A stretch of DNA of 64,000 nucleotides, from positions 96,001 through 160,000 of IMG/VR virus record IMGVR_UViG_3300020477_000014. One strand, written 5' to 3'. The DNA is from a virus. How positions within the stretch are numbered: position 1 is the stretch's first letter; every line of letters starts with the position of its first letter. Made by a program: the position numbers and the translations under genes. The notes beneath the pieces were generated by a model. It did not search any database. It was not told where the DNA came from and saw nothing but the letters and a program-made list of their open reading frames with translations. Positions 1 to 64,000 of this stretch are shown in pieces.

Positions 1-1
1 G

Positions 2-421
2 CCGGTTTCTGCGTTAGCTGAATCTAATCCAAATATGAAGGTGCGCTTTCAGCCGGCACATATGGGTCAAGCAAAAACACCAGACGGAGAAACGGTTTAT
101 GAAGTTGTTACATCCTTTGAAGGTGGTCGACCACAAATGAACATGACAACATTGCTAATAGGCCCGAAATGGTATCCGGGTCATGCAAAAGATGACGATA
201 AGCCAGTCATTTGGACTTTCTATCCCGGTGAGCCGACTCCACCTCCCAATCCAAAATCCCCCAGATATATTCTTGAGAAAGATATCACCAAATATACCAC
301 CGACAGCGTTGACTCTGGTTTTAAGGATGAGGAAGGGAATTCAATGGCAGCTTACATAGGTACGATTGGGGATGCAGCGAAGTTGGGTTATGGCAACATT
401 AAACATGTAGAAGGAAACTAA
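2..421 (+). CDS. Hypothetical protein, probably 5'-truncated by the window edge
   Basis: The frame of ORF 35..421 is open back to base 2 (PVSALAESNPNM...). No recognisable motif. Confidence 0.6.
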   Translation, partial: PVSALAESNPNMKVRFQPAHMGQAKTPDGETVYEVVTSFEGGRPQMNMTTLLIGPKWYPGHAKDDDKPVIWTFYPGEPTPPPNPKSPRYILEKDITKYTTDSVDSGFKDEEGNSMAAYIGTIGDAAKLGYGNIKHVEGN

Positions 422-423
422 CC

Positions 424-900
424 ATGAAAATCACAAAAGCACAACTTAAAAAACTTATCGCCGAAGAACTTGAAGAGATTCGCGTTGGCGGCATGGGAGG
501 TTATCTCCCGGGAGAAACCGGAGGCATGCGTGGACGCGTTCGCGCGGATGTTCCTGGTACAGAAGAGTCTCCTTGTGCCATGGCAGCAGCCGAAGAGCCT
601 CCCGATCTCGAAACACGTGTGGCGGCTATCGAAGACAAGCTTGATATGATCTTGTCTCAATTGCAGATATCAGAAGAAGCCAATCGCACAGCTAAAGGAA
701 ATGTTACCCAGGCTGCTCGCGAAAAGTATGCGACTGTCGGTGATGATGGGTTTCCCATTTTTGATAAGAAGTCTGCGAAAGCGGCGATAGATTTGCGAGG
801 CCATGCGCCCGAAGCAGATCGATCAAAGATTATTAATAAGGCTGCCAAGCGCGCCCCTGAAGCTGCCAAGAAAGCAAGAGAAGCTGACAAAAAGAAATGA
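424..900 (+). CDS. Putative internal head / prohead-associated protein
   Basis: N-terminus MKITKAQLKKLIAEELEE is shared with the next ORF. Charged and low complexity. Confidence 0.5.
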   Translation: MKITKAQLKKLIAEELEEIRVGGMGGYLPGETGGMRGRVRADVPGTEESPCAMAAAEEPPDLETRVAAIEDKLDMILSQLQISEEANRTAKGNVTQAAREKYATVGDDGFPIFDKKSAKAAIDLRGHAPEADRSKIINKAAKRAPEAAKKAREADKKK

Positions 901-1190
901 AGGTTTCTAAGTCCAAACTTGAACAGATCATTCGTGAAGAACTAAAGAGCGTTTTATCTAAAACTACGTCACCGTTTCAGGTACCGACTTATCTTATTCA
1001 AGATCCCGAAGGTGATGCGATAGATGACGAGGAAGATATCGAAGAAGTGCTTGGTCCCGATGATGATGTGGGCGACTATATAGATGATTTCTCTGATTCA
1101 AATGCTCCGTCTTTAAAAGGCAAGAGCAAGGAGAAGAGAAAAGAGATGGCTATAGCCGCTCACTATGCTGCGAAGGAAAAAGACTCATGA
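897..1190 (+). CDS. Putative internal head / prohead-associated protein
   Basis: N-terminus MKVSKSKLEQIIREEL. Acidic middle. ATGA overlaps with both neighbours. Confidence 0.5.
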   Translation: MKVSKSKLEQIIREELKSVLSKTTSPFQVPTYLIQDPEGDAIDDEEDIEEVLGPDDDVGDYIDDFSDSNAPSLKGKSKEKRKEMAIAAHYAAKEKDS

Positions 1191-1954
1191 AGTTGATAAT
1201 TGAAGGTTGGCGGGGCTACCTATCTGAACTTAAGCGCGCCGAAGACGAACAACAAGTTGGGCCCATTTATGATAATGTTGCGCTTCTTGTCGCCTTATCA
1301 AACATCGATCAGATCGATGAGGCTAGTTGGAAAAAAGGACTCGCCGGTCTTGGTTTGGCTACGGCACTTGGCGTGGGCGGTGGAGCGGGAATCGGTTCGG
1401 CAATAACAAGCCATGATGGCACGTCCAAAGCTCCACAAGTCCACCAAGATGTTGGCGGCTTGACTGATATGCCCACCTTCGGAAAAAACGACAAGGCCGG
1501 CGATGAGATGCCGATTGACAAAAACTGGACCAGATCTCCCACGCGCGGAGAGTATGTCTGGGTATCCCCGGATCAGTTTGAGGGAGGCTTTGTTCTTCCG
1601 TTGGGCAACGTCACCGTAGATGATTATAGAGAGTATCTATCTGCGTGGAATATCGACGATCTCTATAAACTGCTTTATGGAAGCAGTGGGCAATGGTCTT
1701 ACACCAAAGAAGCTCCCAATTTACCTAAAACTTTCGACAACCATCCTGGTTCTGGGCTCGAAATGTTGCCTCCTGACTGGTCGATCGCTTTTGATGTTTA
1801 TAAAGAAAAAGTGGAAGGAGCCACTGAACACATTCAAGATCGCATTAGTGATGCAGAAGACGGCGGTCTTTCAATCGCGAAAGGACTTGGGCACGAGGAT
1901 GTGGAAAGCTTACTTCAAGATCTTCAGAAATTAAACAGATCTGTTGAATATTAA
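1187..1954 (+). CDS. Putative internal head protein with a Gly/Ala-rich hydrophobic segment
   Basis: MKLIIEGWRGYLSE N-terminus and a LAGLGLATALGVGGGAGIG segment. Confidence 0.5.
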   Translation: MKLIIEGWRGYLSELKRAEDEQQVGPIYDNVALLVALSNIDQIDEASWKKGLAGLGLATALGVGGGAGIGSAITSHDGTSKAPQVHQDVGGLTDMPTFGKNDKAGDEMPIDKNWTRSPTRGEYVWVSPDQFEGGFVLPLGNVTVDDYREYLSAWNIDDLYKLLYGSSGQWSYTKEAPNLPKTFDNHPGSGLEMLPPDWSIAFDVYKEKVEGATEHIQDRISDAEDGGLSIAKGLGHEDVESLLQDLQKLNRSVEY

Positions 1955-1955
1955 C

Positions 1956-1984
1956 TTGACAACTGTGGAATAATATGATATATT
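1956..1984 (+). promoter_or_regulatory. Sigma70-type promoter with extended -10
   Basis: TTGACA(1956-61)-N17-TATATT(1979-84), TG at 1976-77, AGGAG SD downstream. Confidence 0.8.
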
Positions 1985-2005
1985 ATTAATAGGAGTGGAA
2001 AAAAG

Positions 2006-2164
2006 ATGAAAAGAAATATTATTTTAGGACTATTTTTTGTTACAGGTGTGTGTGTTAGTTCGTATCTCACATATGAGGCATTAAACAACAATGACATTGG
2101 CTCAACTTACGAGAACACCGAAACGATTAAAAACATTTCAGATTACGAAAGGAGTAATAAATGA
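2006..2164 (+). CDS. Small membrane-anchored protein (52 aa, absent from the ORF track)
   Basis: ATG 2006 after AGGAGTGG. MKRNIILGLFFVTGVCVSSYL hydrophobic N-terminus. Its TGA overlaps the ATG of 2161. Confidence 0.65.
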   Translation: MKRNIILGLFFVTGVCVSSYLTYEALNNNDIGSTYENTETIKNISDYERSNK

Positions 2165-2358
2165 TGCAATATGCACAAGGGAAACTTGATAAACTAGTTG
2201 AGAAGGCAATTTCTCGAAAGTTTTTGGTGTGGTTGACTGCCACAGCTTTGATGGCAACGTCCGGATTAGAATCCGGAGATTGGGTTATCATCTCTGCGCT
2301 TTATATTGGAGGCCAAACTGTTATCGATGGGATTGCAAAATTAAAAGGTCTTGAATGA
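2161..2358 (+). CDS. Putative holin-like small membrane protein
   Basis: 65 aa, two hydrophobic segments after an SRKF motif, basic C-terminus, AAGGAG SD. Confidence 0.5.
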   Translation: MMQYAQGKLDKLVEKAISRKFLVWLTATALMATSGLESGDWVIISALYIGGQTVIDGIAKLKGLE

Positions 2359-2747
2359 TCACGGTTAACTTTTTGCAAATTTTGTCTCTCTTCAAAAAGT
2401 ATTGGAGAGAGATTTTAATTATTGTGTTGTCTGTCATTGTTGTTGGTAAAATGAGAATAGATCACAACAGGATAGAAAAAACTTACAAAACTACCCAGGA
2501 AGAATTGCAAAAACAAATTACTGAGCTTAACAGGATCCACGTGCACGAAATGAAAGAGAAAGAGAAAGCAATAAAACTTTACAAAGAGACACTGGTTAAT
2601 ATAGAAAAAGATTATGAGGAACAAAAAAAAAAGAATAAAGAACTGAGCACCCAAAGAAAAACAAAACTAGAAAAACAATTCACTCGTGATAAGGATCAGC
2701 TAGCACATGAAATTAATAAAACTTTTGGCATTAAATATATTCCTTAG
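2355..2747 (+). CDS. N-terminal TM + coiled-coil protein (i-spanin-like)
   Basis: EILIIVLSVIVVG TM followed by a long K/E/Q-rich helical region. Directly follows the holin-like gene. Confidence 0.4.
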   Translation: MITVNFLQILSLFKKYWREILIIVLSVIVVGKMRIDHNRIEKTYKTTQEELQKQITELNRIHVHEMKEKEKAIKLYKETLVNIEKDYEEQKKKNKELSTQRKTKLEKQFTRDKDQLAHEINKTFGIKYIP

Positions 2748-3135
2748 TTCAACATCATACGCCACCGAAGGAAAATTTACATTTTTGGGACAAGGACAAT
2801 GTGCCTTATACGAGGGGGGTCTTTTTGATCCTTCTGCCATGGCACAAATGGTTGTTGTGGTGGAGGATTTGCAGACTGATTGTGATTTAAGAATGGAATA
2901 TGAATTAGACAAATCGGCCACACAACATCAGTTGGAAATAGAAAACCACCACATAGCCTATAGAACCCTTCAGAAGAAATATGATTTACTTGAAAATTAT
3001 AGTAATACTCAAATTACAAATCTTCAAAATGCTTTGGACTCTATTTCATCTACTAACAAGTGGCGGTGGTTTGGTGGGGGAATCGTAGTGGGCGTTGTTA
3101 CAACTTATGCTGGTTATCGAATGTTTAATGAGTGA
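2707..3135 (+). CDS. Signal peptide + coiled coil + C-terminal TM protein (spanin-like?)
   Basis: MKLIKLLALNIFLSSTSYA signal-like N-terminus and C-terminal WFGGGIVVGVVTTYAGY. Overlaps the previous gene by 41 nt. Confidence 0.45.
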   Translation: MKLIKLLALNIFLSSTSYATEGKFTFLGQGQCALYEGGLFDPSAMAQMVVVVEDLQTDCDLRMEYELDKSATQHQLEIENHHIAYRTLQKKYDLLENYSNTQITNLQNALDSISSTNKWRWFGGGIVVGVVTTYAGYRMFNE

Positions 3136-3517
3136 TAAATATAATAAAATAGCTGCTATTGAACAAGCCATATCTAAAAAGTATGGGGACGATGCCATAC
3201 AAAACCCAAAAGCAAACTGGGATGAAGAAAAAGAACGAGAATACTTAGAGCAATCAAAAGAGTTTTATCGCAAAGTTCGTCGAAATGACGAGTGGCAAGA
3301 AAAAGTAGAGGTAAATGGTGTAAAGGTTTCAAAAAAACTACTTAATAGAGAATCTTTAATTTCTTGTCCTATTTGCGGGAATTTCCCCAAAGGCGTGATG
3401 GATGATGTGTGTTTATCAAAATTTGATTGCTGCAACAATTGTTATGTAAAATATGTAGAAGGACGAGAAGATAGATGGCTAAAAGGATGGAGACCCGATA
3501 ATGGCAACAACTTATGA
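3128..3517 (+). CDS. Hypothetical protein with CxxC...CxxC zinc-binding motif
   Basis: CPIC...CCNNC. The ATG at 3128 (MSDKY) is preferred over 3095. Confidence 0.65.
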   Translation: MSDKYNKIAAIEQAISKKYGDDAIQNPKANWDEEKEREYLEQSKEFYRKVRRNDEWQEKVEVNGVKVSKKLLNRESLISCPICGNFPKGVMDDVCLSKFDCCNNCYVKYVEGREDRWLKGWRPDNGNNL

Positions 3518-4034
3518 AATTATACAAGGATTGGCACAAGCTGCCGCAAATTCCTATGATGGAGCACTTGGCGAAGATTATGAGCCTGTAAATGATGGCA
3601 TTCTTCGAAGAGAAGAAGGGAACGCCCTCATTGATCAACGCGTGATGGATGGATTTAATGTTAAATTTTATGGCAACATGATGTGTCTTAGTTATCAAGC
3701 CGAGATCAAACTTAAAGAAGTATACGCCGGCGGATTTGAAGAAGAGACGGATCAGCGCCTGACTGATATTGCTGGATGGCTCAAGAAAGAGTACAAAAAG
3801 ATTACAGGCAACAGCGTTACTCTGACTGCCAAAGGCGAGGTGGACATTCGAGTAGAAAATTCTTCACGAGTACGATCGTGGGTGACAGCAAAAAAACATT
3901 ATCAAATTGGCGGTCTGAAAGAAGATATGGCTATCGAACAACCATCTGAAGACAGGGTAGAAAACAGTTGGCAAACCTTTTTGGGCCAGGGCGGATGGGG
4001 GAAGCGCCCCAAAAATGATACGAGAAAAAAATAA
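3501..4034 (+). CDS. Hypothetical protein upstream of terminase
   Basis: 177-aa ORF coupled to both neighbours. Confidence 0.7.
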   Translation: MATTYEIIQGLAQAAANSYDGALGEDYEPVNDGILRREEGNALIDQRVMDGFNVKFYGNMMCLSYQAEIKLKEVYAGGFEEETDQRLTDIAGWLKKEYKKITGNSVTLTAKGEVDIRVENSSRVRSWVTAKKHYQIGGLKEDMAIEQPSEDRVENSWQTFLGQGGWGKRPKNDTRKK

Positions 4035-4042
4035 GATGACAC

Positions 4043-5626
4043 ATGAGCTTCAAGTTAACGAAAAAACAACAAGTTTCTGAAATTATTAAATGTGGAAAAA
4101 ACCCTTCTTATTTTTTGAAGACATATGCTCGCATTTCTCATCCTATGCATGGATTGATTTTATTTGATACCTATGATTTTCAGGACGATCTTCTTAAAGA
4201 TTTTAATGATTACCGATTTAATGTTATATTAAAAGCTCGACAGCTTGGTATTTCAACCATTACTGCCGGCTACATTGTTTGGATGATGCTTTTTCATCGA
4301 GATAAGAATATTCTCGTAATGGCTACCAAATTTGCGACAGCAGGTAACTTAGTAAAGAAAGTCAAGAGTATTATGAAGAATCTTCCTGTTTGGTTGACGA
4401 TCGCCAAAATTGATGTCGACAACAGAACGTCTTTTGAACTTTCAAACGGATCTACAATTAAGGCTACTTCAACATCTGGCGATGCTGGTCGTTCGGAAGC
4501 CTTGTCTTTGCTTGTTTTAGATGAGGCGGCACATATCGAGGGTCTCGAAGATTTGTGGACAGGTCTGTACCCCACGTTGTCTACTGGTGGTCGATGTATT
4601 GCTTTGTCTACCCCGAATGGTGTCGGAAACTGGTTTCATAAAACCTGTGCTGATTCGGAGTCTGGTGCTAATAATTTTAAATTAACAGTATTGCCTTGGA
4701 TTGTTCATCCGGAACGGGATGAAGAGTGGTTTAAGAAAGAAACCAAGAACATGTCCCGCCGCCAAATCGCCCAAGAACTTGAGTGTAATTTTAATACATC
4801 TGGAGAAACCGTTATCGATCCAGATTGCATGGAGTGGTTATTAACAAATGTCCGAGAACCTAAACACAGAACAGGGTTTGATAGAAACTTTTGGATCTGG
4901 GAAGAATTTGATCCTACTTGTAATTACCTTATCGTTGCTGACGTGGCTCGCGGAGACGCTGCTGACTATTCCACTTTCCATATTCTTAAGTTAGAGACAA
5001 TGGAGTTTGTCGGCGAATATCAAGGTAAACCAACACCGGACCTATATGCCAACATGCTTAATCAAGTAGGAAGAGAGTTCGGAAACGCCATGATGGTAGT
5101 AGAAAATAACAACATTGGTTACACGGTTTTAGATAAATTGTTAGAGCACGGATATCCCAACCTATATCACTCTATTAAGTCGACCCACGAGTATATCGAA
5201 CAACATCAAGCCGAAATTAGAACCAACTCAGTAGCGGGATTTACGACGACGATGAAAACCCGACCCCTAATAATTGCAAAATTAGAAGAGTTTATAAGAA
5301 ATAAACTAATTACTCTATATTCTTCTCGAACTATTAACGAGATGAAGACATTTATTTGGAGTCATGGAAAACCACAAGCAATGAAAGGATATCACGACGA
5401 TTTAATTATGGCACTTGCGATCGCCTGTTGGGTGCGCGACACCGCAATTCAATCTAATGCTCGTGATTTAAACTATCAACGTGCTTTTGTGGATGCTATC
5501 TATACGACTAGAACAACTATGAATACACAAATAAAAGGACAAATAGGCTACAAAGCAGACAATTTTGCAGATTCTGTAAATGAAGCTAAAAGTCTTTACG
5601 ACGAATTTAAATGGATTATAAAGTGA
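4043..5626 (+). CDS. terL: Terminase large subunit (T4 gp17-like)
   Basis: KARQLGISTITA Walker A region, LLVLDEAAHI Walker B, STPNG motif, ADVARG and HDDLIMALAIA nuclease motifs. Confidence 0.95.
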   Translation: MSFKLTKKQQVSEIIKCGKNPSYFLKTYARISHPMHGLILFDTYDFQDDLLKDFNDYRFNVILKARQLGISTITAGYIVWMMLFHRDKNILVMATKFATAGNLVKKVKSIMKNLPVWLTIAKIDVDNRTSFELSNGSTIKATSTSGDAGRSEALSLLVLDEAAHIEGLEDLWTGLYPTLSTGGRCIALSTPNGVGNWFHKTCADSESGANNFKLTVLPWIVHPERDEEWFKKETKNMSRRQIAQELECNFNTSGETVIDPDCMEWLLTNVREPKHRTGFDRNFWIWEEFDPTCNYLIVADVARGDAADYSTFHILKLETMEFVGEYQGKPTPDLYANMLNQVGREFGNAMMVVENNNIGYTVLDKLLEHGYPNLYHSIKSTHEYIEQHQAEIRTNSVAGFTTTMKTRPLIIAKLEEFIRNKLITLYSSRTINEMKTFIWSHGKPQAMKGYHDDLIMALAIACWVRDTAIQSNARDLNYQRAFVDAIYTTRTTMNTQIKGQIGYKADNFADSVNEAKSLYDEFKWIIK

Positions 5627-5634
5627 GATAACTT

Positions 5635-7635
5635 ATGGCACCTCCCTTAAAAAATGGCAAAAACCCTGCGAATGATCAGTCTCAGTTATTTAAAGCACTA
5701 ACTAGGTTGTTCTCCGGGCCGATTATAAATTATAGATCGCAGTCCGGGCGCCGTATTAGGCGTCAACATTTGGACAAATTTTCGTCCCGCTTTAAGACCG
5801 CTTCCGGACAACAATTCAAAAAGGCTCTCTACAATCCTTTAGATGTTATTGCCTCCAACGCGATGCAGAACCAACGCCGCGGCGAAAGATATATTGATTT
5901 CGATCAGATGGAATACATGCCCGAGATTGCCTCTACTATGGACATCTATGCTGATGAGATGACAACTTATTCTGAGTTACGTCCAATGCTTAATATAAAA
6001 TGTGCCAACGAAGAGATAAAAGCGGTTTTGGCTACTTTGTATAGCAACATTCTTAATTTAGAGTACAACTTGTTTGGGTGGTGCCGTACGATGTGTAAGT
6101 ATGGTGATTTTTTCCTTTATCTAGATATTGATGATAAATATGGAGTAAAATCTGTTATAGCTCTCCCATCGGCTGAAATAGAAAGATTAGAAGGCCAGGA
6201 TGCAACCAATCCTAATTACATTCAATATCAATGGAATTCTGCTGGAATGACTTTTGAGAATTGGCAGGTCGCACACTTCCGCATTCTTGGTAACGACAAA
6301 TATGCCCCATACGGAACTTCCATTCTTGAGCCGGCTCGTCGTATTTGGCGACAACTTGTTCTTATGGAAGATGCTATGATGGCTTATCGTGTTATTCGTT
6401 CTTCAGAAAGGCGCGTGTTCAAAATTGATGTCGGCGGCATTAATCCGCAAGATGTTGAACAATACATGCAGAAGATCGTTACTCAACTTAAGAGGCATAG
6501 CGTTGTGGACCCCACCACTGGGCGTATCGATTTGCGTTACAATCCAATGTCCATTGAGGAAGATTATTTTATTCCTGTTCGTGCTGGTTCTGTTACAGAT
6601 ATTCAAAGTCTTGCCGGCGCCACAAATATTACAGCTATCGATGATATTAAGTATTTGCGTGATAAATTGTTCTCTGCATTAAAGGTACCTCAGTCTTATC
6701 TTACGATGGGCGAAGGGGCAGAAGAAGACAAAACAACGCTAGCGCAAAAAGATATTCGTTTTGCTAGGACTATACAAAGACTCCAACGGGTCGTTATAGC
6801 TGAGCTAGAAAAGATCGGAATTATCCATCTTTATACTCTCGGTTTTCGCGGCGACGATCTCTTGTCGTTTAATCTTTCACTTAATAATCCTTCGAAGATC
6901 GCAGAACTCCAAGAACTTGAGCACTGGAAGCAGAAATTTGATATTGCAGCCTCTGCCACAGAGGGGTACTTTTCTCGTCGCTGGGTTTCCGAGCACGTGT
7001 TCGGCATGTCTCACGAAGATTTCGTGAGAAACCAGAGAGAGCTTTATTTTGATCGCAAACAAGACGCTGCACTCCAAGCGGTGGCGGAAGCTGCTGCTGG
7101 TGCTGAACTAGGTGGCGGTGATCTTGGCGGTGATCTTGGTGGCGACTTAGGCGGTGAGGCTGGTGCTTTTCCGCCCGGCGATGAATTAGCCGGCGATGAT
7201 ATCGGCGGTGGTCAAGAAATGCCTGCCGGCGAAGCTGGCGCGCCAGAAAGCCCATTGTTGGCGGTACCTCCTGGTTCTCGCAAGGCGCCCACAGTTAAAT
7301 CACTAGAGCCTCAAGCTAAGGGCAAGCGCCACTTTCCCACGACAGTCGATAAACGTCAAGCTGGTGCGCGCTCTCGGTCCTATAGCGCACATGGCGGTAG
7401 TCAAAAAGGTAGTTCGGGTATTCGTAATGTGGTACCGGGATATTCTGATTTGAAAGGCATGGCGCGCATGGATGGCATCTCCGCTGGGATTTATGAACAA
7501 GAGGTGCCTACTTATAATATAAGAGAACAAACTGAAGAGAATCAAATATTTCAACGTAGCAACGATATTCGGCTTTTAATTGAGGATTTAGAAAATAATT
7601 TATTGGAGAATGAAGATAATGAAAATAAAACATAA
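5635..7635 (+). CDS. Portal protein (T4 gp20-like) with long acidic/Gly-rich C-terminal extension
   Basis: EDAMMAYRVIRSSERRVFKIDVG, EDYFIPVR and DDIKYLRDKLFSALKVP portal motifs. Follows terminase. Confidence 0.93.
   Translation: MAPPLKNGKNPANDQSQLFKALTRLFSGPIINYRSQSGRRIRRQHLDKFSSRFKTASGQQFKKALYNPLDVIASNAMQNQRRGERYIDFDQMEYMPEIASTMDIYADEMTTYSELRPMLNIKCANEEIKAVLATLYSNILNLEYNLFGWCRTMCKYGDFFLYLDIDDKYGVKSVIALPSAEIERLEGQDATNPNYIQYQWNSAGMTFENWQVAHFRILGNDKYAPYGTSILEPARRIWRQLVLMEDAMMAYRVIRSSERRVFKIDVGGINPQDVEQYMQKIVTQLKRHSVVDPTTGRIDLRYNPMSIEEDYFIPVRAGSVTDIQSLAGATNITAIDDIKYLRDKLFSALKVPQSYLTMGEGAEEDKTTLAQKDIRFARTIQRLQRVVIAELEKIGIIHLYTLGFRGDDLLSFNLSLNNPSKIAELQELEHWKQKFDIAASATEGYFSRRWVSEHVFGMSHEDFVRNQRELYFDRKQDAALQAVAEAAAGAELGGGDLGGDLGGDLGGEAGAFPPGDELAGDDIGGGQEMPAGEAGAPESPLLAVPPGSRKAPTVKSLEPQAKGKRHFPTTVDKRQAGARSRSYSAHGGSQKGSSGIRNVVPGYSDLKGMARMDGISAGIYEQEVPTYNIREQTEENQIFQRSNDIRLLIEDLENNLLENEDNENKT
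7114..7155 (+). repeat. 12-bp tandem repeat encoding GGDL x3 in the portal tail
   Basis: GGCGGTGATCTT x2, then GGTGGCGACTTA and GGCGGT. Confidence 0.8.
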
Positions 7636-8446
7636 CAAAAAAAGAAACACTGCCTTTGTTTTTGAATCGTTGATTAAAGAAATAACACTTGCCATATTAA
7701 AAGAGGATGCGCCAAGGAAAGATAAAGCCGTCTCCATAGTGAGGAAACATTTTGCTCCCGATTCTATTCTTTCCCGACAACTACAGTGCTATCGCTCGTT
7801 GTATGAAAATCAAAATACAGACAGGATAACTTCTGAAAAGATAATGCGAGAATCGAAAATGGCAAATCGCCTTATTGATCCCGACGGGCTTTTTAAGAGC
7901 CAAACTAGCTTAATCAAAGATATAAATAAAGAACTAGATCCATCGATTTTTAATAATTTTGTTCCTAACTATAAAACTTTGGCAACGATTGATCAGATAT
8001 TTTCTGGAAAATTGTCACCGCGAAACACAATAATCTTAGAAAATCAAATTATTTCTAATATGATCAAGCCATCACAAACTAAAGATCAAATAGAGACCAT
8101 TGACGATTTAGCAGTTACTTCTTTCATAAAAAAGTTTAACACCAAGTACGAGGGTGGTTTGTTAGAAAACCAAAAGTCTTTGTTGAATCATTATATTTCA
8201 TCTTTTAGTGATAATTCTTTAAGTTTGAAAATGTTTTTAAATGAAGAATTATTACGGCTAAAAACAAGACTTAAAGAGGCTCTTGAGATAGAAGAAATTC
8301 GTAGCGATGAAGACATGCTTGCCAAAGCCGGCTTAGTTATTCAAAAGCTTGACGAGTTTAAAAATTGTCAATTAAGCGACACCGTAGTGTTGACAGTTTT
8401 GAAGACTCAACAACTAGAAAAGGAAATTTTCAACAATGACAATTAA
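7619..8446 (+). CDS. Hypothetical head-module protein
   Basis: MKIKHNKKRNTAFVFESL. Start 7619 fits the GGAG at 7605-08. Lies between portal and protease. Confidence 0.75.
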   Translation: MKIKHNKKRNTAFVFESLIKEITLAILKEDAPRKDKAVSIVRKHFAPDSILSRQLQCYRSLYENQNTDRITSEKIMRESKMANRLIDPDGLFKSQTSLIKDINKELDPSIFNNFVPNYKTLATIDQIFSGKLSPRNTIILENQIISNMIKPSQTKDQIETIDDLAVTSFIKKFNTKYEGGLLENQKSLLNHYISSFSDNSLSLKMFLNEELLRLKTRLKEALEIEEIRSDEDMLAKAGLVIQKLDEFKNCQLSDTVVLTVLKTQQLEKEIFNNDN

Positions 8447-8978
8447 GGTCACCATTGGAAAGAACGAAACTAAGGCGACTGTTCGCCTCGAAATGGATAT
8501 CCGAAAATCGATTAATGGAGATTTGATGATTTTTGATCATGGCGATATCGACATTGTTTTGTCTACCACTTCTAATAGGGTATTGGCTTTTCCTAAAGAA
8601 AATATGAATGATTTGGTATATGGCGCTCAAAATAGACTGTTTACTCATCTTCATAGGCGCGGCGTGGTTATACCCGAATCTATTCAAGCTGCATCTTTTG
8701 CCGGCGCTTTCGAAGCAACGTTGCAGAAACCATTTACTGAAAGTATTAGCGCGGCTAAGTTTGCTTTAATTAATATTTCGCAATTTATCAACGAAGAGCG
8801 CCCTTATTTTGAGTCGACTGAGGCAATAATTTCTATGACGGATGATGAATTAGTCCACCCAGATAAGACAGACTCTACTGAGCTTGGGGACGTCCCACAG
8901 GCAGCCCAAAAGGGTTCTATACGCCCGGGCTATTCTCGAGATCCTTATGCTCTCAATTATTTATATACGCTAGAATAA
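8436..8978 (+). CDS. Hypothetical protein
   Basis: 180-aa ORF overlapping the previous stop. Confidence 0.7.
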   Translation: MTIKVTIGKNETKATVRLEMDIRKSINGDLMIFDHGDIDIVLSTTSNRVLAFPKENMNDLVYGAQNRLFTHLHRRGVVIPESIQAASFAGAFEATLQKPFTESISAAKFALINISQFINEERPYFESTEAIISMTDDELVHPDKTDSTELGDVPQAAQKGSIRPGYSRDPYALNYLYTLE

Positions 8979-8989
8979 GAGGTCTCAAA

Positions 8990-9361
8990 ATGGAGCTTAT
9001 ATATTTTATATTAATAGCATATGGATTAACTCAAATTGTGGTTTACGGGGATATGCCTCTGATAAGGAAGTTGCGCCCCTCTAAAGAGTTTTTAAAGGGG
9101 TATGGTAAACTTTTTCATTGTCCTATGTGTATGGGTTTCCATGTTGGATGGCTTTTAATGTTACTTTCTCCGTACACTGAACTATTTAGTTTTGATGTTT
9201 CTATAGCCAACTTTTTCCTTTTGGGGTGGTTGTCGTCGGGAACGTCATATATTCTCAACATGCTTATTGGAGATCGGGGAATTAAAATTTTACGTAACGT
9301 AGAGGTAGTTAAAGATGAAGAATGGTATTTACATGACAAAGTGGATGATTCAGCCAGTTAG
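8990..9361 (+). CDS. Membrane protein, DUF1360-like
   Basis: Three hydrophobic segments and a CPMCMGFHVG motif. Confidence 0.55.
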   Translation: MELIYFILIAYGLTQIVVYGDMPLIRKLRPSKEFLKGYGKLFHCPMCMGFHVGWLLMLLSPYTELFSFDVSIANFFLLGWLSSGTSYILNMLIGDRGIKILRNVEVVKDEEWYLHDKVDDSAS

Positions 9362-9383
9362 GCGATGCAAGTCAGGCTGTTGA
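9315..9383 (+). CDS. Possible 22-aa overlapping micro-ORF (MKNGIYMTKWMIQPVRRCKSGC)
   Basis: GAGGT SD at 9302-06, 8 nt before ATG 9315. TGA 9381-83 is followed by a hairpin and T-run. Confidence 0.35.
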   Translation: MKNGIYMTKWMIQPVRRCKSGC

Positions 9384-9388
9384 CTCAC

Positions 9389-9408
9389 GCGGGTAGCGCC
9401 CGTTTTTT
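9389..9408 (+). terminator. Weak intrinsic terminator
   Basis: GCGGG-TAGCG-CCCGT followed by a T-run. Confidence 0.4.
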
Positions 9409-9425
9409 AAAACAAGGATAGCAAA

Positions 9426-10031
9426 ATGGCTAAGAAACTTTTACGAGAGTATTATCAATTGTGCGAGGGAGGCGTTTGTCAAGATTTATTAACTGAAGAA
9501 GAAAAACGTTTCGTTGCCAATGGTGGCATGATCTTATCGGGTATTATGCAAATGGCAGAAACAGTCAATGGCAATGGTCGCATTTATCCCCAAGCCGTCT
9601 TGATGAATGAAATCAAGAATTATCAAAAACTAATTAAAGAAAAGAGAGCTTTGGGAGAATTAGATCATCCTGAAGATTCTGTTATAAATTTAAGAAATGC
9701 TTCTCATTTGGTAACGTCATGCTGGATGGAAGAGAAAAATGTAATGGGGAAGATTCAAGTGTTGAATACGCCATCTGGCAAAATTTTGCAAGAGCTTGTT
9801 CGTGGAGGTGTCAGTATAGGGATTTCATCAAGAGGAATGGGCTCCGTTACAGAAAGTAACGGACAAACAATTGTAGAAGACGACTTCCAGTTAATTTGTT
9901 TTGACATGGTTTCTGAACCATCCACCCCTGGCGCCTTTATGATGCGCGAAGCAAAAGACTATGACAACCAAGTGTTTACAAGAGCCGATCGAATCAACAG
10001 GCTGTTAAACGAGGTTTTGGGAGATGAATGA
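9426..10031 (+). CDS. Prohead core protease (T4 gp21-like)
   Basis: NGNGRIYP, ALGELDHP, GISSRGMGS and FDMVSEPSTPGAF motifs. Confidence 0.93.
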   Translation: MAKKLLREYYQLCEGGVCQDLLTEEEKRFVANGGMILSGIMQMAETVNGNGRIYPQAVLMNEIKNYQKLIKEKRALGELDHPEDSVINLRNASHLVTSCWMEEKNVMGKIQVLNTPSGKILQELVRGGVSIGISSRGMGSVTESNGQTIVEDDFQLICFDMVSEPSTPGAFMMREAKDYDNQVFTRADRINRLLNEVLGDE

Positions 10032-10734
10032 TTGGTCCAGTTTTCCTAAAGATAAACAACTGATGGACTCATGGAGAAAACATTTAAACGAGGGACCTTT
10101 GGATGCTATGGACGATTTCACCGATTGGTGGCGAGATAAAGAAGAGTACGACTTCGGATATAAGGGCGCTCAGCAAGGTGTTCCCCAAGACGATGTTCGC
10201 TTACCGGCGCCAGCCGCGGACGTGGAGTGGGTACCAAATGCTGAAGTAGAGTGGGAAGAAGATGAGCCCGATCTAGAAACTCTCCCTTATTTGTTGCACC
10301 ACTCTTTCGGTTCTACCCAAACCAAAAGCGACGTCTATAAGACATATAAAAATCGATATAATAGAGCCTTTAAGGAAGGCAACATTGAAACAAAAAATCA
10401 GTTTGAAAAAGACTTGACTTATTTTGTTAATTTTGTAGGGCCCTTTTTGCGGTATTATGATAAACGCAAGAGTGTTTCTGAAGAAAAAGATATTAAGGAT
10501 ATTAAAAAAATGATCAGCGTCTCTCATCGATTCGCTCAAGACAATGAGAATATATCAAATATCATAAACACCTACCGAGCAACAAAAATAGAACACCCAA
10601 ATAGTGCACAATCAGTAGCAAGAATGGCAAAACTCTTTGCTGACACGGCGGCTAAAAGACATTTGGGAAATTTGATAACTTATATTAAAAAGAGAAATAG
10701 CAATGAAAAAACAAGATCTAAAGAAACTCATTAA
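10024..10734 (+). CDS. Hypothetical, putative internal head protein
   Basis: N-terminal KQLMDSWRKHLNE resembles MKLIIEGWRGYLSE of 1187..1954. Confidence 0.55.
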   Translation: MNDWSSFPKDKQLMDSWRKHLNEGPLDAMDDFTDWWRDKEEYDFGYKGAQQGVPQDDVRLPAPAADVEWVPNAEVEWEEDEPDLETLPYLLHHSFGSTQTKSDVYKTYKNRYNRAFKEGNIETKNQFEKDLTYFVNFVGPFLRYYDKRKSVSEEKDIKDIKKMISVSHRFAQDNENISNIINTYRATKIEHPNSAQSVARMAKLFADTAAKRHLGNLITYIKKRNSNEKTRSKETH

Positions 10735-11140
10735 ACCATTAGTAAAAGAATGTATTCATGAAGTTCTTATCGAAGAGGGGCACCTTTCTGATATCGTAAG
10801 TGAAGTTGCAAAGGGGATGAACAGACAGCCCCTATTGGAGTCGCGGAGCCCAAAACCCTCACGCCGCCAGGAAAAAGAAGTAGAGCGCGAAAAAACACAA
10901 TACACAGAACGAAGGCGCCGCAAATTAACCGAACAGCGACAACAGTTGGCTGATGCGATTGGGCGCGACGCCTATAATGGTGTTAATTTATTTGAGGGAA
11001 CGGAGCCTTTGCGCCGTGGTGGAAAAGCCGGCGGAGATCCAGAAATGCCAGATGTGCTAGGGGATGACCACCGAGACTCCGGGGTCGATATTAGTTCTTT
11101 GTTGGGCGGAGCCACTAAAGTCTGGAAAGCAATCAAATAA
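10703..11140 (+). CDS. Hypothetical prohead-associated protein
   Basis: MKKQDLKKLIKPLVKECIHEVLIEEG N-terminus resembles the 424 and 897 ORFs. Confidence 0.6.
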   Translation: MKKQDLKKLIKPLVKECIHEVLIEEGHLSDIVSEVAKGMNRQPLLESRSPKPSRRQEKEVEREKTQYTERRRRKLTEQRQQLADAIGRDAYNGVNLFEGTEPLRRGGKAGGDPEMPDVLGDDHRDSGVDISSLLGGATKVWKAIK

Positions 11141-11148
11141 GGTGTGAA

Positions 11149-11400
11149 ATGAAAAAGAAGCTAGTTTATGCAAGTGTGACTGCGAAGGAGTGTAAGGGGA
11201 ATATAGACCGCATGATTCGGAAGTTTATGAAGAAAGTTAAGAAAGAAAGAATTATTGAGCAAGTTCGAGATCGACGCTTTCACAAAAAGCCGTCGGTGAA
11301 GAAAAGAGAGAAGCGCATTAGAGCCGAACGCGCGCGTAAACGAGAGGAAGCAAAGCGTCAACGGAGATTGAAAAAACAAATGCGAAACTACAAAAAATAA
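11149..11400 (+). CDS. rpsU: Phage-encoded ribosomal protein bS21
   Basis: NIDRMIRKFMKKVKKERIIEQVRDRRFHKKPSVKKREK matches the bS21 pattern (alrrFKr..k.gil.e.r.r.fyeKPs.krk.k). Highly basic, 83 aa. Confidence 0.85.
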   Translation: MKKKLVYASVTAKECKGNIDRMIRKFMKKVKKERIIEQVRDRRFHKKPSVKKREKRIRAERARKREEAKRQRRLKKQMRNYKK

Positions 11401-11407
11401 CTACTTA
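11400..11407 (+). promoter_or_regulatory. Putative late-promoter octamer ACTACTTA
   Basis: Intergenic, 40 nt before ATG 11440. One of about ten similarly placed copies. Confidence 0.55.
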
Positions 11408-11439
11408 TCTAATAGTTATTACATTTTCCGGGTTAATTT

Positions 11440-11793
11440 ATGAGTTCAAACATTTATACAGCAGGGTTAAGAAATGTCGGTAGTTATCAAGTGGCTGGCA
11501 TACCCTATCTTACAGCGTCTTATCTTATTGAGCAAGAAAAGCAATTTACATTTCCGTATGTTACTAAAAACATTTTAGTTCAAAATACAGGCTCTAATGA
11601 GTTGTATTTGTATTTTTCTGGTTCTTCAATAAACAAGTTGATAATTCCTCCGGGAAAAACTATAAATATGGATGTGAAGTGTGTGCTTATTTATGCATCG
11701 GCATCTAGTCAGACAGGCATGCAGATGGCAGCCGAATTGACCACCATAGGCACTAATCACATGTATTCATTAGATGGATTGGAGGGAGTATAG
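11440..11793 (+). CDS. Small virion protein, paralog 1 of the NVGSYQV family
   Basis: GLRNVGSYQVAG N-terminal motif shared with the next two genes. Confidence 0.7.
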   Translation: MSSNIYTAGLRNVGSYQVAGIPYLTASYLIEQEKQFTFPYVTKNILVQNTGSNELYLYFSGSSINKLIIPPGKTINMDVKCVLIYASASSQTGMQMAAELTTIGTNHMYSLDGLEGV

Positions 11794-12161
11794 TGGCTGA
11801 TTTTATTTATAGTGTGGGCATCAACAATGTCGGATCTTATCAAGTGTCTGGGCGCCCATTTTGTGTTACTGGTACGGTGAACAATAGTGGTAGAAGAGTT
11901 GGGTTTCCGCACGTAACCAAACAATTGATAGTCATCAATCGTCATTCGGTTAACCCAATGCAGGTTTATTTTCATGTTGCTTCTCCTGATCCCAGTTGTC
12001 GATATAGCATTAATGCCGGAGAACAACAGACTTTTAATATGAAATGTAAAGAGGTTTTTGTAAGTTCGTCGGCTGCCGTAGACTATACTTTATATGCTTC
12101 TTTGACCGGTATCCCTGCTCAGCGAATGTACGCACTAACTGGATCCGGAATAACGAGTTAA
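11793..12161 (+). CDS. Small virion protein, paralog 2 of the NVGSYQV family
   Basis: GINNVGSYQVSG...FPHVTKQL...MKCKEVFVS...MYALTGSGITS. Confidence 0.7.
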   Translation: MADFIYSVGINNVGSYQVSGRPFCVTGTVNNSGRRVGFPHVTKQLIVINRHSVNPMQVYFHVASPDPSCRYSINAGEQQTFNMKCKEVFVSSSAAVDYTLYASLTGIPAQRMYALTGSGITS

Positions 12162-12163
12162 GC

Positions 12164-15100
12164 ATGGCCAAAAAGTATACCCCCAGCACTGGTTTGAGAA
12201 ATGTTGGTAGCTATCAAGTGTCCGGCACTCCCTTTATAAAGCGAGCCACACTTGCGTCCGGTGATGAAGTTAAAATTGAGTTTCCTTCGGTGGCGCGTAA
12301 TATAACAGTACAGTTGGATTCGGAGGTTGGTGGTGAAATTGACAACGGATCTTATAAGGTAACCAACAATGATGGCGGTGCGGTCACTCAAGGTCAAGCT
12401 TGGACAACTGACGGAAAAGAGTTCACTGTTTCATTTTGGGCTAAAGTAAATGCAGCCCCCGTGTACTCTACTATAGTTGGGTTTGCGGCATCCCCGTCGG
12501 GGCAAAACGAGGGTCGTTGGAGTTTGCGGGTCCTAGGCGCCAACAACTATAGGATGCGATTCAGAACCGCTGATAATAATTTGGTGACTGATGATTGGAC
12601 ACCTAGCTTTACCTCTACGGATTGGAATTTTTATACGCTTGTTCAAACTAAAAATCAACTTTCTCTTCATATGAACGGAAATACGACTCCGGAGAAAACT
12701 ATAACAGCAAATCCAGGAGAGGTGATAGATACTGGTAATTTAGTTAGATATCTTCAAATAGGGGATCCAAATAATACTAACGAGAGCGCACAAATCAATA
12801 TAATAGATTTGGTCGTTTGGGATCGCGCATTGAAAGATGCGGATATTACTGCTATCTATAATTCTGGCGACGAATACGATTACAAGACTGCCCTCCCTAA
12901 TCGCGATTATCCTTCTTCCAGCTTCTCGTTTGCTGATGGTACAGCATACACAAGAACCATAGCGTCCCGCGATGGACCACCCCCTAGTAGTGTGTCTTAT
13001 CCCGATCAATATACTTATACATCAGGCGATAAGGGCTGGCGCTTTATGGCACCAAAGTCGGATTCCACCGTACAGATTCGTTTGCCGATCGGCTGGAAAC
13101 ATAACGGTGTAACCCTCACCGAATACAAAGACATAAATATTCGCCTTACTGGACAAACAGCCACCCCCCTTGCAGCCCCCACATATGATGATATGTTGGT
13201 GCGCGTTTGGACGGGAGAAGCCGGCGAAAACAGCCCTATCACACCTTTAAGTAGCTCAGTCAATTTTGTCGACGCTATCAACGGATTAGGAACAACTGAT
13301 CAATATAACGTTAATACCAGCACGATGCCGGGAGGGATGACAGAAGGTCTCCCAGGATTTTCAGCATCTGTAAGTCCCAATATTCAAGGCGGCGTTGATA
13401 TGTGGGTTGCCGAAGATCAAGATCAATCACTGGCTCAATATCTGCGCATACGCACCCCTTACACCGATGATCGCGGTGCATTCATGACACCGAATGCTGT
13501 AGCCAACATGCCTTATAGTTCGGACGATGGGTGTTACGAGATTATTGCTAGCGGAAGTGGTGGCTTCAAAGCACAAGCACCGCCATGGCTTACTGACGGT
13601 CGAGAATTCACAGTATCGTTTTGGGCAAAAGTGACGTCGCGTAGCACAACATGGGGAGAGCCCGGAAACGGCAAGCGCTCACTGGTCGGCTTTGCTACCA
13701 ATCTAGTCAATCCGGGCGGTAGTGCAGAAAATACTTGGTATTTTCGTATTTATGGCGCCAACAATCCGGGCGAAAACTATTCTTTTTGTCCCAAGAAAAG
13801 CTACGATCCAGCCACACAGTCAGACACCACCGAATCTGAAACCGGTTTCAGCCTGGCGGGGACCGACTGGTCTAAGTGGCAATTTTACACCATTGTACAA
13901 AAGCGCGATTCGGCGGTGATTTACGTTGATGGCGTGGAGCGAAAGACGTATAATTTGACTGCCGGGCACGTAATTGCCACATCTCAGTATCGCTATTTGA
14001 CCTTTGGAGATCCTAGTAATCCTCAAGATGAGTCCGCCCCAATGCAAGTTCGCAATGCAGTACTCTGGGATCGCCCTCTGAGTACAGATGACATAGCTGC
14101 CATTTTTGCAAAACACAACAATGTCGATTATGAAACACCTCTCCCGGTGAGAACTTCTTATCCATCGTCAAGCTTTGTGTATTCTTACGAAGGGGCATAT
14201 CAGCACACATTTGGAAGCAAGTCAGACGAAAGTGCGTTGTCGATACTTGATCAATATACATATACCGGAGGCAATAAAGGGTTTAATTTAGAGAACTCTC
14301 AAGACGGAAGCAATTTTCAACTTTACCTTCCAGCCGGCTGGAAACAAAATGGCGCCACTTTATCTGAGCCCAAATTTATAACGTTGCAACAAGCCGGCAC
14401 AATTCCCGGCTCGATCCCAGCCGGGATTGACATGGTGGTGAAGTGTGCAACCGGCGATCCAGCCGCAGATGCCATTAACCTTGTTGATGCAATCAATGGG
14501 CTCGGAACAGTGGCTCAATATAAGGTGAGTGCCCCCACGATGCCGGGAGGAATCCAAGAAGGAGTCCCGGGACTGTCTGCTTCCATGAGTCCGAACACCG
14601 AAGGGGGAGTCGATGTGTGGGTGACCTCCGAACAAGATTCAAATTTAGCGCAATATGTGAGAGTGCGCGCACCCACTTCTGCGTCGGTCACTGGGTGGAC
14701 CGGTCTGCCGGCATCGACAGCAGTTCCAGCCGCCGCCGGTGAAATGCCTAAAGGTGTGGCACAATCATGGGAGAATAAAGATGTAGATCATGGTGGTTTT
14801 ATTGCAAAGAACCCCAATGCACCCGAAGCGTGTTTTCCAGGATATAATAGCGCCGGACAACTTCAAGGGATGACTACCTCTCTATCGTTTTGGATGAAAA
14901 TGACAGGCGATCCTTCGACGTCGGGATATACTTATGACGGCGATCCCATGATGTTAGTTTATGGATTTGGATTAGAGGATGGATCTCCGGGGTCTCATTT
15001 CTTTGGCTTTTCAGATTGGGGTACCCCCGGTGGTACCGATGCTGCTGCTAGTTTTAGAATTCAAACTCAATCTTCTTATCGTCTAAACAAGCAATTCACA

Positions 15101-17017
15101 AACATGCCCGATCCTCGCCAATGGCGCCATTATACGATTGTGTATGATCGCCTAAACGTGGTCATTGGCAATAAGATGGCGTTTTATATTGATGGTGTTC
15201 TGCATGATAGTTGGGTTGGTACCTCGCCATACCCAACTCAATATCGAAACGACGTCGCCTGGAATGTCGATTACACCCCTCAGATTGGTTCTCCGTGGGG
15301 AGGCGCCAACGCATCTAATATTGGCGTTTATAAAGATTTTATAATGTGGAACAATCGCGCCCTGAATGCTGATCAGGTTGCAGAATTGTACAATGCTGGC
15401 AATTATAACGAAGATCTCACTACCATATTTCAGACCGGAAGCGCAGGGGATCCTGTCAAGTACGGCTGTTTTTATGATAATGGTACTGATGGAACCTTTT
15501 ATAATGGAGCTAAGGGGTTTGTTGTTACGAGTAGTAATGCGGTAGCCAACACACGTTGGGGAATCCGCATACCCCCGGAGTGGCATGCAGGCTGGGGATT
15601 TAAAGATTATTGGTGGAGATTTTATGCCGATGTTTCTACACAAGCAGATCCGTCGTACAACGCTAATCAAGGTATTAAAGTCCAACTTGGGGCGACCGCC
15701 GAGGAATCAGCAGATAATTTTAGAAAATGCCTTAATAGAACCGTGGACACCAATTATTGTCGGTATTACAATGGAGATCCCACCGTGCCCGGTGGCGCCC
15801 CACAGTACCTCTCTGGCGCCATTAATGATCTTTATCCGCGCGCCGTAGATATACATGTAAGCGCTAGTTTATCTGGTGACGAGGTATACCGACAAGCAAT
15901 TTGTCCTAAGATTAGTTTCAAGCTGGTTTCCATGGTGAACCCAACAGTTGATGAAGATTTTGTTTTTCCTCCCGGCTACTATGAGGCCCTAAATGATCGG
16001 CAGCCTGGCAGTCCGCATGCTTTTTATATGACAGATTGGTTTGGGTGCACACACCCAGACAAAAGAATCTGGTGGTTATCGGATTCTGGTTCTTCCCCAG
16101 GTTCGGATATTCCCCAGGATACCCTTTCTTATCTATATAATCACGCAACAGGCACCGCAGCACAGAGTACGTTTGACGTTAGTGGTCTTGCTGACCATGA
16201 TCATCGTTTCACACACATGACGGGAACCATACGTCATGATGATAGAGGCGGCTTCACTACCGATGTTCCCTACGCTTATCCAGTTGGATTTGAGTCTTGG
16301 GTAAGTTGGAACTGGGACTGGTTCACTGACGACGTTAACGCACAAAAATTGATCTGGTATGATTGCAATCGAAATAGCGGCGATACCACGGGCTCATTAT
16401 ACAATAATTCTACGGACCCTCGGGCTATTACCGGCAGTTGTGCGACTTTTCCTAATGCTTCTGCGAGCATACCGATTTCTGATGATGGCAGATTCTATAT
16501 CGCCACGCCAACAGGATCGGCGCTAGACAAAGAGAAGTGGAACTGGAACTGGACACTAGATAACGTGAACGCACAAAAGTTGATTTGGTATGATTTTGAT
16601 ACCAATGCCAGCCCTAAACCAGATGACACAACCAGCAAATTTTGGAATCGTTCTACGGAGCGTCGAGCCATTCTGAATGGTAATCCTGATTTTCCCAACG
16701 CATCTGCGAGCGTTACAACGCCGGCTTACGGGGAATACGAGGCTAATGTTCCGCCGGGATATCCGACAGGTAGTGAGTCCGGAGGCGGTATTGCCTATAT
16801 GGGATTCAAATCCACAGGATCTTATCCGGGAGTAATCTCCAACAAGCACTATTGGAAGCTTGAGAACAAAAACGACAAATTATCTATGAACATAAAAGCA
16901 AAAGAAATCTATTTATCTGCAACAGATGGAGATTGTACTTATTCGGTACAAGCAGATCTTACTTCTATTTCTACTGAGAGCATGTTCGAGCTAACTGGCT
17001 CAGGAATAGATTCATAA
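12164..17017 (+). CDS. Giant (1617 aa) virion surface protein: NVGSYQV-family domain interrupted by three LamG/concanavalin-like domains and internal repeats
   Basis: FTVSFWAKV...WNFYTLV...VVWDRALKDADITAIYN-type LamG patterns three times. Termini align with the two preceding genes. Confidence 0.75.
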   Translation: MAKKYTPSTGLRNVGSYQVSGTPFIKRATLASGDEVKIEFPSVARNITVQLDSEVGGEIDNGSYKVTNNDGGAVTQGQAWTTDGKEFTVSFWAKVNAAPVYSTIVGFAASPSGQNEGRWSLRVLGANNYRMRFRTADNNLVTDDWTPSFTSTDWNFYTLVQTKNQLSLHMNGNTTPEKTITANPGEVIDTGNLVRYLQIGDPNNTNESAQINIIDLVVWDRALKDADITAIYNSGDEYDYKTALPNRDYPSSSFSFADGTAYTRTIASRDGPPPSSVSYPDQYTYTSGDKGWRFMAPKSDSTVQIRLPIGWKHNGVTLTEYKDINIRLTGQTATPLAAPTYDDMLVRVWTGEAGENSPITPLSSSVNFVDAINGLGTTDQYNVNTSTMPGGMTEGLPGFSASVSPNIQGGVDMWVAEDQDQSLAQYLRIRTPYTDDRGAFMTPNAVANMPYSSDDGCYEIIASGSGGFKAQAPPWLTDGREFTVSFWAKVTSRSTTWGEPGNGKRSLVGFATNLVNPGGSAENTWYFRIYGANNPGENYSFCPKKSYDPATQSDTTESETGFSLAGTDWSKWQFYTIVQKRDSAVIYVDGVERKTYNLTAGHVIATSQYRYLTFGDPSNPQDESAPMQVRNAVLWDRPLSTDDIAAIFAKHNNVDYETPLPVRTSYPSSSFVYSYEGAYQHTFGSKSDESALSILDQYTYTGGNKGFNLENSQDGSNFQLYLPAGWKQNGATLSEPKFITLQQAGTIPGSIPAGIDMVVKCATGDPAADAINLVDAINGLGTVAQYKVSAPTMPGGIQEGVPGLSASMSPNTEGGVDVWVTSEQDSNLAQYVRVRAPTSASVTGWTGLPASTAVPAAAGEMPKGVAQSWENKDVDHGGFIAKNPNAPEACFPGYNSAGQLQGMTTSLSFWMKMTGDPSTSGYTYDGDPMMLVYGFGLEDGSPGSHFFGFSDWGTPGGTDAAASFRIQTQSSYRLNKQFTNMPDPRQWRHYTIVYDRLNVVIGNKMAFYIDGVLHDSWVGTSPYPTQYRNDVAWNVDYTPQIGSPWGGANASNIGVYKDFIMWNNRALNADQVAELYNAGNYNEDLTTIFQTGSAGDPVKYGCFYDNGTDGTFYNGAKGFVVTSSNAVANTRWGIRIPPEWHAGWGFKDYWWRFYADVSTQADPSYNANQGIKVQLGATAEESADNFRKCLNRTVDTNYCRYYNGDPTVPGGAPQYLSGAINDLYPRAVDIHVSASLSGDEVYRQAICPKISFKLVSMVNPTVDEDFVFPPGYYEALNDRQPGSPHAFYMTDWFGCTHPDKRIWWLSDSGSSPGSDIPQDTLSYLYNHATGTAAQSTFDVSGLADHDHRFTHMTGTIRHDDRGGFTTDVPYAYPVGFESWVSWNWDWFTDDVNAQKLIWYDCNRNSGDTTGSLYNNSTDPRAITGSCATFPNASASIPISDDGRFYIATPTGSALDKEKWNWNWTLDNVNAQKLIWYDFDTNASPKPDDTTSKFWNRSTERRAILNGNPDFPNASASVTTPAYGEYEANVPPGYPTGSESGGGIAYMGFKSTGSYPGVISNKHYWKLENKNDKLSMNIKAKEIYLSATDGDCTYSVQADLTSISTESMFELTGSGIDS

Positions 17018-17030
17018 TGAGGTACATACA

Positions 17031-17705
17031 ATGAGTTTTGGATGGGCATATATAAACTGTAGCGGAAGCGGTGGTGATCACGTTGGTGGACCTCAGAGTT
17101 CGATTCAATTTATTAAACAACCCTACCATTCTACGGGATCTGCGAATTTAGTTTTCTATACTAGTTCTTATGGAGGTTACGGGCCAAACACAATGAGGCT
17201 CAAAGGCACACTGCACGTCAGTGGCACTATTAGCGCTAGCCATTATCACATTGAAAACGTTACCGAGATCGACGCTAGTGGATCTACGTACTTTGGTAAC
17301 ACAAATGACGATGTTCATATTAGGACCGGGAGCCTAGAGGTTGTTAAGGCAGACGGTAGTTATATTCTCCAGTCTTTAACTGCCACTCGCCAAACCAAAA
17401 TCAAGGCATTGCGACTAGGATTAGACATAGTGGATACAGCTATCTATACAGCCTCACAAGATACTTGTATTTTGGGTATTGCACAACCTAATGATGTGTA
17501 TATTCAATTGCTAACAGCTTCGGTAGCCGGTTCTGGATCCGTAGTGGTAATTAAGGATCAGATTGCACCCAACCGCGGCCCTTATTCTATTTATTTGTCA
17601 GCTTCGAGTTCAGATAGGATTGATGGCTCTACTATCTATGAAATGACTGGTTCTATGCTAGCCATTAATTTATATTCAGATGGGCGGAACTGGTACGTAT
17701 TCTAA
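17031..17705 (+). CDS. Fibre/decoration-like virion protein
   Basis: GGPQSSIQF motif. C-terminal VVIKD...DRIDG...NLYSDGRNWYVF domain shared with 17721 and 18604. Confidence 0.6.
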   Translation: MSFGWAYINCSGSGGDHVGGPQSSIQFIKQPYHSTGSANLVFYTSSYGGYGPNTMRLKGTLHVSGTISASHYHIENVTEIDASGSTYFGNTNDDVHIRTGSLEVVKADGSYILQSLTATRQTKIKALRLGLDIVDTAIYTASQDTCILGIAQPNDVYIQLLTASVAGSGSVVVIKDQIAPNRGPYSIYLSASSSDRIDGSTIYEMTGSMLAINLYSDGRNWYVF

Positions 17706-17720
17706 GGGGAGCACACTTTA

Positions 17721-18467
17721 ATGGCATTTAACCAATTATCCGGTACCATTATTGCTCCAGAATACTTTGGACCCTCCCCGGGGAGTGGTCTGAATAATGT
17801 TATTGTGGGAACTGTCTCTGGTACTCTCCAAGGCAATGCCGCAGATATTGAGGGGGTTCCTCGTATTGTGGCGAATGCCACTGAAAACAACCTTTTAACC
17901 GTTGGGGTAGATGCCGATTCGCTTGTGGGGGAACCAACCCTAACTTTCGATGGTGTTCGATTAAACATATCCGGGCAATTGACCGCAAGTTCTGCTATTT
18001 CCGCTTCGGTCTTTTATGGTTCCGCCGCGGGGTTAACGGACTTGCCAGCCGCAAATGGCGGCGGTCCTTCTGGCGCAATTCAATTTATGACTAATGCCGG
18101 ATCCATTAGTGGATCTGGTGGGTTTTTGTTTCAGAATAACAATTTAAAGATAGATGGCGGTGTAATTGGCAGACGAAGAAACATAGCCTCCAATGTACAA
18201 GGTGCCACTGCATCAGTTAGCGATTACATTATTGGAGTGGACACCACAGCTACTTCTACGGGGATAAGACTTCAGCGCGCCATCACACTTGAGAATGGGC
18301 AAATGCTTGTCATTAAAGACGAGGGAGGATCCGCAAATATTAATAATATCACAATTAATGCATCAGGATCTGATAAAATTGATGGTCAAAGTTCGGTCAT
18401 TTTGCAATCACCTTATGCATCAATCCAGTTATTTTGTAATGGGTCAGGATCCTACTTTATTTACTGA
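17721..18467 (+). CDS. Fibre/decoration-like virion protein
   Basis: SASVFYGSAAGLTDL, GGPSGAIQF and C-terminal LVIKDEGGSANINNITI...DKIDG...QLFCNGSGSYFIY. Confidence 0.6.
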   Translation: MAFNQLSGTIIAPEYFGPSPGSGLNNVIVGTVSGTLQGNAADIEGVPRIVANATENNLLTVGVDADSLVGEPTLTFDGVRLNISGQLTASSAISASVFYGSAAGLTDLPAANGGGPSGAIQFMTNAGSISGSGGFLFQNNNLKIDGGVIGRRRNIASNVQGATASVSDYIIGVDTTATSTGIRLQRAITLENGQMLVIKDEGGSANINNITINASGSDKIDGQSSVILQSPYASIQLFCNGSGSYFIY

Positions 18468-18603
18468 CGAAAATTAAATTACTTTTCGTTGCACTGCTCT
18501 CTAATTAAAGACGATTGGGTGGAATATCCATCCATTCATCCATGAACGGTTGCGACTGTTCATTGGATAGCTTTAAAAACTATATTTATGGAGGGTTTTT
18601 TAT

Positions 18604-19809
18604 ATGGCTTATAAATTTCAATTAGGACCCGCTCTTTTAAGCGGTTCCGTAACACAAAAGGGTGTTGCCCCTGGTTTCATCCAGTTGGTGGACGAAAACT
18701 TTGCTACCAAAATCGAACTTGATGCAGGTCCCGGCGCGATTTCGGGCTCTGGAGCAGCTAAGTTTGGGCTAGATCTTACTGCTAGCGCTGTACACGCAAA
18801 ATCAGAAATTCATGCAAATACAAATGTATCATGTAATGGTGCCATGGTCACCAATAGAATTTCGGACAAAGGTGGGCTTCTGGCTATGACCGGATCTAAT
18901 CAACTGGCTTTTCGTGCCGGTGGCGGCGGTAATGCGTATATAAAGTTCTATAACTCAAGCACTGGCACCAGTGCTGATCACGAATTCTACTCTGGGTGGT
19001 TTCAAAACAGAACCGGTAAAACTTTACTCGGAGCCGATATGTCTCAAGATTCAATATGTACGTTCAAGGAAGGAAATTTTGATAGATTTACTATCGGAAA
19101 CGACACTAGTAAAGACACATTTAGTATCGATTCGGGGAATTCCTTGAGTGATACTCCGTTGCTCTCTGTCGGACCTTTTGATAAAGGCGGCGTTAAAACA
19201 ACAATGGGAATTACTGCTCAGTTGGGTCTAACCGGCGCTTTAAAGTACAGAATGGATCTTGCCCCGGGTGGCGGTCTTGTTAATTCCGGTACCGGAGTTG
19301 GTCCTTTCGACAACACTGGCAACTATAGCTTGGGTCTAAGTGCCTCTGTGTTGAATGCTGCGGCTCCATCTGTTGGTGGTGATTCGATGTTGTTTTATAA
19401 TAACGCTGGTGTGGCTAAGCGGATGAGTATGATTGACTATGCTAACAATATTGCAGGTAATGGTATTACTGCTGTTAGTGGTGTGCTTAGTGTCGATACA
19501 CAGGCGGGAGACCGTATCAGCGCCTGGTCTCATGGAGATGCAAATGCCAACATGAAGGCAGGTATTAACTATGCTAGTGCACAGTTAACTCAAAATCGTG
19601 TGTGGACGCTTCCTTCTGGATCGGCTAATGTCAAAGATGGCGAAGTCTTTCACGTGAAGCTTGCGACTCTTGCTGCGCAGAAGGCTCTAGTTGTTACATG
19701 TCAAGGCGCTGCTAGAATCGATGATAGTCATTTGACAGTTGTTCTCGGTGCAGAATATACTTCTGTTGCTTTTGTGTACGTTGGTGCAGATAAGTGGCGA
19801 ATCGTCTAA
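18604..19809 (+). CDS. Fibre/decoration-like virion protein
   Basis: Gly/Ser/Ala-rich. C-terminal WTLPSG...FHVK...RIDD...YVGADKWRIV domain related to the two previous genes. GGAGGG SD. Confidence 0.6.
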   Translation: MAYKFQLGPALLSGSVTQKGVAPGFIQLVDENFATKIELDAGPGAISGSGAAKFGLDLTASAVHAKSEIHANTNVSCNGAMVTNRISDKGGLLAMTGSNQLAFRAGGGGNAYIKFYNSSTGTSADHEFYSGWFQNRTGKTLLGADMSQDSICTFKEGNFDRFTIGNDTSKDTFSIDSGNSLSDTPLLSVGPFDKGGVKTTMGITAQLGLTGALKYRMDLAPGGGLVNSGTGVGPFDNTGNYSLGLSASVLNAAAPSVGGDSMLFYNNAGVAKRMSMIDYANNIAGNGITAVSGVLSVDTQAGDRISAWSHGDANANMKAGINYASAQLTQNRVWTLPSGSANVKDGEVFHVKLATLAAQKALVVTCQGAARIDDSHLTVVLGAEYTSVAFVYVGADKWRIV

Positions 19810-19843
19810 TCTTTACTGTTATTTATTAGAAAGCAATGCTTTC

Positions 19844-19870
19844 AGGCACCCCCTCGTGGGGTGCTTTTTT
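19844..19870 (+). terminator. Intrinsic terminator
   Basis: AGGCACCCC-CTCGT-GGGGTGCTT followed by a T-run. Confidence 0.8.
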
Positions 19871-19882
19871 ATAAGGAGATAT

Positions 19883-20101
19883 ATGAAGACGTTAGATTTA
19901 CATGGAGAAAGGCATTCCGATATTGCTCGAAAGGTAGCAAATTTTATTCTTTTAAACAAACCCCCTTTAAAAATAGTGACTGGGAAATCGCAAAGGATGA
20001 TAGCCATAGTTACACAAATTTTAGACAAATATGATTTTGATTACTATCCGGAATATTTTATCAATTATGGGGCTTATATTGTACAGGAAAAAAGAAGATA
20101 A
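19883..20101 (+). CDS. Minimal Smr-domain-like protein (72 aa)
   Basis: True start 19883 (AAGGAG SD). MKTLDLHG...LKIVTGKS are typical Smr motifs. Confidence 0.65.
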   Translation: MKTLDLHGERHSDIARKVANFILLNKPPLKIVTGKSQRMIAIVTQILDKYDFDYYPEYFINYGAYIVQEKRR

Positions 20102-20105
20102 TCGC

Positions 20106-20113
20106 CCTATTTA
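20106..20113 (+). promoter_or_regulatory. Putative late-promoter octamer variant CCTATTTA
   Basis: Intergenic, 26 nt before ATG 20132. Confidence 0.45.
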
Positions 20114-20131
20114 TAGTGAAGAGGGTTATTT

Positions 20132-21280
20132 ATGGCTTATTATGGTAATCAAAAAACTGATTCAAATAAACACAACACCAAGAATAAAAAAACGGAAGTG
20201 TCCGACACTCATTATCTGGGCGCCGTTACCGCTAGCGCGTTTTATGATTCTTTCGAAAGAAAAACATTACGCCCCCCGGCCATAACCAATATAATCAACG
20301 ATCATCGGAATCGGGTATTGGTGTCGCGCGGCGATGGTACCGCTGTTGCGTTCAAGGGGCTAAGTTTTAATGGAGACTCTTTGCTAGCATCTGCTTATTT
20401 TGGTTCTGGTGTAGGTTTGACGAATCTTCAAGCTAGTGCTTTGGTGGGAAATGTACCATTAAAGAATATTAATTACGGCGCTGGCTTGGTGGCTGCCAAT
20501 AACCAACTTCAGGTAAACATAGCTGAGGGATTGGTGTTAACCAATAACCAGGTTGGTATTAAGACTACGGCGAAAGGAGGTCTTCGGTTGACTCCCGACG
20601 GGATTCGTGTAGATCCTAGCATGGCACCTGAAAAAAGAGCAGTAAGCATTAATGATAGATTTTTGATTTCAGATAGTGATAACCAAGATGCAGCTAAAGG
20701 AGTGGCTATACGATATCTATCTAATTATTTTCAGAACACACTTAATTTTTCGCAGCCTAGTGGCAGAGATGCCCACATTCAGTTTAACAATAATGGGAGA
20801 TTTGGCTCTTCCCCTCATTTGACCTTCCGGGGAGAGACTTTGGCTACTATTAATGTATCCGCGCGCGGACATATACAAGTGGGGACCAATTTATTGAAGG
20901 CTGATCGTACGATGCTAGCATTGCCAAGTGTGCCTATCGATAATTCTACATTACCAAACAATGGTCTTTGCATGTATATAGATGAAGAGCAAAACAAGCT
21001 GATGTTAAAGGTGAAATATTCTACGGGAGTCGTTAGGAACATTGCTGTCGATCTTATAGAGAGGGCGATAGTGCAAGAAGAGGATGATGAATCAGAAAAC
21101 CAAGGCTTCATAATGGATGATGAAAGTATGGATGAAAAAATAGGGATTAACAACCCGAATGACTTGGAAGAGTTGGACGATAAGTCGTTTCAGGATATCG
21201 AATCTCCCGAGATCGAAATGACATCTTCCTCGTCGGGGGGCATTTTGGGTTATTTTAAAAGTGCGTTTACTAAAAAATAA
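20132..21280 (+). CDS. Fibre-like virion protein with acidic C-terminal tail
   Basis: ASAYFGSGVGLTNL and SGRDAHIQFNNNGRFG...LTF motifs shared with 17031 and 17721. Confidence 0.55.
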   Translation: MAYYGNQKTDSNKHNTKNKKTEVSDTHYLGAVTASAFYDSFERKTLRPPAITNIINDHRNRVLVSRGDGTAVAFKGLSFNGDSLLASAYFGSGVGLTNLQASALVGNVPLKNINYGAGLVAANNQLQVNIAEGLVLTNNQVGIKTTAKGGLRLTPDGIRVDPSMAPEKRAVSINDRFLISDSDNQDAAKGVAIRYLSNYFQNTLNFSQPSGRDAHIQFNNNGRFGSSPHLTFRGETLATINVSARGHIQVGTNLLKADRTMLALPSVPIDNSTLPNNGLCMYIDEEQNKLMLKVKYSTGVVRNIAVDLIERAIVQEEDDESENQGFIMDDESMDEKIGINNPNDLEELDDKSFQDIESPEIEMTSSSSGGILGYFKSAFTKK

Positions 21281-21281
21281 C

Positions 21282-21289
21282 ACTATTTA
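21282..21289 (+). promoter_or_regulatory. Putative late-promoter octamer ACTATTTA
   Basis: Intergenic, before the scaffold and major capsid genes. Confidence 0.6.
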
Positions 21290-21324
21290 GATAATGGAAA
21301 AGTATTTTATTAGGAGAGTTCTCT

Positions 21325-22509
21325 ATGTCAAGTTTACTTAAAGAAGCGATTGTCGATGCGGCCGCTCTTAAAGAGGCAGCGTTGAAAAACGCAGAAGCAG
21401 CAATTATCCAAAAGTATTCTGCTGAAGTAAAAGACACAATTGATAAATTGTTAGAACAAGATGATTTAACTGCCGAACTAGGCGGAGACCTAAGCGGTGA
21501 AGAAATGGGCGACCCCGGCATGGGTGAAGACCCTGCGGTGGCTGCGGATGCTCCACTGGAAGAGGTTGAAGAAGTTACTGAAGACGATATTCCTTTGGCT
21601 AGCACTAATGGGCTTTCTAAAGAGGTGGGCGTTGGTTTAAACGAAGCCCCTACCGAGGGAGAAAACGTCGAGTTTAATGTCAACTTAGAAGCTCTCCATG
21701 AAGCAATTCAAGAACTGCAAGCGGAATTAGATGAAGAGATTGAAATTACCGAGGAAGATTTAGAAGGATTGCTGGAAGACCCGGAACAACTTGCAGAAGC
21801 AGACCCAACAACTGCCTCTGCTGCGGCAGAGGATGCTGACGTTAACGCAATGGATAGCCTGGAAGACACACCTAATCCACAAAAAGACGAAGAAGGCGAA
21901 GCTGTTGATGCTTCTGTGATGGGCGAAAACGAAGTTGAAGAGATTTCGGAAGATCTCATCGATGCAGTAATGGAAAAACTTACAGTCGATATGGGAGCTA
22001 CCCTATCCGGATGGGCGGGACGCTCATCTGAGTCTATGAAGTGGGAGATTGAAAAAGCTCTTGCACATAGAAGAAGCTCCGATTTCGATGAAGAATTTGA
22101 AGATTTGAAAAAAGCTCACAAAGAATTGGTTTTCGAAAATAACCAAATCAAAGAGCATAATGATAAATATAAGCAGACAGTTGCGCAACTTAAGGAGAAT
22201 CTACAGGATATTAATCTCTCCAACGCGCGACTGCTTTACACGAACCGTGTTCTTAGGAATACCTCCTTGAATGAGCGACAGAAACAGAAAATTGTCGAAG
22301 CTATTTCAAACGCCGGTTCAGTTACGGAGGCAAAGACAATATACAAGACCCTTCAGAGCACAATGGAGACCAAGCAAACAAAGCCCGGTCCACAATCGTT
22401 GAGCGAAGCAATTGGTAGTCGGCCTTCTTTTGTTCGTGCTACTCGCAAAGAAAGTAAACCTGTTGATACTTTAAGCGATAGGATGAAGAAACTAGCTGGA
22501 ATTAAATAA
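21325..22509 (+). CDS. Prohead core/scaffold protein (T4 gp22-like)
   Basis: Very acidic, coiled-coil, many L/I-x-E sites, ends RMKKLAGIK. Immediately precedes the major capsid gene. Confidence 0.75.
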   Translation: MSSLLKEAIVDAAALKEAALKNAEAAIIQKYSAEVKDTIDKLLEQDDLTAELGGDLSGEEMGDPGMGEDPAVAADAPLEEVEEVTEDDIPLASTNGLSKEVGVGLNEAPTEGENVEFNVNLEALHEAIQELQAELDEEIEITEEDLEGLLEDPEQLAEADPTTASAAAEDADVNAMDSLEDTPNPQKDEEGEAVDASVMGENEVEEISEDLIDAVMEKLTVDMGATLSGWAGRSSESMKWEIEKALAHRRSSDFDEEFEDLKKAHKELVFENNQIKEHNDKYKQTVAQLKENLQDINLSNARLLYTNRVLRNTSLNERQKQKIVEAISNAGSVTEAKTIYKTLQSTMETKQTKPGPQSLSEAIGSRPSFVRATRKESKPVDTLSDRMKKLAGIK

Positions 22510-22530
22510 AAATTATGGAGGTATTTAAAT

Positions 22531-24330
22531 ATGTCTAGTATTATTGAAAGACTGACTGAAGGCGTTGTCAACCGCGACATGAAAGCCGAAGGTCATGCTC
22601 TACTTAAAAAATGGGAACGCACTGGTCTCCTTGAGGGATTAACCAATGAGCGTCAAAAAAATTCTATGGCTCGATTGCTTGAAAACCAAGCTAAAGAGCT
22701 TCTTCGCGAAGCAAGTACTATGGCGATGCCAAGTAGCGACGTGGAAGGTTTTGCATCTGTTGCATTTCCTATCGTCCGTCGTGTTTTCGCAGGTCTGATC
22801 GCAAACGATCTTGTTTCCGTTCAGCCAATGAGCCTTCCAAGTGGACTCATCTTCTTCCTTGACTTTACGTTCAACAGCACCCGTATGGATGGCACTGAGG
22901 ACAAGTCAATTTATGGTGGCGATGAGGTTGGTTCAGAGATCACCGGCGGCGTAGACTTGGTGGGAGCCTTGAAGCAAGATTTTGCTGGTCCCCGTACAGT
23001 CGCGGCTCGTGGTTATGCTTACGCATCTCCAACCGGCTCTGGCGCACCAACTGAGGTTACAAAGATAAGTTGTTTTTCTCTGACTTCTTCAACAAATGCT
23101 CAACGACGAGATACTTTGATTTATGATCCTGATATTTTGTCTCTATCGGCTTCTGCTGGTAAATATACTGCTCTTTCTGTTGTGGTGGCCAAAGAAGCTA
23201 TTACAGGTTCTCAAGCTGGCCAACCGGCTGATTATGACAATCTTGGTGCTTTCACTTTGTCAGGGATTACTGCTCTTACCAATGTTGCATCAACCGCAGT
23301 TCAAATTAAACGACTGACCCAGTTGACAACTCTTGCTGGTAAGCCAGATCCTGCCGGCGGTTATGTTCAATTTGTGTTGTTCGGTACCGATGACTCTAGC
23401 GGAATCAAAAACATTGCCGGCACTGCCGCTAATGCTGATGGTTCTTTACACCCCAGTATTACAATCACTTATCCTATTAAAGATAATATCGTGGATGCAA
23501 ACGCTGTTGGCGCAGTTAAGGGTACTCAATTGTGGGGGCTCGAAAACAATACAGCCATCCCTGAGATCGACATCAAGGTCGATAGCATCGCTGTCACCGC
23601 GCAAACCAAGAAACTGAAAGCCAAGTGGACACCTGAATTGGGTCAAGACTTGAATGCTTATCATAACTTGGACGCAGAAGTTGAGTTGACTTCGATCCTT
23701 TCTGAGCAAATTGCTCTTGAAATCGATCGTGAGATCTTGGCTGACCTTGTGAACGGCGCGAAAGCTTCTACCTATTATTGGTCACGTTCTCCTGGTTTGT
23801 TTGTAGATCGTGTCACCGGCAACGAGGTGGGTGCTGCTTCTAAAGCTCCCGACTTTACGGGTACGGTTTCTGAATGGTATGAGACTCTTATTGAAACAAT
23901 TAATGACGTCTCGGCTCAGATCCACCGCAAGACTCTTCGGGGTGGCGCTAACTTTATCGTCTGCGGACCTGAAGTGGCTAATATCCTTGAGTTCACTGCT
24001 GGCTTCCGTGCTTCTGTCACTAATGATGACGAAAGCGGCTCGGTTGGTGCTGTGAAAGTTGGTAGTCTTTCTAAGAAGTTTGACGTTATCGTCGATCCTT
24101 ACTTCATTCGGAATGTTATTCTCGTTGGTCGTCGGGGTTCTAGCTTCCTTGAAAGCGGATATGTGTATGCACCGTATGTGCCACTACAAACTACTCCCAC
24201 AATCTTCGGGCCTGAAGACTTCGTGCCAAGAAAGGGTGTCATGACCCGTTACGCGAAGCAGATGGTTCGTCCAGATATGTATGGATTGGTTATCGTTCGT
24301 GGTCTTCTTGGTGAGGACGGAGGCGCTTAA
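22531..24330 (+). CDS. Major capsid protein (T4 gp23-like)
   Basis: FPIVRRVF, LVSVQPMSLPSGLIFFLD, KLKAKWTPELGQDLNAYH, EIDREI, YAPYVPL and GVMTRYA motifs. Confidence 0.96.
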   Translation: MSSIIERLTEGVVNRDMKAEGHALLKKWERTGLLEGLTNERQKNSMARLLENQAKELLREASTMAMPSSDVEGFASVAFPIVRRVFAGLIANDLVSVQPMSLPSGLIFFLDFTFNSTRMDGTEDKSIYGGDEVGSEITGGVDLVGALKQDFAGPRTVAARGYAYASPTGSGAPTEVTKISCFSLTSSTNAQRRDTLIYDPDILSLSASAGKYTALSVVVAKEAITGSQAGQPADYDNLGAFTLSGITALTNVASTAVQIKRLTQLTTLAGKPDPAGGYVQFVLFGTDDSSGIKNIAGTAANADGSLHPSITITYPIKDNIVDANAVGAVKGTQLWGLENNTAIPEIDIKVDSIAVTAQTKKLKAKWTPELGQDLNAYHNLDAEVELTSILSEQIALEIDREILADLVNGAKASTYYWSRSPGLFVDRVTGNEVGAASKAPDFTGTVSEWYETLIETINDVSAQIHRKTLRGGANFIVCGPEVANILEFTAGFRASVTNDDESGSVGAVKVGSLSKKFDVIVDPYFIRNVILVGRRGSSFLESGYVYAPYVPLQTTPTIFGPEDFVPRKGVMTRYAKQMVRPDMYGLVIVRGLLGEDGGA

Positions 24331-24355
24331 TTAAGAGCATTCTGAAAATTATCAC

Positions 24356-24382
24356 AACCCCCGCCATTTGGCGGGGGTTTTT
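24356..24382 (+). terminator. Intrinsic terminator after the major capsid gene
   Basis: AACCCCCGCC-ATTT-GGCGGGGGTT followed by T. Confidence 0.9.
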
Positions 24383-24394
24383 GTTTGTGAAGAT

Positions 24395-24402
24395 ACTACT
24401 TA
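24395..24402 (+). promoter_or_regulatory. Putative late-promoter octamer ACTACTTA
   Basis: 12 nt after the MCP terminator. Confidence 0.55.
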
Positions 24403-24457
24403 AAGATGTATGCCGATGGATATTCTCGGCGCTTTCATTTTAAGGAGAAATAAGAAA

Positions 24458-24892
24458 ATGGCTGTATCACCGAACTTGGCGAGATTAAAGAAGTTGCTCA
24501 GTGACTTTACTGTGGGAAAAATTAATACGGACAAAAGCGTATCGTTGATGAATTCAACTATCCACCTTAAAGGCGGGGGTGCCGTCGTTCAAACCAACAA
24601 TAAAAGCGAACCAGTGACTTTGAATCGGAATGCCGGCAAAATTACCATGCGCGGAGATGATGCTATGAATTCCGGGGATGTAAGGCACTTTACCCTCAAT
24701 AATGTATACATTAGCGAAGATAGCGTGGTTCTCTTAAATCTTGTCGACAATACTCACGGAAACAAATATATTGCTTGGGTCACTCACTTGAACAACAACG
24801 GATCATGCAGAATAACAGTAGAGAAGATATCTGGCGGCTCAGAAACAGACGCGGTTGTGATCAATTTCGCTGTCTTTCATATCCAAACCTGA
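24458..24892 (+). CDS. Putative capsid decoration/structural protein
   Basis: Start 24458 fits the TAAGGAG SD. Beta-rich composition. Forms its own unit after MCP. Confidence 0.55.
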   Translation: MAVSPNLARLKKLLSDFTVGKINTDKSVSLMNSTIHLKGGGAVVQTNNKSEPVTLNRNAGKITMRGDDAMNSGDVRHFTLNNVYISEDSVVLLNLVDNTHGNKYIAWVTHLNNNGSCRITVEKISGGSETDAVVINFAVFHIQT

Positions 24893-24923
24893 TATTATAT
24901 TCTTAGTATATTCTTAGTAAAAT

Positions 24924-24946
24924 CCCTCCCGAATGGAGGGTTTTTT
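24924..24946 (+). terminator. Intrinsic terminator
   Basis: CCCTCC-CGAAT-GGAGGG-TTTTTT. Confidence 0.8.
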
Positions 24947-25008
24947 GTTAAAATGTCGATCTGTCAAATTTTACCGCCGGCAAATTTTTGAGATTTTTGC
25001 TTTTTTGT

Positions 25009-25016
25009 ACTAATTA
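25009..25016 (+). promoter_or_regulatory. Putative late-promoter octamer variant ACTAATTA
   Basis: 30 nt before ATG 25039. Confidence 0.5.
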
Positions 25017-25038
25017 CTATACAAAATAGGAGTTTTTT

Positions 25039-25305
25039 ATGGGTAAGCCTTGGAAAAGAATGAAATTTAGACGCAAGCGACAGAAAGCAGCGCAAACCCG
25101 AACACAAGAAGTGTTAGTGTCGGATCCGCCGGCTGTTTCTCCACCCGTGGTAGAGAATTCTCCACCCGTGGTAGAGAAAGTAGAACAAACAACAGAAGAG
25201 AAGCCTGCAATCAAAAAGCCAACACGAAAGCGCACAACTCCTACGTCCAAACCCAAGGTCACAAAACGTGCCGCAAAGAAGACCACAAAAAAGGTCGCAA
25301 AATAA
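25039..25305 (+). CDS. Small Lys/Arg-rich histone-H1-like basic protein
   Basis: KPAIKKPTRKRTTPTSKPKVTKRAAKKTTKKVAK C-terminus. AGGAG SD. Confidence 0.6.
   Translation: MGKPWKRMKFRRKRQKAAQTRTQEVLVSDPPAVSPPVVENSPPVVEKVEQTTEEKPAIKKPTRKRTTPTSKPKVTKRAAKKTTKKVAK
25137..25178 (+). repeat. Perfect 21-bp tandem duplication
   Basis: TTCTCCACCCGTGGTAGAGAA x2 (SPPVVEN / SPPVVEK). Confidence 0.9.
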
Positions 25306-25340
25306 AACGCTATTACATTTTGAGTTTTAGCTCTATCACA

Positions 25341-25348
25341 ACTATTTA
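25341..25348 (+). promoter_or_regulatory. Putative late-promoter octamer ACTATTTA
   Basis: 28 nt before ATG 25369. Confidence 0.6.
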
Positions 25349-25368
25349 GGATGTAGGAGTGTTTATGT

Positions 25369-26637
25369 ATGCCGACCAATTTAAGCCCAAAATCTCAGAC
25401 AAGTGCTGTAGTATTAACTAGCACAGGATCAGCCGCCGATGTAGCGGCTGCGTTGCCTTTTGGTATTTATGCTAGTTCTGATGCCTTTCTTAGCGGCGCC
25501 GCCTCTCAAGTAGCTTATATATATAAGAAGCTTGGTGGCGATGTTGTTGATATAGAATTAACGCCGGCAAATGTATATGCTGCCTATGAAGAAGCGGTCT
25601 TAGAGTATTCATACATTGTTAATTTACACCAAGGCAAGAATGTCCTCTCTAGTGTTTTGGGAGAACAGACAGGCACATTTGATCAGTATGGAAACCTAAC
25701 TTCAGGACCGAGTGGAAGCAATTTGCGATATCCTCGCTTTTCGTTGGGTTATGCTCGGCGAGTGGGTGACGGCGCCGCGGCTGCCGGTGGTTTTGGTGGG
25801 ACAATTCCCGAATATTCAGCTTCGTTTCAGCCAAAAGACAATCAACAAGATTACGATCTACAAGCGATCATACAGAGCGCCTCTGTCAATGGCGTTGATG
25901 ATTCGGGTCGCCCTGTTGCATATGCTGGCAAGGTGGGAGATAAACGGGTTATAGTAACTCAAGTCTATTATCGATCTCCCCGCGCCATGTGGCGTTTTTA
26001 CGGCTATTATGGTGGCGTTGGAGTGGTAGGTAATCTGACTACGTATGGGCAATATGCGGATGATGCGACATTTGAGATTATTCCAACTTGGCAAAACAAA
26101 ATGCAAGCTATCATGTATGAGGACTCTATCTACACTCGCACATCTCACTATTCTTATGAGCTTATTAATAATAAATTACGACTATATCCTACTCCAAGTT
26201 ATTGGGGATATGACGAATCTAATAGAATATGGGTGAGATTTTATGTTGATTTGGGAGCTTTCGAAACCGGATCGTATAACGTGGGCATAGAGGGAATCAA
26301 CAATCTGAATACATTGCCGTTCGATAATGTACCTTATATTAATATTAATTCTATTGGCAAACAGTGGATCAGGAAATTTTCATTAGCAGTCTGTAAAGAA
26401 ATGTTGGGCCAAATTCGAGGAAAGTTTGCAACTATCCCCATCCCAGGAGATTCAGTTACTTTAAATGCTTCAGATTTGTTAAGTCAAGCTAAAGACGAAC
26501 AAGAACGCCTCAAAGATAAGCTGATGGAACTCCTGAAAGAAACTGAGTACACCGCATTAGCTAAGTCTGATCAAGAGTTGACGGATGCGGCTACCAATAC
26601 TTTAAAAGTGAGTCCGTTGCCAATTTTTGTAGGATAA
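25369..26637 (+). CDS. Neck / head-tail connector protein (gp13-like)
   Basis: YKKLGGDVVDIEL, WIRKFSLAVCKEMLGQIRGKF and IPIPG...LNASDL motifs. Position after the head genes. Confidence 0.7.
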   Translation: MPTNLSPKSQTSAVVLTSTGSAADVAAALPFGIYASSDAFLSGAASQVAYIYKKLGGDVVDIELTPANVYAAYEEAVLEYSYIVNLHQGKNVLSSVLGEQTGTFDQYGNLTSGPSGSNLRYPRFSLGYARRVGDGAAAAGGFGGTIPEYSASFQPKDNQQDYDLQAIIQSASVNGVDDSGRPVAYAGKVGDKRVIVTQVYYRSPRAMWRFYGYYGGVGVVGNLTTYGQYADDATFEIIPTWQNKMQAIMYEDSIYTRTSHYSYELINNKLRLYPTPSYWGYDESNRIWVRFYVDLGAFETGSYNVGIEGINNLNTLPFDNVPYININSIGKQWIRKFSLAVCKEMLGQIRGKFATIPIPGDSVTLNASDLLSQAKDEQERLKDKLMELLKETEYTALAKSDQELTDAATNTLKVSPLPIFVG

Positions 26638-26644
26638 TTAATGA

Positions 26645-27133
26645 ATGTCGAATGAATGGAAAAGACCAAAACAACCACCTCCGCCGCTGTTTTTAGGAGA
26701 GAAAGAGCGCAATCTAGTTAAACAGGTTAATGACGAACTTATAGAGAAGGTCATAGGTCAACAAATTCTCTATTATCCTATTGATCTAGAAAGTACTCAT
26801 TTTCACGATTTGTATGGCGAGGCTATCACTAAGAGCTATCTGCCTCCCGTAAGAGTATATGCCTTGGTGGAGTTTACCAAAGAAGGCACTGAGTACCTAG
26901 AGAATGCCGGAGTTGACAAAACGTGGGAAATTATGGTCAATTTTCATCGTCGACGACTAACAGAAGATCAGAACTTGTATGTTCGTGAAGGAGATTTTGT
27001 CTTATATGGGGATTATTATTATGAGATTGTATCTCTTTCGGAGCCACGTAAATTATTTGGCCAAGTAGATTATTCGTTTGAAATTGCTGCTACTTGTAAG
27101 AGATCTAGAAAAGGATTATTCGATGCTACCTGA
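26645..27133 (+). CDS. Neck protein (gp14-like)
   Basis: DLYGEA...PVRVYALVE...VREGDFVLYGDYYYEI. Position in the neck cluster. Confidence 0.65.
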   Translation: MSNEWKRPKQPPPPLFLGEKERNLVKQVNDELIEKVIGQQILYYPIDLESTHFHDLYGEAITKSYLPPVRVYALVEFTKEGTEYLENAGVDKTWEIMVNFHRRRLTEDQNLYVREGDFVLYGDYYYEIVSLSEPRKLFGQVDYSFEIAATCKRSRKGLFDAT

Positions 27134-28007
27134 TAACTTTAACTTCGCACAGATGCCAACGGGCTCCGGACCCTTTTCTTTGAAAGAGGTGGGAATGCTT
27201 TCGTCCACTATCGAGGACATTGACCAAGCTATGACCGCATGGGTTAAGGATGACTTACGTTTGACGACGCGCACCAACGAAGGATTGATTACGGTTCCTG
27301 TTTTGTGGCAGGCGCCCGAAAGAGCTTATCAAATCAAGCACAAGAAGGATTTACGAGATGATGCCGGCGCCCTTAAGCTTCCCTTGGTATCCGTTGAGCG
27401 CACCAATATCACCAAAGATCCATCAAGAAAAGGATCTTTCCAGGCGCACCTGTTTTCAGCTAATCGTAATGGCAGGTCGGGAAGATTCGTGATCGCCAAG
27501 CGTATAGTGCCGAACAAGACGCGCAACTTTGCTGTAGCAGCCGGCACTCGAGTTGAAGATGTAGCTGACGGCGAGCGACAAAGATATTTTCCAAGAGTTA
27601 ATAAAAAAGTAGTTATTCAGACTGTTTCTATCCCGATCCCTGTGTATGTAAGCGTGGATTACAAAATTACTCTTAAATCTGAGTACCAACAACAAATGAA
27701 TGATTTGGTGGCTCCCTTTGTTGCGCGCACCGGACAGATTAATGCCTTTACACTATACAGAAAGAACCATTCTTATGAGGCTTTTATCCAACAAACCTTT
27801 GCTCACAATAATAATGTTTCTAATTTAGCGGAAGATATGCGGATGTTTGGAACGGAGATAACAATCAGTGTTTTGGGGTATCTAATCGGGGAAGGGGAAA
27901 GCGACGATCGTCCCATTGTTCGCATTGACGAAAACACAGTAGAGTTTCAGTTTCCTAGTGAGTCGGTGGTACCACCGGGTAATCCAAATTTATTTAGTTC
28001 AAAGTAG
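27123..28007 (+). CDS. Tail terminator / sheath stabiliser (gp15-like)
   Basis: Between neck and sheath. LKLPLVSVER and PIPVYVSVDYKI motifs. Start 27123 overlaps the previous stop. Confidence 0.55.
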   Translation: MLPDNFNFAQMPTGSGPFSLKEVGMLSSTIEDIDQAMTAWVKDDLRLTTRTNEGLITVPVLWQAPERAYQIKHKKDLRDDAGALKLPLVSVERTNITKDPSRKGSFQAHLFSANRNGRSGRFVIAKRIVPNKTRNFAVAAGTRVEDVADGERQRYFPRVNKKVVIQTVSIPIPVYVSVDYKITLKSEYQQQMNDLVAPFVARTGQINAFTLYRKNHSYEAFIQQTFAHNNNVSNLAEDMRMFGTEITISVLGYLIGEGESDDRPIVRIDENTVEFQFPSESVVPPGNPNLFSSK

Positions 28008-28064
28008 ATCAGGAAGTGAAAACAATCTTTTATTGGTGTGGGTCCGCCTTTTGAGAATAAAAAT

Positions 28065-28072
28065 ACTATTTA
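28065..28072 (+). promoter_or_regulatory. Putative late-promoter octamer ACTATTTA
   Basis: Intergenic, before the sheath gene. Confidence 0.6.
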
Positions 28073-28134
28073 TTTAATGATTGAAGTGGCAAATAACAGA
28101 CCATTTTTTAGACATCTTAAAAGGAACCATAATC

Positions 28135-31122
28135 ATGTCAGTGAAAAGTTTTAAATTTGTATCTCCTGGAGTGTTTATTCACGAAATAGATAATTCCTTT
28201 GTGCCGAAATCGGCGGAAGCCATTGGTCCCGTTGTTATCGGGAGGGCTGCCAGAGGGATATCAATGCAGCCGGTAAAGGTGGAGTCGTATTCTGAGTATG
28301 TTGAAATGTTCGGCGATACGGTACCTGGATTTGCCGGTGGTGACATTTCCCGAGATGGAAATTTCCAATCTCCGATGTATGGAACTTATGCTTCGAAGGC
28401 TTTTTTGCGGGCTAATGTGGCTCCATTAAATTATATTCGTCTTTTGGGACAACAAAGCACAAACGCTAGTGCCGAGGGCTACGCTGGGTGGCAAACTGAA
28501 AACAATGTTAATCCCCAACTAGACTCAAATGGTGGCGCCTATGGGATGTTCTTGTTTAAAAGCAGTAGTGCCACCCAAGGGAAACTCCTGGGTCAGGTAA
28601 ATTTGGGAGAAGGACGCCTAGGGGCTATCTTTTATGTTAACAATTCGGCATCGTTACAGTTGTCGGGCAACTTTATTTCGGGTACCCGAGGCGACTGGGA
28701 CGCGAACAACGCCGGCCAAGGAATCGGAACAGTTATCTATAATCACGATGAGGGTGACCGCCTTTTTACGGTTGTTCTTACTTCATCGAATGGAACGTAT
28801 AATGAGAAAGTCCAATTTAACTTTGATGACACTTCGGATTTTTACATCAGGAAGAGAATCAACACCAATCCTCAATTGACTAGTGCTCCTGGTTCCTTTT
28901 ATCCCACCAGTTCTCACAAGCCGTATTGGTTAGGGGCGACATATGATCAATTTTTACGCGAAGGTGGTTATATCCCGGGCAAAAATTTGTCCGCAGTTAT
29001 ATTGCCCTTGGCAAATACCGCAAGTACATCCATCGGACCTCATAACTTGCGCGAAGCATCTAGAGAGGCTGCGACTGGCTGGTTCGTTGGTCAAGATACT
29101 GGTCCTCACGGCACATCCTTCGTAATTCAACATTTAAAGAACAACAAACTATTTCGCCTTAAAGGTCGCGGTCACGGAGAATGGCTTCATAGGAATCTGA
29201 AAGTTTCTATTGAGAAAATACGAGTTTCTAATTCCTCTCTTACCGACTACGGTACATTTTCGGTAGTTTTGCGCAGCCTGCTGGACACAGATAACAATGT
29301 GCAGGTAGTTGAGAGATTCGATAACTGCACATTAGATCCATCTTCTCCTAATTTTGTTGCACGAAAGATCGGCGATATGTATCTTAAGTGGGATGACAAC
29401 AAGAAAACACTTCAACAGGTAGGGGAGTATCCTAATAATTCTCGCTTTGTGTATGTTGAATGTAATCCGGATGTGGAAGCCGGCGCAACAAACCCGGCGC
29501 TTTTGCCAGTAGGGTTTTTGGGAATTCCTAAATTTACCAACGTGACAGACCTCTTCGCCGGAGCAGTTGTGGGAGCAGGCGTCGGCAATAATTCTCTAGC
29601 GAACAAGTATATTTATTGGACCACCACCGCCGACGGGTTCATTGGACTAGGCATGCCGGGTACCCTCCCCAGGACACATCTCAACAGATCAATATTGAGC
29701 GGCGGCGCCGGGACAACCAACGTCGTAGCTGGCTCCGGACACCATTCGGCGTCTTTGATGGCATTTCCCTCTAGTTCTTATAGACAGAACGCCTCCGATG
29801 GTGGACTGTCAGATCCCACAAATGCTTATTGGGGATTTAGTACTACACGGACTGTCGACTCGAGTCGAAGTGATCATAGTGTTATGGATTTGGGGAACCT
29901 GCTTAAAAGCGACTTTAAGGATGATTGGTCGACCTATGATGCCGCGACTGACGGAATCGACCCATGGGACTTGATTTTCACCTTACAAGATCTTTCGGCT
30001 TCGGGAGGTGTTTCGGGAACAGGGACATATCATTGGGTTAGCGGCTCTCGACGAAATGAGCTAGCTGTCCCCTTGAACAAGACTTTGGAAAACGGATATG
30101 GACAATTTACTGCTCCCTTCTTCGGAGGGTTTGATGGATTTAATAATCGAGTACCCGATCCTCTTTATAATATGGGGATGAAAAATGCTACCGAAACCAA
30201 CAACTCTGCTTATTACACATGGAAGCGCGCAATTGACACCATAGCGGATCCTGAATATATTAATATGAACTTGTTGGCCGCGCCAGGATTAACTAAAAAT
30301 AGACTAACGAGACATATGATTAATGTATGTGAAGATCGCGCCGATGCCATGGCATTGGTTGATTTGGGAGATGTTTACAAGCCTCCACACGAAGAGTACT
30401 TCTCAAACAAGTCACAGCGTGTAGGTGCTGGACCCACACAAGTGGCCAAGAGCCTCAAAAATCGCGCGATTGATTCCAGTTATGGATGTACGTTCTATCC
30501 ATGGGTTCAGACTAGAGATGAGTCTTCCGGACAGTTAGTGTGGATCCCGCCCTCTGTGGCGATGATGGGGGTTCTTGCAAGCTCTCAAGCTAAATCGGAC
30601 GTTTGGTTTGCCCCTGCTGGGTTTAATCGCGGCGGATTAACTGATGGTGCGGCTGGAATTCCAATTATCAATGTGACTGAAAGGGTGGTATCTAAAGATC
30701 GAGACACACTATATGAAGCACGGATTAATCCAATTGCTTCTTTCCCCTCTACAGGGCTTGTAGTTTTCGGTCAAAAAACACTCCAGGAACGACAATCTGC
30801 GCTTGACAGAATTAATGTTCGACGACTTGTTATTTATCTTAAGAAGCAGATTTCTATCTTAGCATCACAAGTATTGTTTGAGCAGAATGTTCAAGCTACA
30901 TGGAATCGTTTCCGTGCTTTGGTTGAGCCTTTCTTGGCGAATGTAAAAGTTCAGTTTGGTATTACGGACTACAAGTTGATTCTTGATGAATCAACCACTA
31001 CTCCTGACCTTATTGACCAAAACATTATGTATGCCAAGATTATGGTTAAGCCTGCGCGCGCAATCGAGTATATTGCAATCGACTTCGTAGTTACCTCTAC
31101 TGGTGCTTCGTTTGACGATTGA
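28135..31122 (+). CDS. Tail sheath protein (T4 gp18-like), enlarged
   Basis: FVSPGVFIHEIDNS N-terminus, WFAPAGFNRG, RINPIASF, VVFGQKTLQ and SALDRINVRRL. Start 28135 preferred over 28081. Confidence 0.95.
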   Translation: MSVKSFKFVSPGVFIHEIDNSFVPKSAEAIGPVVIGRAARGISMQPVKVESYSEYVEMFGDTVPGFAGGDISRDGNFQSPMYGTYASKAFLRANVAPLNYIRLLGQQSTNASAEGYAGWQTENNVNPQLDSNGGAYGMFLFKSSSATQGKLLGQVNLGEGRLGAIFYVNNSASLQLSGNFISGTRGDWDANNAGQGIGTVIYNHDEGDRLFTVVLTSSNGTYNEKVQFNFDDTSDFYIRKRINTNPQLTSAPGSFYPTSSHKPYWLGATYDQFLREGGYIPGKNLSAVILPLANTASTSIGPHNLREASREAATGWFVGQDTGPHGTSFVIQHLKNNKLFRLKGRGHGEWLHRNLKVSIEKIRVSNSSLTDYGTFSVVLRSLLDTDNNVQVVERFDNCTLDPSSPNFVARKIGDMYLKWDDNKKTLQQVGEYPNNSRFVYVECNPDVEAGATNPALLPVGFLGIPKFTNVTDLFAGAVVGAGVGNNSLANKYIYWTTTADGFIGLGMPGTLPRTHLNRSILSGGAGTTNVVAGSGHHSASLMAFPSSSYRQNASDGGLSDPTNAYWGFSTTRTVDSSRSDHSVMDLGNLLKSDFKDDWSTYDAATDGIDPWDLIFTLQDLSASGGVSGTGTYHWVSGSRRNELAVPLNKTLENGYGQFTAPFFGGFDGFNNRVPDPLYNMGMKNATETNNSAYYTWKRAIDTIADPEYINMNLLAAPGLTKNRLTRHMINVCEDRADAMALVDLGDVYKPPHEEYFSNKSQRVGAGPTQVAKSLKNRAIDSSYGCTFYPWVQTRDESSGQLVWIPPSVAMMGVLASSQAKSDVWFAPAGFNRGGLTDGAAGIPIINVTERVVSKDRDTLYEARINPIASFPSTGLVVFGQKTLQERQSALDRINVRRLVIYLKKQISILASQVLFEQNVQATWNRFRALVEPFLANVKVQFGITDYKLILDESTTTPDLIDQNIMYAKIMVKPARAIEYIAIDFVVTSTGASFDD

Positions 31123-31153
31123 TAAGGAAAGGGGGCGAAAAACCCCCTATCAC

Positions 31154-31161
31154 ACTATTTA
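31154..31161 (+). promoter_or_regulatory. Putative late-promoter octamer ACTATTTA
   Basis: Follows the AGGGGG-N7-CCCCCT hairpin (31130-48) and precedes the tube gene. Confidence 0.6.
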
Positions 31162-31191
31162 AAAATAGAACTTAAAAGGAGTTACAAGACA

Positions 31192-31785
31192 ATGGCATTC
31201 TGGTCAGAAAATTTCGGTCAAAATAGTACTTTGAAGGATCCGAAAAGAAAATTTAGATTTACTGTTGAATTTCAAGGAATTCAATCGGCACAAGGGGGTG
31301 CTACTTTGTGGTATGCCAAAACAGTCACAAAGCCCGGATTTACTATCAATACGGCAGAGCACAAATTTTTGAATCATACGTTCTTTTACCCAGGATCTGT
31401 TTCTTGGCAAGAGATTAGTTTAACGTTGGTGGACCCAGTTCAGCCTGATATGACCGCAACTCTATCCGATATCGTGGTAGCTAGTGGTTATACGCCGCCC
31501 ACTGATTCTACAACAGCTTCTTTGACTAGTATTTCTAAAGCCAAAGCAGCCACATCGTTGGGGACCGTGTATATTCAGCAGATAGATTCTAATGGTAATC
31601 CCATTGAAACATGGACTCTGTGGAACTCCTTTATTCAAGATCTTAAATTTGGAGACTTGGCATACGGAGACGACGAATTGAATGAACTTTCTCTGGTCCT
31701 TAAGTATGACTGGGCTCGAGTCGAAACAACCAATCCTTCAGTCGCCGTCAATGGTACACAGGGCACTGAATTTTTCAACGTATAA
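31192..31785 (+). CDS. Tail tube protein (T4 gp19-like)
   Basis: PKRKFRF, YPGSVSWQEISLTLVDP and FGDLAY...LVLKYDWA. Follows the sheath. Confidence 0.88.
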   Translation: MAFWSENFGQNSTLKDPKRKFRFTVEFQGIQSAQGGATLWYAKTVTKPGFTINTAEHKFLNHTFFYPGSVSWQEISLTLVDPVQPDMTATLSDIVVASGYTPPTDSTTASLTSISKAKAATSLGTVYIQQIDSNGNPIETWTLWNSFIQDLKFGDLAYGDDELNELSLVLKYDWARVETTNPSVAVNGTQGTEFFNV

Positions 31786-31810
31786 AATATAGACAAAAGA
31801 GAGGTGTTAT

Positions 31811-32677
31811 TTGTCACGTAATAAAGATAGGCTTGGTGGTGGGTTTTCCCATCCACACAATGCCCCAACTCCGCCCCAGCAGGTGAACTCTCCTGGCACA
31901 AGTGGTGGTTTTTCATTTGTGGTGCCTACAGAATTTGTAGAACTTCCTTCAAAGGGGAAGTTTTATTCCCCTGATCACCCCCTGTACAACCAGGAGACCG
32001 TCGAGGTTAAGCAAATGACAGCAAAGGAAGAGGATATGCTAACGTCTCGTTCTCTGTTAAAAAAGGGTGTTGCATTAGATCGAGTTCTCCAAAGTGTGAT
32101 AGTGGATAAAAACATTAACCCCGACACGCTGCTAATTGGAGATCGGAATGCGCTCATTGTGGCGATGCGAGTTTCTGGATATGGAAGCGACTACAATACG
32201 AGCGTAACTTGTCCCGCTTGTTCGGATGCCCAAAAATATGATTTTAACTTAAACGACATTACCATCTTTCACGGGGAAGATGAAATTGAAACTGGCGTGG
32301 TGCCGCTAGAAAATGGAATGTTTGGCACAGTATTGCCACAAAGCGAGCTTCATGTGGTTTTTCGATTGTTGAATGGTCATGACGAAAAGCGGATGAGTAA
32401 GCGTGTGGAAAATGCTCGCAAACGCAACCAACAAGAAAAGCTTGTAACATCTCAATTGCGTAATATTTTAGTTTCTGTAAATGGAGATGCATCTTCTGAG
32501 GCGCTCCAATATGTTATCGAAAACATGCCAAGTGGAGATGCGCGGCATTTGCGCCTAATGTATAAGCTTAGCGCACCAAACCTAGATATGACTCAGCACT
32601 TCAATTGCTCATCTTGTGGACACGAACAGGAATTGGAGGTTCCGCTGACTGCGGACTTTTTTTGGCCTGACCGATGA
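31811..32677 (+). CDS. Tail/baseplate assembly chaperone (gp26-like), short product
   Basis: TTG start after GAGGTG. VELPSKG, MTAKEEDML, IGDRNAL, CPAC...CSSC and a DFFWP end. Lies between tube and tape measure. Confidence 0.75.
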   Translation: MSRNKDRLGGGFSHPHNAPTPPQQVNSPGTSGGFSFVVPTEFVELPSKGKFYSPDHPLYNQETVEVKQMTAKEEDMLTSRSLLKKGVALDRVLQSVIVDKNINPDTLLIGDRNALIVAMRVSGYGSDYNTSVTCPACSDAQKYDFNLNDITIFHGEDEIETGVVPLENGMFGTVLPQSELHVVFRLLNGHDEKRMSKRVENARKRNQQEKLVTSQLRNILVSVNGDASSEALQYVIENMPSGDARHLRLMYKLSAPNLDMTQHFNCSSCGHEQELEVPLTADFFWPDR

Positions 32678-32909
32678 GTATACAGAAAATGTATACGAGC
32701 AATTTTTCTTCTTAAAATATTCAGGTGGCTGGTCGTTTTCGGAAGCCTATAATTTACCTATTGGGCTCCGCAAATGGTTTGTAGATAGGCTAATTAAGCA
32801 ACTAGAATCTGAACAAGAGATGGTTAAATCTGCCTCACGCGGCGGAAGTGGTCGGCGCCAAACTTTATCAGCGGTGAATCAACCTCCCACTCCACCTCAA
32901 TACAAGTAA
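32658..32909 (+). CDS. Start-less ORF, predicted frameshift extension of the tail chaperone (G/GT-like)
   Basis: The +1 frame reads FFGLTDEYTENVYEQFFFLKYSGGWSFSEAYNLPIGLRKWFVDRL...QYK*. It is closed upstream by TGA 32646-48 and has no ATG/GTG/TTG near its 5' end. T7 run at 32657-63. Confidence 0.75.
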   Translation, partial: FFGLTDEYTENVYEQFFFLKYSGGWSFSEAYNLPIGLRKWFVDRLIKQLESEQEMVKSASRGGSGRRQTLSAVNQPPTPPQYK

Positions 32910-32915
32910 CAGATG

Positions 32916-32936
32916 GGCGGTTTTACCGCCTTTTTT
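32916..32936 (+). terminator. Intrinsic terminator
   Basis: GGCGGT-TTT-ACCGCC-TTTTTT, located after the frameshift ORF rather than after the 32677 stop. Confidence 0.75.
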
Positions 32937-32944
32937 GCTATTTA

Positions 32945-32952
32945 ACTATTTA
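32945..32952 (+). promoter_or_regulatory. Putative late-promoter octamer ACTATTTA
   Basis: 31 nt before the tape measure ATG. Confidence 0.6.
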
Positions 32953-32975
32953 TTTGCAAGGAGGGCAATTCACCC

Positions 32976-35624
32976 ATGGCAGACGATCCCGCAGCGCTCG
33001 GTAAAGCAGCCCAGGCATACCGCGCCCAAGCAGAAGCATTAAAGAGCCTAAATGATGCTTTAAAGGAAAACCAACAGGCACTGCAAGATCTTCTTGACCA
33101 GAAAAAGCTTAGCGCTGGATCTGTTACTGATGCCGAGGAAATTAATGCGCGAAAACTGGTTGAGTCGAAAAGAGAACAAATAAGACTACAGAAAGAGTTG
33201 TTAGACTCTCAGGAACTAAAAGCTTCCAGAGACGCGAATCAATTAATATTGGAACAGGACAAGATTGACAAACTTAATTCTCAAGCTGAAGCTGCTAACA
33301 ACATGTACACCAAGAGAGCTATTCAGCAGGCAGCAGATCGCGCCGCAGACGAGAGAAAAGAAAAAAGCATTCAATGGCAGATAGATAATGAACAAGAACT
33401 CACTGAAGAGGAAAAAAAGAAATTAGACATAGCTTTAAAGAATCAACAGATAGACCAAAAGAGGCCACAATATCTTCGTGAAGCTAAAGAACTTAGCAGT
33501 GGTATTGCACAAGTTTTTCAGTCATATGCTTCTCATCCGTTTTTTAATGTAGACAATATGCTTAAAATTACTGGCGCACTGCGGCAGCCTGGGCAACTCT
33601 TTAAGAGTCTTGGGACCGGCATAATTACTGGACTCCTTAATTCAGTAATCGGCTTGGTATTCGAGATAAATAAGTCTGAGGCTGCTTTTTTCAAAGCAAC
33701 ACGCGCTTCTAAGAGTTTTCAAGTATCTATGACAGAGGTATACAAGGTGGCGCGCCAAAACGTTGTCTCTCTTAAGGATTTCTATAAAGCAACTACAGAT
33801 TTGGTATCCACTTTTACTGATTTTACTCAAATTTCAACGCGAGCAGCACAATCTCTAGCTCTCACTACCTCCACTATGGTTCAATTGGGGCACAGTTCTC
33901 AAACCTTGGCGAAAGATCTGCAAATTCTGTCTGTGGGATTTGGTATGATACCACAGGAAGCCGAAAAAACTTTGCGCGAGTTAGATGCTTTTGCAACAGA
34001 CATAGGGGTTCCGCCCAGCCAACTTACTGAGCAATTTGCTACTATGGGAGACGGCTTGACGAAGTTGGGTAAAGATGGGGTGAGTGCTTTTAAGGAATTG
34101 GCGCGAGTATCGAAGATCACTGGTTTCGAAATGGGAAAAATCCTCCGTATGACTGATCGCTTTGACACTTTCGAAGGTGCCGCAACCGCGGCTGGTAAAC
34201 TGAATGCTGCTTTGGGTAGCAATTTTGTTAATGCCATGGACCTAATGGTTGAAACTGATCCTGTAAAAAGATTTGAAATGATGAGAGGATCATTGCTTGA
34301 TGCAGGGCTCGAGTTTGACAATATGTCCTATTATCAACGAAAGTTTATCGCTGAATCACTAGGTTTAGAAAGCGTGAGTGATTTAGCTGCCATGATGCGG
34401 GGCGATTTAGAGTCTCTAGATGCAGAAATCGGCAAAACATCTGCTGATTATGCCGAGATGGCAAAAAACGCACGTCTCTCTGCTAATTTCCAGGAAAGGC
34501 TAAACGCCATTATGCAAGGAATGATACCAATCTTGCGACCTCTTATCGAGGGCATTGAAATGCTTTTGTATAATTTTGAAGAGGGAACGAAATCACAAAG
34601 TGATTTCTCAGACGAAGCCCGGGCTCTTCAGCCGACTCTTAATAGTTTAGCCGGCGCCTTTAAGTTTTTTATTCAAGTTGCCAAAATTGCTATTGATTAT
34701 TGGCCATGGATAGTGGGCACTATGATCGCCATGAAAGCTGCCTCGCTTGGCGCCGCCTTTGGGCTGTGGTCCGTGAGTCCGGCTGTGGGAGGTATTACCG
34801 TTTCAATTGGTAAATTGGGAGCAGCCTTAACTACTTTGGGCGGCGCGGTTCTTGCTTCGGGAGGCACATTGCTGATCGGTCTCGGCGTTGTTGTTACTCT
34901 GTTGGGATCATTGGGGTATTTAGCTTCTTCTGTGGGAGAGGCGTTTCAGGGAATGGCGGCTCTTTTTAGTTCTTTTGATGGCGCCGGGTTGAGAGATCTT
35001 TCGTCAGCCGTGGGAGATGTTTCCAGTTTGGATTATACAACGGCTGCCGGGAATCTAACATTACTATCGGGCGCCATGGAAGATGTGTCGGCAGCCATGA
35101 TTGACTTAGGGGTGGGTGCTGGTGTCGGAGATATCTCCACATTGATATCGGACGCGTCTAATATGGACACCTCGCGATTTACTATTTTTGTAAATGAAAT
35201 GGTGCGCCTAAAAGACACTCTTAATGAATTGCCTGGCTTCGTGCACGATGACCCGACGGGCCTAGCCGCTAGCGCAGCCATTACAGCCCCTATTGCTGCT
35301 AGAGCTTCGGCAACCTTGTCTACAACACCGTTGCCGCACGGAACAGAGGCTCGAACAGATATTCAAAGAGCACTACAGACTCCCGCAGTGGCGGCGACGG
35401 TAGTATCTCTTTTGCATGCTCAGACTAAAATTCCAACTTCTGGAACTGACAAACCTCAAGAGATTGTTGTTAATGCTCACCTCCCCGTTCTCTTGGACGG
35501 TCAACAAATTGGCGCCGCGGCTCATACCTTTAGGCAGACCGTGCAACAACAAAGCAACACAGCGTTCGCGCTCGGCGGCGCCCCGCCGCCAGTGATGGTG
35601 ATGCCAAAAGGAAAAAATAACTAA
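32976..35624 (+). CDS. Tape measure protein
   Basis: 882 aa, Ala/Leu/Gly-rich helical, with a hydrophobic stretch in the C-terminal half. Follows the tube and chaperone. Confidence 0.8.
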   Translation: MADDPAALGKAAQAYRAQAEALKSLNDALKENQQALQDLLDQKKLSAGSVTDAEEINARKLVESKREQIRLQKELLDSQELKASRDANQLILEQDKIDKLNSQAEAANNMYTKRAIQQAADRAADERKEKSIQWQIDNEQELTEEEKKKLDIALKNQQIDQKRPQYLREAKELSSGIAQVFQSYASHPFFNVDNMLKITGALRQPGQLFKSLGTGIITGLLNSVIGLVFEINKSEAAFFKATRASKSFQVSMTEVYKVARQNVVSLKDFYKATTDLVSTFTDFTQISTRAAQSLALTTSTMVQLGHSSQTLAKDLQILSVGFGMIPQEAEKTLRELDAFATDIGVPPSQLTEQFATMGDGLTKLGKDGVSAFKELARVSKITGFEMGKILRMTDRFDTFEGAATAAGKLNAALGSNFVNAMDLMVETDPVKRFEMMRGSLLDAGLEFDNMSYYQRKFIAESLGLESVSDLAAMMRGDLESLDAEIGKTSADYAEMAKNARLSANFQERLNAIMQGMIPILRPLIEGIEMLLYNFEEGTKSQSDFSDEARALQPTLNSLAGAFKFFIQVAKIAIDYWPWIVGTMIAMKAASLGAAFGLWSVSPAVGGITVSIGKLGAALTTLGGAVLASGGTLLIGLGVVVTLLGSLGYLASSVGEAFQGMAALFSSFDGAGLRDLSSAVGDVSSLDYTTAAGNLTLLSGAMEDVSAAMIDLGVGAGVGDISTLISDASNMDTSRFTIFVNEMVRLKDTLNELPGFVHDDPTGLAASAAITAPIAARASATLSTTPLPHGTEARTDIQRALQTPAVAATVVSLLHAQTKIPTSGTDKPQEIVVNAHLPVLLDGQQIGAAAHTFRQTVQQQSNTAFALGGAPPPVMVMPKGKNN

Positions 35625-36811
35625 TGTCGACTCCAAAATTTAATTCATCTCGGTACTCTCCACAGCGCGCAACAACAGTGGCTAAATCTCGCAAGAGCAA
35701 GAGAGTAGTCGCCGATTATGATGGAAGGTTAAAAGATGTAGACAAGGGGCTGCCATTTTATGCAGATGGTTCTGATGCGTACGCCAATAGCGAATTTACG
35801 GTTGACATAGAACATGTTCCCAGCAATAGAAAGGTGTCGTTTAAAGCATTTATTAATGGCTTTAATGAAAACTATAATTGCGAATGGGCTAGCGAGACGG
35901 TTTTCGGGCGCCCCGATGCTATTCACATGTATAAGACCACCCAAAGATCTATTAACATGTCATTGTTGATCCCGGCGTCCACAGAAGGAGAGGCATTTGA
36001 GAACCTAGGAAGAGTTCAACAATTGGTTCAGTTTCTATATCCAGTATATACGGAGGCAAATCATGCCCAGACGATCTCTCAATCTCCCTTGTTGCGTCTT
36101 CATATTATGAACCTAATTGCAGATCGTTCTATGGTAGGAGATGTGCGAAGAGTGGAGATGTGGCAAGGTGGTGGAGATTATAATCGCAGCACAGCACTTG
36201 GAACACTGCCGAATATGCGTTCGGAAGGAGCGACAAAATTTTATACTGGCACCTTGGGGGTTATTCAAAATTTAAACATTAATCAAAATTTGGATAATCC
36301 GGATGCCGGAGTATTTGAAATTAATCGAGGTATTATTTTACCCAAATTAATAGAAATAAACTTTGAATTTGCTGTGATTCACGAGCACCCATTGGGTTGG
36401 ACCCCTGATCAGGAATTTTCTGAATCTTTTTTCCCATATGGTGTTGATGCTGTGAATAGCTATAAATATACCAAAGAAAACCGCATGAAACGTGGTGCTG
36501 GTACCGCAGCAATTCCAGGTACTCAAGCCTACAAAGATCGAGTAGAGGCGACAGCTTCGCCTCCCTCTGAAGCCTCTCAAGATGCATCTAAGGCACGTCT
36601 TCTTAAGAGAATGGTAAATTCCTTTTCGTCACATCGAGATGCCGCCCGGGCGGAGCGCAGTGGTCGCCAAGCTAAACGTGAAGCCCGTCGACTCAGCAAA
36701 GATTATGCGGAGGTTAACGAAACAGGTCACCAAGCCGCCGATGATAGTCATTCCTCTGTTCATACGAATTTGTTGGCGCAGATAGATGCCTCGGGCGAAT
36801 ATGACACATAG
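35624..36811 (+). CDS. Baseplate / tail-tube initiator-like protein
   Basis: SFKAFI...W...VFGRPDAIHMYKTTQRSI pattern of tube-fold baseplate proteins. Position after TMP. Confidence 0.55.
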   Translation: MSTPKFNSSRYSPQRATTVAKSRKSKRVVADYDGRLKDVDKGLPFYADGSDAYANSEFTVDIEHVPSNRKVSFKAFINGFNENYNCEWASETVFGRPDAIHMYKTTQRSINMSLLIPASTEGEAFENLGRVQQLVQFLYPVYTEANHAQTISQSPLLRLHIMNLIADRSMVGDVRRVEMWQGGGDYNRSTALGTLPNMRSEGATKFYTGTLGVIQNLNINQNLDNPDAGVFEINRGIILPKLIEINFEFAVIHEHPLGWTPDQEFSESFFPYGVDAVNSYKYTKENRMKRGAGTAAIPGTQAYKDRVEATASPPSEASQDASKARLLKRMVNSFSSHRDAARAERSGRQAKREARRLSKDYAEVNETGHQAADDSHSSVHTNLLAQIDASGEYDT

Positions 36812-36823
36812 GGAATATAGATA

Positions 36824-37165
36824 ATGCCAAGATATAAATACACAACCAAGTTTAATAACAATATAGAATTTTATGAGTTCTTAAGAAAAAAACGCAGAAA
36901 TGTAAAGAATATTGTGCAGTATGAAACTCCCATTATGCACAATCCCTCACTATTACAACGAATGAATTTGACTACCGATACGCATATTTGGGCATATGGC
37001 GATCGCTTTTATAATTTGGCGAATGTATATTATGGGAATGTAAAATATTGGTGGGTGATAGCATGGTATAATGGATATCCCACTGAAGCTAGTGTATACC
37101 CCGGAGACGTAATTGAAATTCCGATAGAGTTGGAAGAGGCGCTGGACGCACTGGAGGCATATTAA
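36824..37165 (+). CDS. LysM-like baseplate wedge protein (gp53-like)
   Basis: WAYGDRFYNLANVYYGNVKYWWVIAWYN...PGDVIEIP. Confidence 0.75.
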   Translation: MPRYKYTTKFNNNIEFYEFLRKKRRNVKNIVQYETPIMHNPSLLQRMNLTTDTHIWAYGDRFYNLANVYYGNVKYWWVIAWYNGYPTEASVYPGDVIEIPIELEEALDALEAY

Positions 37166-40100
37166 TGACCACTCTCGGGGCTTTATTGGCGGCAATGGGC
37201 ATTGCTGAGCATACGCAGAATACTGCGGCTAGCAAGATTAAGGCGGCATGCGAAAAAGATTTGGCGGCAAGCAAAGCCGATTGTCTGAAAAAATGCCAGA
37301 CTGATCATACAGGAGATTTTCGCGAGAGATGCAAAGAGATCTGCGCGGACACCTACAGCCAACAGTTGACTAAGTGTATTACGGAGGCTGGCGATCAGGC
37401 GTCGGGAATTTCTGCGGCTCGAGAATCTTTGGTGCCGCACTTAGAAGAGGCTTACAAAACCACTCAAGAGTGTGCCTCTTCATTGTCTGCAAACCAAACA
37501 CAACTACAAAACACCCTGACACAAGTTTATGCTAGCAATAAAGAGATGTTTGGAGCTAGCTTACAAGCCAGCGCAGAGTCGTTTGGCGGGGGAACCTCTG
37601 TGGACCCTCAATTGGTGACAAAGGGAGCCACCATTTCTAATTTTCAAAGCTCGATGGGTACATGGCCAGCAACGGCTACTGTTCTTCAAGATGCTGCGTG
37701 TGCTTCTATTCTACATCGTATAATTGCGTCAGAAAGAGGAAGTCTCGTGCTTCCGGATTTTCCCGCCCTTACTGATGATGAGCAAAATTTTCAATTATCT
37801 CAAGAATTTGGAGGGGGCGGAGCATCTTTAACCACCTTTGGGGATACGATGACGAACATGTACCCTGTGGGATGGGCATCCTTGTTTGCTGTTATTTTGG
37901 CTCAATGTGAGCTTATCGTGAGCGAGAAGCTTTTTATACCGCCCGGCGCCGGCGGTGCTTTGACGAGCGAAGAGGAAAACTCTGGCGCTGTTTTTGCAGC
38001 TATTAACTCCGCTAATCACGCCGCTACAGAAGGGTCCGAAGGTTCCGCAACAATTCAGGATGTGTTTAATACCGGTGGATCGACTTTTTTTGCGGGAAAC
38101 AATAAGGATTTGTCCCCTCTTGTGTTGTTGCGGCATTTAACTGCGGCGGGAAAAATATTAAAATCTATTAATGAGACTTCTACAGTATATTTAGATGATG
38201 TCGAGCCGCGACAGCATACGGTTGGCAATTATTTATTGAGTTCTCCTGTTACCGATTTGTTGAACATCTTAGGTAAAATTAAAAAAGATTCAGATTGCAT
38301 TAAAAATGCTCATGATAAATTTGTGAAGGCAGCAGAAAAAGAACAACAAACAATTAAGGATAATTATAAAGGCACTACATGGAATCCTTTAAATAGTCCG
38401 CCTCCTAATGTTTTGGATGCACTCGATCAAATGGAGCAAGATCCCGAAGAGTTTCTTGCTGAAGGTGGACAAGAGCTTTTTTTAAGAAAGGCAATCTTCA
38501 AGGAGCAGTGTTGGTTGTTGGCATACGTTGATTTGCTAGCACAATTTAAACAGAAACATTTAGATCCTGGCAAATCTTTGGGTACTGGTCCTCAAGATGG
38601 CGTGAAAGAAGGCACCGCCAACAAGCATTTGCCTTATTCGTCTTTTACTATTAATAAGCGGAAAGATAGAAATGCTAACGCCACCTTGCTTGTAGACGGA
38701 GAACCCTATGCTTTTATGAACCGCCTTGTTTGCAATCCACTTTATTCTAGTTACTATCACGATATTCCCACCTCCGAACTTTCCAATATTCAGCCTAAGA
38801 TTAGATTATTTAAAGTTACTTATGATGCTGATAATTCGACGTTAGCTGAAACTGAAATTAATTTTGATTCTCATTTTTCCCCAGCGGCCGCTAGCGCTTT
38901 AAGCAACAGCATCAAAGAGCGTAAACGCCGCGGTGTCGGCGTGGGAATAAAAAGCTTCACTTTTTCTTATGATGGGGGGAACCCTTTTGCGATTAAGAAA
39001 AGTATTGCAGCCAATCTTAAAATTTTTGCTAATAATATAGAGGAACTCTTTGAATCACGCGGCTCAAAGAGTGAGCCATGGCGGTATGTCGATCTGGCTT
39101 TGAAGACGGGAGGATCCACTCTGACACAGGCTATAGATAATCTTGATCCCGCAGAGGGAGCCGCTCTTGATCAGGAGTGTTTTGATCATGTGAAAGAAAA
39201 TAGCGATCGTTACGCTTTAAATTTTCGCCTTAAGGCGCAAGTGGGACTAACGGCACCCAAAACAGGACCGAGCGGATTGGGGACATACGTAGATGCCTTG
39301 CAAGAATCTTATGTTACTCTGAATTTGACCCCTACGGTTCACTCTTTCGAGTTAGATGATATGGGAAGGGTGGTGCTGAATATAAACTTTCTGGCTTATA
39401 TTGATGACATGTTCGATCAGCCCATATTTAATGTCTTTGCGAATGCCAAATACCAAACCGCCGAAAATCAACAAAAATCGGTGTCTCTGGCGCGCATTGA
39501 AAGAGAGATGGAAATTGAGTCGTTTAAATTAAAGTGTGCCGCCGGCACTCATGAAATAAATGAAAAGCGCAAAGAATATACTCATCAAGTTGGACACGAA
39601 ACTGCTGCTAGCCTGTCGTCTTTGATAGGGCATTTGATGGTGCGGGATTTGGTATATTACGTTACTCTAGGCGCAGACGAAATGAATCTGTTTACTCAAG
39701 ACGGACCAACAGAGGCTTTCAAAACGTTGCGGTCAGAATTGTCGGCGCAGATAAATGGGAAACCTACACCCGAAAAAGATATTTGTGCGGAAGGGGGAGA
39801 CAAAGATTCTGCACCCGAATTACTAGGAATTGTTAGTAACGGGAGCCAGCGGTTTTCTAATATGGATGGTCGGGTCGGAGCCGCAATGCAAGAATATGCA
39901 CAAGCCTACGGTGAAGGAGAAACCAGTGGCGCAATTCTACAGGCACTTATTTCTGGAGGGGATCCCAATCAACACACTCTTTCGTTCTTTTTTGTAAGCG
40001 ACTTAATAGATGTGATTTTAGAAAACATTGAAGCAGAACTAGCTTCTTTGCCGGGCGCCCTGGAAACGTTGAAGTCGTCGTCGCACGTTAAGGCTTCTCA

Positions 40101-41178
40101 GGTTAGCTCCCGCCAACGAGAGATGAGGCAATATTTAATTAGTTTTAAAAAAATACGCGTTTTGTTGGGACCGGCTGAATTGTATACAGTTTCGTCGAAC
40201 GGAGAACAGGTGCGCACAATTGCGAATTTAGGCGACATGCCTATTTCCACCAAATATTTTTTAGAATGGATGATGGAAAAAATGCTTAAAAAACAAGAAG
40301 TGTTCTATCCTTTGACTAAATTTATAAATGATTTCTTTAATGATTTATTAAATAATTTCCTTAATAATGATTCTTGCTTTGGATTTTCCATTAAGCAACA
40401 AACACGCATTAATCAGGCTGCTGTCACTGCTTTCAGTCGTAATAATGGCATTGATTCTCTTTCGGCTAAATTGTTTCAGAACAAAAAGCCCTCCCAACAA
40501 AAGGTGCGAATCGATTTGAGTGATGGTGCATTGTGGACCCAAGGTTCCCCATTGTTGGAGCTTTCAGGTCCTGCTGGGAGTGCTAAAACTAAAATTTCTA
40601 ACCAGCACGAGATGAATTATATGATCTTTTTCGCTGGTAGAGTTCAGCCGACAGAACTTATGCAAGGCAAACGATTGAGTTGGAAGGACAAGAGGGGTAC
40701 ACTCCACTTAGGTGATCAGGTGCGTGGAATCAATCATTATCTTTTAGGAAAAGACCGCGGGATTATTAAAAATATTAAACTTTCCAAAACTCAAGTGCCC
40801 GGGCTTGCAGAGGTTAGGTTCGAGCAAGATGGGTACGATGGGCTCTCTCAATTAAGGGTTATATATAATGTAGAAATTACTACTTATGCTGATGTACACG
40901 CGTGGCCTGGCACTTATATTTATGTTGATCCCAGAGGCTTTAGTCCTGGTGGGTTGGCGATACCTGACTCTTCACTAGATTTTACAGATTTGGGAATCGG
41001 AGGTTATTATATGATTATTCGTTCTGAGCACGGCTTTGGCGAAGGATTCGCCCAAACCACAATACACGCTCAATGGGTCAATGCTATAGAGAACGACGCC
41101 AAAAACAACCAATGTGTAATTCTTAAAGAGGCTTCGGGGGGAGATGGTATGCGTAGGAAGAAAGGGGGGTGTTCTTAA
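37165..41178 (+). CDS. Large baseplate hub-like protein (1337 aa)
   Basis: Follows the LysM gene. C-terminal PGTYIYVDP...LGIGGYYMIIRSEH...TTIHAQW resembles hub (gp27/VgrG-type) ends. Cys-rich N-terminus. Confidence 0.5.
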   Translation: MTTLGALLAAMGIAEHTQNTAASKIKAACEKDLAASKADCLKKCQTDHTGDFRERCKEICADTYSQQLTKCITEAGDQASGISAARESLVPHLEEAYKTTQECASSLSANQTQLQNTLTQVYASNKEMFGASLQASAESFGGGTSVDPQLVTKGATISNFQSSMGTWPATATVLQDAACASILHRIIASERGSLVLPDFPALTDDEQNFQLSQEFGGGGASLTTFGDTMTNMYPVGWASLFAVILAQCELIVSEKLFIPPGAGGALTSEEENSGAVFAAINSANHAATEGSEGSATIQDVFNTGGSTFFAGNNKDLSPLVLLRHLTAAGKILKSINETSTVYLDDVEPRQHTVGNYLLSSPVTDLLNILGKIKKDSDCIKNAHDKFVKAAEKEQQTIKDNYKGTTWNPLNSPPPNVLDALDQMEQDPEEFLAEGGQELFLRKAIFKEQCWLLAYVDLLAQFKQKHLDPGKSLGTGPQDGVKEGTANKHLPYSSFTINKRKDRNANATLLVDGEPYAFMNRLVCNPLYSSYYHDIPTSELSNIQPKIRLFKVTYDADNSTLAETEINFDSHFSPAAASALSNSIKERKRRGVGVGIKSFTFSYDGGNPFAIKKSIAANLKIFANNIEELFESRGSKSEPWRYVDLALKTGGSTLTQAIDNLDPAEGAALDQECFDHVKENSDRYALNFRLKAQVGLTAPKTGPSGLGTYVDALQESYVTLNLTPTVHSFELDDMGRVVLNINFLAYIDDMFDQPIFNVFANAKYQTAENQQKSVSLARIEREMEIESFKLKCAAGTHEINEKRKEYTHQVGHETAASLSSLIGHLMVRDLVYYVTLGADEMNLFTQDGPTEAFKTLRSELSAQINGKPTPEKDICAEGGDKDSAPELLGIVSNGSQRFSNMDGRVGAAMQEYAQAYGEGETSGAILQALISGGDPNQHTLSFFFVSDLIDVILENIEAELASLPGALETLKSSSHVKASQVSSRQREMRQYLISFKKIRVLLGPAELYTVSSNGEQVRTIANLGDMPISTKYFLEWMMEKMLKKQEVFYPLTKFINDFFNDLLNNFLNNDSCFGFSIKQQTRINQAAVTAFSRNNGIDSLSAKLFQNKKPSQQKVRIDLSDGALWTQGSPLLELSGPAGSAKTKISNQHEMNYMIFFAGRVQPTELMQGKRLSWKDKRGTLHLGDQVRGINHYLLGKDRGIIKNIKLSKTQVPGLAEVRFEQDGYDGLSQLRVIYNVEITTYADVHAWPGTYIYVDPRGFSPGGLAIPDSSLDFTDLGIGGYYMIIRSEHGFGEGFAQTTIHAQWVNAIENDAKNNQCVILKEASGGDGMRRKKGGCS

Positions 41179-41183
41179 TAATT

Positions 41184-42446
41184 ATGTCGACGTATTTTAA
41201 AGAAAGCAATAATGAAACTACGATAAAGTTATATAATAAAAGTATTATTTATAAAGACCGCGCGATCCGGTCGGAGGATAATAATATAGTTGATTTTAAT
41301 CGGGGAGAAAAAACGTTTTTTGGGCGCATTCGAAGAGATTCAACTCCGGTAATTGTAACGTCTCAGAGGTCTCTCAAAAAGATAAAAAACAGCCCTCCTG
41401 GCGAACCCCCCCAACGAGCTATGAATTTCGTGGTAGATGTATTCCACGAGATGACAACGCAATTTAAAAAATGCGCTGAATTGGGGAAGATCGATGGAGA
41501 CGAGCCTTTCTTGGGAAATTTGGTTGCCCACCAATCCTACCAGGACCCACGCCGCCTTTATATAGAATATAAAAATTCTCTTTTTGGTCACATAGCGAGT
41601 TATTTCCGGGTTAATAATGTTTATGTGGAAGATTTTCCTTCTTTTGTGCATAAATTTTTGTCGATGGCTCGCGGAATAACTCAGACCACGCGTATTACTT
41701 TTCCTGGCTTCGTTAAAAGCCGAGATTGTCCTATTTTAGTGAGTGGGTTGGCGATTGAAATCGCCGCAGACCAAGATTGCGCTAATGATGACGAAAAAGT
41801 AAAACAATTTATTAATAGTAAAAATTGGGATTTTTATGTTAATACTTGCGATACGTATGGTTTTATGATAGACTATAATATACCTTGGAGAATTGTGGCA
41901 GATATTGATTCTGAAATAATGCGAGAATATGCCGGGCTTTATGGATATGTTTCCCCGCAAGATCTATTAGAGAGAGCCTACACAAGCGTGGCAGCTAACT
42001 ACTCTCACAACACGCTGGTTGATGATTTGTTTGTTTTGTATAACCATGTAAGGGTCCCCTATTGGTCTCAAACTATAACATGCCGAGATGGAAGCACGAA
42101 ACAGATAAGTAAATTTTCTAAAACATATACCCGAGAGCAACTATTAACGACAATGACTGAATCCGACTTTTTCCAAATATTCTTACAATTGCGTCTTTAT
42201 GAAGAGCGCCCCGATCTTAATGACTCTGAGATCCAACAGTTGGTGAAAGATGTTGGCGGCATGGTAAGTAGCGGCAAGAAAGCATATGGATTGAAAATAT
42301 TTGAAAGAATTATTAATAAAGAATTTGACAAAATTGGTTCTTTCAGTTATATTAGATATTCAGATAAAAAGAAATTGGAGCAGTCTTTCTCTGAGGGAGA
42401 GGTGGACGCTATAAAGGTAGATGCAGATGATATTTCAAGCTATTGA
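41184..42446 (+). CDS. Hypothetical protein
   Basis: About 420-aa ORF at the end of the tail module. No motif recognised. Confidence 0.7.
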   Translation: MSTYFKESNNETTIKLYNKSIIYKDRAIRSEDNNIVDFNRGEKTFFGRIRRDSTPVIVTSQRSLKKIKNSPPGEPPQRAMNFVVDVFHEMTTQFKKCAELGKIDGDEPFLGNLVAHQSYQDPRRLYIEYKNSLFGHIASYFRVNNVYVEDFPSFVHKFLSMARGITQTTRITFPGFVKSRDCPILVSGLAIEIAADQDCANDDEKVKQFINSKNWDFYVNTCDTYGFMIDYNIPWRIVADIDSEIMREYAGLYGYVSPQDLLERAYTSVAANYSHNTLVDDLFVLYNHVRVPYWSQTITCRDGSTKQISKFSKTYTREQLLTTMTESDFFQIFLQLRLYEERPDLNDSEIQQLVKDVGGMVSSGKKAYGLKIFERIINKEFDKIGSFSYIRYSDKKKLEQSFSEGEVDAIKVDADDISSY

Positions 42447-43599
42447 TGACAAATCCGAATGTGTTGGAGTTTATGTAGATGGCAAATTATATTTTGAAGA
42501 CTTTCCGTCAGATCTTTCGAAGACGTGGAGCTATACTGGTTCACTAAAGGATCACGTTGAATATGCATGGATCCATACTCAAGGTTTGACCTTGATGGAG
42601 GCAGCCCCTCAAGAATTGCAAGTAGATTTATCTGCGGCGTTAAAGAAAATGGAAGCTTATAGGCGTTCGTTTCAGATTGCTAAGGTCAATTTGAATGATC
42701 ATTGTATTTTTGATTTGGTTCCGCATGGTTTTCTTTCTGAATTTTGTGAACTAAAAAATAAGATTACAGCACACGTTTTTGATACGTTTCCTCCCCCTCC
42801 TAACTATGATCATTTGGTGGGGGTCCATCGGCTGCTTCATAAAATTAGCTATCAAGAATTAAATTTGAATGTAGATGGTTGTCGTCATTTGCTTTACAGC
42901 AGTACCGGACGATTAAAAATTAATGAACTCATTAAAAATTATCGCCATATTTATTATAATTTATTTGGCACCGTAACAGGCAGGCTAACAACCAATCAAC
43001 ACTCTTTTCCTATTTTGACTTTGCGTAAGGATCTGAGAGCGATTTTAAAACCGCACAATGATCTGTTTGTAAGCATGGATTATAACGGTGCGGAAATTAG
43101 AACCTTTCTCGATTTATGCGGCAGCGAACAGCCGACGGTGGATATTCATACCTGGAATATAGAAAATATTTTTGAGAACAAAGATATGACGCGAGATGAG
43201 GCTAAAACACTGTTTTTCGCATGGTTGTATAATCCTGAATCTGATCAGATCGATGACGAAATATATAATCGTAAAAAACTTCTTGACACCTGTTATCAAA
43301 ACGGTTATATTACTACTAAATACGGAAGGCATATAAAAGTGGAAGAGCGAAAAGCATTGAATTATCTCATACAAAGTACCACCGCAGATAGAGTGTTGGC
43401 TAAGGCAGTAATGATGGACAAGTTGTTGGAAGGTCGCAGTTCTTTTGTCTCTCATATTATTCATGATGAGGTGGTAATAGACTATGATGATAGCGATAGG
43501 GACATAATGGAAAATTTAAAAAATCTTTTCGAAGATGGATATTTGGCCAACATTAATGCCGGCAAGGATTATTACAATTTAAACAAGTTGGATATATGA
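42427..43599 (+). CDS. Family A DNA polymerase domain (compact; no recognisable exonuclease domains)
   Basis: TGRL, motif A DYNGAEIR, motif B RDEAKTLFFAWLY, NYLIQSTTAD and motif C IHDE. Confidence 0.82.
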   Translation: MIFQAIDDKSECVGVYVDGKLYFEDFPSDLSKTWSYTGSLKDHVEYAWIHTQGLTLMEAAPQELQVDLSAALKKMEAYRRSFQIAKVNLNDHCIFDLVPHGFLSEFCELKNKITAHVFDTFPPPPNYDHLVGVHRLLHKISYQELNLNVDGCRHLLYSSTGRLKINELIKNYRHIYYNLFGTVTGRLTTNQHSFPILTLRKDLRAILKPHNDLFVSMDYNGAEIRTFLDLCGSEQPTVDIHTWNIENIFENKDMTRDEAKTLFFAWLYNPESDQIDDEIYNRKKLLDTCYQNGYITTKYGRHIKVEERKALNYLIQSTTADRVLAKAVMMDKLLEGRSSFVSHIIHDEVVIDYDDSDRDIMENLKNLFEDGYLANINAGKDYYNLNKLDI

Positions 43600-44435
43600 T
43601 TTCAGTTATAGGGCTAGGCAATGCGGCTTCTCGAGTTGCTGAACAGTTTAGTACAACCGCCAATTACAACGTGTATTTATTAAATTCCAAAATATCTCGT
43701 AATTCCAAGCGGAAATTCAAACTGAAAGCGTTTGAAAATCCTGAATCATATGAAGAGAACATTCCAGACGTTGGGACGTTTTTTAAGGACCTTGACGATC
43801 ATGTTCAACTATTTATAGTGGGCTCTTCTTATAGTTCTAATTATGCTCTAGGGATTTTAGAACAGATCAAACAAAAGAAGGTTGAACTGTTTTATGTTCA
43901 GCCAGATACAGAACTGTTGACCGGGATCCCGAAAATGTTGGATAAACTAGTATTCAGTATTCTTCAAGAATATGCGCGCAGTGGCTTGTTGCATTCGTTT
44001 ACGGCGCTTTCCCATCTCAATGTGGAAAGAGCTATTGGGGATATACCAATTAAAAAATATTATGATACTATAAACTCAGCCATTTTTTCGGCGGTTCATT
44101 ACTGTAATTATTTCAATCATGCCGAACCAGAGATAGGATCCGTTTCAAAACCTTTAGACATTAATCGCATTCGTAGTATTGCTATGCTTAATCCAAAAAA
44201 TCTTCAAGAAAAATGGCTTTTTGATCTTGACAACGAGCGAGATATATGTTATTATATATGTATCAATCAAGATAAACTTGAAACCGATGGGAGTTTGCAT
44301 CGAAGAATAGTAGAGAAATTAAAAAACAAACCAAGAAATGCATTTAGAAAAATTTCTTATGCAATTTATGAAACACCACATGATGACTTTGGGTTCTGCG
44401 TTGCCCATACTAACGCAATACAAAATTACACTTGA
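43596..44435 (+). CDS. Divergent tubulin/FtsZ-superfamily protein
   Basis: MISVIGLGNAASRVAE resembles the FtsZ N-terminal loop. The GGGTG(S/T)G signature is replaced by VGSSYSS. Confidence 0.55.
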   Translation: MISVIGLGNAASRVAEQFSTTANYNVYLLNSKISRNSKRKFKLKAFENPESYEENIPDVGTFFKDLDDHVQLFIVGSSYSSNYALGILEQIKQKKVELFYVQPDTELLTGIPKMLDKLVFSILQEYARSGLLHSFTALSHLNVERAIGDIPIKKYYDTINSAIFSAVHYCNYFNHAEPEIGSVSKPLDINRIRSIAMLNPKNLQEKWLFDLDNERDICYYICINQDKLETDGSLHRRIVEKLKNKPRNAFRKISYAIYETPHDDFGFCVAHTNAIQNYT

Positions 44436-44460
44436 CAAGCTACGTTGAGTGTGTTATATT
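44432..44460 (+). promoter_or_regulatory. Sigma70-type promoter with extended -10
   Basis: TTGACA-N17-TATATT, with GAGTGTGT before the -10. Confidence 0.85.
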
Positions 44461-44512
44461 AAAGATACTGAGGGAAGCTTAGTATACTATATTCTTAAAC
44501 AGGAGAAACAAA

Positions 44513-45283
44513 ATGGGAATTAATATGGAACTTATGCGCAAGAAACTTGCTGCCTTGCGTGGAAACGGCGGAGACGCCAAATCTTCAATCTGGTTTAAGC
44601 CAGATGAGGGTGACACAGATATTCGGATCGTTCCAATGAAAGATGGCGATCCGCTTAAAGAAATGCATTTTCACTATAATGTAGGAAACCATAACGGAGC
44701 AGTGCCATGCCCAAAGCGGAATTATGGCGAAGCATGTCCTATTTGTGAGTTTGCTTCACAATTGTGGAAAGAGGGCGTGAACAACAACGACGAAGAAAGC
44801 AAAAAATTAGCAAAGTCTCTTTTTGTTCGTCAGCGTTATTTTTCGCCCGTTGTGGTTCGGAATCGAGAAGACGAAGGCATTAAGGTATACGGGTATGGTA
44901 AGAAAGCCTACGAACTTTTGCTTGGTTACATTCTTGATCCTGAATATGGAGATATCACAGATGTTAATGAGGGTACTGATATCACCCTTACTTACACCAA
45001 ACCAAACAAACCGGGGGCATACCCCCAGACGAGCCTAAAAATGCGTCGAAACACTTCATCTTTGTTGGCGGATACAGAAGCTATCCCCTCCCTCCTTGAT
45101 GGTCTTCCGGAATTTGACTCCCTATTTGAAAGGTTGAGTACCGCCCAAGTGGAGGCGATTTTAGACGAGCAACTCGCCGGCGATTCTACTGCCGAGAGCC
45201 GCTCTTCCCAGACAACGCGATACAAAAAAGAAGAAGGATCCAGCAGTGTGGACCGCGCCTTCAATGAGTTAATGTCAGGGTAA
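44513..45283 (+). CDS. Single-stranded DNA-binding protein (gp32-like)
   Basis: IWFKP...IRIVP, CP...CPIC Zn site, VYGYGKKAY, YGDITD...G.DI motifs and an acidic C-terminus. Confidence 0.8.
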   Translation: MGINMELMRKKLAALRGNGGDAKSSIWFKPDEGDTDIRIVPMKDGDPLKEMHFHYNVGNHNGAVPCPKRNYGEACPICEFASQLWKEGVNNNDEESKKLAKSLFVRQRYFSPVVVRNREDEGIKVYGYGKKAYELLLGYILDPEYGDITDVNEGTDITLTYTKPNKPGAYPQTSLKMRRNTSSLLADTEAIPSLLDGLPEFDSLFERLSTAQVEAILDEQLAGDSTAESRSSQTTRYKKEEGSSSVDRAFNELMSG

Positions 45284-45303
45284 TTTTTAGGCTACCACCG
45301 ATC

Positions 45304-45336
45304 GCAGACCGGGATAGTAAATAGTCTGCCTTTTTT
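45304..45336 (+). terminator. Hairpin with U-tract after SSB
   Basis: GCAGAC-N14-GTCTGC-C-TTTTTT. Confidence 0.5.
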
Positions 45337-45353
45337 CTTGAAAGGAGATTTTA

Positions 45354-46187
45354 ATGTTAAATATGTTGAGCCTGTGTTTAGTGTTGGGGTGCGCCGACAC
45401 CCCTATTGATTCTAACGCAGATCTGATTAATGAGAGGCCGGATAATTATGACTCTAACCCCGAGTCATTACCTCACGACGATTCGGCAGGGTATAAGCCG
45501 GACATGGTTCTATTTCATAATGTATCGGTTCTTACGGAAGGAAATAAGATTTCATGTTTCGATGATGGAGACGATACCCCTTACTGTGGGGTTCAAAAGA
45601 TTATTTTGACAGTATGGGAAGATTACAATGGATTGAGTGATGAAAACAATTGTCAAGTGATTCATAGGTTGTCGCCAGAATATCTGGTGGAAATAGAAAG
45701 CGAAAGTGCCGATTTGTTTGTACAATACGGAGCCAAACAAGCCTGGGAGTTTGATGCTGTCCAATCATTCGTTTTGACGACACCATTGTGTGATATGATT
45801 CCCGAAGAAAGCGATCTGTCGCTCGTTCTCGATCATTTTAAAACTGAGAATGTGGCATTTGGATATAAACCACTTTCAGAGGCTATGCTAGCCGAGTATA
45901 AAGAAAGCTTTGGATCAAATTATACAGAAGAAGAGTGGACACAAAATGTAGAGCCTTACTTGTTGGGTATGACTAATCGTGTTGCTGGGCAATATCGCAC
46001 ACCCAATGTGGGAGCTATCTATAAGATTGAAGAGGAAACAAACGAATTAGTCGTTGACGATGACGGCAACAACACATTGGTCCCTTTTGTGGGTTCCGAG
46101 GTTCTGCCCGATGGTTATTACAGAGCGCCGCCTTATTATGTCTATGATATAACAAAATTTGTGCCGGATTCTGAAACGAGCGACTAA
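45354..46187 (+). CDS. Acidic putative lipoprotein
   Basis: MLNMLSLCLVLG-C lipobox-like N-terminus (no basic n-region). AAGGAG SD. Confidence 0.5.
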   Translation: MLNMLSLCLVLGCADTPIDSNADLINERPDNYDSNPESLPHDDSAGYKPDMVLFHNVSVLTEGNKISCFDDGDDTPYCGVQKIILTVWEDYNGLSDENNCQVIHRLSPEYLVEIESESADLFVQYGAKQAWEFDAVQSFVLTTPLCDMIPEESDLSLVLDHFKTENVAFGYKPLSEAMLAEYKESFGSNYTEEEWTQNVEPYLLGMTNRVAGQYRTPNVGAIYKIEEETNELVVDDDGNNTLVPFVGSEVLPDGYYRAPPYYVYDITKFVPDSETSD

Positions 46188-46314
46188 TATTTTACACCGT
46201 GCACAACGGTGACCGCAGGGAGGCATGGGTTTATAGATGTCTCGTTTACTTTCATGCAACATCTTTGCTAATAGACTTGTGAAGACTATGCACATTTAAA
46301 ACAGGAGAAAACAA

Positions 46315-47577
46315 ATGGAAAAAAGAAAGATAACATGTGACCCGCAAAATATAGCCGTGCGGGACGTCGTAAGAGATTATGACGCAAAACGAATGGCAAT
46401 CGTTAAAGACTTTCAACGTCGACTAGTATGGAAAAAGAAGACTATCGATCAATATATTGAATCAGTTAGCGAAGGTACGGCTGTGTCTGGCATTATTGTT
46501 GCTGATATTGAAAGCGGCACTGCTGCCTCTAAAACAATTGGAGATTTGCGTGGAATAAAGCGTTATGAAAAATTTTATAATGAAGGAAAGAGAACTATTA
46601 ATGAAGACGGTCAAAATCGTTTGCGAAAAGGCTTGATTCAGTTTGTGAACAACGATATTACCTTTACTGGTACTTTGTACGATCTCGAATATAAGCCTCG
46701 TGAGTTTGTCAATATAAAGTTTGAAAAACTTCCAAAAGAATTCCAACATGCTTTTTTGTCTAGTACTGTTTTGGTAGTTACTATCAAAAACGCACCATTC
46801 CGAAAGCTGCCGGCAATTTTCCGGAAGTTGAATGCTGGAAACGCTCTCAATAGAACCGAAATACGACAGTCTTTTCAGACGGAAATTGCAAATTGGATGC
46901 GGAAACATTGTGAAGGACAATTTGTAGAGATGTGGCCACGTTTTACGGGATGCTCGCGGGATAAGATTTTGCGCATGAGAGATATTGAATGGATGACTCA
47001 GGCATTTTTGACCTGCAATTCTTATACCAAGAATAGAAATTTTGGTAATGATGATATGGATTGGTTTTTTAAAATTGGAGAAGAAAAGCCGATGTCTAAG
47101 GTGCAAGAGTATGATATCGCAGAGCGTCAGCGTTTTATAACTATCCTTGAGACAGTACATAGCACTGTTCAACAACAACAAGCGGTGCCAGCATCGAAGA
47201 CGATCCCCCAACGTACGTTTTGGGCATTGTTGATGGTGGCTGAATATTTTTATGATAGTAATGGGAAATACAAAATTCATAGCTATGATCAGTTCTATAG
47301 AGATGTGTATGGTATTGATTCCCGCTTGGTAACTGACTCTAAGATTTTGCAATCACAAGATATTAAGAGCGCGCGCGCCAATCATCCGCACTTGAGTGAC
47401 GACGAGATAACCAAAGAGTTGGCACCCGATAATAACTATTATTGGAGACAGACTAATCGGACTCAGAGTGGACATTTTCGTGCGCTTCGTCGAGATACTT
47501 TAATTGCAGAAGTAAACCAGAGCATTAAAGCGGGTATCTTTACTTCTATTTCTGCTCCCGAAGAGGCGGCTGCGTAA
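46315..47577 (+). CDS. DUF262 (GmrS / ParB-Srx-like) domain protein
   Basis: DFQRRLVW, EDGQNRL and FRKLNAGNALNRTEIR, the three DUF262 signature motifs. Confidence 0.75.
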   Translation: MEKRKITCDPQNIAVRDVVRDYDAKRMAIVKDFQRRLVWKKKTIDQYIESVSEGTAVSGIIVADIESGTAASKTIGDLRGIKRYEKFYNEGKRTINEDGQNRLRKGLIQFVNNDITFTGTLYDLEYKPREFVNIKFEKLPKEFQHAFLSSTVLVVTIKNAPFRKLPAIFRKLNAGNALNRTEIRQSFQTEIANWMRKHCEGQFVEMWPRFTGCSRDKILRMRDIEWMTQAFLTCNSYTKNRNFGNDDMDWFFKIGEEKPMSKVQEYDIAERQRFITILETVHSTVQQQQAVPASKTIPQRTFWALLMVAEYFYDSNGKYKIHSYDQFYRDVYGIDSRLVTDSKILQSQDIKSARANHPHLSDDEITKELAPDNNYYWRQTNRTQSGHFRALRRDTLIAEVNQSIKAGIFTSISAPEEAAA

Positions 47578-47580
47578 GAA

Positions 47581-48489
47581 ATGAAAACTCCACTACGTTA
47601 TCCCGGCGGTAAATCCCGTGCCGTGAAGACACTAATGGAATTCATACCCGATGACTGTGGGGAGCTTTGCTCCCCCTTTCTTGGGGGTGGTTCTTTTGAG
47701 TTGGCGTTAGCAGAAAAAGGAATTAAAGTTTATGGCTCGGACATTTTCTTGCCATTGGTGTGGTTTTGGCAAGCACTATTAGCAGATCCCCACAAGCTGG
47801 CAGATGAATGCGCCAAGTTTTATACGGGCCCGCATCAATATGAGTATAAAAAGGTGGAGAAGCTCGTCGATTCAGAAACAGGCGAACCACTAACCGACCC
47901 GAAAACCGGGAAGCAGAGAACACGAACCTATCGCGAAAAATTGGAAGCCAAGGGGCTCCTTAAGAATGATTTTCATATTCTACGTCAGGAATTAAGAGCA
48001 GCAGTAGACAATGGCGATCGCCTTTCTTTTGAAAATGCTGCGCGCTTTTATGCTATAAATCGTAGTAGTTTTTCAGGAGCTACCTTCAGCGGGGGTTGGT
48101 CAATGCGCGCCTCTCATGCGCGTTTTACGCAATCTTCTATTGATAGAGTGAGGAACTTTCGTGAGCCGAACATATCAGTAGCATGCATGGATTTTTCCAA
48201 ATCTATCCCTCTGCATTCACATGCGTTTTTATATTTGGATCCTCCTTATATGCTGGGAGACTTAAAAGATAAATTATATGGAGACAAGGGCTCCACACAT
48301 AAAGGATTCGATCATATAGGTTTATATAATTTGTTGACACAACGAGACAGGTGGGTTATGTCTTATAATGACTCTCCGGTCATCCGAGAGCTTTATAAAG
48401 ACTATAAAATAGTAAAAGCTGCGTGGACATATGGAATGAACAAAACCAAAAAATCTTCAGAAATTATAATTGTAGGAGATAAAAAATGA
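47581..48489 (+). CDS. D12-class N6-adenine DNA methyltransferase (Dam-like)
   Basis: LRYPGGKS, SPFLGGGS, YLDPPY and MSYND. Confidence 0.92.
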   Translation: MKTPLRYPGGKSRAVKTLMEFIPDDCGELCSPFLGGGSFELALAEKGIKVYGSDIFLPLVWFWQALLADPHKLADECAKFYTGPHQYEYKKVEKLVDSETGEPLTDPKTGKQRTRTYREKLEAKGLLKNDFHILRQELRAAVDNGDRLSFENAARFYAINRSSFSGATFSGGWSMRASHARFTQSSIDRVRNFREPNISVACMDFSKSIPLHSHAFLYLDPPYMLGDLKDKLYGDKGSTHKGFDHIGLYNLLTQRDRWVMSYNDSPVIRELYKDYKIVKAAWTYGMNKTKKSSEIIIVGDKK

Positions 48490-49220
48490 AACATAATGGC
48501 ATAAAGTTTGAAAAACAAATAGTAAACTGTTATCGTATGCGGGATTTTAATAATCCCCATTACATGCCGGGTGTCATAGCAGCCACGCGTCATTTGATTA
48601 AAGCGTTCCCTCAAGGAAAAATTGTCCATCGCAGTGAGATCTCTTTGCGAGGAAGAGGACTTGGAGAGATCAAGGCAGACCTCTGGATAGAGGGCTTTGG
48701 CGTATCGGTTAAAATGAAAGACGCTGTACAGCTTTCTTCGGCTGAAGGGAAAGGTACTGCTAAAATTTTAGAGAAAGTTTATCAAGTTATCGAACCTTCT
48801 CTCGACGTAGGTCAAAAAGGACAGATTCAGGATATGATTCGCGACATTCGCACAATGCCTACGGTGATGGTAAGTGTCAAAAACCGCTCCAAAGCCAAGC
48901 AAAGAAAACCAAAAAAGTTTGCAGTGGCATCGGATTACGACACTTGGATGAAGCACGTGCGCCCGGCGCTCAATGAGAGCTTGAGGAATTGTTGGGATAT
49001 CTCAGAGTTTCACATAGCTACTATAGAGGAAATGTTAACTGGTCGCTTGTTGTTTTCAGATGGCGAGGGGGTTGCTGATTATATTTTGACCCCAAAATAT
49101 TTTAAGTATATTGACAGGGCATATACGCGCATGATCGCGGATGCTAGCAGCGTCGATGTAAGGGGTAAATCTCGAGGCGGAATCTCGTCCGGGGTGGTTA
49201 GGTTTGATACAAAAATTTAA
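48486..49220 (+). CDS. Putative PD-(D/E)xK endonuclease
   Basis: E...KADL...VSVK motif arrangement. ATGA overlap with the MTase. Confidence 0.45.
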   Translation: MKHNGIKFEKQIVNCYRMRDFNNPHYMPGVIAATRHLIKAFPQGKIVHRSEISLRGRGLGEIKADLWIEGFGVSVKMKDAVQLSSAEGKGTAKILEKVYQVIEPSLDVGQKGQIQDMIRDIRTMPTVMVSVKNRSKAKQRKPKKFAVASDYDTWMKHVRPALNESLRNCWDISEFHIATIEEMLTGRLLFSDGEGVADYILTPKYFKYIDRAYTRMIADASSVDVRGKSRGGISSGVVRFDTKI

Positions 49221-49231
49221 AGGAGGCAAAG

Positions 49232-50362
49232 GTGCCACGAAAAAAGAAGACGGAACCCAAAGCGGGACGCGTGTCTATTCAGGATCTGATATCGGTAGTA
49301 AACAAGAAAGCCGGCCGTGTAGTCGCACATGACTTGACCGGCGACAATCCCACACAAGTGAAAGAGTGGATCCCCACCGGATCCCGATGGTTAGATTCGA
49401 TTATTTGCAAGGGAAAACTTAGCGGCATCCCGGTAGGTAAAGTCACAGAAATCGCCGGACTTCAGTCTACGGGCAAGTCTTATATGGCTGCTCAGATTGC
49501 GTCCAATGCTCAGAAGATGGGGAAGGTGATTGTTTACTTCGATTCGGAGTCGGCTATTGATCCGGAGTTCCTACTCCGGTCCGGATGTAATTTAAAGAAA
49601 CTAATGTATATTCAAGCATTGTCAGTTGAATTTGTTCTCGAGACTATTGAAGATTTACTAGACAAAGGTGGAGATGAGGGCTTAGTTTTCATTTGGGATT
49701 CCCTGGCGTTTACGCCTTGTGTTTCAGATGTAGAAGGAGACTTTAACCCTCAATCATCGATGGCAATGAAGGCGCGCATTTTGGCTAAAGGGATGTCTAA
49801 GTTGACCATTCCTATTGCTGATAAGCGAGCCACCTTTATCGTTCTTAATCAATTGAAGACTAACATTCCTCAAGGACCGAACGCCCGTATTCAAGCGATG
49901 ACAACTCCATATACCACTCCTGGCGGGAAAGCGATGCACTACGCTTATTCTCTTCGCATTTGGCTCACCGGTCGCAAAGCCAAGAGTTCTTTTGTAGAAG
50001 ATGACAAGGGGTTTAGAATAGGATCGGAAGTTAAAGTTAAACTAGAGAAATCTCGTTTTGGAACACAAGGTCGATCGTGTAATTTTCGGATCTTGTGGGG
50101 AACTGAAGATGTAGGAATTCAGTGTGATGAGAGCTTATTTGAGGCTGTTAAAAGTTCCGACAGTCTAACTAGTGCGGGGGCATGGTATACCCTTCGCATG
50201 GAGGATGGATCGACCGTTAAGTTTCAGCCTTCCAAATGGAAAACCAAGATGCAAGATGAGACTTTCCGCAAGAGAATATATCAACTTATGGATGAAGAAG
50301 TGGTGATGAAATTTGATCAAAGAACCGGAAACGCTGAAGATTTTTATGAACCTGATGCTTGA
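49232..50362 (+). CDS. recA: RecA/UvsX recombinase
   Basis: IPTGS, EIAGLQSTGKS Walker A, FDSESAID, WDSLA, NQLK, TPGGKAMHY and KVKLEKSRF. Confidence 0.93.
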   Translation: MPRKKKTEPKAGRVSIQDLISVVNKKAGRVVAHDLTGDNPTQVKEWIPTGSRWLDSIICKGKLSGIPVGKVTEIAGLQSTGKSYMAAQIASNAQKMGKVIVYFDSESAIDPEFLLRSGCNLKKLMYIQALSVEFVLETIEDLLDKGGDEGLVFIWDSLAFTPCVSDVEGDFNPQSSMAMKARILAKGMSKLTIPIADKRATFIVLNQLKTNIPQGPNARIQAMTTPYTTPGGKAMHYAYSLRIWLTGRKAKSSFVEDDKGFRIGSEVKVKLEKSRFGTQGRSCNFRILWGTEDVGIQCDESLFEAVKSSDSLTSAGAWYTLRMEDGSTVKFQPSKWKTKMQDETFRKRIYQLMDEEVVMKFDQRTGNAEDFYEPDA

Positions 50363-50387
50363 CAAACACCCGTGAGTGTGTTATAAT
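50359..50387 (+). promoter_or_regulatory. Sigma70-type promoter with extended -10
   Basis: TTGACA-N17-TATAAT, with GAGTGTGT before the -10. Confidence 0.9.
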
Positions 50388-50431
50388 ATAGAGACGATGC
50401 AAATGTATCGTCTTTTTATCTGGAGGGATAA

Positions 50432-51415
50432 ATGAAGAGAGTATTAATTATCGATGCCTTAAATGCTTATTTAAGGGCGTACATCGTAGACCCCAGCTTG
50501 TCTCGACATGGGCAGCCGATCGGGGGACTGAAGGGGTTTGTGAAGATCCTTCAAAAATTAGTGAGGATCACCAAGCCCGATGAGGTGGTGGTGGTGTGGG
50601 ATGGACCGAACGGCTCCAAAAAGCGCAAAACAATGGACAAAAACTATAAAGCTGGACGCAAGCCGATCCGTCTTAATAGATCAGTGCACAATCTTACGGA
50701 TGACGAAGAGATCCAAAACAAAGTATGGCAACAAGCTAGGATCATGGAGTATCTCAATAACATGCCTATCATTCAGACTATGTTGCCGGAGATTGAAGCA
50801 GACGATGTGATCGCCTACCTCACACAGATGGAATCTTATGAGGGCTGGCAGAAGATTATTGTATCTAACGACAAAGACTTTATGCAATTGTGCGACCAAG
50901 AAACTGTTCTATGGCGCCCCACTAAGGATGAGTTTTTGAATACGAAACGCATCGTAGAACAGATCGGGGTTCATCCCGCCAATATGGCCTTGGCTCGAGC
51001 GATTATCGGAGATCCATCCGACAACCTTCCAGGCATCAAGGGTGCGGGATTCGCGACGGTTGCCAAACGGTTAGGTTTCTTAGCCTCAGAAGAGTCATAT
51101 ACCATCGATAAGGTGGTTGACTTTTGTAGTAAGTCTAAGAGCACCCTTAAGTTTTTCACTAACGTTGTGGAGCAACGTGAGACGATTGAGCATAACTATA
51201 AAATGATGCAATTATACATGCCGCAAATGTCGATCCAAGCCAAAGATTTTGTAAAGAATGCGGTGGTGAATTTTGAATGTGAGTTTAACCAGACTGCGAT
51301 CTTGGGAATGATGAGAGATGATGGCTTCGGTGAATTAAATTGGGAAGAACTAAAAGCCCACTTGAATCGTATTTCTCGCGAATGTTTTAAAGAATCTCGA
51401 CAAGAAAATGCGTAA
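50432..51415 (+). CDS. 5'-3' exonuclease / flap endonuclease (Pol I N-terminal domain, T4 RNase H-like)
   Basis: LIIDALN, VVWDG, YKAGR, EADDVIA, SNDKDFMQL and GDPSDNLPGIKGAG. Confidence 0.92.
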   Translation: MKRVLIIDALNAYLRAYIVDPSLSRHGQPIGGLKGFVKILQKLVRITKPDEVVVVWDGPNGSKKRKTMDKNYKAGRKPIRLNRSVHNLTDDEEIQNKVWQQARIMEYLNNMPIIQTMLPEIEADDVIAYLTQMESYEGWQKIIVSNDKDFMQLCDQETVLWRPTKDEFLNTKRIVEQIGVHPANMALARAIIGDPSDNLPGIKGAGFATVAKRLGFLASEESYTIDKVVDFCSKSKSTLKFFTNVVEQRETIEHNYKMMQLYMPQMSIQAKDFVKNAVVNFECEFNQTAILGMMRDDGFGELNWEELKAHLNRISRECFKESRQENA

Positions 51416-51420
51416 TGAAT

Positions 51421-51448
51421 TTGACATTTGGGATGAGTGTGTTATACT
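51421..51448 (+). promoter_or_regulatory. Sigma70-type promoter with extended -10
   Basis: TTGACA-N16-TATACT, with GAGTGTGT before the -10. Confidence 0.75.
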
Positions 51449-51472
51449 TAAAAGAGCTACGCGAGGGTTTAT

Positions 51473-52864
51473 ATGTTAGCTGAAAAAGCAAGTTTTGGAA
51501 GGTATGGGAAGACCTTTCAAGAGGGACTAGTACAATTAATTTTTGAGGATCGTCCTTTTGCCGATCAAATTACGGAAGTTCTAGATGGCAACTTCCTAGA
51601 GTTAGAATATCTAAGAGTGTTTTTGCGAAAGATTTTAGAGTATCGCGCCAAATACAATCGACACCCTTCAGTGGAGGCGATGACTAGCATTCTTCGTACG
51701 GAATTGGAAAGCGAAAACGAGACTAGCCGAACTCAGGTTCGTGAATATTTTGTTAAAATACATTCGAGAGAGCTTACGGATCCAGAATATATTAAGGAAA
51801 CTTCTTTGGATTTTTGTCGTAAACAAAATCTGAAAGAAGCGATGCTAAAATCAATTCCACTTTTGCAAAAAAATTCTTTTGATGAAATTTCGACGGTTAT
51901 TAATGAGGCGTTAAAATTAGGATCGGAAAATAATTTTGGATACGATTATATTGCCGATTTTGAGAAACGGTTCGAGCCAAAATACAGACGTCCCGTATCT
52001 ACGGGCTGGGCGGATATGGACAGCATTACTGGCGGCGGATTAGGTAAGAGCGAATTGGGAGTAGTTATTGCTCCCACAGGCGCCGGCAAATCTATGATAT
52101 TGGTTCATCTAGGATCCGAGGGGATTAAGGAGGGAAAAACAGTTATTCACTATACGTTGGAGTTGCAAGATACTGTTATTGCCACGCGTTATGATAGTTG
52201 TATAACTGGGTATCCCCTTTCAGATATAATTAACTTCAAAGATGAAGTGTATGATGAGATCAAAAACATTGAAGGCTCTCTTATTGTCAAAGAATATCCC
52301 ACCAAATCTGCCAACACCAACACTATTCGTGCCCACCTATCTAGACTTATAAAACGAGGGATTAAACCGGGTATGATTATTGTTGATTATGCGGATCTTT
52401 TAAAGCCTGTTACGGTTCGAAAAGAGAAAAGAAATGAATTGGAATCTATTTATGAAGAGCTACGAGCAATTTCCACGGAGTTTCAATGTCCTATCTGGAC
52501 GGCATCACAAACGAATCGTTCAGGATTGAGTGCTGAGGTGATCACCATGGAACAAATCTCGGAAGCTTTTAATAAGTGTTTTGTTGCTGATTTTATTTTT
52601 TCAGTTTCTAGAACAATTGAGGACAAACAAAACAATCAGGGGAAAATTTTTATTGCCAAGAACCGCAATGGCCCTGATGGGATGGTTTATAATATTTTTA
52701 TGGACACCAGCAATGTGAAGATTAAGATTTTGCCGAAAGCCGTTACGTCTCCGTTGGCAGCATCCGGACAAACCGCCCCCGTAGTGACGTCTCCAGTGTC
52801 TTTGAGTCCTAAGATGCAGCAAGACTTGTTACGAAATAAATATGCTAAATTAAAGAGGAAATAA
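51473..52864 (+). CDS. dnaB: Replicative DNA helicase (DnaB / gp41-like)
   Basis: IAPTGAGKS, YTLEL, IIVDYADL, WTASQTNR and AKNRNGPDG. Confidence 0.92.
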   Translation: MLAEKASFGRYGKTFQEGLVQLIFEDRPFADQITEVLDGNFLELEYLRVFLRKILEYRAKYNRHPSVEAMTSILRTELESENETSRTQVREYFVKIHSRELTDPEYIKETSLDFCRKQNLKEAMLKSIPLLQKNSFDEISTVINEALKLGSENNFGYDYIADFEKRFEPKYRRPVSTGWADMDSITGGGLGKSELGVVIAPTGAGKSMILVHLGSEGIKEGKTVIHYTLELQDTVIATRYDSCITGYPLSDIINFKDEVYDEIKNIEGSLIVKEYPTKSANTNTIRAHLSRLIKRGIKPGMIIVDYADLLKPVTVRKEKRNELESIYEELRAISTEFQCPIWTASQTNRSGLSAEVITMEQISEAFNKCFVADFIFSVSRTIEDKQNNQGKIFIAKNRNGPDGMVYNIFMDTSNVKIKILPKAVTSPLAASGQTAPVVTSPVSLSPKMQQDLLRNKYAKLKRK

Positions 52865-52867
52865 AAT

Positions 52868-54835
52868 ATGAGAAATACGCGAGCAATTCGTCGGTTTCGA
52901 CTTTCGGAACCTTTTGTCGAGCCCTATAAAACAGCCGACGTTCCATGGGGGCCGTTAGGATATGTTACCTTTAAGCGCACTTACGCGCGACGTCTCAGCG
53001 AGTTTGACGACGGCGCCGGTGGTACCGAAGAGTGGTGGCAGACATGCCGCCGCGTGGTTGAGGGCATGTTTAATATGCAGAAACAGCACGTGGTCACACT
53101 CGGATTAGAGTGGAATGACGCCAAGGCACAAAAAACAGCCAAGGAGGCATTTGATCGCCTCTTCCATCTGAAGTGGACTCCCCCCGGTCGCGGTTTGTGG
53201 ATGATGGGAACCAAGTTTGTAGAAGAGCGAACAGCCGCCGGCCTTTTTAATTGTGCCTTTAGATCTACCAGAGATATAGCGCACAAGGGAGGCTATCTCT
53301 TTGCGTGGATGATGGACGCTCTAATGGTGGGCATTGGCGTAGGTTTTGATACCGAAGGTGAGGGAACTATCACGATCAAAGAACCCCAGTACAATAACGA
53401 TACTTATGTGATTGATGATTCTCGCGAAGGGTGGGTTAACAGCGTTCACATTCTATTGGACGGCTTTTTCTTTGGAGACAAGGTACCTAAATTTGACTAT
53501 TCTGCTATTCGCCCCCAAGGTGCACCAATTAAAGGGTTCGGAGGCACCTCTAGTGGCGCTGGGCCTCTAAAAGAGTTGCATGAGAATCTAGTCGACTTGT
53601 TTTCTCCCAAGGTGGGAGAACCTATTTCGTCCGTAGACATTGTGGACACCGAAAACCTCATTGGTCGCTGTGTGGTCGCCGGCAATGTTCGCCGATCGGC
53701 TGCCTTGGCTATGGGAAAATATAACGACCGTCGCTATCTCGAGATGAAAAATGATCAAGAGAAACTATACCATCACCGCTGGGGATCCAACAATTCCTTC
53801 AATGCGTTGGTGGGTATGGACTATACGTGGCATGCGGCTCAATCTCAAAAGAACGGAGAGCCCGGATACATCTGGCTTAATAATGCGAGAACTCGTGGTC
53901 GCTTTAAAGATCCAGAGCGCTATGACGACATTAATGTCGCAGGGTTTAACCCCTGTGTGGAACAACAATTAGAAGACGCAGAGCTTTGTTGTTTGGTAGA
54001 AACGTTTCCCGCCAAACATGACACATATGAAGACTATCTGCGCACCCTTAAGATAGCCTATTTGTATGGAAAGACTGTAACCCTCTCCAATACACACTGG
54101 CCCGAGACTAATGCTAAAATGCTAAAGAATCGTCGTATTGGCTTATCTCAATCTGGAGTGGTCCAGGCGTTTAATCGTCACGGGCGCCGCGAGATGCTTA
54201 ACTGGTGCGACAACGCCTACCAGCACGTGTTAGAGTTGGATGAAGAATATTCTAACTGGCTTTGTATTCCTAAGTCAGTGCGCATGACCTCGATTAAGCC
54301 ATCGGGAACCGTTTCGCTTCTTAATGGATCCACACCCGGGATTCACCATCCTGAAGACGAATACTATATTCGGCGTATACGCTTCTCAAAAGACTCAGAG
54401 CTTCTTGCGAAGCTAGAGCAAGCTGGGTATGTAATTGAGGAAGATAGCTATTCTCCCAATACGATGGTGGTGGAATTTCCTGTGCACGAGCCTTATTTCA
54501 GCAAGGGCAAGAGAGACGTCAGTATGTGGGAACAGTTAGAGATTGCCGCCCAATACCAACATTATTGGGCAGACAATAGTGTTTCCATCACGGTCACATT
54601 TCAAGAGCACGAAGCAAGCCAGCTAAAGTCAGCGTTAGAAATGTATGAAACGCGGCTGAAGGCGGTTTCTTTTATTAAATACGCCCAAACAGGATACAAG
54701 CAGGCTCCTTACGAGCCTATCACGCAAGAGCAATACGAAACCATGTCATCGCGAATTACGCCCGTCACCAATTTTCAAACAGAACAACAAGGAAACGGCA
54801 CCAAATTCTGTGATGGCGACTCATGTATCATATAG
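52868..54835 (+). CDS. nrdJ: Class II (B12-dependent) ribonucleotide reductase
   Basis: PPGRGLW, FNCAF, GNVRRSA, NPCVEQ, LCCLVE, TSIKPSGTVS and C-terminal CDGDSC. Confidence 0.92.
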   Translation: MRNTRAIRRFRLSEPFVEPYKTADVPWGPLGYVTFKRTYARRLSEFDDGAGGTEEWWQTCRRVVEGMFNMQKQHVVTLGLEWNDAKAQKTAKEAFDRLFHLKWTPPGRGLWMMGTKFVEERTAAGLFNCAFRSTRDIAHKGGYLFAWMMDALMVGIGVGFDTEGEGTITIKEPQYNNDTYVIDDSREGWVNSVHILLDGFFFGDKVPKFDYSAIRPQGAPIKGFGGTSSGAGPLKELHENLVDLFSPKVGEPISSVDIVDTENLIGRCVVAGNVRRSAALAMGKYNDRRYLEMKNDQEKLYHHRWGSNNSFNALVGMDYTWHAAQSQKNGEPGYIWLNNARTRGRFKDPERYDDINVAGFNPCVEQQLEDAELCCLVETFPAKHDTYEDYLRTLKIAYLYGKTVTLSNTHWPETNAKMLKNRRIGLSQSGVVQAFNRHGRREMLNWCDNAYQHVLELDEEYSNWLCIPKSVRMTSIKPSGTVSLLNGSTPGIHHPEDEYYIRRIRFSKDSELLAKLEQAGYVIEEDSYSPNTMVVEFPVHEPYFSKGKRDVSMWEQLEIAAQYQHYWADNSVSITVTFQEHEASQLKSALEMYETRLKAVSFIKYAQTGYKQAPYEPITQEQYETMSSRITPVTNFQTEQQGNGTKFCDGDSCII

Positions 54836-54844
54836 GAGAGAGTA

Positions 54845-55150
54845 ATGTTTAAACCCCTTAATCGTTATTTATTAATAGAAAAGCCATCTCAAAAGCCAAA
54901 CGAAACCCAATCAGGTATCGTGCTGCCAGATGATTATAAGCCGATAGAAGCACCTCACGTGGTTGTTAAATTAGTAGACTATGCAGAAGATGTGAGATTC
55001 AAGCAAGATCTGCGCGGCTTAGAGAGTCAGGTTGCCGTTAATGAATTGTACGTAATGGTGGACAGATCTATGATCGAGGAAATTGTTCATAATGGAACTA
55101 ATTACTGCATGATCCTTGACAATTATGTGAAAGGAGTTTTTACGAAATAG
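54845..55150 (+). CDS. groES: GroES-like co-chaperonin
   Basis: MFKPLNRYLLIE...TQSGIVLP mobile loop. 101 aa. Confidence 0.75.
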   Translation: MFKPLNRYLLIEKPSQKPNETQSGIVLPDDYKPIEAPHVVVKLVDYAEDVRFKQDLRGLESQVAVNELYVMVDRSMIEEIVHNGTNYCMILDNYVKGVFTK

Positions 55151-55163
55151 GGGTATTCGTTTA

Positions 55164-56075
55164 ATGGCGATAGACAAGAATTTTTACAATCAAGCATCGG
55201 CAGCCAAGCTTGGGTGGACGCCGAATTGGTTTGGAGAAAAACACTTTGATGAGCGCTTAGTGCGCGCAGTTAAGAAGTGGCAGAAAGCGCATGGACTGAG
55301 TGGCGATGGACTGGTCGGACCCATGACTTATGCGCGGGTTTGGACAGAGCGACAGGGTGAGATTGATGAACACAAGCCGGACGCTAGCTCTATAAAATAC
55401 TCTAATTATATTGTATACAATAGCGAGTTTTATCCTATTAACTGGGACAAGGTGGTGTTGTGGTCAGAGGACGCAGGCATGAAGGCGGCGCCAGGAAATT
55501 ATTATGATTACACCGGGCGATCCAAGCGCGGTATTCGTCTCTTCGTTAATCACTGGGATGTATGTTTGAATTCTAAATCCTGTCAGCGTGTTCTTAACAA
55601 TAGAGGAATTTCGGTTCATTTTTTGATTGACAACGATGGCACCATCTATCAAACTTTAGATATGCAGCACGGCGCTTTCCACGCTGGTCACCAACGAACT
55701 AATCGAGCGTCGGTGGGAGTTGAAATTTCTAATGCATTCTATCCCAAATACCAAAATTGGTACAAGAGAAATGGGTACGGAAAAAGACCACTAGTAAAGG
55801 GAGCGAGCGTCCACGGAAGACCTATAGAAACTTTCACGGATTTCTACCCCATTCAAATTGAGGCTGCCAAAGCTCTGTGGGAAGCGGTCGAAGGATGTAC
55901 AGATGTGGAATTTGAAACACCTTTGGAGTCTGGAAAGACATCCATGAAATATGAGCAACATGTAGTGTATGGAAATTATAAAGGGATCGTCAGCCACTAT
56001 CATTGTAGTAAGAAAAAAATGGACTGTGCGAACCTAGACATAAGAAAGTTACTAAATGACCTTGCCGAAGAGTAG
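55164..56075 (+). CDS. Endolysin: peptidoglycan-binding domain + Amidase_2
   Basis: AVKKWQKAHGLSGDGLVGPMT, then NHWD, SVHFLIDNDGTIYQ, FHAG, NRASVGVEI and HYH...KMDC. Confidence 0.88.
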   Translation: MAIDKNFYNQASAAKLGWTPNWFGEKHFDERLVRAVKKWQKAHGLSGDGLVGPMTYARVWTERQGEIDEHKPDASSIKYSNYIVYNSEFYPINWDKVVLWSEDAGMKAAPGNYYDYTGRSKRGIRLFVNHWDVCLNSKSCQRVLNNRGISVHFLIDNDGTIYQTLDMQHGAFHAGHQRTNRASVGVEISNAFYPKYQNWYKRNGYGKRPLVKGASVHGRPIETFTDFYPIQIEAAKALWEAVEGCTDVEFETPLESGKTSMKYEQHVVYGNYKGIVSHYHCSKKKMDCANLDIRKLLNDLAEE

Positions 56076-56090
56076 AAAGTGTGTTATAAT
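56062..56090 (+). promoter_or_regulatory. Sigma70-type promoter with extended -10
   Basis: TTGCCG-N17-TATAAT, with AAGTGTGT before the -10. Confidence 0.7.
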
Positions 56091-56113
56091 ATAATGTACA
56101 AAAGAGGTGAAAT

Positions 56114-56851
56114 TTGGAAAGTAATTATACAAAGACCATCCCACTCTATGGTGATGGCATTGGCAAAGTGGAATATGTGGACCACATGGGAACAGATCTT
56201 ACAGTTGTCAATAGCGCTCGCGTTAGTTTTGGAAAGCACAAGAAGGATTTAGATGGTCGAGACACAAAACTCATCAAATACCTGATTAACCACCGCCACA
56301 CGTCAACACTGGAACATTGTAGTGTGACGTTTAGATTTAAAGTGCCGATGTTTGTGCGGAGCCAACACCATCGCCATCGCACGTGGTCTTATAATGAGAT
56401 ATCGAGACGCTATACGGATTTTAATATTGAGTTTTATGAGCCCAAACAATTTAGAACCCAACACACATCCAATCGACAAGCCAGCAATCCGGACGATGTT
56501 GTTAATCCCCTCCTGGAACGCTATGATCCCGCATGTAGCCATCCCATGCGTATTTTAGCATCGCGGATCATCCAAGAACACAATAACGAATCGCTTAAGT
56601 TATTTGATGATCTCATGAGCGCCGGCGTTTGCCGAGAGCAGGCTCGCGGTGTCCTTCCTCAGAGCATGTATACTGAATATTATGGCACCGTCAATCTTAA
56701 TAATCTCCTAAAGTTTGTTGACCTTCGAATACATGCCGGCGCACAATGGGAGATTCAAGAAGCTGCCAAAGCATGCTTAGAGATAGCGACAGATCTTTGG
56801 CCAGTTACGGTAAACGCTTACCGAGATCTTCGGATCGATCGAGCCAAATGA
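56114..56851 (+). CDS. thyX: Flavin-dependent thymidylate synthase
   Basis: TTG start after GAGGTG. NSARVSF, HTSTLEH, RHRTWSYNEISRRY, EQARGVLP and AQWEI. Confidence 0.95.
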   Translation: MESNYTKTIPLYGDGIGKVEYVDHMGTDLTVVNSARVSFGKHKKDLDGRDTKLIKYLINHRHTSTLEHCSVTFRFKVPMFVRSQHHRHRTWSYNEISRRYTDFNIEFYEPKQFRTQHTSNRQASNPDDVVNPLLERYDPACSHPMRILASRIIQEHNNESLKLFDDLMSAGVCREQARGVLPQSMYTEYYGTVNLNNLLKFVDLRIHAGAQWEIQEAAKACLEIATDLWPVTVNAYRDLRIDRAK

Positions 56852-57756
56852 TAGCGCACGATAAGGTTGTGGTAGGTAGCTCCTTGTCGGCGGCGATGTT
56901 TGCGTTTAATAACCAATATCCGTTATTGTTTTCTCGTCCGGAATATTCTTTTCGCTTTGATTACTTCCCACCAGGTATGGATTTGTCTTTTATTGGGATT
57001 GAACCCATGGACAAAGAACTTAAGACGTTTGGGGAACCCAAGCTAGTGGGAACACCCCGTCGCGTTTTGTGGGAGACTATCATTTTTGCTTTGTCGGTGG
57101 ACGGGCTCTGTCCTCTTAGTGATTTATGTTATTCGATGCGGAACGTAGATGGTCGTATTACTTGTTCTAGCGAATATTTTAGAATAGGAGAGTTTCAAGT
57201 TAGCGAATGCGTATATTTTGGCGACGACAATGCTCAGGGCTTTGTAACCGAACGAGAGCCCGCCATCAAAAAGTATATCTGTTATGACTGGATAGCCATC
57301 AACAAAGGTGGCAAGATATCTCAGGATTATTTTAAGACCTCAGACGACTTCGTTAACGAAGTGTGGCTATATTCATCCGATCGTATCGATGGTGATACTG
57401 GCGTTAAAGATGCGTGTGTGATTTCATACCTAACACAGCAACAGCTAAAAGATTTCGACTATTCAGAAACGATGGCGCGCTTTAAAATGTTAGATGAAAT
57501 GGAGAAACGAGGACTTAAAGGACCGCAGAACGGTCTTACCACCGCCGGCAACCCTAAGCACTATAAGATCCGCGCCACGCATATGCGGAGAGAAAAGAAG
57601 AAGAATTACGAGAGAGATTGGACTCCCCATGTGTGTGTGGTGATTCCCGACGTTAATGAAGAAGATTTGCTCCTGGAATTTAAAGAGAAGAGTCAATCTA
57701 ATGATACATTTTTGAGGTTTTATAGTGCATTTAGCGGGAATAATACCGGTCGCTAA
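56848..57756 (+). CDS. Hypothetical protein with a degenerate Rossmann/FAD-like N-terminus
   Basis: Start 56848 overlaps the thyX stop. KVVVGSSLSAAMFA resembles a GxGxxG helix. Confidence 0.5.
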   Translation: MIAHDKVVVGSSLSAAMFAFNNQYPLLFSRPEYSFRFDYFPPGMDLSFIGIEPMDKELKTFGEPKLVGTPRRVLWETIIFALSVDGLCPLSDLCYSMRNVDGRITCSSEYFRIGEFQVSECVYFGDDNAQGFVTEREPAIKKYICYDWIAINKGGKISQDYFKTSDDFVNEVWLYSSDRIDGDTGVKDACVISYLTQQQLKDFDYSETMARFKMLDEMEKRGLKGPQNGLTTAGNPKHYKIRATHMRREKKKNYERDWTPHVCVVIPDVNEEDLLLEFKEKSQSNDTFLRFYSAFSGNNTGR

Positions 57757-58627
57757 TTTAAAGACCGATTTGCAGACAGTTTTCCCCGAGGTCCTATTGC
57801 CTCTGGCGCCAGATTTTACTGCTATTCAGAAGTCAGTATATGAATGTGCTTTGGTCGGCTGCCAAACGATCTGGGTTGTAGCCAATAATGATCTGGCTCC
57901 AATCGTGCGCAAGAGCGTCGGTGAGTGGGTTTATGATCCGGTGTATTATAATCGCACAATGACGCAGTTTTATAGGGAAGTAAGGAAAGAGATACCTATT
58001 TACTATGTCCCTATCCACCCCAAGGATCGGGATAGGCGAGATTGTTATGCATGGTCCATTCTTTATGGCGCTTATAGCGCGTGGTCGGTAGCCTATAAAA
58101 TTTCTAAATGGGTGAGACCTGAAAAATATTATGTTTCTTTTCCGTTATCTGCTTATAAGCTTGACTTCTTGCGAAGAGAAAGACTATCTATAGCTAATAA
58201 AGAAAAGAACTTTTTTCTTTCTTATGAAGATAAGACCATTAAAGACAATTTGCCTTTAGCATTTACATTTACAGGAGATGATTTTATAAAATGCCGCCGA
58301 GATCTAAACAAAAAGACAACAAGGGAATTTTTACCCCCTTCACCCGACCAACGGTACCCGTCACAAAAGAGGCCTCTAGCCGACAGGTGGAGCGCGAGAA
58401 CGTTCGACCTCTCCACGGTTTTTGAGCAGCTAACACTTTCCGACAGCAATATTGTTCCTATAGAAAAGTTCTACGATCTTTCTGAGTGGGGACAGTATTG
58501 TGCTTTTTTATGTCAAGAAAGTGACAAATTAATAAAAAAACCATATAAAGACTTGATCAAACCAAGATTTCATGTTAAATTACCATATACATCATCAGGA
58601 GGGAAAGATGAAGAAATCGAAGATTAA
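57725..58627 (+). CDS. Divergent sugar-nucleotidyltransferase-like protein
   Basis: GIIPVA...PEVLLPL...AIQKSV...GCQTIWVV resembles the NTP_transferase N-terminus but lacks the GxGTR motif. Confidence 0.5.
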   Translation: MHLAGIIPVANLKTDLQTVFPEVLLPLAPDFTAIQKSVYECALVGCQTIWVVANNDLAPIVRKSVGEWVYDPVYYNRTMTQFYREVRKEIPIYYVPIHPKDRDRRDCYAWSILYGAYSAWSVAYKISKWVRPEKYYVSFPLSAYKLDFLRRERLSIANKEKNFFLSYEDKTIKDNLPLAFTFTGDDFIKCRRDLNKKTTREFLPPSPDQRYPSQKRPLADRWSARTFDLSTVFEQLTLSDSNIVPIEKFYDLSEWGQYCAFLCQESDKLIKKPYKDLIKPRFHVKLPYTSSGGKDEEIED

Positions 58628-61600
58628 ATTTGTGGGGCTCCACGCACATTCAGTGGCAGGGTCGATTTTTGACGCCATCGGGTATCCACAGCAACATATG
58701 GATTTTGCATATCAGAACGGATGCGAAGCGCTAGCTTTGACAGATCATGGAAACATGAATGGCTTAGCTTATCAAGTGCTTCATGCCAAAAAGATGCAAG
58801 AGGCTGGACAAAACTTTAAACCAATATTTGGATGTGAAGCATATTTTATCCCGTCTCTTGAGGAATGGCGAGAGGAATACGCAAAAGCCAAAGAAGATAA
58901 GAAGCGCGCCCGGTCCTTATCTAAAGACAAGGCGTCCGGCGCCACCATGGAAGACGAAGGCGCCAGCAAAGCAACGCAAGACATTCTCCGTCGTCGTCGC
59001 CATTTGGTGTTATTGGTTCAGAACCAAAAGGGGTTGACCAATTTATTCAAGCTAGTGTCCGAGAGCTACAAACCAGAGAATTACTATCGCTATCCACGAA
59101 TGGACTATGCGCTCTTGGAAAAGTATAACGAGGGACTCATCGCAGCTAGCGCATGCTTGGGTGGAGTGTATGCGGGGAACTATTGGGAGAACCGAGAGAA
59201 CGCAGCCGATGTGCTAGCAGCTATGGATGAAACATCTCAGAAGATGAAAAGTATCTTTGGGGATCGTTGGTATGCAGAAATCCAATGGAACAACGTACCG
59301 GAACAGCACGAACTAAATCAATATGTGATTGAGACTGCAAAACGCAATGACATCAAGCTCATCTCAACAGCCGATAGCCACTATCCTAACCCGGACGCAT
59401 GGAAAGACCGAGAGCTTTACAAGAGACTTGGTTGGCTCGGCAAAGGAAAGCCATCGTGGGCAGACGAAGAGAGCGAATTGCCCGATGGTGTTGATGAGAT
59501 TGGCTATGAACTGTATCCGAAGAACGGCGACCAGATGTGGGATTCGTATCTTAAATACTCAGAAGAGTCAGACCACGAGTATGATGATGACGTGGTGCTG
59601 GAGAGCATTGAAGAAACCTATCGAATTGCTTTCGATCGTATCGAGAGTTTTCTTCCAGATAACACAGTCAGGCTTCCAAACTTTGTGGTACCAGCCGGCT
59701 ACACCGCAACGCAGGCGTTGGTTCAATTCGCCCTGGAAGGACTTAAAGATAGAAACCTACAGAAGAACCAGGAGTACATAGATCGATTACGACATGAGCT
59801 AAACGTTATCGATGACCGAGGGTTCTCCAAGTATTTCCTCACCATGAAGGCGATCGCTGACGTGGCTACCGATAAGATGTTGGCTGGTCCAGGTCGCGGG
59901 TCTGCGGCAGGGTCGTTGGTGGCTTATGTCCTAGGAATTACACAGGTTGATCCCATCAAGCATGGTCTGTTGTTTTCTCGCTTCTTACGATCAGATGCCA
60001 CGGACTACCCGGACATCGACTATGATGTTTCTGACTCCATGGATCTTAAAGAATCATTGGTGGAAATGTGGGGCAAGGATTGTGTCGCGCCCATATCTAA
60101 TTGGAACACGCTTCAATTGAAATCTCTGATTAAGGACATTTCAAAGCTGTACGGCGTTCCTTTCACAGAGGCCAACACGGTCACTAACATTATGATCCGC
60201 GAAGCGCTTCCAGAAGCCAAACGCCGCCATGGCATCAAGGCTGGTGTGTATACTCCGACGTGGGAAGAGGTGATGGAATTCTCGCCCACACTTCAAAAGT
60301 ATCTCGACAAACATCCCCACATCAAGACGCACGTTGAGGGGCTGGTTGGTCAGGTTCGATCGTGCTCTCGGCATGCCGGCGGCGTTGTCATCGCAGAGAA
60401 CCTTGATGAGAGCATGCCTCTTATTAACTCCGGCGGGGTGCGACAAGCTCCATGGTCAGAGGGACAGAACGTCCGCCACCTAGAGCCCATGGGCTTCATC
60501 AAGTTTGACTTGTTGGGTCTTTCCACATTAAAGATGATGGAGGGCTGCATCGAACATGTCTTGCGTCGTCATCACGGAATCGAGAATCCAACGTTTGCCG
60601 AAGTTCGGAAGTATTACGACGAAAACCTTCATCCCGACATCATGAACATGAACGATCAAGAGGTGTATGAGAACATATTCCACAGCGGCAAATGGGCTGG
60701 CGTCTTCCAATTCACAGAGGACGGAGCACAGAAGTTTTGCACGAGAGTAAAACCTAAGAACATCATCGACCTTTCAGCCATCACATCAATTTATCGCCCG
60801 GGACCGTTGGCGGCAGATGTACATGAAGAATATGTAGAAGCCAAAGAGCATCCACATAGAGTCTCTTATCTGTCTGATGAAGTGTGCGAACTCACACAAG
60901 AGACGTTCGGCTTTCTGATCTTCCAAGAGCAGATTGCTCTGCTGGCTCACCGGCTCGGAGGCTTAACTTTGGATGAGGGAAACCTGTTACGCAAAGTACT
61001 CACCAAGAAAGGAACAGGCAAAGACAACATCAAAGAGAAGCTTCGGCAGAAGTTTATCAAAGGTTGTGCTAGCAAGAAGATCACCAAAACAGACGCACAG
61101 AATTTGTGGGATAAGTTTGAATACTTCTCTGGCTATGGGTTTAACAAATCCCATGCTGTTTCGTATTCTATCATCTCGTTCCAATGTGCGTGGTTATGGA
61201 ACTACTACCCAGTAGAATGGATGGCAGCGTTCTTGGACAAGGAGCCCGAGAGCAGAAAAGAGAAAGCCATTAACATCGCCAAAAAGTATGGCTTCAAAAT
61301 CGCACCGCTAGACATTAACAAGTCAGGTGTTGTTTGGGAAATTAGCGATGATGGCAAGACTTTGATCCAACCTCTTACTTCCATTAAAGGGTTCGGTCAT
61401 GCAGCTATCGAGCAAGTCTTGAATCATCGCCCCTTTATGAACGCGGAAGATCTTTTGTTTCGCGAAGAAGTGGTATACGGAAAGTTAAATAAGAAATGTT
61501 TAGATGCGTTGTGTCGTGCTGGTGCCTTGGACCTTCTTATGGACGATCGATTTACTGGCCGTAAGCATTTTTGGTCTGCATGTGTGGTTGAGCGTCCTAA

Positions 61601-62030
61601 AAATTTAAAGAAACTTACGGAAAATATAGAACTATACCGACCGGAAGGAGATTTTACCGAAGAAGAGATTATCCAATTTAAAACTGACTTAACGGGGGTT
61701 TTTCCAATAAACTTGGTTATCAGCCCGGAGACAGTTCAGCGTCTTCAAGAAAAGTATATCCCTCCTATTTCTGAGTTCGATCCAGATTTACAGGTATGCT
61801 GGTTTATTCCGCGCAAGATTGTTCCAAGAAAAACAAAAAATGGAAAGCTTTATTGGATTGTTGAGACTATTGACACCAACAATGAACTAACTAAGATTAG
61901 GTGCTGGGGCGTTAAGCCGGAGAAGGATAAGATCTTTTTGAACCGACCTTATATGGCTCGTTTGAAGTATGATCAAAATTGGGGATTTTCTACATATGCA
62001 ATTGGCAAGACATTTAAATTGCTGGGGTGA
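58608..62030 (+). CDS. dnaE: DNA polymerase III alpha subunit (family C)
   Basis: PHP motifs HAHS, LTDHG and TADSHY. GPGRGSAAGSLV, PDIDYD, SRHAGGVV, KFDLLGL and FNKSHA. Confidence 0.96.
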   Translation: MKKSKIKFVGLHAHSVAGSIFDAIGYPQQHMDFAYQNGCEALALTDHGNMNGLAYQVLHAKKMQEAGQNFKPIFGCEAYFIPSLEEWREEYAKAKEDKKRARSLSKDKASGATMEDEGASKATQDILRRRRHLVLLVQNQKGLTNLFKLVSESYKPENYYRYPRMDYALLEKYNEGLIAASACLGGVYAGNYWENRENAADVLAAMDETSQKMKSIFGDRWYAEIQWNNVPEQHELNQYVIETAKRNDIKLISTADSHYPNPDAWKDRELYKRLGWLGKGKPSWADEESELPDGVDEIGYELYPKNGDQMWDSYLKYSEESDHEYDDDVVLESIEETYRIAFDRIESFLPDNTVRLPNFVVPAGYTATQALVQFALEGLKDRNLQKNQEYIDRLRHELNVIDDRGFSKYFLTMKAIADVATDKMLAGPGRGSAAGSLVAYVLGITQVDPIKHGLLFSRFLRSDATDYPDIDYDVSDSMDLKESLVEMWGKDCVAPISNWNTLQLKSLIKDISKLYGVPFTEANTVTNIMIREALPEAKRRHGIKAGVYTPTWEEVMEFSPTLQKYLDKHPHIKTHVEGLVGQVRSCSRHAGGVVIAENLDESMPLINSGGVRQAPWSEGQNVRHLEPMGFIKFDLLGLSTLKMMEGCIEHVLRRHHGIENPTFAEVRKYYDENLHPDIMNMNDQEVYENIFHSGKWAGVFQFTEDGAQKFCTRVKPKNIIDLSAITSIYRPGPLAADVHEEYVEAKEHPHRVSYLSDEVCELTQETFGFLIFQEQIALLAHRLGGLTLDEGNLLRKVLTKKGTGKDNIKEKLRQKFIKGCASKKITKTDAQNLWDKFEYFSGYGFNKSHAVSYSIISFQCAWLWNYYPVEWMAAFLDKEPESRKEKAINIAKKYGFKIAPLDINKSGVVWEISDDGKTLIQPLTSIKGFGHAAIEQVLNHRPFMNAEDLLFREEVVYGKLNKKCLDALCRAGALDLLMDDRFTGRKHFWSACVVERPKNLKKLTENIELYRPEGDFTEEEIIQFKTDLTGVFPINLVISPETVQRLQEKYIPPISEFDPDLQVCWFIPRKIVPRKTKNGKLYWIVETIDTNNELTKIRCWGVKPEKDKIFLNRPYMARLKYDQNWGFSTYAIGKTFKLLG

Positions 62031-62036
62031 TGGTGT

Positions 62037-62759
62037 GTGAGTGTTTCTAATAAATTGAAATGGATGCGCTTATTAGATGAATATCGACATGTTCACACCC
62101 AGCTACACTATACTAAGGAAATGTGTAAAGAGGCGGCTCCCCTCTTCCAGAGTCATTATGAAGAGTTTTGCCGTCGCCACGGAATTGATCTTAATAAACT
62201 TAACGAACAAAACCGTCGACGAATTCAGGAAGTTTATGGACTTAAGACAGGCGAAAGCGAACCAACTCCGACAGTCAAAAAAATCGATTTCGTCCTTCCT
62301 CCGTCTCCGGGCGCTTTAGTAGTTTTTAGTGGTGACCGAACTCAAGACTCGCCGGCGTCTTCTGCGGAGTTTTCGAAAGAAGAAAAGCACATTCATGATA
62401 TTTTCTCGCGACTCTTTAAAAAGATCGCGTCTCACATTCACCCCGATAAGTTCCCGTCCGATATGGCAAAAAATGAACAAAAACGCTTGATAAATTTATT
62501 TCATCAAGTTAAATTAGCATTAGAAGAAAGGAGGTATTTTGTGTTAATAGATGCCGCAGAGGAAATGAAGATCTCTCTTCCTAAAAACTATGCTCAGCAA
62601 AACAAGTGGTTAAAAGAGCAAATTAGGATTACACGCACCGAACAACAAGAGGAACAAAGAACGTATAATTATTTATTTTCGGAAGCAGAGACAGACAAAG
62701 AAAAAGACAACATTATAAGATCATTCATGTATCAACTGTTTAATTTGGTTATACCATAG
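62037..62759 (+). CDS. J-domain-containing protein
   Basis: LFKKIASHIHPDKF (HPD motif) within helical segments. Confidence 0.65.
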   Translation: MSVSNKLKWMRLLDEYRHVHTQLHYTKEMCKEAAPLFQSHYEEFCRRHGIDLNKLNEQNRRRIQEVYGLKTGESEPTPTVKKIDFVLPPSPGALVVFSGDRTQDSPASSAEFSKEEKHIHDIFSRLFKKIASHIHPDKFPSDMAKNEQKRLINLFHQVKLALEERRYFVLIDAAEEMKISLPKNYAQQNKWLKEQIRITRTEQQEEQRTYNYLFSEAETDKEKDNIIRSFMYQLFNLVIP

Positions 62760-62768
62760 GAGGTAATT

Positions 62769-63752
62769 GTGATTACGGATATCGTTATAGGTCTTCAACA
62801 TGGAGACGAAGGAAAAGGAAAAGTAACTCATCATCTTTTAAAAAAGGGAGAATATACTCATTGTATTAGGTTCAATGGAAGCTGTAATGCAGGTCACACG
62901 ATCTACCATGAAGGTAAAAGATTTGTCACTCATCATATTCCCGCGGGGGTTTTCTTTGGAGTAAAGTCTATTGTTGGTCCTGGTTGTGTTTTGAATATAG
63001 ATAAGTTTTTTGAAGAGCTTCAGTATTTAAAATCTGAAGGCATCGATACAGAAAATCTAGTGAAGGTAGCCAGCAATACTCACATAATTAGACAGTCGCA
63101 TATTGACGAGGATAGTCGGGAATATAAAATAGGCACCACTAAGTCGGGCAACGGACCTGCTTATCGCGATAAATATGGGCGCCATGGCTTGCGCGCAGAA
63201 AGTGTTGAGGCTCTAAGTCCGTTTATAATTGATATAATAGAAGAGTTGTATTCGCATGACGATCCTGTGATACTGATGGAGGGCGCCCAAGGCTTTTCTT
63301 TGGATATTGATTGGGGCGATTATCCATTTGTTACTTCAAGCCACACGGGAACAGCGGGTGCCATTCTTAATGGAATCGATCCGAGATCAATAAGGGACGT
63401 TTGGGGGGTAGCCAAGGTATATGAAACCTATGTAGGCAACAGAGTGTTTCAGCCTGATAGTCCCTTGTTCAATGATATTCAACGCGTGGGTAAAGAAGTT
63501 GGCGCCACCACCGGGCGCCCGAGACAATGCAACTGGCTGGACTGTGGGCAATTGCAGACTGCCATTAAAATAAATGGCGTCAATAACTTAGTTATTAATA
63601 AAATGGACATATTGCGTGAGATAGGCGTGTGGGGAGTTAGAAACCCTTATTTAGTCTTAGGATCGGAAGAAGAAATGATGAAAATGATTCATAGTTGTTG
63701 TCCTCCGAGCGTCACGAGTATTTTTTATTCAGATTCTCCAGAATTTATTTGA
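62769..63752 (+). CDS. purA: Adenylosuccinate synthetase, short form
   Basis: GLQHGDEGKGK, NAGHT, IGTTKSGNGPAY, EGAQG, YPFVTSS and GATTGRPR. Confidence 0.92.
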   Translation: MITDIVIGLQHGDEGKGKVTHHLLKKGEYTHCIRFNGSCNAGHTIYHEGKRFVTHHIPAGVFFGVKSIVGPGCVLNIDKFFEELQYLKSEGIDTENLVKVASNTHIIRQSHIDEDSREYKIGTTKSGNGPAYRDKYGRHGLRAESVEALSPFIIDIIEELYSHDDPVILMEGAQGFSLDIDWGDYPFVTSSHTGTAGAILNGIDPRSIRDVWGVAKVYETYVGNRVFQPDSPLFNDIQRVGKEVGATTGRPRQCNWLDCGQLQTAIKINGVNNLVINKMDILREIGVWGVRNPYLVLGSEEEMMKMIHSCCPPSVTSIFYSDSPEFI

Positions 63753-63777
63753 CAACCTTAGATTTTTATGTTATATT
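63749..63777 (+). promoter_or_regulatory. Sigma70-type promoter with extended -10
   Basis: TTGACA-N17-TATATT, TG at 63769-70. Confidence 0.85.
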
Positions 63778-63802
63778 ATATATGAACCAACAGGAGGGTT
63801 TA

Positions 63803-64000
63803 ATGGCCAAGAGCTACCAAGAAAAAAAGAAATTTGTGAAAGAATATATTCGTTCACTGAACGCCATCGAAGAAGCGATGGAACCATTTAAAGAACAAAA
63901 ACGAGACTTACGTGCGGAATTCCGAGAGAACGGCTGGCTGAGCACAGATGAACTTCGCTCAGCAGTCAAAGCGTATCGTCTCTATAAGGGCAAACATGAT
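63803..64000 (+). CDS. Partial small DNA-binding-like protein (DsbA/GapR-like?), truncated by the window end
   Basis: AGGAGGG SD. MAKSYQEKKKFVKEYIRSLNAIEEAMEPFKEQKRDLRAEF... helical pattern. Confidence 0.5.
   Translation, partial: MAKSYQEKKKFVKEYIRSLNAIEEAMEPFKEQKRDLRAEFRENGWLSTDELRSAVKAYRLYKGKHD

Follow-up and report, generated by a model that had tools for sequence, protein, structure and literature searches.

Does the gene that lies between the tail tube gene and a tape-measure-like gene of this phage simply end at its own stop codon, or does a change of reading frame at a run of seven Ts just before that stop add a further domain to part of its product? The G/GT frameshift belongs to the most widely conserved recoding events, and the one described for λ is reportedly a conserved property of tail-assembly chaperone genes (Levin 1993; Xu, Hendrix & Duda 2004). 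The λ gpG/gpGT frameshift has been reviewed as widespread in long-tailed phages (PMC5009743), and T4 is the only exception listed in this standard review, G-T frameshifting being conserved in long-tailed phages ‘except T4’. The window that we analysed is a stretch of 64,000 nucleotides, positions 96,001 to 160,000 of the IMG/VR virus record IMGVR_UViG_3300020477_000014, which is rated 100% complete at 189,712 bp. As this length falls just short of the usual 200-kb limit, the label ‘jumbo phage’ attached to this marine virus in the original prediction does not strictly apply.

All of the genes considered here are on the plus strand. A tail sheath gene (positions 28081–31122, 1013 amino acids; PF17482 Phage_sheath_1C, E value 5e-10), whose position matches that of the annotated sheath genes of phages Mel-JY01, immuto, HSE3 and SP-15, is followed by a gene for a gp19-like tail tube protein (31192–31785, 197 amino acids), which matches the tail tube protein family phrog_4542 with an E value of 1e-22 and, weakly, PF06841. 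ORF1 (31811–32677), the hidden ORF (32664–32909) and a gene of 882 codons (32976–35624) then follow in that order. We refer to the last of these as tape-measure-like from its position and composition only; its product gave no Pfam or PHROG match and no BLAST similarity to annotated tape-measure genes, and the gene is kept in the same place in close loci. The order is identical in immuto, HSE3 and SP-15, where the next gene after the chaperone pair is the annotated tape measure. The locus therefore has the layout of a G/GT pair, two overlapping ORFs between the tube and tape-measure genes, with the tape measure here being a positional assignment. An intrinsic-terminator-like hairpin (a 7-pair stem with five GC pairs) and T run, at 32915–32936 on the same strand, were found after the hidden ORF, where a terminator had been predicted.

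ORF1 begins with a TTG start and encodes 288 amino acids, the short or ‘G-like’ form. It is a member of the gp26/gp51 family, scoring 72.9 bits against the PF12322 (T4_baseplate) profile, which has a gathering cut-off of 24.5, with residues 42–285 aligned to positions 6–219 of 219, and a search of the phage's own 189.7-kb genome returned it (73 bits) as the sole PF12322 gene. In addition, ORF1 is matched by phrog_150 (‘baseplate hub’) with an E value of 9e-22, and its fold matches in BFVD were gp26/gp51-like ‘baseplate hub’ proteins, with E values down to 2e-19. The best PDB match of the AF2 model (pLDDT 82), over residues 28–124, was the HK97 tail assembly chaperone (2ob9). This came top of 996 chains in VIA-align, with 84 of 107 residues aligned at an rmsd of 4.4 and a Z score of 5.6, values of Z below 8 being ones that may mean only a common arrangement, and Foldseek gave an E value of 0.1 and a probability of 0.92 for the same pair. 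Searches of PDB sequences with the ORF1 and hidden-domain profiles gave nothing meaningful.

The end of ORF1 reads GAC TTT TTT TGG CCT GAC CGA TGA, with the T7 run at 32657–32663, as had been described, and the 0-frame stop (32675–32677) three codons after UGG. The shift site TTT TTT TGG C (32657–32666) can be divided into an E-site UUU (32657–32659), a P-site UUU (32660–32662), an A-site UGG (32663–32665) and the +1 codon GGC (32664–32666). From this GGC the +1 frame can be read for 81 codons, beginning GLTDEY and ending QYK, up to a TAA at 32907–32909, and this ‘T-like’ domain is predicted to be fused to residues 1–284 of ORF1. The statement that the hidden ORF has no usable start likewise held. 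A TGA in the +1 frame (32646–32648) lies 8 nt before the run and is followed only by CTG CGG ACT TTT TTT, so that no ATG, GTG or TTG is available there, and the first canonical start in this frame, at about codon 52, falls after the conserved domain.

We compared these features across a set of 77 distinct related viral contigs with 43–61% amino acid identity. The site and the +1 ORF are kept in 77 of 77 loci, an arrangement of frames that is far beyond chance. On alignment, the full T7 run anticipated in the original prediction was present in 72 loci and YTT_TGG in all 77, the site variants including TTT CTT TGG and TTC TTT TGG (two loci each). The Phe codons at the two site positions are TTT in 75/77 and 75/75 cases, compared with a background of 67%, and the Asp codon before the run is GAC in 64/66, compared with 34%; the use of GAC rather than GAT holds the length of the run at exactly seven. 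The +1 codon is GGC in 67 loci. Downstream of TGG the 0 frame is variable (WP, WS or WT) and reaches a stop within two to three codons in 76 of the 77 loci, and the +1 reading GL is invariant. Beyond the 0-frame stop the +1 ORF extends for 55–87 codons, as against mostly 2–13 codons for the −1 frame, and the frame in which third codon positions vary changes at the shift site from 0 to +1. A scan of the interval from the upstream +1 stop to the GGN codon identified no conserved start codon, and 21 loci, that of the window included, have no ATG, GTG or TTG in it. The hidden domain itself is defined by the motif GL..EY..VYEQFF.LKY.GGWSF.EAYNLP..LR.WF, with 14 invariant columns in 39 sequences, and proteins that carry it form 1206 clusters at 90% identity, with 700 representatives at 50%.

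The layout is also common to Microcystis phage Mel-JY01 (TTT TTT TGG), Flavobacterium phage immuto (TTT CTT TGG) and Rhodothermus phage RM378 (TTT TTT TGG), and LR756508 has it with TTT CTA. In the Bacillus phages SP-15 and HSE3 the ORF is likewise in the +1 frame, but without UGG. In XacN1 and the T4-like cyanophages the homologous ORF has the −1 frame instead and is preceded by a U_UUU_UUN heptamer, which is a conserved U_UUU_UUC in the T4-like cyanophages.

Two further elements are found upstream of the run, both on the plus strand: a Shine–Dalgarno-like GGAGG (32635–32639), 20 nt 5′ of the P-site UUU, and a GC-rich hairpin, TCCGC-TGACT-GCGGA (32641–32655), which ends 1 nt 5′ of the T7 run. 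GGAGG occurs within −45 to −11 in 74 of 77 loci (60 at −28 and 11 at −34), compared with 0.023 expected per search window, and GAG is used for the Glu codon that it contains in 62/63 loci, compared with 40% elsewhere; in 11 loci it lies 26 nt, rather than 20 nt, 5′ of the P-site codon. The hairpin has an MFE (minimum free energy) of −8.1 kcal/mol in our sequence, and the clade averages −5.5 kcal/mol across the 22 nt that precede the run, compared with −1.3 for windows elsewhere in ORF1 and −4.1 for shuffled sequences, with folds at −5 kcal/mol or lower in 61% of loci and 35% of shuffles. Together with the T7 run it was flagged as terminator-like. The hairpin potential is visible by MFE only: covariation was not above the shuffle control (the 4-bp stem is 82% paired, compared with 80.8% in shuffles), and RNAalifold on −45 to +44 of the 77 loci returned no consensus structure. 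In Mel-JY01 nothing comparable folds ahead of the T7 run (−0.4 kcal/mol), and no hairpin was seen beside the run of RM378 when its sequence was read rather than folded.

ORF1 and the hidden +1 ORF probably make up a single recoded gene that encodes a λ G/GT-type pair of tail-assembly chaperones, the long form of which would arise by a minority ribosomal +1 slip on UUU_UGG. The deep conservation, the position between the tube and tape-measure-like genes and the match to the HK97 chaperone all support the G/GT-like pair that had been proposed at this run. A direction of ‘+1 (or −2)’ had been suggested, and the variant sites favour the first of these and disfavour the second. The T7 run does permit the peptidyl-tRNA-Phe to re-pair perfectly two bases back, which would add an extra Phe (junction DFFFGL) and reach the same frame as +1. 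In TTC TTT TGG (L046 and L055), however, a −2 movement lands on UCU, and in TTT CTT TGG (immuto and L060) on UUC with a Leu tRNA, whereas +1 lands on UUU in both, and we give the −2 shift very little credence. Hardly more probable is that the hidden ORF is a small gene in its own right, reached by internal initiation or by termination–reinitiation and never fused, as may be the case for the cyanophage gp51 with its own ATG. Gene callers do give a protein of 38–133 amino acids, an ATG stands at or just after the upstream stop in LR756511 and most P-SSM2-like cyanophages, and codon 7 of the domain is ATG in 35 of the 77 loci; but an invariant Tyr at position 6 and a mostly acidic residue at position 5 precede this ATG, and the invariant Gly-1 and Leu-2 are encoded upstream of the 0-frame stop. 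Moreover, no start position is conserved, the 21 loci without an upstream start and the lack of a canonical start before about codon 52 in the window argue against such a gene, and the ATGA that overlaps the end of ORF1 would set the wrong (−1) frame. As homopolymers are error-prone, the break could also be a sequencing or assembly error, or mark a pseudogene, in a true single ORF of 365 codons. A singleton metagenomic protein (P0004) that reads through in frame speaks for such an error; one natural in-frame fusion (P0254, 313 amino acids) was also found, and we count it for the recoded gene, as it shows that the fused form occurs in nature. Apart from these two in-frame proteins the forms are split, in more than 1200 clusters, and the same relation of frames, with its nearby 0-frame stop, recurs in isolate genomes that come from four laboratories as well as in the 77 distinct loci, which were assembled independently. 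The comparison of loci thus disposes of an assembly error, and we regard this explanation as practically negligible.

A serious rival that the original prediction did not contain is transcriptional, in which RNA polymerase drops one U on the T7 run, aided by the nascent GC hairpin, and the resulting U6 mRNA directs synthesis of the same fusion protein. A slip on UUU_U would need neither seven strictly kept Ts, with the first Phe codon held even at its wobble base and a GAC that keeps the run at seven, nor the adjacent GC hairpin, and these features fit transcriptional slippage equally well; the terminator-like character of the hairpin and run and the stronger folding before the run than elsewhere in ORF1 or in shuffles point the same way. 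There is also a precedent, as PMC5009743 describes it, in the Roseiflexus IS630 element (Penno et al. 2015), where hairpin-dependent loss of one nucleotide beside a U/C run is documented. The two resemble each other in having a GC-rich hairpin directly 5′ of a U-rich motif and in that the loss of one nucleotide would restore the frame. They differ, on that description, in that the stem here is shorter (4–5 bp) and is not in every relative, in that the motif is U7 rather than U5C5, and in that relatives without the homopolymer still keep the ORF. These relatives (immuto, L060, L046, L055 and LR756508) have runs of only three to four Ts, on which homopolymer realignment is implausible. The hairpin is missing in Mel-JY01 and was not seen in RM378, and neither the covariation analysis nor RNAalifold supports it. 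Seven Ts are short for bacteria, high efficiency having been reported with runs of nine (PMC5009743), and the conservation of GGAGG and the UGG/GGC context favour the ribosome. The sites with only three to four Ts still keep UUU_U or CUU_U before UGG and, with GGC in 67 of 77 loci, this argues for a ribosomal +1 shift over homopolymer slippage or −2. Loss of a U during transcription therefore seems to us unlikely, although considerably less so than the other alternatives.

In the favoured reading of a ribosomal +1 slip, most ribosomes would read ORF1 to its stop and release the short form of 288 amino acids. A minority would slip one base forward with peptidyl-tRNA-Phe on UUU (32660–32662) and UGG in the A site; the tRNA would re-pair on the overlapping UUU, GGC would be decoded next and 81 further codons would be translated, giving a fusion of 365 amino acids (approx. 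41 kDa) with the junction ...DFF-GLTDEY.... We infer not only the ribosomal nature of the slip and its efficiency, but also a chaperone role and the binding partners. On the model of G/GT, the gp26-like part common to both forms may bind the tape-measure protein, the added domain related to the gp51 C-terminus may recruit tail or hub subunits, and neither form would be expected in the virion. Weighing against this reading are the sense codon in the A site, the distance of GGAGG from the P site, a Z score of only 5.6 for the HK97 match and the positional basis of the tape-measure assignment.

The likeness to λ G/GT lies in two overlapping ORFs directly before a tape-measure gene (here tape-measure-like), a slippery site a few codons ahead of the first stop, a downstream ORF without its own start and, as predicted here, short and long chaperone forms; the N-terminal domain of ORF1 also weakly resembles the fold of the HK97 homologue of gpG. 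In contrast, the slip proposed here is +1 on UUU_UGG, whereas that of λ is −1 on G_GGA_AAG, and ORF1 is a zinc-ribbon-containing gp26/gp51-family protein of 288 amino acids, whereas the HK97 chaperone chain has 107 residues. Neither ORF1 nor the hidden ORF has sequence similarity to gpG or gpT. The X_XXY_YYZ heptamer of the typical −1 class does not apply here, the downstream ORF being in the +1 frame, and exceptions in direction are known within the G/GT class (PMC5009743). One of the systems cited there is the haloarchaeal myovirus HSTV-2, for which a +1 chaperone frameshift is proposed; to judge from that citation, it is like ours in that the tail chaperone of a myovirus is probably made with a +1 shift instead of −1, and differs in its archaeal host. 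The openly searchable literature yielded no report of recoding in gp26/gp51-family genes.

Well-known +1 sites are CUU_UGA_C of bacterial prfB and CUU_AGG_C of yeast Ty1. Our site is like both in having a P-site UUU or CUU that is able to re-pair on an overlapping UUU; it shares with Ty1 a +1 A-site codon, GGC, that has an abundant tRNA, and with prfB a conserved upstream Shine–Dalgarno-like element. It differs from both in its 0-frame A-site codon, UGG, which is a sense codon and neither a stop nor a known rare codon. In prfB the Shine–Dalgarno element acts at 3 nt; at 20 nt, or 26 nt in the 11 loci mentioned above, GGAGG is too distant for an effect of this type. Nor is there any autoregulatory logic.

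The hidden domain provides an indirect link to T4. Its model is a helical hairpin (pLDDT 75), which Foldseek matched to the ‘Gp51’ of P-HM1 (probability 0.97, TM 0.80), and the nearest named ESM Atlas cluster, with a score of 0.90, carries Gp51_C (PF28602), the family of the gp51 C-terminal domain of T4. An HMM of the domain matches P-SSM2 gp51 with an E value of 4e-5 when the locus is searched and, at 0.025, has it as the only match in the whole genome, and P-SSM2 gp51 in turn matches residues 207–246 of T4 gp51 with an E value of 5e-6. Direct comparisons of the hidden domain with T4 gp51, by hhalign (with the domain alone or the full-length fusion) and by HMM searches, were negative, and the C-terminal 45 positions of phrog_150 gave no match to the hidden domain of the window. 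A relationship between the hidden domain and the C-terminal domain of T4 gp51 is thus probable by way of cyanophage gp51 as an intermediate. PF20546 (DUF6760) scored 15.9 bits for the window, below its threshold of 27, and gave sub-threshold matches in 26 of 39 relatives (best E value 1.7e-4), suggesting a distant relationship at most.

T4 gp26 and gp51 are, like ORF1, members of PF12322. T4 gp26 terminates (..EFFELL*) at the equivalent of the shift site, and gp51 has a C-terminal extension of 48 amino acids, the part that is related via cyanophage gp51 to the hidden domain; T4 therefore probably has both forms as paralogous genes. Unlike in this phage, the short and long forms of T4 are two separate genes that need no recoding, and these genes do not adjoin the tube gene. 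Both proteins are given as hub assembly chaperones or catalyst, and gp51 is not found in the particle (PMC3004832). We lean, by a little, towards the view that the gp26/gp51 family is the T4-superfamily equivalent of λ G/GT, derived from a single ancestral chaperone of the tape measure or the hub, with the long form made differently by lineage: by +1 recoding at UUU_UGG in this abundant clade of marine phages and in Mel-JY01, immuto and RM378; by −1 slippage on U_UUU_UUC and/or stop–start coupling in the T4-like cyanophages and perhaps XacN1; and by a duplicated in-frame gene in T4, with gp51 beside gp26.

The locus brings together the widely conserved G/GT frameshift and its one listed exception, in that a gp26/gp51-type protein occupies the G/GT place and has a conserved trans-frame domain related to the gp51 C-terminus. 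If this reading is true, bacterial +1 signals would gain a new class, UUU_UGG with GGAGG at a distance, and a site with a sense A-site codon would join the few that are known. The reading would also correct the annotation of a very abundant marine phage group, in which more than 1200 clusters are now orphan small ORFs with arbitrary starts, and would suggest that in T4-like cyanophages gp26 and gp51 are probably linked by a −1 frameshift that is not annotated. For T4 itself, gp26 would be the short and gp51 the long form of a chaperone that acts on the tape measure gp29, a function that can be tested, and it would be clear why T4 alone among long-tailed phages has been listed without a G-T frameshift.

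The gene that we read as encoding the short (G-like) form of a tail chaperone, ORF1, runs from 31811 to 32677 on the plus strand (TTG start, 288 aa) and ends in GAC TTT TTT TGG CCT GAC CGA TGA, where a run of seven T residues (T7) can be read from the sequence at 32657-63. On the same strand, the +1 frame has 81 codons without a stop, from a GGC at 32664 to a TAA at 32907-09. This hidden ORF is closed upstream by a TGA at 32646-48, 8 nt 5′ of the run, and the first ATG, GTG or TTG after this stop is found only at about codon 52. All of these features, including the lack of a usable start, are as originally described, and the terminator-like hairpin and T run (32915-36, plus strand) likewise sit after the hidden ORF and not after the ORF1 stop. 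The predicted +1 product is 365 aa in length, with the junction DFF-GLTDEY. The source record is 189,712 bp and rated 100% complete in IMG/VR, so that the phage is large rather than strictly ‘jumbo’, as it had been called.

ORF1 lies between a tube gene (phrog_4542) and a gene encoding an 882-aa coiled-coil and hydrophobic protein. The protein at the same position is annotated as tape measure in phages immuto, HSE3 and SP-15, which upholds by position the original placement of the chaperone gene upstream of a tape measure gene, whereas for the window's own 882-aa protein we found no family match in Pfam or PHROG and no BLAST similarity to annotated tape measures. Past this tape-measure-like gene, two genes at 35624-37165 encode proteins of 395 and 113 aa, neither with a Pfam match at E 0.1 or better; the smaller has a candidate LysM-like look (..GDRFYNLANVYYG..YPGDVIEIP).

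When IMG/VR was searched with a profile made from ORF1 and three homologous phage proteins, 80 loci with 43-61% identity were recovered; site counts are for the 77 distinct loci whose 3′ DNA was long enough. YTT TGG was present in every one of these, 2-3 codons 5′ of the stop (5 in one locus), and the full T7 run in 72, the variants including TTT CTT TGG (n=2) and TTC TTT TGG (n=2). A +1 ORF extended 55-87 codons beyond the stop in 77/77 loci, the -1 frame mostly being open for 2-13 codons. By column information content, the least-conserved codon position followed frame 0 before the site and frame +1 after it, and just 3′ of TGG the 0-frame reading varied (WP, WS, WT) while the +1 reading GL was invariant, as were 14 columns of the hidden domain (39 sequences). 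Because the arrangement is conserved in related loci, the frame break at the T7 run is not the homopolymer error against which the original prediction had cautioned. Synonymous choice at the shift site is also constrained: Phe at the two site codons was TTT in 75/77 and 75/75 cases, compared with 67% elsewhere, the preceding Asp was GAC in 64/66, compared with 34% elsewhere, and the +1 codon was GGC in 67/77 loci.

The hidden ORF protein formed 1206 clusters at 90% identity (700 representatives at 50%), nearly all called as orphans of 38-133 aa. Only two in-frame fusions were found, the singleton P0004 and P0254, a genuine 313-aa protein from a JGI metagenome contig (L099:779-1720) in which PF12322 and the hidden domain are fused without a slippery site. 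This natural fusion indicates that the ORF1 part and the hidden domain can work as one chain; the contig, at 2.2 kb, is too short to show any second, short paralogue.

The minimal element common to the 77 loci, Microcystis phage Mel-JY01, Flavobacterium phage immuto and Rhodothermus phage RM378 consists of UUU_U or CUU_U and then GG, which makes P-site re-pairing on UUU possible, as occurs in prfB and Ty1. The P-site tRNA on UUU or CUU would re-pair on the overlapping UUU, and GGC would be read next. Such a ribosomal +1 slip is, in our judgement, the probable mechanism, albeit by no means a certain one. The shift had been proposed as +1 or -2; the element fits the former, and variants with 3-4 Ts rule out both -2 and homopolymer-dependent mechanisms for the phages concerned, among the latter the loss of one U by RNA polymerase during transcription, which would give the same protein. 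We consider this transcriptional route the less likely of the two, but a serious rival. In its favour, a GC hairpin stops 1 nt 5′ of the T7 run (-8.1 kcal/mol in the window; clade mean for the region -5.5 against a background of -1.3), the full T7 run is kept beyond what UUU_U requires and there is a likeness to slippage in Roseiflexus IS630, a hairpin-dependent process (PMC5009743). Against the hairpin, it exhibited no significant covariation and Mel-JY01 is without it. Independent initiation, a -2 shift and artefact are improbable even taken together. From the upstream +1 stop to GGN, 21/77 loci offer no possible start for the downstream ORF, and no start is conserved among the relatives. 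On the side of a ribosomal slip, a Shine-Dalgarno-like GGAGG (32635-32639) is kept in the same column in 74/77 loci, with GAG inside it in 62/63 compared with a 40% background, indicating synonymous-site selection. Its distance from the P-site codon is 20 nt (26 nt in 11 loci), a spacing beyond the known prfB or dnaX rules, and nothing that we tested accounts for its role.

Among deeper relatives, the downstream ORF is in the +1 frame and recognisably homologous in Mel-JY01 (AAC TTT TTT TGG CCT AAG TAA), immuto (AGC TTT CTT TGG CCT) and the uncultured phage LR756508 (AAC TTT CTA TTC CCT), and is also +1 in RM378 (TCC TTT TTT TGG; 76 codons) and in Bacillus phages SP-15 (TTT TTT CAC; HMM E 3e-3) and HSE3 (TTC TTT CGT; E 3e-5). 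It is in the -1 frame in two jumbo phages, LR756511, where the ORF has an ATG of its own that overlaps the stop (TAATG, L086:3769-3773), and Xanthomonas phage XacN1, with GCT TTT TTT ATT and hence a U_UUU_UUU heptamer (L087:3753-3759). The Phe-Phe pair that closes the gp26-like domain has therefore been a putative shift site repeatedly, in both directions, and the mode of second-ORF expression differs among the family members examined.

A further junction was examined in 84 T4-like cyanophage loci, comprising four isolates (P-SSM2, S-CAM8, S-RIM8 and Sf-CH8) and 80 IMG/VR contigs (L100-L183). All 84 have NNT TTT TTC GNN-stop between gp26 and gp51 (for example L101:1360-1569), gp26 ending in ..FF(A/G/V) and carrying a conserved heptamer, T_TTT_TTC, whose leading T is present in every variant listed despite the residue change (Ser, Ala, Asn). 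The small ‘gp51’ ORF is in the -1 frame and open from the run; in the four isolates that were read, GAGGG stands 9-10 nt upstream. In most loci an ATG begins 2 nt past the stop; S-CAM8, S-RIM8 and Sf-CH8 have no ATG ahead of the conserved N-terminal part of gp51, which in S-CAM8 is not annotated at all. A -1 programmed frameshift that yields a gp26-gp51 fusion, possibly combined with stop-start coupling, probably operates at this junction without having been annotated.

The hidden domain was modelled as a helical hairpin (pLDDT 75), with sub-threshold matches to DUF6760 in 26/39 members, and its closest named ESM Atlas clusters were Gp51_C (0.90) and DUF6760 (0.89). Foldseek against BFVD returned the 53-aa ‘Gp51’ of Prochlorococcus phage P-HM1 (prob 0.97, TM 0.80), small ORFs of two phages that carry a PF12322 gene, and a small ORF with a neighbouring accession in Leptospira phage LE4. 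The hidden-domain HMM matched P-SSM2 gp51, directly 3′ of gp26, with an E value of 4e-5 in a locus search and as the single genome-wide match at 0.025. P-SSM2 gp51 in turn matched residues 207-246 of T4 gp51 (E 5e-6), and each of the two proteins also gave matches to phrog_634 and to the C terminus of phrog_150. Direct comparison of the hidden domain with T4 gp51 (hhalign, HMM) gave no match. On balance, we think it likely that the hidden domain is Gp51_C.

ORF1 belongs to PF12322 (‘T4_baseplate’, 72.9 bits) and is the only such protein in the genome. Its AF2 model (pLDDT 82) matches gp26/gp51-like proteins in BFVD, and its best PDB match, top of 996 chains, is the HK97 tail assembly chaperone 2ob9 (residues 28-124; Z 5.6, rmsd 4.4, 84/107 residues aligned), a predicted fold likeness that is suggestive, but not conclusive. 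As in lambda G/GT, the locus combines position, overlap, a downstream ORF without a start codon and two predicted forms, but it differs in direction, signal and protein family, in keeping with the atypical-direction G/GT-like system originally proposed. G-T frameshifting is described as conserved among long-tailed phages ‘except T4’, a likely +1 chaperone frameshift being mentioned only for one archaeal myovirus (PMC5009743), and the literature searched contained no account of recoding in genes of the gp26/gp51 family.

In T4 (NC_000866), gp26 (208 aa; gene 26, 115802-116428) and gp51 (249 aa; gene 51, 116479-117228) both match PF12322 end to end and are paralogues. Both appear among the hub assembly chaperones in PMC3004832, where gp51 is described as essential, of unknown function and missing from the particle. 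The gp51 homologue of Acinetobacter phage vB_AbaM_Berthold (MN709128) is annotated ‘tape measure protein assembly chaperone’, so at least one annotator has already assigned gp51 a chaperone role and the idea is not wholly new. T4 gp26 stops at the counterpart of the shift site (..EFFELL) and gp51 runs on in frame for 48 aa past it (Pfam Gp51_C). The two look like a short and a long chaperone form, each with a gene of its own. If the hidden domain is Gp51_C, T4 would carry the short (gp26) and long (gp51) forms as paralogues, and the window phage would make both from one recoded gene.
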